Part shown: positions 1 to 36,877 of the stretch, piece after piece | Numbering within the stretch: the first letter of the stretch is position 1 | How the letters are laid out: every line of letters starts with the position of its first letter | Assembly (NCBI GenBank): GCA_040143965.1 | Contig: JASJQH010006931.1 | Span: 1 to 36,877 of the forward strand | Origin: Basidiobolus ranarum | Lineage: Eukaryota | Reading direction: 5' to 3' | Length of the DNA stretch: 36,877 bases | Program-made: the position numbers and the translations under genes | The notes under the pieces: model-generated | Database searches by the model: none | Seen by the model: the letters and a program-made list of their open reading frames with translations, nothing else | Told to the model about the DNA's origin: nothing

Positions 1-1944
1 ACATCACCAACAATCGCAACCACTTCGCCCTTGTTGACTATCAGGGAGAATCCCTTGATGGTGGGATCGGAACTACCACTCCAACAAAAGGTAGCATTTT
101 TCTACATAAGAGAGGAGTTGAGTGTTTGATTTAAGTAGATGTGGGTAATACTAGTCCATTTACCAAATCAATTTTGGTCCTCTCGTCAGCAGGAGGGTGC
201 TCAGGGGGAGAAGGAGGTTTGACCTCCGGTTGAAGCAAAAACTGGTTGATTCTTTCGAACGATATGAAAGCCCCTGTGAGGAATAGTTGTTATTAATCGA
301 GATTCACAAGATAGCGTCGATGATCTTAATCATACCATAGGTTGTTCTAACAGCTGTTGGGAGCATGACGAAAGGATATCTAAAGTAATGTTCATTAGTC
401 ACTTACTCATTAGCATGAGGTTATCTCAATATTACCTCAATGTATTAAAAGTGGAGAGTATAGTGAACACCAAAGTAGCAGTCAGTTCTCTCTTATAACC
501 GATCTTTTCAAGCATAACGAAGCATATAACTGTCAGCAGAATCGGTGTTCCAAAAATCAAAAGAGCGCTCCAACATTTAACAAGTAATCCACGACGAAGA
601 TGAATCATTTCTTGAGCTCTTGCTTTAGTGACTCTATCGCAGAAGAACGATTCCCAAGCATGGAATTTAATTAGCTTTATGGCTGTGAGGATTTCCGACA
701 TTAGATAAACACGGTAGGTAGTAGTCTGTGACATATCTGTTGATAGTCTGGAGGTGAGTTGGCCTAAAGTATATTGAAGCGGAAACAAGACAATCAAGAT
801 AACGGCAGCTAAAGTATACAAGGATGCTGTGTGTAAATTAGGTGGTCATATTGTGCGATTAGAAAGCAGCATTTACCGGGCACTGCAGCAAGCTTTAGTT
901 CGTAACCAGCAATGGCGATTACAGCTACGAAATGGTTAGTAAAGTCCATAAAACCTAAAGGGATTTCTGTGTATTACCAATAATTTCCAAAGCTGTGCCC
1001 CACAAATAATGAAAATTCACGCAAGCTTCAGCTACACTAGTAGAGTACAAAACATGGGTTAAGCCATTATATATCTATAATCAGATGAGGAATCACTCAA
1101 TACCGATTGCAATCTTCAGCAACCAGGTTCACTTGAAGATAAACTACGTTAATACGGCAAGATTTTACAAAAATCAGAATAGATAAAACGTTTACTTACC
1201 AACATCTCCGATGCCGCCTTGGACTGTTATGAGTTTTAACGATTTGCGGTATATCAGCACCATTAATGCAGCACGAACCTAGGCCATTAAACATATCAAT
1301 ATCATCCGTACTCTTTGACACACAATGAACTAATTGACAAACCTGGATACCGATTCGCGTACACTCAGCGGATAGTTGATGAATGCAGATACTGGAGAAG
1401 ATTGCGGTCAAAAACAAAACTACAGCATATATGTGTGCATTAACATAGGAAGAACGGTCTGTTTCTGATAAAACGTTGGTGCTATAGCGAATCAACTGTT
1501 TCAAAAAATAATACGCTCCGAGGTATATGAAAACAGCCCAAAATATTTTGTAGATTCCAATCAGCATATATTTTCCTTTGAATGTCACGAAAAGAGCACG
1601 TCTGATTGAAGGGACACTAATAAATTAACAATAATCAGCATCGTCAATCTTGACTACTTCTTTCTGCCCTCCTGGAGGGCACCTTGCAATATATCCAGGA
1701 AAGAAGTTCAGCTAATAATTTCTTACCCATCTTTAGGATGCATGCATTCCTTGTGCCAGCTCTTTTCGAGTTTAGAACCGACTACTTTAGCAGTTTCAGA
1801 TTTTCTCAACGTCAACAAATCCAAACCAGTGTCGATAGATTTACATTCAGTCAACAATCGAAAGACCCATACGAAAAACCAATTGGAAAGAAAGTTGGAA
1901 CCACCTAGTTCAATGGTCTCTGGGTGACCGATTTTCCTGGACAT
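1..1944 (-). CDS. ABCC/MRP-type ABC transporter, 5' portion (multi-exon; continues beyond the left edge)
   Basis: ATG at 1944. N-terminal lasso-like SNFLSNWFFVWV; spliced TMD1 text includes GDVVNLVAEDCNRVAEAC, SEILTAIKLIKFHAWE, FNTLRYPF and ISFERINQFLL; NBD1 begins at the window edge (KGEVVAIVGD, start of Walker A). No TMD0 visible. Confidence 0.93.
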
Positions 1945-2543
1945 TCGTAGCTACACTGAATCGATAATACAACAGAATTCGTTTGATGACAAGTATAAAG
2001 GTATATAGGGTAAATATCGGGCAAAAAAGAGAAACACTTGCGAAAGTGAAAAGGCTCTGAAGGCTTTAAGCAACAACCAGCCAAACCTTACTTTCAACTA
2101 AGAAAAAAGGAATTAGATACAGAATGAAGGTCACTATATCAATGGCTGAAGGAAAATTCCAATTTGAATAAAATGAAGCTCACAATGTATTAAACTTGGC
2201 ATCGATTTTGAAAATCTAAGATTCAATCAATAGACAAATAATGGGCCAAAAAGAAAATTCTCCTAGTCCGTACAGTTTCCCACAATTTCTCAAAACATTA
2301 TCGGCCTAGAATACAATTCCAACGTCAAACGGAAGGTCACAGCTCTCATGATTGTTCGAGGAATAGAATTTGATCGACACACAACGATTAGATGTTGTGT
2401 TTCTGCATTGTTTGAATCGTCGGAGCAATTGCGAAACTAAGGATATTTGGGAGCATTACAAAGGACCATTACAAATGTCCGATAATTTGTTATCTTCCTT
2501 GGAATGTTTGGTTTGATTATAAGCTTATCTTACAGGTTTACCC

Positions 2544-2583
2544 GCATTACCTCTGACACGTAGCATTACCGCTGACACGTAGC
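2544..2583. repeat. Two copies of a 19-bp unit (gcattacc[t/g]ctgacacgta)
   Basis: Direct tandem duplication read from the sequence, downstream of the RNase T2 AATAAA. Confidence 0.85.
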
Positions 2584-2668
2584 TCACAGGTGATTCAATT
2601 GGATTTATTACGACAAATAGTTGAATGGGTAAACAGTGGTTTTTTGGTAAACATTGCTTCTTTGGCTT

Positions 2669-3593
2669 CTATTTCACTGGGTATGTAATCGAGCTACTGC
2701 ATGAATGGGAGCCCTTGAAACTATCGGGAACATACGTGTCCTTGCCCTTGACATGGAAATAAGTCCAGATTTCATTGAGAGTACCGGATTTGCACTTGAA
2801 GTAAGGAGTTACGCCCAGTGCCTTTTTGATAGCATCGGCCATCAAGGTTTGCTTGTAGGTGCCCCCCGGCTTGATGCCAGCAGCAGCCAGAGCACCATAG
2901 AAGTTATATTTTGCACGAAGGCTCAATACAGTTTGGAAATAATCTTTCATATCCTCATATTCCTCATAGTCTGACCCATAACAGTCGGGATCCAAAGTAG
3001 AGACACAAGTTCCGTGCTTGGCCCATTCATGCTCCCTACATTTGCGATAATTGATTTACGGTAATTAATAATGGGGAATCCGTGAACTATCAAAGTACCA
3101 CTAACCAGAAAGCACCGTTATCATCCTTGTACGACGGCCAGTAAGTATTCATCTGATTGTAAAGACTGCTGTTAGAGCTTTGGAGAATACCATCAATATC
3201 GGTATAGGCACGAGAGGTGTCACACCCTTCACTTGGGCCTTGTCCTCCGGAGCTATATAGTAGATAAAAGATGGCTCAGGATTCAATCGTTTTAAATATA
3301 AATTGATATATATGATATACCAAGTATTTGGCCATAAGCCATGAAGAGTAAAGGCATCCTTGGGCCCAAGAGCTTTGATCCACTAAGAGACGGTCAGGAA
3401 ATAAACGAATATATCAAACTCAGAATAAGACTCGTACCTGCTGGGTAAGAACGATAACTCCGTAAGAAGGAACACAGCACGTGTCGGCACCAGGAGCGGC
3501 ACATGAAATTCCATCAATGGGTCAGGAATCTTGTGCAATAACGGTAGCCAAAGAAGCTAAGGCGCCCAAAGTCAGGAAGTTCAGAAGCTTCAT
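2669..3593 (-). CDS. Secreted ribonuclease T2 with an in-frame TGA at codon 24 (nonsense allele or recoded stop)
   Basis: Exons 3593-3438, 3382-3321, 3252-3106, 3035-2669, all GT-AG. Signal peptide MKLLNFLTLGALASLATVIA; CAS I FTLHGLWP; CAS II FWEHEWAKHGTC; DTCC motif. TGA at 3522-3524. Confidence 0.92.
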
Positions 3594-3644
3594 TCTTGAT
3601 AGAAGTGAGGATAGGATACTGTTTGGTTGTGTTAAGACTCCCCC

Positions 3645-3651
3645 TTTTATA
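3645..3651 (-). promoter_or_regulatory. TATA box of the RNase T2 gene
   Basis: TATAAAA about 50 nt upstream of the ATG at 3593. Confidence 0.55.
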
Positions 3652-4386
3652 ACTTTTCGCCATTCAATAAGTGTAAACTCCGTGAAAGATATCTACCAAG
3701 TTGAAACCTGAGCAACGTTGCTACATGAATCAGTATCGAAGTCGCGCATCCCATAGAATCTTGATTTTACTGTATTAAGGAAAGGCACCAAGGGAATGGT
3801 TTATCCATAGGTTCGGGGACAATACGAGCCCAATTGCAGGTGATTAGAGCAGTCTTCAACGTGGGATTCAGATGCTACAACAGATTCAATGGCCAATAAA
3901 ACTGGGTAATCTATTCTCATTCGCTTGAGCTATCTCTTCGTGAACAGTAACAGAACATAGGTTGGTTAAATCTTCCCATTCCTAATTAGTGTTGGACTTA
4001 TGAGTCGGTGATCTTGTATCTTGTAGTTCCCATATATGGCGTCGATCACCTTGACAATGTGACTTAACATGAAGCTGAGTTTCTGTGGGAACGAGTCGTA
4101 AGAAACGTCATATAACATAATCCGATCAATATTATCTACTTATAAAGAACACGCCCATTGACAATTCCGATATCGTTTATTAATTATCTCGAATGGACAA
4201 TCCCATAGTTTTTGAGTAATTAATTAATTAACGGAGATGCTCTTTCTCGTAACCAAAACATCCACAGAGTACTTCTTAGTATATTGTCTATGTTGGAGAC
4301 AGAAAGAGAGAAAAATTTACAGTTACTCAAATAAAAGTGGTCATGAAATAGGCTACGAATTTAAAATTAATCATTGTATTTTCAGT

Positions 4387-5989
4387 TTACCATTCATCTT
4401 CGTCTTTTGTACCTCCGATAATGTTACTTGCAAACACAACTAGATAACCTGTAAATCTCATACTACACCCGCGGTATAAGCCGCGCACACCCCAGCGTTG
4501 CCACCAAGTCTTGTTGATGGCTTTTGAATGGATATTTTCGATGTGATCTGGTGAATTCCTGAGTTTTTGTGAACGCTCCATCTTGGCTTTTCTGCTGCGT
4601 CTATTTTGGCTACCTCCTTCTTCAGAAATAATTCGATATGCACAATCTACAAAGCCGTAATAGGGTTTAGCTCGGGTGTCAACTATCGTCTCCAAGCGTT
4701 TAGTAGGATGTCTCTGGATTTGACACTGAAGTCTTTTACGAATAGTATCCACTGGCATAGTAACTATCAGTTGCAATGTACGTAGGCCCAGCTCCGCAAA
4801 GCTATATAAAATGGGAGAATCGGCGGGGGACAGATTAAAGAAACGATCAATTACCAAGGGAATTGTATTCCCAATTAAAGGAGTCAGAGTGTGGTATAGG
4901 ATTGTAGGAAAGAGATTATAAGACCAGTAGAAAGTGGTGAGGCCTTCTTCTTGAATTATCGTTCTTAATGCGTGAAAGAATCCACGATATTTTTTATGTT
5001 GTGGAGATGAGCTCTGAATAATCAATCTATCATTAGAGGCAAACATTTAGAGACCATGTACCAATAGGGAGTCAAACGAGCATTAAGTACCTAGTTCGAA
5101 TCACTTCTAAGGGGCTTAAGACTACACCAGTAACAACATGACTGGTAACCATCGTCACAACATTTGGAAGCGCTCTTTCCAAATGGACCAGAGGTATTGT
5201 ATCATCATACAAATCAAAACTATCGTTGAGTATAGCTTCGATAGAAGGTTGAAACAAGACCTCTCCCAAGTCATGAATCCAGTTAGTGAATTGACCTTTA
5301 AAATTTATCTCAGTTTGGCAACTTCAACTACAGTGGCGTACGTAACAATACCTTTCCAAAGTGACTGCCACCCTTCATTCGGGTGCTTCACCAATGTTTG
5401 CATAGAGTCCCAAACTCCTGCTTCAAGGGGCGGAAGTAGATGCGACGGTTTAGCAAGGTTACCATTGAATTATCCTCTATTTTGGACGTTATGGTCAAGG
5501 TTTACATCATAAAACTCAGGGTCGTCTGAATCTTCATCCTATTCATTAATATTTCACGTAAGTATTACCCTCACGATATATGAGACAACACAAATAAAGT
5601 ATAACGTGTATTTAAACAGGTGAATTAAATTCATACTGACTAACCTGAAGTCTTCGCTCCTCTTCAAGAGAGCTATTGATTAAATGCTCCTCACTAGGCA
5701 AATATTGAACCTGAAGCAAAGTTTCGCCGACATGGAAAGGAAAAACAAGACCAGTGGTTAAGTAACGAATGCCAGCGTAAGTGGCAAGCTCCTTTGTTGT
5801 AAGTTTTTCGTCAAAATCCAAGACCTTTAGATCAGTTAAATTGCTTAAGTATGTGGTATTTGCTTGTGTTAGATTGAAGGATTCTTCTCGAGAGTTCAGA
5901 GGAACTTTATGAGCGTAAGGGCGATATTTATTTTCTGGAGAAGGCATGTAGGACTTTGTAGAGAAATTAGAGGCCTGTTGATATGGCAT
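4387..5989 (-). CDS. UGO1: Mitochondrial outer-membrane fusion protein Ugo1 / SLC25A46-like (degenerate carrier fold), multi-exon
   Basis: N-terminal YRPY; PFHVGETLLQVQY; carrier signatures PLEVIRTRL and PVDTIRKRLQCQ; GLYRG near the C-terminus. First in-frame ATG at 5989. Confidence 0.88.
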
Positions 5990-6371
5990 ATTATTCGGGG
6001 CCACTATGGGTTTCCAAGGACAGGATGTAGCAGAAACTTGTCGACGTGACCGATTAAAATGCTTGGAGGATTAAATCTCAGAAACAATAATTTTTACTAA
6101 ATCCTGCTAAATCCTCAAAATGCAATTTATCAGTTGACAGAGAGGAATTCCTATAATATTCAAAGCAATTTATCAAAGTGTAAAACAAGTGTAAATAAAA
6201 TATATATGGGAGTATTAGATATAATTTCATAGAGATCAGCCCTAACCCTAAATGTTTTGAATAATTCACCCAATTCATCCACCCAATACATTTATATTGC
6301 AACACGCTCCATTTGCTTAGCCTTTTTGCAACTGTTGCCTATATCTCTTACCAAAACTACTCTCGCAAAAG

Positions 6372-9300
6372 ATGGCAGGTGAGTGCATATATACAATAGT
6401 TTTCCTCATCTTAAGCTCCTTGCTATCTTGGATATACTAAATCACTTATTGTTTTCTGTTGCAGATCTTGGCCTATCGTATCATGACTTAGATCAGCAGT
6501 TCGATTCTGAAATGTTCTTGGAGAACCTAAACTCACCAGAAGGTTGGTTTCGTGCACATGCACGTATCTTTTTCTGACCGAACATGGGATGGGTCTTTAA
6601 TCTTACGAATAATTTGAAATTTAGTTTCCGAAGACGAACCAAAGTATTCACCTCTCGAGAAAGTGTTCCTGTACTCAAAAAGCGACCTCACCGCACATCG
6701 GTATTTTCAACCTAGTATATTTATTTGCCACTCTAATAGCTGACTAACATATTGGCGAAAAGGATTTGGATAGCCAAGGAACTACCTGATCTAGTTCGAG
6801 AGATAGATATTCCAGAAGCACTCGAATATGTGATTCCTCTTTTATATGAGCTTGGAAGTGATGACGGTACGCTTCTTGCGCTGCTGCTGTTGTTGAAATT
6901 AACATTTAACTTTGGATGGTTTGGGATTTCTAGCGGATAAAGTTCGGGAGATATTTGCTGAGAATCTGGATCAGGTTCTATTGTATTTATACAAGGTTAG
7001 AGTGCTTTGCATATAATAATGTAACATAAATCATCCAATTTGATCGAATCCTGACAATTGAATGGTTAAATTAGACTTGTCCACCCAGTATATCCGACGA
7101 ACTCAACAATCTGGATCAACTGGCGCCGAATTCATTTTCCCTCCTGCTGCGCACCCTGATTTTGGAGTGGAACATCATCATAGCTTCTGCCATTCAGAAA
7201 TGCGTTGTTTCTCTCGCAAAGGAGTTGAGTAAAGATCTTGTTGACCAAGAAATCATCCATGGCATTGTAATTCAACTCGGAAATGGTGAGGGATGTCTAC
7301 GATCCGAAGAGAAGGATCAAGGGAAAGTCGCTATGCTTAAGGTATGTTTTGAACTTTGACATTATCTTCAAGGACTGGATTTAACCATGCATGTGCAGAT
7401 AATGGTGATTCTGGCTGAGGTTGTAGATGTCAGCTCTATTGTAGATGTCTTTATTCCTGTGTTGTCGCAAATAGTTCATGACCCTACTTTTGGTGTTCGG
7501 AAAGTATGTTATTTTCCAGAAGAGAGACCAGCCAACGACTTTACTCACAAGCCCTCTTTAGGAAATACCTGCAACTATCAGCGCTATTGTCAAAGTGGTT
7601 TCCAATGAAGTTGCGGTGGACGTTTTGGTATTTGCTTCCGTTTGTCTTTTCAACTTGATTACAAATGTCTCATTGAAGTGTAAATAGCTACCTTTGTTTG
7701 AGCAGCTGGCTAGTGATGATATATGGCAGGTGCGAAAATCCTGTGCCCTTGTTTTACCGGAAATATGTGCTTCTGTCCCATTGTCTGCACAGTTGGAGAG
7801 ATGCATACCTATATTTGAGACTATGGCCACCGATGTGAGTCGATGGGTGCAAACATGTGTGGAAGACGGATTGGGTCGACTGATCGCTATCTTTGAAGGC
7901 AAAGAGGTTTGTTTTTTTACAAGTAGACATCTGTAAATCGGTATCGATAATGAACCATCTCTCTGTCAAAACAACTTAGGTTCCTGAAACTCTTATTGAT
8001 AAATATATGTCGTTGTTTCCGTCATCAAATAAGAACTCTATTCGTGATCCTGACAGAACACTCAGATGCGCTTATAACTTCCCCGGTATTGGATTGCTTA
8101 AATTTCCGAGCCTTCAAACCTTGTTTAACCAGATTTTATCAATCAGCTGTTCTGTTGACGCTGGGTCCCAATAGGTGGTCAGAATTTGCTGAGGATTATA
8201 TTGCTCTCTGCCGAGATACTCAGGTAAGTTGACCTAGCTATGTATGGATAGGCAGACACTAATTCGTACATTAATAGATGAGCGTACGTCGCACATTGGC
8301 TTACTCTCTCCATGAAGTTGCAAAGTTGATGAAAGATAGTTCGGATATCTGTGATCGACAATTGGCGCCTCTTTTCGGCTTCTTTATGATGGATACGGAC
8401 GAAGTAACTCTACAGTTTCTATCTCGCTATTGTGAACATCTTCTAACTGATTCTATTTCAGATAAGAATCGGAGTCTTACAGAATGCCTCCGTCTTTCTA
8501 GAATGTTTAAGCCCACCCACGCGAGAAATGTACTTGTCGGTGTTGGAGGATATTTGGGAAGCGGAGTCTAGAAATTGGAGAATTCGCGAACATGTTGCAC
8601 AGTAAGCATATCTCAATGTCAATATGGTTTCTAACAGTCATCTAATGCCTTGGTTATTAGACAATTACCTGCTTTATGCAACATTTACCCCGCCGCTACT
8701 ACTGTGAAAACCATTCTACCTATCACTGTTAAATGTCTAAATGACTCCGTCTCTCGTGTTAGAGAGACAGCTATCTCTGCTGTAAGAATTGATTCACTAT
8801 TGTATGCTAAACTCAAATCCTGACATTTTACTCTTAGCTGCCTATCATTTATAGACAAGCCAAAGATGACCCAGACCTTTCTTCAAAGGTTTTCGAGACG
8901 ATTCTTAAATTCGGTTTAGCTTCCTCATTCCGAGACCGGATGATGTAATTAACTGACTAAAGTAACAACTAGTATCAATCACTAATCTCAAAACTCTTCA
9001 TATGATAGATTTGTTCAAGCCTGCCAAGTCTTACTCGAAGGTGAAATGGAGTTGACCAAGTTTGGAGAAGTACTGATGTCGGTCTTCAATCAACTCGGTA
9101 GTGATCCAGTAGTCAATGTTAGATTTTTGGTTGCCCGGACCACTAAAATGTTGATCACCAACCTACATGGTATTTGCTTGCACTTGTTCTTGACATGATG
9201 AGTTTCATTCTAATCTATTGCGTCAATTTAGAAAATGAGGAGTTGGAATGTTCAACCAAATTCAAGGAACAGCTGGAAAGTTTAGTCAATCGTTTGGGGA

Positions 9301-9689
9301 ATGATTCTGACTCTGAGATCAAAGCTCTACTAGAAGAACATTTAACCTCCCATCCTGCTCCAACCCAAGAAGGTGCCAGTGGAAGCGATATTAATTGTCA
9401 AATACCTCAAACCCTTGTCGTACAACCCGAAGGAAGCATGGAGGCAAGCTCGAAGGCTGAGACCGAAGATCGCATTGAGAATGTCACTAAACAGACCGAG
9501 AGCATCAAAATCTCTGAACCTATCAAAATTACACGTGTTGTATCTGCTTCGAATAACTCTAAACCTCTTGACTTAATAGATTCGGATCAATCTTGTAATA
9601 GCAACGAGTCAATTACCAAAATTAACGGAAATTCTCACGATGCTTCAACTAACTCTACAGCCATTTCTTCTCTGGATTTGGAAAATTGA
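6372..9689 (+). CDS. PPP4R1: HEAT-repeat protein phosphatase 4 regulatory subunit 1-like, many short introns
   Basis: 7-nt first coding exon ATGGCAG|GTGAGT giving MADLGL. HEAT motifs DPTFGVRK, DDIWQVRKSCA, DVSRWV, CAYNFPAVLLTLG, VRRTLAYSLHEVA, NWRIRE, DSVSRVRE and DPVVNVR match the PP4R1/PP2A-A pattern. TGA at 9687-9689. Confidence 0.85.
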
Positions 9690-10169
9690 CATTTCAAACA
9701 CCGTGAAACTTCATATTGACGATCATTTTTTATATACGCTAACAGTAATTCATTATGTATAACACCCCTACATATTCAACCATTTCCCTCACCTTCCCCT
9801 CACCTCACACCTTCGTTCGTTCCTTTTTCCTCATTTACCAAACTTCTTGTAGAATATCAAAGATTTGATCCACTAGCAGAAGACTCGAAATTAGGGTGGG
9901 AACTGCTCGATCCTTGTCCTTTTCGTCATAAATTTTGTTCACGTTCTGTGCAATACCTCTCCATTCTATTCTCTATCCTTTTTGTTAGATAAACATGATA
10001 AAAATGTTTCTTTCCCTACATTCATTGAATGATATATACATCTTACATTTGGCACTATTTCTTCGAACATTTCCAAATTTATCACTTTGATAGTCGAATG
10101 GAAACATGAATTCAATTATCATCATTGTCGCGATATTTCCAATGCATTGGATGAAGACGTACAAAATTG

Positions 10170-10986
10170 AGGTTCAGTTTCAAGTTGAGACGTAGGCTTA
10201 TGTGGGATAGCATTGTGATAAATGAATGAAGTAGTAGAAGTTCAAAGGTTGTTTTCAACTTCTTGGTGTCCATCAACGAAGAATCCCATATAGTCCACTG
10301 ATTTTAAGCTTATATCTCGTGGTTTAAATCTCCGATGGACTGCATTAGATCCAGTAAAGAATCTCAGAGAACTTGTGAGCGTCTTCTCTGTAGCAAAAGT
10401 ATCATCAGTAAACGAAATACCAGCAAGATAAACATACCACCATAAAGGACACAAGTACTTCATCCAAAAGATACTATTGTATCCTGGACGATAACCGTAG
10501 TAAACATTGTTCGAAGAAATGAAAATATTTCGAGTGACTAGGTATCCATTAGGTGCTAGAGGAACTAGATGTGCATCGACACTATGACCAATATACGCTA
10601 ATGGGAGTTCCGGATACGCTGAGTGCATATAATCGAGAATAGCTGGCAAGTCCAAAAATCTCCGATCCGTAATAATTGCTTTCTTGCCTTTAACTTCTAT
10701 TTACACAAATGGTGGCTTGCTTGTTTTGTACACTAGAAGGAGGAAATGAATCACCCACATCACAATAGTCCTAAGTGATAGCTACGCGTTTGGAACTAGT
10801 AGCCAAGTATTCAGGAAAAGGAGCGTAAAACTGTCGCAGTATTGCAGTGGCAGAGCTTATGACCACTGCTGTTTCAAGAACCAGATGCCCATTTCCGGGC
10901 TTAGTCTTAGGTGTAAATAGAGATGCGTGTATGGGAAAGCCATTAACAGCAGGTACAATAATGTCGAGGCCTTTCTTTGTATTCAT
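10170..10986 (-). pseudogene. Degraded copy of the alpha/beta hydrolase at 12698-13741
   Basis: TAC>TAG stop at 10771-10773; splice donor GT>GC; deletion of the intron 3' half and the start of exon 2; internal deletion; GHSVG>GHSVD; GHMGFF>DYMGFF; second stop at 10242; C-terminal AKL lost. Confidence 0.92.
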
Positions 10987-11629
10987 GACCATTTTTGATA
11001 GAGAAATGTAGCCAAGTCAACTATATATGGCTACCATCATGTTGTAAGGGGTGCATTGAAACATATTGGTTTTCCTAAACAGTCTGATTGGTCAAGACAT
11101 AATGAGTGCATACAAGCATTATTTGATATTAACATTAATGATGTTGCAACTAAAGTAAACATCACACCTTCTAGGCTGATATCTACTAGACTGCTTATGA
11201 ATACACGTTCGGTCGATCCAAGATAGATAAACAAATCCATAATAAATCGAGTAAATCAGTCTTGGTGAACTTATCCATATTAGTCGCTAAAATCCCATGA
11301 TTGAATCCAACTATTGGCCGGAGATTGTTTTCCATAGTTGTTAGGGATTGTAAATAACCACCAACGATTTCACTAATAACACTGATAGTTCCGATTCGAG
11401 ATTGATTCGAGATTGAAAGCTTGGATTGATTTTTTAATTCCAAGAACGAGGCTTGGTGTACGTGAAAGCCTTCCAAATATTGACAGATAATCCCAAAGAT
11501 GGACCGATTTAAAAAAAACTCCCTTCGAAAAAGACGCTACTATCATGAAGATTGGGGCAAGCAAAAGATATATATTGGAGACAACGTCTGTATCAGATAC
11601 CTTGCTACTTTTTGAACCCATTATTCAAC

Positions 11630-12303
11630 ATGAACCGCCTATTGCAGATCGTTTTAAGCCTCTTATTAGCCTTCAATTTTGTCGCTGCTAACATCGAAAT
11701 CACCTTTCCAGTTGATCATGAATATCGAGCTGGAGTCCAATACCCCATCACTTGGTCAGTACATTAATATTCACTACAGACAACTAACTTGAACTAACCG
11801 AGTGAGCTTTTAGGAAGGAAATTGGTGGCGCACCTACTCCCGCACTTTTCACTATTAACCTTGTTTACGGAAAAGAAACTGACCTCCAAGTCCAAAGTCT
11901 TATTGTCCAAAACACTGATTCTAAGACTGGTATTTATTTATGGTATATCCTCCCCTCTACTAGACCTAGTACCGAGTATGCCATCGAAATTACAAATGGT
12001 CAAGATTATTGGTACAGCCATTACTTTACTATTTCGAACCCTGGCCAGCCTAGTTTGTCCTCAATTCCTAACCCAGCCCCAACTTCATCTACCTCTGACG
12101 CTAAGGAAGCTTCCGATAAAAAGAATCACCAAGACAGTGATAGCCAGAACAACAGCACTACTTCAAGCAGCACTACTTCAAGCAGCACTGCCTCAAGCAT
12201 CGCTACCTCTGTCAAGAAATCCTCAGATAAAAAGAGTAATGGTTTCTTGGTTAACGCAGGGTTTATTGGTGTTGTTGGCGTGATTACATCTCTCTTCATG
12301 TAA
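11630..12303 (+). CDS. GPI-anchored Ser/Thr-rich cell-wall protein, Kre9/KNH-like N-terminal domain (copy A, 204 aa)
   Basis: Exons 11630-11754 and 11814-12303. Signal peptide; AGVQYPITW...YAIEI...YSHYFTI domain; S/T stalk; KSNG followed by a hydrophobic C-terminal tail. Confidence 0.87.
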
Positions 12304-12697
12304 AAGACCTAAGATTGTCCAATTTAAATAATGATCATTTTTTATATACGCTAACCGTAATTCATTAAGTACCACGCCTTTACATATTCAAGTGTATTCT
12401 CCTCTTTCCTTTAACTCTCCCTTCTTTACCCTTCATTTACTGAACTTCCTATAGAATATCAAAGATTTGTTCCACTAGAAGTATACTTAAAAATAGAGTG
12501 GAAGCTGCTCATTCCATATCCTTTTTGTTAAATAAATATTAAAAACCTGACTCTTTTCATTCAATACTATACACCGAGTTTAGCCCAAGGGTACATGATT
12601 TTCTCTAAAAACCCCGCTACTATTATATTTCGATGGTGCTAATGTTGGTGGTATAGAAGTTTTTATATCAAAGTCGTAATAATCCCAAAGTATTGGA

Positions 12698-13741
12698 TCA
12701 AAGTTTAGCTTGAAGCTGAGATGTAGGTTTAGGCGGAATTACATTATTACATATAAATTGAATAACAGGGGCCCAAAGGTTATTTCTAATTTCTTGGTAT
12801 CTGCCAAAGAAGAATCCCATATGGCCAACTGAATTCAAGCCTATATCTTGTGGTTTGAATCTCCAATGAACGACATCAGATCCAGTAAAGAATTCCAGCA
12901 AACTTGTGAATGCCTTCTCTGTAGCATAAGCATCATCAGTAAACGAAATACCCAAGATAGGCTTACGGAAACGATCGAATTTCTCTTTCCATTCAGGGTT
13001 TACATCGCAGAAATACCTGGGATGCTCCGACCAAGTAGACCATTCCTTCATAACTCCTATAGGTAAATCCTCCATTCCTCCATACTTTTTACCTGGAAAA
13101 TAACCATACCACCGCATAAGTAAAGGACTCATGTACTTCATCTGAAAGATACTCTTATATCCTGGACGATATCCGTAGTAAGCATTGTTCGAAGAAATGA
13201 AAATATTTCGAGTGACTAGGTGTCCATTAGGTGCTAGAGGAACCAAGTGTGCACCGACACTATGGCCAATATATGCTAACGGGAGTTCCGGATACGCTGA
13301 ATGCATATAATCGAGAATAGCAGGCAAGTCCAAAAATCCCCAATCCGTAATAGTTGCTTCAAAGTCGACGAGGGGGTGTTGCTTACTTCAGGAATAAATA
13401 GAGATAGTCAAACATAATTGGTGAGTATGGTTGTGTTCTTGCCTTTAACTTCTATTTGCAAAAACAAAGGCTTACTTGTTTTGTACACTAGAGGGAGGAA
13501 ATGAATCACCCACACCACGATAGTCGTAAGTGATAACTGCACATTTGAAACTAGTAGCCAAGTATTCGGCAAAAGGAGCGTAGAACTGTCGCAGTACTGC
13601 AGTGGCAGAGCTTATGACCACTGCTGTTTCAATAACCGGACGCTCACTTCCAGGCTCAATCTCAGGTGTAAATAGGGTAGCGTGCAAGGGGAAGCCGTCA
13701 ACAGCAGGTATAACAATGTCGAGGCCTTTCTTCGTATCCAT
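12698..13741 (-). CDS. Bacterial-type alpha/beta-fold serine hydrolase (COG4757-like), 317 aa, C-terminal PTS1 -AKL
   Basis: Exons 13741-13476 and 13385-12698. Motifs YDYRGVGDS, DWGFLDLPA, GHSVG nucleophile elbow, EDLPIGVMKEW, FTDD and GHMGFF. Ends CAA GCT AAA CTT TGA. Confidence 0.9.
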
Positions 13742-14381
13742 GACTATTTTTGATAGAGAAATGTAGCCAAGTCAACTATATATGGCTACCATCATGTTGT
13801 AAGGGGTGCATTGAAACATATTGGTCATCCTAAACTGGTTGATTGGTCAAGACAGAATGAGTGCATACAAGCATTATTAAGAATTCACATGAATAGCATA
13901 CAAATGTTACCAAGCATTATTAAGATTATTTGCGCGGTTATGAAATTAGTAAACTAGACCTAATTACCACTTACTAAACTACGAGATTTCTTCTCTGTGA
14001 TTCTAGTAAGATAAACAAATCTTTCACAAATCGAGAAAATCGGTTTTGGTGAAAAACTAGTAATCAGACCCAGTTATTCAGACCCAGTTATTGGCTACTA
14101 ATGACAGTAATGCTTTCGAATAGGTGTTTAGAAATATTTCTGATTCGAGATTGAAAGCTTGGATTGATTTTTTAATTCCAAGAGCGAGGCTTGGTGTATG
14201 TGAAAGCCTTCCCAATGTTGACAGATAATTCCAAAGATGGAATCCTACTTTGATGGAATTTCCTTGAACCGATTTGAAAAAAATCCCTCGAAAAAGTCGA
14301 AGATTAGAGTGGAGAAAAGATATATATTGGAGACAATTGCTACATCAGATTCTTTTCAATTATTTGGACTCATTGTTCAAT

Positions 14382-15021
14382 ATGAATCGCCTGTTGCTGA
14401 TCGTTTTAGGCTTTGCTTTGGCCTTCAATCTTGTTGCCGCTAACTTCGAAGTTGACTCACTTGACAAAAAAATCTCAGCAGGATCTACTTACATTATCAC
14501 TTGGTCAGTACATCAACATTCACTATAGACAATTTACCTCAACTAACGCGTGAGTTTCTAGGACGGAAACTGGTGGTACACCTGCTACTCCCGAACTTCT
14601 CAATATCAACCTTCTGTATGGACCATCAGCCAAACTCCAGCTAAAACAACCTATCATCCAAGGTATTCCTTCTAAACGGGGCAGGTATCCGTGGTGGATT
14701 TCATCCAAAATGAACCCTAGTTCTCAATATGTTATCGAAATTGGAAATGAAACATTTCATCAGTACAGTCATTACTTCACCATTACAAACCCAAATATGC
14801 CTAGTTTGAGTCCATATAATAGCTCAGCATCAGCCCCAACTTCCTCTTCATCTACCTCTGACGCTAAGGAAACTTCCGATAAAAAGAATCACCACGACAG
14901 TGATAACCAGAACAACAACACTACATCTGTCCAGAAATCCTCGGATAACAAGAGTAACGGTTTCTTGGTTAGCGCTGGATTCATCGGTGTTGTTGGTGTG
15001 ATTACATCTCTCTTCATGTAG
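14382..15021 (+). CDS. GPI-anchored Ser/Thr-rich cell-wall protein, Kre9/KNH-like N-terminal domain (copy B, 193 aa)
   Basis: Exons 14382-14503 and 14562-15021. Same intron position and architecture as copy A; open frame throughout. Confidence 0.87.
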
Positions 15022-15313
15022 AGGGCCTAAATATTCCAATTAGATGTTACATCTTCCTGTAAAAGATCTCATAATAAATATCCTCATTGATTATTCAGTA
15101 TAAGTCAATCTGAAGACGAACATCATTAACTGTCCCAATTCGGAACCTATCTTAAACTGTCTTTTTGCTTATCGTAGATAGTAGATAGTTAGAGTACGTA
15201 TGTAGCGCGTTTCGTTCGACCTGATTATGCCAATCCAAACATTTGATACATAATCCCAGCATTGCAGAAACACGTGCCTAAACACAACATTAGTTTCGCT
15301 TTTCTTAAGTCAG

Positions 15314-15320
15314 TATATAA
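15314..15320 (+). promoter_or_regulatory. TATA box of the small secreted protein gene
   Basis: TATATAA about 60 nt upstream of the ATG at 15379. Confidence 0.55.
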
Positions 15321-15378
15321 GGAGCTATGCGACTCATCTATCTAATAACTACACATTCCCATATAAAGACATATCAAT

Positions 15379-15651
15379 ATGAAATTCACACTCATCCTAG
15401 TCGCTTGCGTTTCTCTTTCTCAAGCTGGCCTTCTCAAAAGTATTGGTCTCGATGGAGAAGGTTCTATTGCTAATGGACACAGTGAGGTTGCAAACCAACG
15501 GGGTAATTCACCTATCACCCTGGACACCTCTAGACCAAATGTTGATACCAACGAAGATCAATCTCAAACAATTGATTGTGGTGAAGTGACCAATTTGGAC
15601 CTTCAGGTACTTGGGGTTCCTATAAAAGCTTGCGGATCTTCGGTAAATTAG
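15379..15651 (+). CDS. Small secreted protein (90 aa, 2 Cys in the mature part), possibly rodlin/chaplin-like
   Basis: Intronless ORF with signal peptide MKFTLILVACVSLSQA, an upstream TATA and a downstream AATAAA (about 15752). Confidence 0.8.
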   Translation: MKFTLILVACVSLSQAGLLKSIGLDGEGSIANGHSEVANQRGNSPITLDTSRPNVDTNEDQSQTIDCGEVTNLDLQVLGVPIKACGSSVN

Positions 15652-15819
15652 TTGACTTAATATGGTCTCGGATGACGGGTGACGGGTGACAACAATTACT
15701 ACCAAATTATATCCAAATGAATTCCCTATGTTTACCACTATTTTAGATACAAATAAATATTAACCAATCAATCATTTATTGATACTTCTTTTCAGGTAAA
15801 TATTGTTGCTATTTGGCCT

Positions 15820-18800
15820 TTATGAATATTTCTTTAGTTCTTTCAAGAAATCTTGAGTGGTCTCACTAGGTTCACGTGTTTTTTTCAACGTTTCCACGAT
15901 AATACGACGGAGTAATTTTGTCTCTCTAAGAAGCAAAAGAAGGTCAATGGAAAGAAAATTATCAAAAGAAACAATACTTATTTACTTTTGAGCTGCATGG
16001 ACTCCTAGTTGTTCGGTTAGTAATGCAAGGGCCTGGAAAAAGATACTTTGAATGACACTAAGATAATTAAGCCGTTAGTATGGTCTGCTCTTTACATTTT
16101 TCATAAGAATAATCTCACTTGAATTTTTCCACCCAATTGGTCTCGGTAAGATCCAACCTCCCTGGCTGACAATGCTCGATCAAGTTGACCAACATCAAAA
16201 GTGTGTCTCTAGATAGTCTGACCTCTGATTTACTTATACCTGTAGAGCTTTCATCCCCATTTTGCAATATTTCAATAACTTCATCAAGGTACTGGTTTAA
16301 TCTTGGATAAGCTACTTCCAAACATTGCTTCTTGAGTTCTCGAGAAAAGTCAAAATTGGAATAAATCTATGTACAGAGGTGTTAGTACCACCATCACTAT
16401 GAAGGTGACCAAATGACTAACCGAAATTAGATCAAGGCTGTTCATCATGTACTCATCAAACCGTTGGAGTTGCATTAAAGCATCCAAGTATAGTTTGGTA
16501 GCACCAGCTGATATAGTTCTTTGTCCGCGCATAGTGTGAACTAGTCTATCCGATAGTTTCTCTCCGCCTTGTACAACCATCTTTTGGATCTTACTATAAT
16601 GTTTGGAAATTTCTAATCAGATCAGTCAAATCCAACAATTTTATCATTCTACACTTACACTTCCAAGTTGAGCATATCCAATATTAGTTGTGGCTCTTTC
16701 ATCAACTTTCTTATGGCATTTTCTGGAGTAGGTAAACGAGTCCCATTTTCCGATGTGCGTGTGGATTGTTGAATATCCAATTTTTTAGCTCCGTCGATAT
16801 AAAACGTTTTCCCTTCCTCGCCAGTATCAGGGTCAAATATTGTCGGGTATAGTAATGTATGGGTCAATGAAACGAGGTCTAATAACTGACGATTCTCTAA
16901 GGCGTGATAGGTACACGCAAAGCGTAAACCCATCTCTAACGCCTTCAGACAGTCATTAGGCAAAATAACCTTGATAATTTCCTGAAATAGAGTAAGTCAA
17001 AAATTCCATATTTCCAGAAAATGTCTTTGAAATTTACTTCTAGGTCCTTTGAATTAAGGCATATGGATCCATTTTTCATAGCAGTGATTATAACTCTATA
17101 GTAGATTAACGGTTGTTGCCGGTTAGTTCAATATGGTCTAGATGTTGATGAATGGGAAAACATACTCTTCGTTATCCAATAAAGCCTTCCAATCTCCCTG
17201 CTTAACAAACTCTACAATATCTATTAGGGAATATAATCGCTTCAGTTCTCCATTTTCGTCCTACATACGATATTAATATGAATTAGCTTCAAATATTCAT
17301 TCATGATAGAAGGGCCCAATAAAGTAATTACAAGTAAGGAAATATTGGAGTATAAATGGGCTGGAACTCGGCTCGAAAAGATTCTCAAATCTTTTTGAAA
17401 TGCCTCGACTGCTTCCCTCTCTATTGGCTGCGAGATAGGATCGAAATCAGGAGCATATGAACCTTCCACAGATGAAGCAATAGACCAGGAAGATGGTTCA
17501 ATGGTTGGTGTTGGACTTAATATCTTTATCAATCTTCGAATTTCCTCATTGTTTCTACTGATGTGGATTTGCAATGTTGAATTACACCGATATTTGGTAA
17601 GAACGTAATCTTGCTTATATATGTAATATACCTGTCGCCTTCAGTTTTGTTGACAACCTCTAAAACAAGCTTCTGTGCATTTTCTAGGTCCCTCATATAG
17701 ACATTTTTCTCCACTTCATGTTCTATAGGATGCTCTTGCGGATTCACCCTAGGAAAAAGGATCAATAAATAGAAATGATATACCAAGTCAGGTGATTTTA
17801 CCTATGAGGGGTTGCGAGACTAAAGAGTTCCTCTTGGATTGAATGTAGGGCTAATTCGCCCATCATAGATAGAGAGTAGAAGGTGTTTTCATGGTGCAAT
17901 GAAGATATTACTAACCTTGGAGGGTTAATATCAATAATCATGGTAACTCTCAAATTACAAAATTACCTGAGATTACTGGACCACTAAATCCACGTCCATA
18001 CTCGCCGATCTTCTCCCCTGTGTCATCATTTCTATCGATCTCTTTACTCTCGCGAATCCCCCATAAACGCCAATTCCGATCTGACGAGCCGGTGGCTAGG
18101 ATATCAGCATGTGAACCTGACCAGGCCAACTATAGGATCCAAAGTTAATGGTGAGATGTTTATCACTTATCAAAAGAGTTCACTTGCCGACTCCACATGG
18201 TTGAAGTGAGCGTCAATTATCGATACTGGACCACTATTGAATCGAATGTCCCATAATTTGACCATATGATCATCTCCTTTACAACAGAATATTTCATAAG
18301 TTTCACATCAAAATGCAAATAAAGATGGTGCTGTGTACCTCCGCTAGCGATCCAGTAAGGAACAAATGGATTCCATTGAACCTCATTTATCACACTATCA
18401 TGTCCTTTCTGAGCTTTCCATACCTATTTCATTTGGTTTTAGGATTGTTTAGAGTAGTATAGTAAAGAACGATTGCCTACCATTGGCTTCCCATCCTTAC
18501 GCATATCGAGTACTGATACAGATTTATCTGCACTACCAACTGCGAGTAATGGTGCTGAATGGAGAGAAGGAGGTGCCCATGAAGCATCAAAAATGGTATC
18601 TCTGGCCACTTTATCTGACCTTATAGGGGTGCTGGTATTTTCGATATCCCAAAAATAAACTAATGGTCCTATGACATCCATGAACTTGTTGTCATCATTA
18701 AATTCCACTTTCCTAACTCTGGAGGTGCTTACGAAGTTTCCTACTGGGGATGCAGTTTTACTAATTCGATGCTTGTACTGAAGTTTGCAAGTCATCTTGA

Positions 18801-19390
18801 GTTCATCATTTTCTTCTTCCAAAGTAAATAGGTTAGTTAAGCCATGATTTCCACCCGAAAGTAGAGTATTATCTATCCAGGAAATGGTGTAAATTGGGGA
18901 AGGGGTTGTAAAACCACTTAAAATCTAGATTTCGTCGAGATGATCCCATTTTAATAAGCGAACTAATCTGGAACTTGTTCAAGCAGTCACTTACTTTAAA
19001 TTCAGGCTGTTCTTCTTTGGTGATATGCTCAACTATTACGAGGTTGTTTTCACCAGAACTATTGCCTACAGCAATCAACGGACGTTTCTAATTTTGTCGA
19101 GTACATATGGAACATTGAATTTTCATATAGCCATCAAGATATTTTCCAGTTTGAAAGAATACCTGGCATTCAGTTAGACAGGTTGCTCTTGGTTCACCAG
19201 GTACACGTGAAAGCGATACTTTAATATGTCTAAACGTGTATTGTCGATTGGTAAATTGGTTTTGATTAAGTGTTACGTTATTTTGATAAAATACTTACTT
19301 TCGTCCAACCTTATCGACTGAATTTCTCCACGCATCAAAACCAGAAGGGATTGGGACGTACCGTTGTTGAATATTTTCTAACACAGGCAT
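15820..19390 (-). CDS. WD40-repeat protein with a helical C-terminal region, multi-exon, ortholog not recognised
   Basis: ATG at 19390 (MPVLENIQQRY). WD repeats LAVGSADKSVSVLDMR, GHDSVINEVQWNPF...GDDHMVKLWDIR and LATGSSDRNWRLWG. Spliced last exon ends ELKKYS TAA at 15820-15822. Confidence 0.85.
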
Positions 19391-20081
19391 AGGTACTGTT
19401 GTGTTATTGAATTGTACTGGGTTAAGGGTATATTATCTAAATAACTATTGTGGCCTATTTCTATTCGAAATGTCTATACTGTGAATTCGAAAGAGAAAAC
19501 TATCCTTCAAGAAAATTTACTAACAGAAGGGAGATATTAGCTCAAAAGAATAAATGTTACTTCAACTCTATAATTATAATCTAGGAGGTATTAAGAATAT
19601 ATGCAAGTGTTCAAAGTTGTATTTAAAGGATATCACTATTGCTGTAACTTTAATGAATATCCTCAACGCCATGGTAAATGTAGGATATCAATATTAATTA
19701 GAGCATCGGTTGTATAGTTTGTCAAGGGGTTAGGCACTCCTGAAAGTAAAAAGGGAGCTGGCGAATGAATGCTTAGCACTTCTTGCGTGTATGCATATGT
19801 GTTATGCTCACTATCTAGTGTCTCTCAAAGCAATATATGCTATAGTTATTTTACCAAGGCTAGGCCTAGTAGTAGCATGGATTTATTGGGTTTAAAGCCT
19901 CTACGGAGAATATATTCTCAGGTAATCAATCTGCATAACATGTAAAGTCAATTCAACATTGTTATATATTCTTTATGGCGAGATATCTCTACATCAATAT
20001 ATTATCACATATTGTAGTTTGTATTTAACAACTCAAATAGTGATGCCTATACAATAATAACTGGTAATAAACGGAACAATT

Positions 20082-21388
20082 CTAGATACTCATGATTCGA
20101 ACTACCAAACCTACATGTACGTTTTGATTAGAGATTTTCGGGTTTAGATCAATGCAAATAGGTACCTACATTTGATGGTCTCTGAGTTTGTTACTCCCCA
20201 CATTTTACACCACTAAAGATACACAGGCAGAGAAAGCATTAGAGATACGATACTGGAAGATCTGTTTGTTGAGTTAACCTACTTCATGAAAAGATTGCGG
20301 ATTCTCAACATTCAGAGACCGGATGGCTAGATGTACACACGCAAGAGCGATATGAATAGGAGGATGGGAAAGCATGATGGGTGGAGTCCTTAGGCTGATG
20401 CAGAAAAGTCATTTAACTACTTAGTTTACCATGAAAACCATCAGAACCTCTAGCTTACCAATCGTGAACAAAAGCCCAAGCCAATTGAAACACCGCCTGT
20501 ATCATCGGATGGGAATCTATGTAGTGGTTGTCAATATCTGCACAAATCTCGGCATCAATGTTGAGGTAAACAAACCATTATGTAATAGTCGATCTACGTC
20601 GTTTTCAATCTCTACATCTTTCCAATAACACATTCCCTTTATGATCTTATTAATCCAGGGATATGGCAATTCCACATCCACCTCGAAACGTAGGATCCTA
20701 AGAACTATCAGCTCAGATGACAGTAAGGAATCCTTCATCTTCCAATATGCCTGTTTGCGATATGAGATTAGTAAGCTCTTAAAGAGACTACTTTGGAGCA
20801 TATTTACCTCACCAATACGTAGCGGAGATTCTGTCGGATGCAGTAGACTAAAATATATAAGAATAAATGATTACATTTTAAAAGGTATCTAGAAAATGTT
20901 TCTCCACTTACCGATACCCAACATTAATGATATCGCGTACCTTTCGAGAAACCTCCGTAGTTTTACAGGCCAAGTTAATGCAAGTGGTGACAAGTAACTA
21001 GACGTTGAAGGAAAACCAGGGAGATATTATTAGTTGAATAGCTTCATGCGTGTATTATTATTAAGGGGTAAAGTACGTAAACTTCTAAATCGTCGCATGT
21101 CTCATTCTCTTGTTCTAATTGTTTTGATTCTTGTCGTCCTTGAGAAGAAAGTTGACTTTGTGAATTCTTTACTCGATAATATAAAACAATAGCGGTGGCA
21201 ATAGTAGGTTGTGGGCTTGTACAAGTAAAAGCAATTAGAAAACGTAGATCTTAACATGGATAAGGAAATCTTTCTTACAGCTTAAGTTTTTCTCCAGCAA
21301 GAATTATATACTGATAAGGAGAGATACTCGAGTTTGAACTCTCAAATGGTCGTAAAGAGCTGTCTTTATGGTCTATCTGCTCACTCAT
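20082..21388 (-). CDS. CCNQ: Cyclin Q / cyclin M (FAM58)-like transcriptional cyclin, multi-exon
   Basis: Spliced text LAGEKLKLPQPTIATA...TCINLACKTTE...VRDIINVGY...LLHPTESPL...YWKMKDSLLSSELIVLRILRFEV matches the FAM58 pattern as I recall it. Last-exon frame is ambiguous (stop at 20082 or 20047). Confidence 0.75.
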
Positions 21389-21599
21389 GGTATGAAAGTC
21401 ACTGGTATCAAAAGTAATTATTCTTTTTCAAATATTAACGCTTTGTTGCAAATAATCAGAAATGAATTTCTAATATTCCATCAACAATTTGGTTGGAAAT
21501 TCTCAGAACTTGATTACTGTTTGAATGGCAAAAAATTGGATTTTCCTTTATATATATATACGTTTCAATAAACACCATATTTTCTATATTAGACAAAGC

Positions 21600-24500
21600 T
21601 TATTTCTTAGTCTTTTCTTTGGATATTAAGATTTTAACCAGTAACTGTAACCACCATTCTTGCTCTTCCGACAAGGGGGAGTTAGGTTTGTAGATACGTT
21701 GCGCAAGAATAAGGTCTAATTGATGTTGAATCCACTTGAATATGACTGCAGTTCGGGCAAAACATTTAAAATGAATCCAGCTGTTGACGGAGAGGAGTTG
21801 AATATCGTGCTAATGTCAAACAATGAGTGGAAGTTCTTTGAAATAGTGGAGCTACCATCAAAAATACCTTAATGTCCAATTTATCTCCGAAAAGCACAAC
21901 CGAATATTGATCTACAGCACTTGTTTCCCAAACAAATACTTTACTAGACTTCATCAACGTGTGATACACAAACCAGTTACTGGAATAAATGGGATCTGAG
22001 CCGCGAGGTCGATAGTTGATAGAGGAAGGATGCATAAACACGGAATCGTCATTAGGTCCGGTTGTGTATTGGCGAGTATCCGAATGGTAGCGAACGATGT
22101 TGGGATATAAACCAGCGGTTATTACGGCAGTTATCACCGAAACGTGGCCAGTATATGTGTTGAAGCTATCAGGGATTTGGCAGAATACGACGCGTTTGCT
22201 GTATCCGCTTCTAAAGAAATGTTAAACACATAACAACGAAGAGAGGATGCAACTTCAAACACAAACCGGGCTAGAGTTTGAGCCTTTTCTTCATCGAGCT
22301 GGACAAAACCAATGGATACTAGTAATCGAAGGAATTGATTCTTCATCTCCTCAATCATAGAAAGAGTTTGGTGATTAAGGAAGTATTTGTTGCAGAAAGA
22401 CATGATTGTTCCTGGTTTGTTCGTGAGTGCGTTTTTCCATGCACAATATGCGTTGTAAACAGTCATAAAATCAGAGTCATCTAAGAAAAACCATCAATAA
22501 ACATGGGCAAAATATCGATTTCACGTACGATGGCCTACCGCTTTTAAATGATTCCCTCGCAGCATCAGCCTCTGCAGCCTTATCGAACGGCCTATTAAAT
22601 GGACTTTTGAAACTCAATGAGGCAGCTATGGTAAGAATTGGATCAAGACATTTGAATATAGCTCCGTATAGTATCATTTTTCCAATGTGGACACTGACAG
22701 GTAGGTGCGAGAGATGGACACCTAGAGTGGTGAGCTCATTTGTCTCCGGGATTAAAGCACCGACCTAGATTGGACCATTAGCATATTGCCTCAGTTATAC
22801 CATAAGGCGTAGTCAACTGACCTCCTCTAGTACGCTAACGGCATTCAATATGGCCGTGTTTGAGGGTGGATCGATGGCCATTTGGAGGAATTCAACAATG
22901 TCACCAAATTCATAGATTTTTACTCTCAAACACAGCTCTTCAAGCGGCAATCTCATGATTTCTGGGGCCTGATAGTCAGACATCTAAAGCGCATTGTCAG
23001 CACATGAAGAACACTATGCCCATACCGTGATAGATGTACCTTGTTTTCGAAACGATTTCTAGTGAAAAGATGGTAGCAGAGACCCTCCTGAACTCTTCCG
23101 GCACGACCACGTCTTTGACGAGCATTAGCTTTGGCTACGAATTCCTCTTGTAAACTAGTGATTCGTCGCTTCTCATCGAATCTGTATTGCAAAGTATCAT
23201 CAGAAAATATAAGCCGATAGTTCTCAACAACGCCCACTTACTTAATAGCCTTAACCTTTCCAGTATCAATTACGATGGTTACATCAGGAATGGTGATACC
23301 TAATGCGCACAATAGAAGTAAGCAAAATGCCGGGAGAATGGACTCTACGAATACGCCTCAACTTACCTGTTTCAGCGATATTGGTTGAGATAACAATCTT
23401 CCTAATCGGGGCCGGGGGAACATCAAAGACAGCTTGCTGATTATCAGACGAAATGGTGGAATGTAACGGCCAAATGATGAATTGCGAAGTATCTGAGAAT
23501 TTGTGATCGGCCATCAGCTGATCATACAGTTTCCGAATCTCAGGCATACCAGGGAGAAAGATCAAGATGGCACCGCTGGGTATTTCGGTTTCTTGCTTCT
23601 CAAAACACAATCGATTCAGCAGCAAAATGATCAGTTCATAATTAATCTTGTAAGGGTCGATTCGCCGGAGAACATTCTTAGTGGTGGTGGAGTAGGGAGT
23701 AGCCTCCGAATCTAGATTCAAATCATCGTATAGATCGTCACTCTCCAGAATATCCCCGGGCTCTTCTTCCCACTGGAGCCGGATTGTCTGCTGAGATCCA
23801 TGCTTTCCAGCGACGGTAATCGTACCTTCATCTACAATGGCATTAGTATGTGTGGGCTTATGTAGTATGAAATAAGAAGTCTAACCATGTCGTATCTTCT
23901 GTATTTTGCGAGCATATTCGGATTCCTCTTCCAGCATGTAATCTACACAAAAACCATTAGTAAACAAAACAAGGGAGTAGCCTGAATGCCTGCCTCATAC
24001 CAGTCTCCTCAATAGCATCCTCTAAGAATTTGACGCTTACGGGAAACGTTCTTCCTGGGACCTCAATTATTGGGCAGTTGGAAAAGTATTGAGAGAACCG
24101 AGGGGTATTCATAGTAGCGCTCATTAAAATAACTCTACAAGAACAATGTTAGTCAAACCAACAGTGTATGAACAATCTGTGAAATAAAACCCACTTCAAA
24201 TCGGGACGAATGCTTAATAGCTTTTTGAGAACAATCAACAAGAAGTCAGCTTCGAGGGTACGCTCTTGTACCTCATCGATTACGATATGCGAAATACCAT
24301 CCAGGTTACGATCACTTTCAAGACGTCGGAGTAGAATTCCGGTTGTACAGAATACAAGCATGTTGGCATCCGAGACTTTGGATCCGAGCCTGATTTGGTA
24401 TCCAACATAACCATCCTTGGTACCCAATAGGTTCTTGCTATCCCCCAGTTCGTAGGACACTCTCTGGGCGATAGAGATGGCAGAGATACGTCTGGGTTGC

Positions 24501-26485
24501 GTACAAAATACCTTACATTTGTCTCCTCGGCCTGAGGAAACCAAACTTTCAACAATAAATTGAGGAACCTGAGTACTTTTACCACAGCCGGTATCTCCAC
24601 TGATAATTACTACCTGATTGTTTTCGATTAAATCCAAGATTTCTCGGCGATACATATGAACTGGAAGCAACTTTCGATTCTCCAAAACCTTGTTATACGA
24701 TTTCTTGCATATCCGAGCCTCAAAGTTGCTCTGAAGCTGTTTCGCTGACAGGCTCGTACCATGTGATGAGCTTCTCGTGGCAGAATTCTTTGAACGAGTA
24801 GGGACTAGTCTCTGGGGCATTGTTACCTTTTCCATAGCCATGATCTCATCCGTCAAAGTTTGCAAGAATATCAAGCGTCGTCTGTTGGTTTCCTCGTTTA
24901 TATTTCTGCTCTCCGTCTCTTTCTTCTCGTCCCACTCAGCCCATATTTTCTTGAATGGAGGAGGAAGAACTCGATATAACGGCAGTTTACTGAGTTCATA
25001 AAGTGCAACTGTTGCAACATAATTCTCGGCTCCTTTGAAAGTTGTACAACTAATATCAGTCATTTGGAAGTTACGAGAAGATCCGTTGTTATACTTAATA
25101 TCAACACTCGCTTGGTTTCCAACAGGAACATTCTTGATACGATGATAAGTGATGTGAGTTCGCTTATCTTCTTTACGGCATATATCATCGAGCAAGTCTT
25201 TGGGGGATTTGCCAGTCCAGTTTGTGTAACCAACATCAATTGTAGTAACATCGTAGCTTTTTGAGGCTACAGGAGTGGAGCCAGTGGATTCTTCGGTTTC
25301 ATCATTTCCGAAAAGGTCGAATACTTCTTCATTCTCGTCCTCCTCGCTTAATGCCTGATTTTGTGACGTATTTTGTGAATCTTTCGTTTTCGTTTTCGTT
25401 TTTATATCATTCCACATGTTCTCTTGAGCTATTGAAAAGGCCTGTTGTGCCTTTTTATCGTCAAAAAAGTAATCGCCTTGTAGTACTTCCATATCATTTT
25501 TTAACTTTCGAAGCGTTTTGTTAATTACCACCTCCTCCTCCTTATTTTTAGCTTTCTTAGCTTTTGTGAGAAGCTGTTGCTGAGTAAGGTATTCCACTTT
25601 CAGAGTTGCATGCTTTAAATGAATATCTTGTTCTGCTTCCTCTTCTTCGTCGGAGCTATCGAAGTAAGCAGCGTTTAAAATTTTGGATTTGAGATCAGAA
25701 TCAACTTGGCTGTTCGGAGGTTTGGTAGCTATTACTTGTTCGACCTCTTTTACACTCTCTTCTTCTTCAGGACTCAGCTCTTCCCATGAACTTTTTGCAG
25801 TATCTTCAGACGGGGTATCTTTGGTTTCTTTTCTGTGCTCATTAGCCACAGGTGCAATAACATTTACTTTGAAATCTTCCTCAAAGTGTGCCTTGTCTCT
25901 GAACTTCATTGGTAGGTCCTCAAACTTCAGATGTAAGCACAGCCAATCCATAACTTTCGATATCTCAGTGGCCTTGGATTTCTCCATCCCCTCTTGTACG
26001 ATTTCCTCCTTAAATCCTAGCTCTAACAAAGTCAAATAGATAAAGTTGAGGTTCGATAAAACATCATCTTTGGATTGATTATCATTCTTGGGCGAATTCA
26101 AATCATTCCAAGGGTTTTTTTCAGTGGACTCCTTTATCGCTTTAACTGCTTCGTGTTCAATCTCTGATGAAAGTTGGAGAACTGGCGGAGACAGGATTTT
26201 GCTCTTTTCTAAAACTCGAGATTTTACAAAGGTATCAACCTTAAATTTACTAAGATCAGCCAGTTTATTTGCCAAAAGATTGACTTCATTTTCGACGCTA
26301 TTTAGTTTATCTTCTTCTGGATTCACTTTTTTACTCTGTTCAGTCTCAACTTTTTCAGGTACCGGTTGGGGAATGGTCTCGACTACGACTTCCTCCACTA
26401 TCTCCTCCTCTTTGACCGTTTTAGCTATACTAGTAGTAGCATAGCCTCGGTTTACAGGCTTAAGTTTGGTTTTCTTTTTCGCCAT
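21600..26485 (-). CDS. DHX29: DExH-box RNA helicase DHX29-like, multi-exon
   Basis: [34 protein letters not shown] and QRRGRAGR, plus HA2/OB regions. DHX29-type N-terminus (RGYATTS, DWLCL, WTGKSPK). TAA at 21600-21602. Confidence 0.9.
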
Positions 26486-27101
26486 GAATTAGGATTTAGC
26501 AGAACCAACTGGCTACTTAATATTGAACAGGTATGTTTGAAAAGAGCATATGCAATCTCTTATCACTCAAACTAGTTCACTGAAAATTTCTAATAAAATT
26601 GAACAGATGACAATATACATTGCCGACGTAGGATTGTTTAGTAGGATCAGGAATTGTTTATTTTAACCACTCAACCACTCAACCACTCACTCTGAATTGT
26701 ATTAGACTTTTCCAATTGATTGATCACTTGTTTGTTGGTACAATCTGAGATGATTGTGAGGGTATTCAGAACCAGGACAATGAATGCTATTCGAATAGAT
26801 TGTTGCAACTAAAAAAGCCCAGGTTTCATGTGAATTTTCGGAAAGTTTTCAACTGAAATTTGTCGAAACAATTCATTCGTAAAGATGAAACTAAAATAGG
26901 CCTTGATTGATACTCAAATAGACCTTCTATAAATGACCTTCAAACCCTTGGCCACAGCCTTCCTGTACTGAATGATGCGTTAACCTTCTCTTTCTTACAT
27001 TTTACACTTGTTTTCTTCTCCTCCAGTTGTTGGTAGTGCATAAACTAGACTTCGTTAATAAAGCTTTCCTTAATCCATTTGATTCTTGGTCACCGTAACA
27101 A

Positions 27102-27821
27102 ATGACCAAATATGAGAGTCCTCTCCCACCGAAAAAAGCTCAATCGCCTTGTGAGAGCCTATCACCATACAGCCAAGTCCACAATAACAACTTTAAACTA
27201 AAGAATGAAAAGTGCTACCCAAACCAGACATCAACTTCATTGCTAACTACGTATCACCCAGCTCTCGACCTCAAAGCCACCGAATCTATTTCCCACATGC
27301 AGCCAGTGTATGGACCGGGGTCAATGGAATATGAACTTGCTGCTGACTATGTCCGTAGCTCTACCAAGTCTAGGATGCCAACTTTATGGGGAACCGATAT
27401 ACCAAACGTCTCGATGAACTCTTTCCATCTTGAGCCAGAAATAGGATCACTTGGTAAACAATCGATAGTAATAACCAACCCAGTTAACACCTACCGCTCC
27501 ACCTACTTTCCATACATTGTTAACCAAGGCGAATCTCATTATTACTGGGGAAAGGAAGTCGAAGAGAATGATGAAACCGCTTTAGTATATCAGAAAGAGT
27601 CAGTGGAAGTTCCCAAGGGGGCTTTGCTATTTTTATTTGGGTTTTTACTCTTTCCGCTTTGGTGGATAGGTGCTATATATCCTAGGAATCCTCAAACGAA
27701 ATCTCAACATAGATGGAAAGTCTACAACCGAATGACCTCCGTTTGTTCTCTGCCTCTATTGGGTTTTGTCATAGGCCTGATTGTTTGGAACATGAATAAG
27801 TATCGAACTAATATCAATTAA
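27102..27821 (+). CDS. Hypothetical protein with a low-structure N-terminus and two C-terminal TM segments
   Basis: 239-aa intronless ORF; LLFLFGFLLFPLWWIGAIY...RWKVYNR...hydrophobic helix. Confidence 0.75.
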   Translation: MTKYESPLPPKKAQSPCESLSPYSQVHNNNFKLKNEKCYPNQTSTSLLTTYHPALDLKATESISHMQPVYGPGSMEYELAADYVRSSTKSRMPTLWGTDIPNVSMNSFHLEPEIGSLGKQSIVITNPVNTYRSTYFPYIVNQGESHYYWGKEVEENDETALVYQKESVEVPKGALLFLFGFLLFPLWWIGAIYPRNPQTKSQHRWKVYNRMTSVCSLPLLGFVIGLIVWNMNKYRTNIN

Positions 27822-27824
27822 TTA

Positions 27825-27890
27825 GACCTTTTTAATCCTTTGACCTTTTTGATCCTTTGACCTTTTTGATCCTTTGACCTTTTTGATCCC
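27825..27890. repeat. 17-bp minisatellite (gacctttttgatccttt), about 4 copies
   Basis: Units at 27825, 27842, 27859 and 27876, starting immediately after the stop codon at 27821. Confidence 0.95.
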
Positions 27891-28056
27891 ATTTCTTAAC
27901 TCCATTCATTTGCTCACATAAATAATTCATAAAAATCATTAAACTGGAGGTAAATTTTGTAGCTTTTATAGAGCAGAATTAGACTATTTATGGAATATTT
28001 ACATCATTAAGTAATTACATTCAACTACCCTTGTTTAACTACCCTTGTAATTGAAA

Positions 28057-29141
28057 TTACATCGATTCATCACCGCTACTACTTACGCTACTACTGTATT
28101 GGTTGAAGTCGTAGTATGGAGGCGGCGTACACATGTCGTCAGAAGAGTCAGATAAATAAGAAGTGTAATTTGGCGGAGATTGAGATAACTCTAATTGAGT
28201 GTCTGATTGAATAACCACTGGTATATTGCTATACAGAATTTTCTGTCTTCGGTGGCAATCAATCATGTATATACGAACCAAAAGCTTATGCGAGACGTTG
28301 ATGAAATTGGTTAAGCAATCGTTACGAGCGATTCTTGGGATGTGAACTTGGATAGTTTCGTTTATGAAACTAGATTCCATACCGAAGCAATCATGGACGT
28401 TGTCGGATATCTCTTCTACCCTTGTGACTGTAGTCACACTTCCACTCGGCCTATATAGAGTGTACTCACTTAAACTGGCTTTCACTTTCAGCACCCGAAA
28501 GGGATAATGCCCTGCCTTAGGGCGCAATGTTACTTTGATGGGGATGGAGTCGCCAAAGGTATAGGAAGGACTAGGTGAGGAAACTGAGTACTCTAATCGT
28601 TGGTCCCAAATACCGGTAACTGTGTTGTTGTTGGTATATTCTACCATGGAAGGGAGAGGGGCACGTTGTATTTTGACCTCGCGTTTTGTTTTAAGGTCTT
28701 TAAACAGGCCAGGTCTCTTGACGACCGCTACCAATCGATACACAATCATACCATAATTGACTCTAACAGATTCTGGAAGGTCCCCACTTAGCGGTAATTC
28801 AAAGTTGAAAATGTGTTTACTTGGGGGTAAATTATAATGACTTCGCTGTTGTTCCAAGAAGTTCCATGTGTGTTGGGTCACCGTACTCGTATCTACTAAT
28901 ACATCTTTTCAAAAAGGTTAATATCATCTCTTGATAAGAGAGTGTTGAAATTCTTCTTACCTTTGTCTCCCTTGAACTCCAGTTTTCCTTCAAACTTTAG
29001 CGTGATAGATTTCACCTTGGTCAATTCAGTCACATTAAATACAAGCGACCCACTAAGGACACTGCCCACGGATTCCTCTGGAGAACCATGCATTGTCAAC
29101 ACATTTTCTCGAAGTTGAATATCTAATAAATCGTCAGTCAT
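28057..29141 (-). CDS. Alpha-arrestin (ART/Rod1-like Rsp5 adaptor)
   Basis: Two exons (intron from 28960 to about 28893). LSGSLVFN...KSITLKFEG; FELPLSGDLPES; VSHKL; C-terminal PPxY motifs PPNY and PPPY. Confidence 0.9.
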
Positions 29142-30090
29142 GATGAGGGAGAGGAAGATGGGAAAATTACTGTCTTTATTGGTGTATGCAGGATATTTAT
29201 AATGATTTTGAGTTGAGAAACACTATCTCACACCATTCAAACTTTAACGAAAAAGGAAGCCTAAAAGTCTCACGTGTTCCTCTCCAAACCAGTTTTCTCT
29301 TGAAATTCTCAAGTTATTTCAAACAGTGGCTTCGTTGTTTTAACCAATTTGTAAGGTAGTACAGAAGTTCTTATTGTCAAATAGCTATTGGTAATGGTAA
29401 TCCTAGTGTTTTATTGAACTATAAAATGAATCTTTTACTCTCGCTCTCGCCCCCACTCCAGAATGAATATTGTATATAGACACTGCTTGACTAATATGGA
29501 ACCTTCAGGCATAGCCACATCAACATGAATATCCTTTTGGAGGTGTTGTAAACTATGCACCTTCAAGTCTAGACAAGTATCTATGAAATCCAGAGAACTT
29601 TGTGAGTACCAACTCACACTTTGGTGTACAATGTGAAAGAGTTGTTGAACTAACCGCCGCTTCATTAAATTAAAAATATAGGGTTAGGGTTAGCTTGAGG
29701 ATAAGTTAATAACGTTAGATAACAGCCACTGAATTGGGGTTAGGGTTCGATCCTAATTCGCTGCTTTCATAATTCCTCAGTCCATCGATCCTACTAATAG
29801 AATGGCTATTAATAAAATTGTAATCTCACGATCGAAAACTTACTAATCATCCTCATTATAGCAAGCCTAATACTTAAGACCTAATCCCTAATGTGCAAGT
29901 ATGGTTAGTGTTACGTTTTAGATCGAAGTATGATATCATTTTGCCCAATGATGACCACATGCATTATCTCTCTCCTTACCATTTTGAGCAGCGGTGTGGG
30001 TTTTCTTGGCTCCAGACGCTATAAAACCGTTCAATCACCAGCGCCCGTTATTCCACCCTACTTCAAGAAGAACCTTACCCTCTAAATACA

Positions 30091-30324
30091 ATGATGGGCA
30101 GTAGAATTCAGTCGCAAACCCATACAAAGTCCAGGAGAAATGAATATTCTACAAGATATCGTACTCAACATCGATTTGTTCATCAAGGAAGGCGTATATC
30201 CAAAGAAGAAGCGGACTACCACATAGCGTTGGTAGCAAAGTACAAATCACTCGTACTGATGATGCTGGAAACCCCACATTTTGCTAAACATAATGCACTT
30301 GCAAGGTTCATTAGACGTTTATGA
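30091..30324 (+). CDS. Small basic hypothetical protein (77 aa)
   Basis: ATG in a good context (ACAATG), TATAAAA at 30020-30026, AATAAA near 30480. No recognisable family. Confidence 0.45.
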   Translation: MMGSRIQSQTHTKSRRNEYSTRYRTQHRFVHQGRRISKEEADYHIALVAKYKSLVLMMLETPHFAKHNALARFIRRL

Positions 30325-31235
30325 AGAAAACGAAAGTGGCCTATTTAATTAAGGACATCCTCTCTAATGTAATGTAAAGGTTGAGACAAAACTCGACAAT
30401 TGTTAATAATCCGAGTAATAGTTGCCTGTATCAAGCAATTTTCCATAATGTATATATATAATAGTACAATAAGAAAAGAAATAAAAATCTTTTATGTATC
30501 TATATGTCCACACTGCATCCTATAACTGATAAACTCGTCGCAATATAATTTCAAGAATATACAAGAACCACTCTTGCGTACATGCTTATATTTCATTAAC
30601 CAATATCTGAATACTCCAGTGAGTATTCACTTGATGCGTATGTTCTCTTAAAGACAAAACATAGCCCAACCTTACTAATCGCATCATCTAACGAAACACC
30701 TTAGGGTTAGTTGTCTACCCAATCACGAATACATTGTTGATTAGTTAGTAGGTGTAGGTTAACAATACTTTAGATTACATCATGGTTGCCGTCTAAAAGC
30801 CGAATCCATGGGCTAATATCCGAACTTTTTTGCGATGTCGGCGCACACTTGAATTAATTGTTTTCAATCGATTATTCGTTCATCGCATCATCTAGATAAG
30901 CTTGTAGGATTTAAACATCTCTTGAGTGATATTGCGCAATTTGTACTTTGCAAATCCGTGCTACAAAATTTTAATCCAAACAGAATTTTAGTCTAGAAAA
31001 AAATGAAGATATTAGAAATCAACTCTAATCTACGTCCCAACGTTCCAATGGATACCAATAATGGTACCTGGATGCTACCAAATATAGTTGACATATTATA
31101 TTGTCTCATGAGTAAGCGAAATGGCGTGATTGAAATTAACCTTTCGCATGGCCAAATTTGGTTGTGGAGATAAGTAGTTGAGGAGTATATAAGAGAAAGA
31201 GGTATCTTTCTACAAATCATCAATTACAATTCAAT

Positions 31236-32015
31236 ATGGGTGCAGGCGAAGTCATTTCTCAGATTATAGGATGGATTTATTTCCTTGCCTGGACAGTCAG
31301 TTTTTATCCTCAGTTGATTCAAAACTATCGTCGTAAAAGCGTTCAAGGACTCTCCGTGGACTTCTTAATGTACAATGTCGTTGGTTTCACTTGTATGACC
31401 GTCTACAACTCTACTTTCTACTGGAATTCTTCGATCCAGGATGAATATCGTCAGCGTAATAATGGCCACTCTAATCTCGTTGCCGTCAACGATGTGTTCT
31501 TTGGCATGCACGCCATCATTATTACCATGGCCACCATTGCCCAAGTCTTCATGTATAAACGCAACCCCGGACAAAAGCCTTCCTGGTTTGGTATTGCATT
31601 GGTTACTGGATGTATCTTAGGGGCTGTTGGTTACAGCATTTATATTGGTGTTACTGGCTCATTCTGGATCGACTTCCTCTATTATCTCTCCTATGTGAAG
31701 TTGGGTATTAGTTTCATCAAGTATTGCCCCCAGATTTGGATCAACTACAAATCCAAATCTACGGTAGGCTGGAGTATTCACAATATTTTACTCGACATGA
31801 CTGGTGGGTCTCTTTCCATCGTCCAGCTTGTCCTTGACGCGTATCTCAGTAATGACTTCAGCGGCATCAGCGGGAATCCTCTCAAATTTGGGCTTGGTTT
31901 TATTTCCATTGTATTTGATCTGATATTCATCGTTCAACACTACATCCTATATCGTGACCGCACCGATATTTACCAAGTTGAAGAGGGTAAAGTGGATATA
32001 GATATCAAGCAATGA
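31236..32015 (+). CDS. CTNS: Cystinosin/Ers1 PQ-loop lysosomal/vacuolar cystine transporter, intronless
   Basis: GWIYFLAWTVSFYPQ, SVQGLSVDF, NDVFFGMHA, IKYCPQ, KSTVGWSIHNILLD, KFGLG and QHYILY. TATATAA at 31186-31192. Confidence 0.95.
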   Translation: MGAGEVISQIIGWIYFLAWTVSFYPQLIQNYRRKSVQGLSVDFLMYNVVGFTCMTVYNSTFYWNSSIQDEYRQRNNGHSNLVAVNDVFFGMHAIIITMATIAQVFMYKRNPGQKPSWFGIALVTGCILGAVGYSIYIGVTGSFWIDFLYYLSYVKLGISFIKYCPQIWINYKSKSTVGWSIHNILLDMTGGSLSIVQLVLDAYLSNDFSGISGNPLKFGLGFISIVFDLIFIVQHYILYRDRTDIYQVEEGKVDIDIKQ

Positions 32016-33102
32016 AAGCACTCATCGCTACCTTTTGCATGTTCTTGTAATTAATTTATTTTGTCATTTTCATCCATATATATACATGTCGCAAATAATA
32101 AACTTTTCCGATTTTTCTTGATTTCTTTTGCCCTTTTATGGATTTATGATGTTACATTGTGATTGGTGTAATTCGATTGGTGTAATTATAGATCCATCCA
32201 AATTGAACGACGCCTTTCTCTGGAACCAACGATCTAATGACGTAGTGATCGATCACGATTAATTGCTAATCAAGAGTCAGAAATTATCCATTGCAAGGAT
32301 CCAGTGAAAATCAATTGATTAACCTGGGCTTAAATGTATGCAGAAACAAATAAGGCGGCGCTTGACTCAATGTCCAGGGAATATATATATAATAGGTCGA
32401 GTTAGCAAAACGATAACTTGCGCTGTGTTTCAAATAGGCCACTTGGAACGTGCATTTTATTTGCACCGTTACAAGTTTCGCTAGAACACATTCACCCCTC
32501 TTGCTATCAACGTGGCACTGTACATATATCTACTTGGATTAAGAGTTGTAGATCTACATACACAAACCGTAGACGAAAGCCCTTGTAAAGAGCTAGCTTA
32601 AATATCTCTCTAACAAGTATTGATTAATTCTGGAGTCGGTGACCCAATCATATTCCCCGATAGGAGTATTAGTCAATAAACATTGGTTGACAGAATTATG
32701 TAACCTCATACAGATTTTACCAGCTGAAGATATATATTTTGCGCCAATAGGATAAATTTATTGAATCATCATGCCAAGTAAAGATTTGCTCAAATGACTG
32801 TGCGATATTAGTCTTCGTGTTGGGCTGATATGATTTAATGCATACTAAGCATGTGAAAATAGGGTGAATGTAAGCGGGATTTCGATGACATATATATATC
32901 TAGTCACTACTTTCAACAAACCTTAAAAGCTTCATTATAGTTTTTCGAGAATTAAATTAACCTTTACATTGCTCCTCAATAAACTCCTCAATAATCGACT
33001 ACAGAAACATATTTGCTATTTGTCAACCAAATCCTTCTCTCCATAAGATAGTTAGTAGTTTCTTTCCGTTATTACCAATATACTTGACGTATCATACAGA
33101 AG

Positions 33103-34462
33103 ATGAGCGCGTACTTTGGTTTTGACGACAAGAAGTTTCATTTTGTAGCTGACATAGACAATAATATTCTCGAGAGAGTAGATGCTGCTTTAGAACTCAT
33201 AGAAAAGAAATACGCCCAATTCGAAGAAACTGGCAGGAAACGTGTGGACGATACAATTAAACGGATAGAGGCCAAGTACAATGAGTTGGAAAGTATCTCT
33301 TTAGCCGAGAAGGTAGACGCAGTCATCAACATCATAGAGGAGAAATGTTTTGAGAAGTGTGTAAACTTTGGGGATTTTTCTCGAAAAACCTTGGAAGATA
33401 CTATCCGTCATATAGAAGAAAGATACGACGAGTTTGAGAAGATTTCTCTACGGGATAGGGTCTTCGATGCTATAAAACATCTTGAAGAGCTCACTCCTGA
33501 GCACTTCATCAAAACCGTCGATTGTTCCGTGGACTATACAGCAGAGGTTACCAAAGCAGCCTTCTATGGAGCTAAACGTCTTTTAAACTATGATGAGCTT
33601 CCTTCACCCTGGCAAGATAACGAATATGTCACTTCAGGGTATGCACCATTTATATAGTGTGTGTCTTGTAATTGATTCTAATGCTCATATTCTTGATAGG
33701 TACCGTTTCCTCTCATCCAAGGCGCAATGCCTTCTGAGTATGCTTCAGATTCACAACCAGACAGGAAATATCTGGTCACATCTGATCGGGGTATTTTTGT
33801 TTAGTTGGCTTGGATACAATACTTTTCAGACACATCTACTGGATGGCTCGTACTTTGATAAACTAGTATTCTTTGTCTTCTTTGCTGCTGCGGCCAAGTG
33901 TCTAATTTGCAGTACTTTGTTCCACACTTTCCAATGTCACTCACATCTGAGTGTTATGCGATGCTCCACCGTGCTAGACTACGTTGGGATTTCACTTCTC
34001 ATTATGGCGTCGGTTCTTGTTGTTGAATATTATGGATTCTACTGTCATCCATTTCTGCGCAACCTCTATACAACGGCTACAGTGACGTTGGGGGTCACCG
34101 GGGTAATAATACCTTGGTTCCGGTGGTTTGATGAGAAAGATTATCGGATCGTTCGTATCATGATATTCTTGCTTATGGGTGCCACTGGGATCGTGCCTTT
34201 TATTCACCTGGTTATGCTCAACGGTTGGGCTGACACTTCCATCTTCATTTACAAATTTGGCCAGTCGCTTAGCTTCTATGCTCTAGGTACTTACCTATAT
34301 GCTAACCATTACCCTGAAAGGCTTTTGCCAGGTGTGTTTGATATCTGGGGTCATTCACATCAAGTCTGGCATCTGTGTGTCATGGGTGGGATTTATTATC
34401 ACTACAAATTCGCCTTAAGTTTTTACCAAAGTAGAGGTAGTTATGGGTGTGGCGGCTACTGA
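33103..34462 (+). CDS. PAQR/Izh (adiponectin-receptor, hemolysin III family) protein, 432 aa, with a repetitive helical N-terminus
   Basis: Exons 33103-33638 and 33700-34462. LPSPWQDNEYVTSGYR, HNQTGNIWSH, STLFH, DYVGI, PERLLPGVFDIWGHSHQVWH (Zn-site His residues present). Confidence 0.93.
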
Positions 34463-34620
34463 ATCCTCTCTTTTTTAAATCAGACTTCATAGATCTCATA
34501 TATAACCTTCGATGAGCCATATTAATCATCACCCACCTTTGTTTGCTATCAACAATCGTAATAAACCAAATTAATCATCTTTCCATCTTTCCATATACTT
34601 GCAACTGACTAATTGAACTA

Positions 34621-34725
34621 CTATTCATGACTCTAAACTTAACCCTAACCCTACTTCTATTCATGACTCCAAACTTAACCCTACTTCTATTCATGACTCC
34701 AAACTTAACCCTACTTCTATTCATG
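34621..34725. repeat. 30-bp minisatellite (ctattcatgactccaaacttaaccctactt), about 3.3 copies
   Basis: Units start at 34621 (with an extra TAACCC), 34657 and 34687, with a partial unit at 34717. Confidence 0.93.
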
Positions 34726-34891
34726 TTAATGTATGCTAACTGACAAAATCAAATGGTTAAATGCTAACCCAATTAAATTATGTTACGTCTGAGACACCCA
34801 TAAATCATCCAAATTTACCTGATCTCTACTTAGTCAACTACTCTTGTGCTAAACACACCTTTGAGCTCTACCTGTTTCTGTTTTTTAAAGC

Positions 34892-36239
34892 ATGTCAAAG
34901 GGTGATTATAACGTTGTTCTTGAGGTGGATAATGTATGTTAAGATATATATATCACGTTGAATAATTTCTCCCGATAACTTACTTACAAAATATTTATCG
35001 CTATAGGATCTTCAATTTCAAGGTACTGAGCAATCCCTCCTCCCAAACCTCGCTTATTGCCTCTCTCATCTAACATATTTTAAAAACACCAAGATTTCCC
35101 CGATACGACTGGAATCGGAGGAGTAGGAAATAGTGATCAAGGTCAATCATCCCAGAAACCTTTTTATTTAATCCCTTTCATTCGTTTTAAACGCATCTCT
35201 TCATTACAACAGGCTACAATAACCCTAATTACTTCAGCAATCCTAGCCAACCAGAGGCACCAACTTCCAATTCTATTTGGAGTGTTGATTACTACAAGCA
35301 ATATTTTAATGTTGATACAAATCAAGTAAGTTTGATGGTCGAAAATATTAAGAGTTGTTTTCTTATGATATTGACTCTGGTGGTCGAAATAGGTTAGTGA
35401 GCGCATGATTCAAAGTCTCATCCCTCTCAAATCAAACTTTCTTGAAGTACTTGGAGACAATCCCGACCTCTATGGTAACGTATTCCCATCTAGATGTTGA
35501 TACAAGTATGTTTTCGATCATCATTAACCGAGTATATCATAACAGGTCCTTTTTGGGTAGCTACTACAGTCATCTTTACTATGTTTATTACCTCTTCTCT
35601 AGCAGAATCCATAGCTTCCTACATTAATGAAGAACCTCACGCATATGACTTTGTTAGTCTATGGTTCGGCACCGTCACTATCTACTCTTATGTATTCTTC
35701 GCCTCTCTAGCTGTATGGGGAGCGACCAAATATTTCGGTTGTCAACCGGTCTTTTTAGAGATTCTCAATATTTATGGCTACGGAATGACTATTTGGATAC
35801 CCGTTTCGGTATTTATTTTAACCAATTCTCAAGTGAAGTGTTGATATCATTTCTAACAGCTGGAATTTAGTTTTTATCTGTTATTCCAAATAACACACTT
35901 CGTTGGATTCTCACTATCATCGGATTCGCGATTTCCGGTAAGTATTAGAATACTTTTGGACGTTGATATATGTATTTATATATATTGACCCATCCACGCA
36001 CTCCCACCCTCATGCACTCATTCTTAATGCTTCTATTCCTTGTAGGCTATTTTATGTGCAAAAATATATATCATATTATCCTTCGATCAGACGCCAAGAT
36101 CACTCGTCTACTCGTCATCGCCATTCTTATCACACACTTCATCGTAGCATGTATCTTTAAAGCCAAGTTCTTCTCATACGCTATTAACTTGAGCGTGTTA
36201 CCAGATGCTGGAAAGAATATTATCGGAATTGGAAATTAA
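34892..36239 (+). CDS. YIPF1: Yip1-domain Golgi membrane protein (YIPF1/2-like), multi-exon
   Basis: ATG at 34892 (MSKGDYNVVLEVD); 16-nt microexon 35007-35022 (DLQFQ); WSVDYYKQYFNVDT; NPDLYGPFWVATT; IYGYGMTIWIPVS; TAA ending at 36239. Confidence 0.88.
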
Positions 36240-36877
36240 ATAGTGGAAGTAGTTAATATATAAATATTCATCTTGTTAAGTGCCAAGAAAAGAATCACAC
36301 TTCTATGGAAATACTTATCGGTTGATCAATCCATGTGGCTTCATATTACTTACCACTTTCATACATCCCCTGATACCGTTGGTCATAGTGATACATATTT
36401 TATATTCCATTCTCAACATTGCTTTCATAATAAACCCCATGAAATCTTTGCGCTACCTTGTTGACATCTATTGCTACTAGTTCATGTTGAAATTAGCATT
36501 GCCTAAACACCTATATAGTCATATATAACTTAGTACTTAGTTATCTTATAATGAACTAAGATAGCATGCATTATTCTCATGAGGAATTTACTTAGAAGTT
36601 CTCAGATATATAGATTTTGATAACTTGTGCTAGAAGCCCCAAACTTTGCACACATGTTCCTGGGACCTTCCTTAACACATTCTATGTGTTTGTTTGGTTA
36701 CATCTTTACAAAACTATAAATGTCAGCTGAATACTCAATAGATCAACAAGTGAAAACCACCAATTTCTCTAATTCTCCAAACCACTTCCAACAGGCTCCC
36801 AAATACTTTAACAGGTTATGAGCCCCAAGCTTGCACTCTCTGTAATGTCTACTTCTCAAATCTATGGAACTTTTCCC

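Follow-up and report, generated by a model that had tools for sequence, protein, structure and literature searches.

A probably young nonsense codon at the first conserved cysteine of an RNase T2 paralogue in Basidiobolus ranarum

The question raised by this locus is whether an RNase T2 gene that is interrupted by a TGA, exactly where its relatives carry a conserved cysteine, is a broken copy or a gene whose stop codon is in some way read or removed. The gene lies in a stretch of 36,877 bases, one whole contig of the gut fungus B. ranarum, referred to here as the window, and runs on the minus strand from 3593 to 2669 with four exons, 243 codons and three GT-AG introns. Joining the exons by script (3593..3438 + 3382..3321 + 3252..3106 + 3035..2669) gave 732 nt, made up of 243 codons and the final TAG, and the only internal stop in the joined frame was the TGA at codon 24 (3524..3522). 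The frame opens with an ATG at 3593..3591 (minus strand), and exon 1 translates as MKLLNFLTLGALASLATVIAQDS*PIDGISCAAPGADTCCVPSYGVIVLTQQ, in which the signal peptide was called by eye. The features of the gene, all on the minus strand, are the following.

3644..3651, minus strand: putative TATA-like box TATAAAAG, by direct reading, 51 to 58 nt 5' of the ATG
3438..3593, minus strand: exon 1, from its translation, with the ATG, a hydrophobic signal-peptide-like N-terminus and the TGA at codon 24
3522..3524, minus strand: the in-frame TGA, codon 24, at the site of the first conserved Cys
C31, C39 and C40, minus strand: N-terminal Cys cluster of exon 1, from the translation
3383..3437, minus strand: intron 1, 55 nt, GTACGA..CTCTTAG, with a CTGAC branch-point-like motif inside
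3321..3382, minus strand: exon 2, with CAS I FTLHGLWP (about 3352..3329), from sequence and alignment
3253..3320, minus strand: intron 2, 68 nt, GT..AG, from the exon joining
3106..3252, minus strand: exon 3, with Met107; Pfam PF00445 at E 1.5e-4, below the cut-off
3036..3105, minus strand: intron 3, 70 nt, GT..AG; the joint matches the public protein model (P0012: NGAFW-EHEW)
2669..3035, minus strand: exon 4, with CAS II (EHEWAKHGTC) and the terminal TAG (2671..2669); Pfam PF00445, 100% identity to P0012
2604..2609, minus strand: putative AATAAA polyadenylation-like signal, by direct reading, 60 nt 3' of the stop codon

The family assignment comes from Pfam PF00445 (Ribonuclease T2; cut-off 26 bits), which matches exon 4 with 85.8 bits (E 5.1e-24). 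The exon 3 frame scores 22.4 bits (E 1.5e-4), under the 26-bit cut-off, and the 30-aa exon 1 piece has no PF00445 match; exon 1 is collinear in alignment with eight Basidiobolus RNase T2 proteins. The FTLHGLWP and FWEHEWAKHGTC blocks, which we take to be the catalytic blocks CAS I and CAS II with their histidines, both align with the paralogues, the second of them straddling the joint of exons 3 and 4. Cysteine is present at nine of the ten Cys columns conserved in the fungal subfamily, and the first column is the TGA. On sequence grounds the gene belongs to the RNase T2 family by descent, though not as a full member as encoded under the standard code, since the first of its ten cysteines is replaced by TGA. 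The next in-frame Met after the TGA is residue 107, 3' of CAS I. The initial annotation had described an otherwise intact RNase T2 gene with a single in-frame TGA at the first conserved Cys, with a TATA box, three GT-AG introns, CAS I, CAS II and AATAAA all in place and no Met before CAS I from which translation could restart; direct reading, the joined frame and the alignments described below bear out each of these points. A search of the 36,877-base window found no second RNase T2 copy. A tandem repeat was noticed by eye at 2546-2583 (minus strand), some 25 nt beyond the AATAAA; its two 19-nt units are identical but for one base.

In the public annotation the same locus looks different. The exon 4 translation is 100% identical in a protein search to a 137-aa hypothetical protein of B. 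ranarum, K7432_002163 (P0012), and this model starts at Met107, 3' of CAS I, with its exon 3/4 joint placed as modelled here. A public model that is a stump from Met107 means that the deposited assembly has the same stop, and the annotation pipeline evidently met that stop and salvaged the tail of the gene. K7432_002163 represents the C-terminal part of an RNase T2 gene of 243 codons with a stop at codon 24, and its entry ought to be marked as that of a disrupted gene or pseudogene. As it stands, the main value of the observation lies in annotation, as the public model hides the disruption.

The position of the stop was placed by alignment. Seven of the eight Basidiobolus relatives covering the site have Cys in the TGA column and one has Tyr; none of these eight copies has a stop codon there. 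A wider family alignment of 150 representatives (161 aligned domains) has Cys in this column in 86 cases, another residue in 4 and a gap in 71, or Cys in 86 of the 90 in which a residue is present. Many of these gaps belong to members whose match begins later; the alignments to solved plant RNases, for instance, start at query residues 55 to 62. The N-terminal spacing is C-x6-C-x7-CC, the kind of cysteine pattern from which the TGA had initially been assigned to a Cys position. The seven paralogues read AQ(D/K/E)SCP(I/V)D at the site, and K7432_015322 (P0014) reads DSYP. RNase Rh from Rhizopus niveus (PDB 1bol), which has five disulfides and serves as the type enzyme of fungal RNase T2, was reached through the intact paralogue P0002, which aligns with it over residues 23-243 (E 4.7e-79) with all ten of its Cys on Cys of the 1bol chain and its residue 24 on chain residue 3. 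Codon 24 of the window gene thereby corresponds to residue 3 of RNase Rh. The window gene has CAS I and CAS II, as RNase Rh does, and differs from it in carrying a stop at the Cys3-equivalent codon. In RNase Rh, Cys3 presumably pairs with Cys20, and the conserved first Cys of RNase Rh-type enzymes is a structural disulfide cysteine. The Cys codons elsewhere in the window gene are TGT (five) and TGC (four), from which the TGA differs by one third-position base. The octamer TCCTGACC, which contains the TGA (3519-3526, minus strand), recurs at 3392-3399 (minus strand) as the branch-point-like motif of intron 1; this recurrence is probably chance, because the first copy is what changed Ser-Cys-Pro codons would give.

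The eight Basidiobolus proteins that cover the site comprise five 'RNase Sy' proteins of B. meristosporus CBS 931.73 (P0001, P0003, P0004, P0015 and P0016) and three copies from B. ranarum, K7432_014085 (P0002), K7432_004067 (P0013) and K7432_015322 (P0014). There are therefore at least four RNase T2 copies in B. ranarum including the window gene, and five in B. meristosporus. These paralogues share the 243-codon architecture with the window gene, six of the eight being exactly 243 aa long, and are 74 to 80% identical to it over their full length; unlike it, all have a sense codon at position 24 (7 Cys, 1 Tyr). A search with exon 4 returned four Basidiobolus proteins with 77 to 82% identity over that exon. 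At least two of the other B. ranarum copies are intact with Cys at the site, K7432_014085 (243 aa) and K7432_004067 (262 aa). The latter is annotated with 19 extra N-terminal residues ahead of the Met that starts every other family member, and its start codon is probably mis-called. K7432_015322, on a contig of 4260 bases, has Tyr for the first Cys, and towards its end a conserved Arg is replaced by Cys. Its product is annotated as 167 aa long; the gene is possibly a further copy in decay, or else truncated where the contig stops.

None of the Basidiobolus copies is a clear orthologue of the window gene, and none of the ten inner branches of the tree is well supported; the long-branch outgroup P0029 falls within the ingroup in this tree, a position that we read as an artefact. 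A search for close proteins returned only the window gene's own truncated model. Scanning metagenomes for orthologue DNA gave 41 loci, the best of them 59% identical and none Basidiobolus-like, and a search of proteins for an intact exon 1 elsewhere, with the stop in the exon 1 query written as X, gave 1 candidate and 0 hits. A literature search for Basidiobolus together with RNase T2 found nothing.

The reading that we prefer, with a probability of about 0.7, is that a redundant RNase T2 paralogue of B. ranarum acquired a nonsense mutation not long ago, perhaps on one allele only, which would make the locus a young pseudogene or null allele. What is observed is the lesion, its place on a conserved Cys, a gene undamaged in other respects, and paralogues that are intact. 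In the proposed course of events, one paralogue of an expanded family of secreted RNase T2 enzymes ('RNase Sy', RNase Rh-type) would recently have gained a nonsense codon at its first disulfide Cys. Ribosomes would stop after 23 residues, essentially the signal peptide plus three residues, and with translation ending there the locus would yield little or no enzyme. Loss would be tolerated because the other intact copies in the B. ranarum genome could cover the function. Some basal readthrough of UGA-C would be expected, perhaps with Cys put back in, as an incidental effect and not as selected control; by analogy with yeast data the allele may for that reason be a strong hypomorph instead of an absolute null. 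B. ranarum is at least diploid, and gene duplication is a feature of its evolution, according to PMC3281927; given that ploidy, the stop may be one allele of two. The initial annotation had already put forward, as simpler than recoding, either a recent TGY-to-TGA change or an erroneous base call, and simple causes of that kind, the recent change first among them, are favoured here as well.

This reading is favoured by a disabling lesion that stands beside intact paralogues in the same genome, by a gene otherwise undamaged in its nine remaining Cys columns, in both CAS blocks and in all three GT-AG introns, and by the lack of recoding signals in the searches described below. That no second lesion is seen in the gene limits neutral drift since inactivation, so that the stop should be either young or tolerated. 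A stop would be created by 107 of the 2178 possible single substitutions in the window gene, and neutral drift since inactivation is bounded at about 8% (8.2%) of sites if no indels are assumed, and at 1.4 to 2.5% of sites at assumed indel-to-substitution ratios of 0.2 to 0.1. The lineage of the gene is clearly old and has been under selection for most of its history. Its terminal branch is 0.18 long; two intact copies of B. meristosporus have branches of 0.15 and 0.21, and the other five copies have 0.007 to 0.095. It carries 11 private substitutions at positions where four paralogues agree, compared with 5 to 9 in those paralogues, and in two of the 11 cases the site is one that two distant outgroups conserve as well. 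Branch length and private changes are at most a faint sign of relaxed constraint. Apart from the stop there is thus no clear relaxation, which fits a very young lesion and fits equally a gene still in use. The UGA-C context and the placement of the stop exactly on a Cys codon have to be taken as coincidence if the lesion is young, whereas recoding would predict them, and they count against the young-lesion reading. The Tyr at this same Cys in K7432_015322, whose product ends at 167 aa, looks like decay at the same site and like ongoing birth-and-death turnover. The window gene adds a data point on the turnover of secreted RNases in Basidiobolus, with two of at least four B. ranarum copies altered at the same Cys.

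It is unlikely that the TGA is an assembly or base-call error, with Cys as the true codon and the gene an ordinary intact RNase T2 paralogue. One third-position base is all that separates TGA from the TGT and TGC codons that the gene uses for Cys, and the rest of the gene is intact throughout. Against this, the public annotation rests on the same base, and long frames elsewhere in the window are open, for example a helicase exon of 779 aa. With lengths of 4.3 to 36.9 kb, the contigs of the family are short enough to suggest that the assembly was made from short reads, in which case consensus substitutions would be rare. We infer that the base is real.

A second explanation retains the stop and gives it a use. 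Under selected leaky readthrough, the UGA would be kept because, in the UGA-C context, a near-cognate Cys-tRNA is accepted in a small fraction of translation rounds and the normal protein results; the dose of a secreted nuclease that might do harm would in this way stay low or depend on conditions. The stop in the window is indeed followed by C, and the frame 3' of it is fully intact. UGA-C is the leakiest tetranucleotide in yeast, with the highest readthrough, and favours Cys-tRNA (PMC4748822), and Cys is one of the three residues inserted at UGA, with Trp and Arg (PMC4150775); what had been said at the outset of UGA-C as the leakiest context, and of Cys as a readthrough product, agrees with both. 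In fungi, however, the core element for efficient readthrough is given as UGA-CU, with both the +4 and the +5 position mattering, in PMC4207609, and the window has UGA-CC, with C at +5. The programmed UGA-CU cases treated there (the peroxisomal Tpi1 isoform of Ustilago maydis and others) share the C at +4 with the window gene and differ from it in having U at +5 and in placing the stop at the natural terminus. Known programmed cases extend the natural end of a protein, whereas the stop examined here is at codon 24 of 243, near the 5' end. No RNA structure stands above shuffled sequence in the 100 nt from the TGA on (z 0.00), so that no stimulating fold is found 3' of the stop. An early stop upstream of introns exposes an mRNA to nonsense-mediated decay, and this one, 5' of three introns, should do so. 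The other eight Basidiobolus copies have Cys or Tyr at the site and never TGA. We therefore regard selected readthrough as improbable, and the suggestion in the initial annotation that programmed readthrough gates the nuclease does not find support.

A more specific form of this idea, in which the UGA is kept as a leaky gate through which a small, possibly stress-tunable share of ribosomes rebuilds the exact wild-type secreted RNase T2, is more doubtful still; it would follow from poor recognition of UGA-C by eRF1 together with the preference for Cys-tRNA. If it were true, the gated copy would still supply nuclease, at a low dose or under certain conditions, instead of being dead, and the locus would show programmed readthrough close to a gene's 5' end with the ancestral residue put back. 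No such case appears in the text available from the three readthrough papers used here (PMC4748822, PMC4150775 and PMC4207609). Only a stop that is both conserved and read through would make this a natural stop-codon gate restoring an ancestral residue.

In selenocysteine recoding the UGA would specify Sec where the relatives have the disulfide Cys. A UGA aligned with the Cys of homologues, here in seven of eight Basidiobolus relatives, is the usual signature of a selenoprotein gene, and the window gene shares it with the selenoprotein genes of early-diverging fungi, some of which use Sec (bioRxiv 10.1101/314781), as the initial annotation had said. The window gene is unlike those genes in that no SECIS was found and in that RNase T2 is not among the selenoprotein families of the survey as far as its available text goes. 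The first reading had seen no SECIS either, and the searches made here agree: no SECIS family of Rfam matched 1800..3800 at E up to 10, and the permissive Rfam run over the same region returned two matches at chance level, to a snoRNA and a miRNA model. Folding of the 419 nt 3' of the terminal stop is no more stable than that of shuffled sequence (z 0.33), and a loose motif scan of the 519 nt after the stop found a single ATGA, 319 nt 3' of the stop and about 260 nt past the AATAAA, far beyond it. No tRNA gene was found in the 36,877-base window. The site itself is not known as a redox-active centre: its cysteine is a structural, disulfide-forming one, specific to the fungal subfamily. The survey of 1197 fungal genomes by Mariotti et al. 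(bioRxiv 10.1101/314781) names five species with eukaryotic Sec machinery, and Basidiobolus is not among these five and has 0 mentions in the survey's main text. A 2023 review counts nine Sec-using fungal species, seven of them Harpellales, in its available text (PMC10386755), and 11 Sec-encoding genomes of early-diverging fungi are counted by Amses et al. 2022, whose main text leaves them unnamed. With no SECIS, the sole ATGA past the AATAAA and Basidiobolus unnamed among Sec users in these texts, the initial suggestion of Sec recoding that gates the nuclease is not borne out, and we consider it extremely unlikely.

Equally little credit can be given to a removal of the stop in the RNA, either by A-to-I editing, which would turn UGA into UGG (Trp), or by an alternative intron that skips the TGA. 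Editing that corrects stop codons exists in filamentous ascomycetes, to which its description is confined in the available text of PMC11156358; the same text gives fungal editing as strongly preferring U at -1 and hairpin loops, and hence UAG or UAA. In the window the A follows a G, no hairpin stands out, and the product would have Trp and not Cys. As to splicing, one in-frame GT..AG pair does span the TGA. This candidate was rejected, as its only donor is the poor GTTATT and its use would delete 34 or 35 codons, four Cys and the end of the signal peptide. A recent nonsense change in a redundant copy accounts better for the locus than does either route.

The other frames of the window match several protein families. 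Matches to the Kre9/KNH N-terminal domain were found at 11806-12300 (plus strand, 4.4e-6) and 14554-15018 (plus strand, 1.7e-7), and judging from these domain matches the two frames are likely a tandem pair of genes related to cell-wall glucan synthesis. A DHX29-like RNA helicase gene occupies 21769-26488 on the minus strand, with matches to UBA_DHX29, DSRM_DHX29, DEAD and OB_NTP_bind. Further frames match the ABC transporter, mitochondrial carrier, arrestin, PQ-loop, HlyIII/PAQR and Yip1 families, and the window is an ordinary nuclear gene neighbourhood.

Follow-up and report, generated by a model that had tools for sequence, protein, structure and literature searches.

Segments of probably differing age in a tandemly duplicated locus for predicted surface proteins of Basidiobolus ranarum

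Two neighbouring genes of Basidiobolus ranarum encode predicted GPI-type surface proteins whose folded heads are far less alike than their stalks, C-terminal signals and parts of their flanks. The locus therefore raises the question of whether selection has driven the heads apart, or whether the segments of one duplicated unit differ in age. A first-pass annotation, made from the sequence by eye, favoured diversifying selection on a displayed domain or replacement of that domain by gene conversion from another paralog. The window analysed here (36,877 nucleotides) is the entire contig JASJQH010006931.1. The contrast between head and surroundings is probably mainly one of age rather than of selection on the head, and the pattern is ordinary for duplicated genes and no sign of a hypervariable head.

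A tandem unit carrying a hydrolase gene and a GPI-type gene

Families of direct repeats spaced 2531–2784 bp apart define two tandem copies (U1 and U2; Table 1) of a ~2.7-kb unit, and similarity between them stops at ~15030. Each unit pairs a minus-strand alpha/beta-hydrolase gene with a second gene, transcribed divergently from it, for a protein with a Kre9/KNH domain (PF10342). The duplication proposed earlier is real, but the duplicated unit is 2.7 kb long and includes the hydrolase gene, rather than being confined to the GPI-type genes. An assembly artefact or mis-joined alleles were rejected, as the units are 12–48% different, their outer flanks are unique and their lesions differ. The nearest flanking genes are an upstream one ending at 9689 and a downstream one, for a secreted protein, at 15379.

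Table 1 Main features of the duplicated locus; coordinates are those of the window.
Feature	Coordinates	Strand	Matching U2 coordinates	Evidence
U1: 3′ flank, hydrolase pseudogene, divergent promoter, GPI gene copy 1	9721–12332			Direct repeats, global alignment
U2: 3′ flank, intact hydrolase gene, divergent promoter, GPI gene copy 2	12333–15030			Direct repeats, global alignment
Alpha/beta-hydrolase pseudogene (U1)	10172–10990	-		Codon alignment to U2 coding sequence
Intact alpha/beta-hydrolase gene K7432_002170 (U2; P0153, 317 aa)	12698–13741	-		Splice model
GPI gene copy 1, K7432_002169 (P0002, 204 aa)	11630–12303	+		Splice model, Pfam, AF2
GPI gene copy 2, K7432_002171 (P0001, 193 aa)	14382–15021	+		Splice model, Pfam; layout as copy 1
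15-nt tandem repeat, 3.1–3.8 copies	12153–12209	+		Tandem Repeats Finder, protein alignment
Largest low-divergence tract (105 mismatches in 879 aligned sites)	10245–11123		12776–13878	HMM, exact runs
Conserved intergenic block (5 mismatches in 102 sites)	11404–11505		14142–14245	Direct repeats, HMM, exact runs
Low-divergence 3′ tract, stalk and GPI tail (19 mismatches in 187 sites)	12081–12312	+	14832–15030	HMM

Splice models for the two GPI-type genes (copy 1: exon 1, 11630–11754, intron, 11755–11813, exon 2, 11814–12303; copy 2: exon 1, 14382–14503, intron, 14504–14561, 58 nt, exon 2, 14562–15021) give the deposited proteins exactly. PF10342 is matched at 45.2 bits by P0001 and 36.6 bits by P0002 (Pfam gathering cut-off 24.6), and by exon 2 alone at 32.0 and 27.6 bits. 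No other Pfam family was found in either full-length protein at E 0.01 or better, nor was a second, C-terminal Kre9 domain. In copy 1 a predicted signal peptide (11630–11689) is followed by the Ig-like Kre9_KNH domain (to 12042), a linker, a stalk (from ~12088) and a GPI-type tail (12232–12300). The putative ER signal peptide (MNR, a hydrophobic run and VAA|N) forms a helix at residues 2–14 of the AF2 model, in which nine strands with pLDDT >90 over residues 21–125 indicate an Ig-like beta-sandwich head, while the stalk after it is disordered (pLDDT ~46–54 for residues 141–204). Foldseek comparison with the PDB gave generic Ig domains as best matches (E 4e-4 and weaker, low TM-scores). Ser and Thr make up 0.46 of stalk residues in copy 1 and 0.38 in copy 2, and a 15-residue insertion in the copy 1 stalk arises from the 15-nt tandem repeat. 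The C-terminal end, ...KSNG-FLVNAG-FIGVVGVITSLFM, fits the GPI-attachment pattern (small omega residues, spacer, hydrophobic tail). Both genes thus encode a probably secreted Ig-like Kre9/KNH head, a disordered Ser/Thr-rich stalk and a tail of GPI-attachment type, the SGP1-type architecture known from wall and membrane proteins of fungi (see below), and both proteins are probably GPI-anchored and displayed at the surface, judging from these sequence features.

The intact hydrolase gene in U2 (exon 1, 13741–13476; intron, 13475–13386; exon 2, 13385–12698) reproduces P0153 exactly; this protein matches Pfam Abhydrolase_6 and Abhydrolase_1 and has a B. meristosporus ortholog with 80% identity. 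Its counterpart in U1 is disabled by two in-frame stops, a change of GHSVG to GHSVD, deletion of the intron-exon 2 junction and loss of ~50 codons.

Probably old and young segments within one unit

Identities between the units bear out most of what the first-pass annotation had read from the letters. The part of the domain in exon 2, given there as about 50% identical (39/78), has 38 of 76 residues in common (47/97 for the entire Ig-like domain), while the stalk and GPI signal, described as nearly identical, match at 27/33 aligned residues and 22/23, respectively. The introns, put at about 80%, are identical at 48 of 58 positions (83%). Non-coding blocks said to be identical over 40–80 bp correspond to exact runs of 80 bp (10991–11070 and 13746–13825) and 43 bp (11403–11445 and 14141–14183), the longest found. 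The wider statement that non-coding DNA is conserved holds in part only: ~40% of the unit, including most intergenic DNA, is at or above domain-level divergence (K2P 0.37–0.71), with K of 0.5–0.7 across much of the non-coding DNA. Scans of the entire window gave no Rfam matches and no tRNA genes, leaving the conserved non-coding blocks without explanation as an RNA family or tRNA.

Over 2,412 aligned sites, a two-state HMM with mismatch rates of 12% and 48% (0.12 and 0.48) was ~205 BIC units better than a single state (2470.8 vs 2675.7), heterogeneity far beyond chance. The largest low-divergence tract reaches past the start of the hydrolase coding sequence into non-coding DNA and takes in the 80-bp exact run; the conserved intergenic block lies ~130–230 bp upstream of the start codons of the GPI-type genes. 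Transition:transversion counts of 79:26 fit a young hydrolase tract, and counts of 51:48 a saturated domain. RIP-like directional mutation was considered and rejected, with no strong asymmetry between the units (A/T in U1 against G/C in U2 at 52 sites, the reverse at 37).

Silent divergence follows the same division. In the domain dS is 0.81 (32.0 of 64.7 synonymous sites) and dN 0.45 (ratio 0.55); in the stalk dS is 0.11 (2 of 19 synonymous sites) and dN 0.08; and in the hydrolase pair dS is 0.21 (29 of 158.2 synonymous sites). Domain dS is therefore ~7-fold that of the stalk (Fisher p 0.003) and ~4-fold that of the hydrolase, although at fourfold sites the contrast is weak (5/17 differing in the domain, 2/11 in the stalk, 3/12 in the tail). 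The predicted signal peptide (dS 0.70, dN 0.15) and the GPI-type tail (dS 0.50, dN 0.02) differ from the stalk: the low dN and high dS of the tail indicate conservation by purifying selection, while in the stalk dN is close to dS and both are low, indicating recent copying.

The hydrolase pair dates one such copying event. When both copies are set against the B. meristosporus ortholog at 218 sites, U1 has 37 unique residues, U2 has 3 and B. meristosporus has 37, so the hydrolase was copied long after the two species had separated. Constraint cannot account for the 88% identity between U1 and U2 over the 879 sites of this tract, given that the U1 hydrolase is a dead gene. This bears directly on a reading without any conversion, in which purifying selection alone has preserved stalk, intron, promoter blocks and hydrolase region since an old duplication. 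Constraint on the GPI tail is clear, and upstream of both genes lie TATA-containing blocks, among them the 80-bp exact run and a 22-bp run at 11563–11584, that are plausible regulatory elements, but a multiply disabled pseudogene with dS of 0.21 to its intact partner, together with low dS as well as low dN in the stalk, makes this reading very improbable.

Age, selection and the divergence of the heads

The two heads have few close relatives. Word-based protein searches gave two relatives at first and then five matches at E 1e-5 or better, with no B. meristosporus ortholog of the GPI-type pair found; an exhaustive profile search gave 265 matches at E 0.001 or better, and the only close single-domain proteins among them are P0007 and P0008. 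The subfamily has four members in 5.8 billion proteins. P0007 is an unlinked, partial B. ranarum paralog on a 9.6-kb contig. The copy 1 head is as far from P0007 (47 of 98 residues identical) as from copy 2 (47/97), while P0007 and its B. meristosporus ortholog are identical at 63/98, and the split between the heads is about as deep as that from P0007/P0008. An ML tree still pairs both copies (support 86/93); grouping copy 1 with P0007 and P0008 was not rejected by an AU test (p 0.06). From the node common with P0007 and P0008, the path to the window copies is ~2× longer (0.84 vs 0.41), so part of the head divergence reflects rate, not age.

Selection on the head deserves weighing on this account. 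Diversifying or directional selection might have separated the displayed heads and purged homogenising conversions there, leaving promoter, stalk and anchor free to homogenise. The dN/dS of 0.55 is more than a folded domain would normally show, the branch of the window lineage is about twice that of P0007/P0008, and the head of copy 2 is basic, its pI of 8.19 being surpassed by a single one of the 54 family members (rank 53), while that of copy 1 is acidic (4.67). Positions invariant in the family are altered in both heads: copy 2 has lost P27, and in both copies another residue takes the place of the proline in ‘W.IP’. However, dN/dS is below 1, and a domain dS 4–7-fold that of neighbouring segments is not explained by selection on protein. 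Head differences show no loop enrichment (differing positions: 32/58 in strands, 19/40 in loops; p 0.54) and fall in columns that vary across the family anyway, and charge-changing substitutions (11 one way, 7 the other) have no clear direction. The outcome that the first-pass annotation had named beforehand as contrary to diversifying selection is the one observed, dS (0.81) exceeding dN (0.45), and the variable residues are scattered over strands and loops. Positive selection on the head is not shown by these comparisons, and we regard it as an unlikely cause of the pattern, although the basic head of copy 2 leaves room for a functional shift.

A related possibility is a display cassette with two heads, in which conversion would keep promoter blocks, stalk and anchor uniform, giving like expression and presentation, while selection would keep an acidic and an unusually basic head distinct for different ligands or partners, in the wall or in the gut of a host animal. 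If so, homogenisation would be tolerated everywhere but in the head; we consider this arrangement unlikely.

Replacement of the head implies another history: recent duplication of the whole unit, at about the age of the hydrolase pair (dS 0.2), followed by ectopic conversion of head, exon 1 and proximal promoter in one copy from a distant paralog. Low dS in hydrolase (0.21) and stalk (0.11) would fit, as would the sharp break at ~12081, where mismatch changes between 40–48% and 10%, and in the fragmented B. ranarum assembly, where P0007 itself is partial, a donor could be missing. However, neither head in the window is more than 48% identical to any other of the four subfamily members, and no donor for a head swap is seen among them. 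Replacement would also have to be invoked one by one for six or more high-divergence segments, several of which are non-coding, and the GPI tail and signal peptide (dS 0.50 and 0.70) are likewise at the old level. This sequence of events appears quite unlikely. The earlier suggestion that the head had been replaced by conversion from another paralog was apparently right to invoke conversion, but the simplest account turns it round: it was the flanks, stalk and hydrolase that became alike, and the head that stayed old.

The reading we favour, and consider probable, is that the duplicates are old and that gene conversion or unequal crossing-over later made them alike in patches. The pair would stem from a tandem duplication, long ago, of the 2.7-kb unit carrying the hydrolase gene, with a background silent divergence of ~0.5–0.8. 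Later non-allelic gene conversion or unequal crossing-over would have re-homogenised some tracts, namely the hydrolase and core promoter, the 100-bp block in the GPI-gene promoter, the stalk and perhaps the intron region. Cleaved targeting signals, the GPI tail above all, would have been kept by purifying selection, and the Ig-like head would retain the old divergence under relaxed constraint (dN/dS ~0.55) with its fold core intact. Conversion is the likely homogenising process, although with two DNA sequences it separates cleanly from local constraint only within the pseudogene tract.

Known systems and meaning of the locus

Saccharomyces Kre9 and Knh1, which act in beta-1,6-glucan synthesis, have the N-terminal Kre9_KNH Ig-like domain in common with the B. 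ranarum pair. They carry an additional C-terminal Kre9 domain, a defining feature, whereas the B. ranarum proteins end in a stalk and GPI-type tail, with no second Kre9 domain found. The mosaic of young and old segments in one duplicated unit, with one domain distinct, resembles what partial concerted evolution through non-allelic gene conversion leaves in tandem paralogs. Conserved C-terminal and 3′ parts are likewise a feature of ALS genes in Candida and VSG genes in trypanosomes. Unlike such concerted-evolution systems, the B. ranarum locus has two copies, short tracts (~100–900 bp) and a pseudogene as one converted partner, and it gives no evidence of a programmed switching system.

The closest known architecture, as described for it, is that of Ustilaginoidea virens SGP1 (PMC8079714), and PF10342, with 997 proteins, is one of the largest GPI-anchored families reported for zygomycete secretomes (PMC9391592). 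Like SGP1, the B. ranarum pair has a predicted signal peptide, a single Kre9/KNH Ig-like domain, a Ser/Thr-rich stalk and a C-terminal GPI-type tail; it departs from SGP1 in that the order of conservation is reversed for stalk and tail. AGL surface proteins of arbuscular mycorrhizal fungi were found by degenerate PCR directed at their ER and GPI signals, conserved sequences that flank highly variable mature regions (PMC8786786). In the B. ranarum pair, too, cleaved signals are better conserved than the mature protein (dN 0.15 and 0.02 vs 0.45 in the head), but AGLs, in the account given there, are disordered and rich in proline and glycine, without a folded Kre9/KNH head.

The locus opens no new kind of system. 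What it illustrates is that a variable head on a conserved stalk may be mistaken for the product of diversifying selection when, as is probable at this B. ranarum locus, the segments of one duplicated unit differ in age. Basidiobolus is a gut-associated fungus and occasional opportunist, and these two lineage-restricted, predicted surface proteins with distinct heads, one unusually basic, are candidates for localisation and knock-out studies.

Two tandem units with a hydrolase and a GPI-protein gene

In the window, an entire Basidiobolus ranarum contig of 36,877 bp, direct repeats spaced 2.5-2.8 kb and a global alignment delimit two tandem units, U1 and U2, each with an alpha/beta-hydrolase gene on the minus strand and a divergently transcribed GPI-protein gene (copy 1 in U1, copy 2 in U2); the duplicated DNA extends beyond the GPI-protein genes flagged in the first-pass annotation. 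Both splice models reproduce the deposited proteins exactly. Each protein has a signal peptide, an Ig-like head, a Ser/Thr-rich stalk and a hydrophobic C-terminal tail, and from sequence we infer that both are secreted and GPI-anchored. Matches to PF10342 (Kre9/KNH-like N-terminal Ig-like domain, Pfam) score 45.2 bits in P0001 and 36.6 bits in P0002, above the curated cut-off of 24.6 bits, and the copies are new members of this known family, which ranks among the most frequent GPI-anchored families of zygomycete secretomes (PMC9391592; PMC8079714). Modelled with AlphaFold2 from an alignment of 54 sequences, residues 21-125 of copy 1 form a nine-strand beta-sandwich (pLDDT above 90) and the stalk is disordered; Foldseek matches in the PDB are generic Ig domains only. 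A 15-nt tandem repeat lengthens the copy 1 stalk by 15 Ser/Thr-rich residues that copy 2 lacks, a length difference due to slippage at the repeat.

Features of the tandem units and other loci in the window
Feature	Position	Strand	Remarks
U1	9721-12332		tandem unit
U2	12333-15030		tandem unit
Copy 1, K7432_002169	exon 1 11630-11754; 59-nt intron 11755-11813; exon 2 11814-12303	+	P0002, 204 aa; splice model
15-nt tandem repeat	12153-12209		3.1-3.8 copies; copy 1 stalk
Copy 2, K7432_002171	exon 1 14382-14503; 58-nt intron 14504-14561; exon 2 14562-15021	+	P0001, 193 aa; splice model
Copy 2 head	14562-14808		pI 8.19
U1 hydrolase pseudogene	10172-10990	-	stops, motif loss, deletions
U2 hydrolase, K7432_002170			P0153, 317 aa; intact; Abhydrolase_6 and Abhydrolase_1 matches
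80-bp perfect run	10991-11070 and 13746-13825		immediately upstream of both hydrolase start codons
ORF	15379-15651	+	directly downstream of copy 2
HlyIII-related ORF	33587-34462
Direct repeat, 30-36 nt	34617-34741		three copies; closely follows HlyIII-related ORF

The U1 hydrolase has two in-frame stops, an altered nucleophile motif (GHSVG to GHSVD), a lost intron-exon 2 junction and a deletion of ~50 codons; for this region only an unnamed 128-aa ORF product (P0155), and no named NCBI protein, was returned. Outside Basidiobolus, the intact P0153 is closest to proteins from Mortierellaceae (34-36% identity) and to an alpha/beta hydrolase from a bacterium (31%). The ORF beyond copy 2 starts with a signal-peptide-like N terminus (MKFTLILVACVSLSQAG...) and has no Pfam match; judged by that N terminus, another secreted protein may be encoded here.

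Divergence between the units

A two-state HMM over 2,412 aligned sites split the units into tracts of 12% and 48% mismatch and was strongly favoured over a single rate (BIC 2470.8 vs 2675.7). The first-pass annotation had described a head ~50% identical between copies, a nearly identical stalk and GPI signal and a roughly 80% identical intron, and the alignments bear this out (exon-2 part of the head, 38/76; stalk, 27/33 aligned residues; GPI-type tail, 22/23; intron, 48/58). Its view of the non-coding DNA as conserved is true of exact runs, the longest being 80 bp and 43 bp, but not of much of the intergenic DNA and 3' flank, which is at least as diverged as the head (K2P 0.37-0.71). The introns are closer (K2P 0.20; 83% identical) than the flanking exons (0.41 and 0.50), with the first 22 nt nearly identical, which may be explained by constraint, the intron being near-minimal in size, or by conversion over a short tract. 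On its minus strand the 80-bp run carries a TATA-like box, even though one of the two hydrolase genes is dead. Eighty bp without a mismatch are unlikely at the 12% divergence of the surrounding tract, and the run reflects either a micro-conversion of very recent date or an element still working in both units, e.g. for the divergent GPI genes.

Silent and replacement divergence between the copies (Nei-Gojobori; only two DNA sequences are compared, and silent-site counts are small)
Region	dS	dN	Ratio
Signal peptide	0.70	0.15
Head	0.81	0.45	0.55
Linker	0.61	0.63
Stalk (33 codons)	0.11	0.08
GPI tail	0.50	0.02
Hydrolase pair (231 codons)	0.21	0.117

By these values dS in the head exceeds that of adjoining segments in its own unit 4- to 7-fold. 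The stalk has significantly fewer synonymous differences (2/19 sites) than the head (32/65; Fisher p 0.003), fourfold sites give small counts (head 5/17, stalk 2/11, tail 3/12), and transition:transversion counts (79:26 in the hydrolase tract, 51:48 in the head) agree with the dS contrast. In the stalk both dS and dN are low, with a ratio near 1, indicating recent copying; the tail combines old silent divergence with almost no amino-acid change, indicating purifying selection. The low-divergence hydrolase tract passes unbroken from coding into non-coding DNA and, since one partner is a dead gene, its similarity is not due to constraint. Constraint alone as the explanation of all conserved blocks fails on this pseudogene and is very improbable.

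Age of the heads and selection on them

The subfamily has four members in the databases searched: P0001, P0002, a partial unlinked B. ranarum paralog (P0007) and a B. meristosporus relative (P0008). In the head, the tandem copies share 47/97 residues, copy 1 and P0007 share 47/98, and P0007 and P0008, which are presumed orthologs, share 63/98. In an ML tree the tandem copies group together, moderately supported (86/93), on terminal branches of 0.46 and 0.51 (P0007, 0.27; P0008, 0.24); grouping copy 1 with P0007 and P0008 is not rejected by the AU test (p 0.06), so the split of the two heads is deep. The B. meristosporus hydrolase ortholog is 80% identical to P0153, and a three-way comparison over 218 sites gave 37 residues unique to U1, 3 to U2 and 37 to B. 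meristosporus, placing the hydrolase copy event much later than the split of the two species. Parts of one 2.7-kb unit therefore probably differ in age. A recent duplication followed by replacement of one head from a paralog not yet seen is rather improbable: known subfamily members include no donor, and at least six separate replacements would be required.

The diversifying selection on the head proposed in the first-pass annotation is unlikely to be the main cause: dS there is itself elevated (0.81, above dN at 0.45), the outcome which that annotation had named as pointing to conversion or older ancestry instead of selection. Differences between copies show no loop enrichment (strand 32/58, loop 19/40; p 0.54), and concentrate at family-variable columns (Mann-Whitney p 3.5e-4; 6/23 strongly conserved columns differ, 46/75 others). 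Both heads are nevertheless altered at family-conserved positions, the window lineage, measured from the node it shares with the P0007/P0008 lineage, is ~2x the length of the latter, and the copy 2 head is basic, with a pI exceeded by one other of the 54 family members sampled; the majority of these, like the acidic copy 1 head (pI 4.67), lie at pI 4-5. Such features speak against strict neutrality. They are compatible with relaxed constraint or with a change of function following the duplication, and do not demonstrate positive selection; that selection holds the two heads apart is unlikely.

The whole is probably best read as an old tandem duplication of the unit, after which non-allelic conversion or unequal crossing-over would have homogenised the hydrolase region, promoter blocks and stalk in patches, with purifying selection presumably holding the targeting signals and the head under relaxed constraint. 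Such a divergence pattern would be partial concerted evolution, of an already known kind. That cleaved ER and GPI signals are better kept than the mature protein has a counterpart in mycorrhizal AGL proteins (PMC8786786).

Follow-up and report, generated by a model that had tools for sequence, protein, structure and literature searches.

The window analysed here, the whole 36,877-nucleotide stretch of Basidiobolus ranarum DNA, holds a hydrolase gene whose product ends in -AKL and falls into a eukaryotic clade in which 43 of the 45 proteins have a PTS1-type tripeptide at the C-terminus, with partial models as the remaining two, versus none of the 331 other proteins aligned. We consider it probable that this hydrolase belongs to an old eukaryotic subfamily that had one early bacterial origin, was tagged before the fungi, and was then inherited vertically and often lost. 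A single bacterial acquisition would have founded one eukaryotic subfamily, and the PTS1 would have been an early gain, older than the divergence of fungi from aphelids and plausibly older than that of Discoba from opisthokonts, i.e. near LECA, which is the age that we infer for the subfamily. Vertical inheritance with loss in most lineages would have followed, and later, in Basidiobolus, an intron would have been added and a tandem copy made, which decayed. An earlier note on this DNA had proposed a transfer into Basidiobolus followed by intron gain and retargeting to the peroxisome. Since the tag predates Basidiobolus and the protein groups with other eukaryotes, this recent-transfer history is mostly not supported by the sequences, and the bacterial ancestry would hold in a deep sense, not as a Basidiobolus-specific transfer.

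Gene structure and locus

On the minus strand, the gene begins with ATG at 13741, ends with the stop TGA at 12700-12698 and encodes an intact spliced product of 317 amino acids. Exon 1 (13476..13741) carries codons 1-88 and two bases of codon 89, with the first core strands, the SSAT loop and the YDYRGVG motif, and exon 2 (12698..13385) carries the nucleophile elbow, the helical cap (residues about 155-230), the acid and His, the tail and the stop. Between them lies a predicted spliceosomal intron of 90 nt (13386..13475, GTAAGC...CTGAAG, phase 2, 33% GC, branch-like TTGAC at 13411) in a variable loop, as the earlier note had claimed; in the structural model the site is a loop, and residues 81-90 form the lowest-confidence inner block (pLDDT 69). 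The exon-1 frame meets TAA just past the donor and the exon-2 frame is open only downstream of a TGA; because these stops close both exon frames within the intron, splicing is required for the hydrolase product. Ten GT/GC-AG pairs preserve an open frame, but both flanking conserved blocks are retained only with the 90-nt intron or with one of 105 nt, whose donor (GTACAA) is less close to the consensus. The spliced product agrees letter-for-letter with the NCBI model K7432_002170 / KAK9723061.1 (Basidiobolus ranarum), which is a match to an annotation and not RNA proof. All six motifs that had been singled out are present in it, one copy each (DYRGVGDS at 73, DWGFLDLPA at 103, GHSVG at 129, EDLPIGVMKEWSTW at 194, GHMGFF at 276 and PPKPTSQLQAKL at 306), together with the -AKL tail.

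The matching loop is uninterrupted in both Mortierellaceae-type metagenome contigs (L094 and L095; the other two of the four loci found were of bacterial type), so that the intron was probably gained in the Basidiobolus lineage, after the tag, with loss elsewhere as the alternative; in this respect the intron gain put forward earlier appears correct. In the Mortierellomycota orthologues (P0007, P0009, P0158-P0181) the same loop carries a long low-complexity insert. What looks like an N-terminal intron in L095 is better taken for a small indel, as proteins nearly identical to this one are continuous there. An identical 8-mer stands at both junctions of the Basidiobolus intron (13470-13477 and 13381-13388, minus strand), these being its sole two minus-strand copies in the window, and it supplies a second AG four bases 3' of the acceptor. 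Intron gain via target-site duplication was not accepted, because the two 8-mers are 89, not 90, bases apart and thus out of register by one.

The neighbours in the window are eukaryotic (Kre9/KNH, a DHX29-like helicase, arrestin, PQ-loop, PAQR/HlyIII, a mitochondrial carrier and Yip1). The GC content of exon 2 (0.41) matches that of four neighbour ORFs (0.41-0.43), and its GC3 (0.36) is slightly below theirs (0.40-0.48). The gene is also part of a tandem-duplicated unit of about 2.6-2.75 kb, consisting of a hydrolase gene on the minus strand and a Kre9/KNH-like gene on the plus strand, the two Kre9/KNH-like gene regions (11403..12324 and 14141..15041) sharing 70% DNA identity. Alignment to the intact gene revealed the second hydrolase copy, on which the earlier note was silent, as a pseudogene (about 10170..10986, minus strand). 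It has two in-frame stops, a donor changed from GT to GC, a 77-nt deletion that takes out the acceptor and about 141 nt of the cap missing; GHSVG has become GHSVD and GHMGFF has become DYMGFF, by which the catalytic His is gone, and the PTS1 is absent. In the aligned codons, 162 were identical, 27 synonymous and 67 non-synonymous to those of the intact gene, and 2 were stops. No hydrolase copies besides these two were found by searches of the Basidiobolus ranarum genome.

Contamination was ruled out by the intron, the fungal neighbours, the tandem duplication with the Kre9-like gene and an orthologue in B. meristosporus at 79% identity; the earlier description of the gene as integrated rather than contaminating thus agrees with its eukaryotic neighbours, host-like GC and joint duplication. 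As to the features of a lineage-specific xenolog, host integration was observed, and neither nesting in bacteria nor a lack of orthologues in other eukaryotes was. Among minor observations at the locus, the upstream 150 or so bases are almost identical between the pseudogene and the intact gene, a 128-aa piece of the pseudogene appears as a predicted protein (P0005) in a public collection, and both Kre9/KNH-like genes encode Ser/Thr-rich tails with a hydrophobic end, GPI-anchor-like as judged by eye.

Distribution of the homologues and of the tag

A profile search with four fungal proteins gave 181 matches, and the top 28 among the 120 listed were 2 Basidiobolus and 26 Mortierellomycota-type proteins, the latter a clade of 24 named proteins and 2 others. 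A search seeded by this hydrolase gave 1839 representatives; at least 15 of the 150 listed share one clade with the query, and closer bacteria or further eukaryotes may be among the rest. From a third search (338 matches, 120 of them listed) came another 103 proteins, all lacking a PTS1. The named eukaryotic homologues come from B. meristosporus, Mortierellomycota, the chytrid Polyrhizophydium and the blastoclad Paraphysoderma (partial), and outside the fungi from the aphelid Amoeboaphelidium, the jakobid Andalucia godoyi and one MMETSP marine transcript; eight of the clade members are environmental proteins, and the deep age rests on Andalucia and the MMETSP transcript. None of the named matches listed was from Dikarya, Mucoromycotina, animals or plants, which means 'not seen' rather than absence, as most of the 1839 representatives lie outside those listed.

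Bacterial relatives were found in about ten phyla at 31-39% identity (80 loci). One of these loci (L047) lies on a contig labelled Gordonia, and its hydrolase and neighbours group with Pseudomonas, so that the contig is probably mislabelled or contaminating. The Basidiobolus hydrolase is 32-40% identical to bacterial proteins versus 34-39% to those of eukaryotes other than Basidiobolus, and the equality of these raw identities is what gives the gene the look of a recent transfer. This clearly calls for caution where horizontal transfers in Basidiobolus are counted by best hit, as a gene with bacterial closest matches can be an old eukaryotic one. The bacterial xenologs of Basidiobolus (PMC7466969, PMC11291939) resemble this gene in being bacteria-like proteins in fungal contigs with few introns and host-like GC, whereas the hydrolase has fungal and protist orthologues and is not nested in bacteria. 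In PMC7466969, xenolog candidates are defined as proteins without a fungal match, a definition which this hydrolase fails.

Regarding the tag itself, the tripeptide AKL (12701..12709, minus strand) fits the C-terminal pattern [SAC][KRH][LM] and lies in a tail that is modelled with low confidence (pLDDT <50 at residues 313-317) and is probably flexible. With the strict pattern the counts were 41 proteins in the eukaryotic clade versus none elsewhere, and PTS1-type ends were likewise absent from all 80 ORFs taken from bacterial genomes. Since the 376-row tree was built with the tail excluded, the tag is a character independent of that tree. All 26 Mortierellomycota proteins are tagged (24 -ARL, one -ARM and one -GRL), as are those of Polyrhizophydium (-AKL), Amoeboaphelidium (-AKL), Andalucia (-SRL) and the MMETSP transcript (-SRL), and the two untagged models are partial. 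At least seven different tripeptides are in use in the clade, indicating that the signal is conserved and not the sequence. In blind checks, the untagged P0011, placed inside the clade, turned out on look-up to be from a fungus, and P0108, which ends in -AKI and was placed outside, from a bacterium.

The PTS1 named in the earlier note is thus real in an evolutionary sense, and import of the hydrolase into peroxisomes is what we would predict from these sequences; Pex14_N matches are present in the Basidiobolus ranarum genome. The motifs of the family were not found in a Naegleria fraction table, in which long cells are cut off, or in four supplements from PMC12697944 on Paradiplonema, which may contain no sequences, so that these tables gave no proteomic location.

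Placement of the eukaryotic clade

Eukaryote-type sequences formed one clade apart from bacteria in all five analyses, with sampling on the two sides of the eukaryotic root by one named discoban and by opisthokonts (FastTree support 0.992 with 273 rows and 0.943 with 376 rows, tail excluded; 97 in a quick IQ-TREE search under C20-PMSF with 88 rows; SH-aLRT/UFBoot 96.5/98 under LG+F+G4 with 48 rows, tail excluded; 95.7/99 in a 40-row tree with 9 named eukaryote rows, the 8 environmental rows left out). Nesting within a bacterial clade, which the earlier note had named as support for transfer, was not observed, as the hydrolase grouped with other fungi, an aphelid, a jakobid and a marine eukaryote. 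In AU tests on 48 rows, trees with Basidiobolus as sister to a bacterial group were rejected in 7 of 9 cases under LG (p 0.07 and 0.059 for the two survivors) and in 9 of 9 under C20 (highest p 0.043). Rejections near 0.05 are soft, because the searches under constraint were brief: one fungal constraint, although looser than another that satisfies it, scored 14-19 logL below that other and was rejected under C20 (p 0.039).

These results bear on the version of events implied by the earlier note, in which each lineage received its own bacterial gene and gained its own PTS1, and the clade is a product of long-branch attraction. The identity to bacteria, at up to 40%, is as high as that to other eukaryotes, the eukaryotic branches are long, two of the bacterial-sister constraints survive under LG+F+G4, and a PTS1, consisting of three residues, is easily gained. 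Nevertheless, we regard such separate transfers as improbable, because the clade persists under C20-PMSF and with the tail excluded, the long bacterial branches L082, P0014 and P0373 stay outside it in the 88-row tree, and no bacterial-sister constraint survives under C20. About 14 independent tag gains would be required, every complete eukaryotic member being tagged, and states outside the tail are shared as well, e.g. Ala157 in 41 of the 45 eukaryote-clade rows versus Gly in 249 of the 331 others. In addition, a conservative pipeline in PMC11291939 lists 8 xenologs for B. meristosporus without the orthologue ORX97982.1, and the protein sheet there has 27 Abhydrolase rows, none of them from Basidiobolus or Mortierellomycota.

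Descent within the eukaryotes was assessed by constraining the clade to the species tree, which was not rejected (AU p 0.295 under LG and 0.196 under C20). The earlier note had stated that a broad, species-tree-like distribution would refute its proposal; these values leave the distribution compatible with the species tree and go part of the way towards that, but it is patchy, not broad. This patchiness, the many losses needed and the long, poorly supported branches within the clade count against vertical descent. In the free trees the MMETSP transcript falls among fungi, and Basidiobolus and Mortierellomycota are sisters in none of them.

A single transfer from a bacterium to a eukaryote after LECA, with early gain of the PTS1, spread from eukaryote to eukaryote (for example between soil or freshwater protists and early fungi) and vertical inheritance within the fungi only, would equally predict the monophyly and the shared tag. 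The very patchy distribution, the poorly supported inner branches and the position of the MMETSP transcript among fungi would suit it, and Basidiobolus is reported in PMC7466969 to have acquired much foreign DNA (2-5% of genes). We nonetheless judge this history unlikely, since the species-tree constraint was not rejected, Andalucia was sister to the remaining eukaryotes in the 40-row tree of named rows (90.4/94), and the eukaryotic lineages are all deeply and to a similar degree diverged from this hydrolase (34-39% identity), with no close cross-kingdom pair among the named rows.

With one early acquisition and vertical descent as the preferred reading, we also compared possible bacterial sisters of the whole eukaryotic clade. 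Five of the seven candidates were not rejected by the AU test, including rhizobial alphaproteobacteria (p 0.065), two betaproteobacteria-rich groups (0.30 and 0.36), myxobacteria and Bacteroidota (0.08), and two other alphaproteobacterial rows were rejected as sister; no bacterial donor was singled out among those compared. The 'Jotnarlogs' or patchy proteins of PMC11627563 are similar in being patchy, apparently ancient, unseen in model organisms and so far without a known function, whereas the hydrolase would be a peroxisomal matrix enzyme, and its absence from model organisms means 'not seen' only.

Predicted chemistry and functional context

The protein matched Abhydrolase_1 (PF00561) and Abhydrolase_6 (PF12697) above the Pfam cut-offs and Hydrolase_4 below. 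No BAAT/thioester hydrolase or hot-dog domain was detected by Pfam up to E 0.1, and no NCBIfam family for the full-length protein at E 0.001; single exons gave nothing informative against Pfam and NCBIfam, and exon 2 alone had no match in a PDB sequence search at E 10. The AlphaFold model (17-row alignment; pLDDT 91, pTM 0.91) has a nucleophile elbow formed by strand 125-130 and helix 131-135. The predicted nucleophile Ser131 of GHSVG (13259..13261, minus strand) is kept as Ser in all 45 rows of the eukaryotic clade and in 326 of the 331 others, the predicted catalytic acid is either residue of Asp239-Asp240 (12932..12937, minus strand; 375 of the 376 rows have Asp at the first position and all have it at the second), and the predicted catalytic base is His277 of GHMGFF (12821..12823, minus strand; His in 375 of 376 rows). 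By its modelled fold and these ordered, conserved Ser-Asp-His residues, the hydrolase is a member of the alpha/beta hydrolase superfamily. Four eukaryote-clade members (P0011, P0032, P0058 and P0136) have GNSVG instead of GHSVG at the elbow.

Many homologues at JGI are annotated as 'predicted alpha/beta hydrolase', which we take to be the COG name for COG4757. The placement in a mostly bacterial, uncharacterised family given in the earlier note is confirmed by shared motifs (YDYRG, DW...D, GHSxG, GYFP, EDLP.G, DD and GHxGFF), 31-41% identity over the full length and the same fold, whereas the Basidiobolus protein differs from the bacterial members in belonging to a separate eukaryotic clade and in its C-terminal extension ending in a PTS1. 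In the ESM Atlas the model matched clusters at TM 0.84-0.86, every one bacterial, in a view of clusters with at least 50 members that returned only bacterial ones for this hydrolase and for that of Andalucia, small eukaryotic clusters being outside its scope.

No family member with a known substrate was found in the literature searched, where COG4757 occurs as one table row in PMC13465635. Searches of a collection with few subscription journals found no literature on the eukaryotic subfamily. The Gcp proteins of a paper on the T2SS of jakobids and heteroloboseans (PMC8134430) were considered as members of the family and discarded, as 'hydrolase' is absent from its main text and ANDGO_04902 from the 10 supplements searched; ANDGO_04902 was also not found in the seven searched supplements of the Andalucia genome paper (PMC7050145), the text of which lacks 'peroxisom'.

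The best structure match of the model was dog gastric lipase (1k8q; Z 25.8, rmsd 3.0, 279 residues aligned), followed by monoglyceride lipases (Z 22-23; 4zxf from yeast and 7ozm from a mycobacterium) and by the thioesterase DcsB (7d78) and PhaC (9knj) at Z of about 21.5. These capped lipases and esterases share the fold and the Ser-Asp-His order with the hydrolase (Z 21.5-25.8, rmsd 3.0-3.6, 252-279 aligned), but at 12-16% identity the kinship is one of fold only. The structure matches as a whole are all 10-18% identical, mixed in function and tied as to substrate class; as a modelled result, the matches to capped lipases, esterases and thioesterases fix the chemistry, not the substrate.

For the bacterial context, neighbours within 4 kb were collected at the 80 loci and Pfam labels were obtained for 148 of the 152 ORFs picked. 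An acyl-CoA-type neighbour (thiolase, 3HCDH/enoyl-CoA hydratase, hot-dog thioesterase or dienoyl-CoA-reductase-like) was present at 16 of 80 loci (15 of 52 lineages) and absent from the other 64. A thiolase lay no more than 4 kb away in 6 genomes out of 50, whereas 0.83 would be expected from how densely such matches occur across the genomes (P 2e-4; L036 and L047 excluded), an enrichment that drops to a borderline P 0.05 if the six loci are counted, for kinship, as about three independent groups. Same-strand runs of the type 3HCDH/ECH-thiolase-hydrolase(-ECH) were found in L010, L014 and L065, a thiolase directly before the hydrolase in L005, and hot-dog thioesterases adjoining it in L004, L011 and L024. 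The thiolase gene of L005 (2700-3947) is frameshifted, likely by an assembly error.

The peroxisome is the home of fungal beta-oxidation. Because of the bacterial thiolase context and the peroxisomal targeting in eukaryotes, an acyl-CoA thioesterase-like role is our best guess and would be the likeliest job, although we hold it tentatively; the ester or acyl-CoA hydrolase activity suggested earlier stays the best functional prediction from sequence and model. The enzyme would be a soluble, capped serine hydrolase imported into the peroxisome matrix by Pex5 via its -AKL tail. His277, oriented by Asp239 or Asp240, would activate Ser131, as the fold and the invariant residues suggest, and Ser131 would attack an acyl ester or thioester held beneath an aromatic cap (GYFP, EDLP, W204, W207 and Y213), after which water would release the free acid. 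CoA would thereby be freed from intermediates, in a thioesterase-like clean-up beside beta-oxidation. Known peroxisomal acyl-CoA thioesterases are the type I alpha/beta ACOT/BAAT enzymes, with Ser-Asp-His, and the type II hot-dog ACOT8/Tes1. The hydrolase would resemble them in its predicted compartment and in the proposed job, and type I also in its Ser-Asp-His residues, but it lacks the Pfam domains of both; it is not a member of either and may act like one.

With the same history, the enzyme might instead be a peroxisomal lipase or carboxylesterase (acting on monoacylglycerol or aromatic esters) or an acyltransferase, a combined alternative to which we give a little less than an even chance. 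The top structure matches are gastric lipase, monoglyceride lipases, feruloyl/cinnamoyl esterases, PhaC and RhlA, dienelactone hydrolases and monoglyceride lipases were matched weakly in profile searches (E between 4e-5 and 5e-3), one homologue of 844 aa (P0114) is fused to a lipoxygenase domain, and beta-oxidation genes are missing at most bacterial loci. On the other side, the structure matches are tied and below 19% identity, and CoA thioesters are indicated by the neighbours that recur, namely thiolases, enoyl-CoA hydratases and hot-dog thioesterases. Taken singly, a lipid or carboxyl esterase role is possible but rather doubtful, an acyltransferase role unlikely, and some other role less likely still.

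Combining the thioesterase-like role with early vertical descent gives a bolder picture, which we put forward as a speculative possibility: an undescribed enzyme of the ancestral eukaryotic peroxisome. It would be an acyl-CoA thioesterase of bacterial derivation that has no sequence kinship to the known ACOT families. LECA would have had it; jakobids, aphelids and four early fungal phyla would have retained it together with the PTS1, and yeasts, animals and plants would have lost it. If this loss is true, the enzyme is missing from peroxisome inventories for that reason; it would be a candidate for the ancestral peroxisomal proteome that is invisible from model organisms, and its presence would indicate that beta-oxidation lacks a step in current accounts, in CoA recycling or on side chains. 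For the large bacterial hydrolase family, the tag offers a first clue to a compartment, the peroxisome, beside beta-oxidation, and its presence in all the Mortierellomycota proteins makes the prediction testable in a tractable lipid-producing fungus. As a further observation at the bacterial loci (L004-L083), regulators recur beside the hydrolase gene (TetR at 10 loci, MarR at 8 and LysR at 8), which suggests substrate-inducible expression in bacteria.
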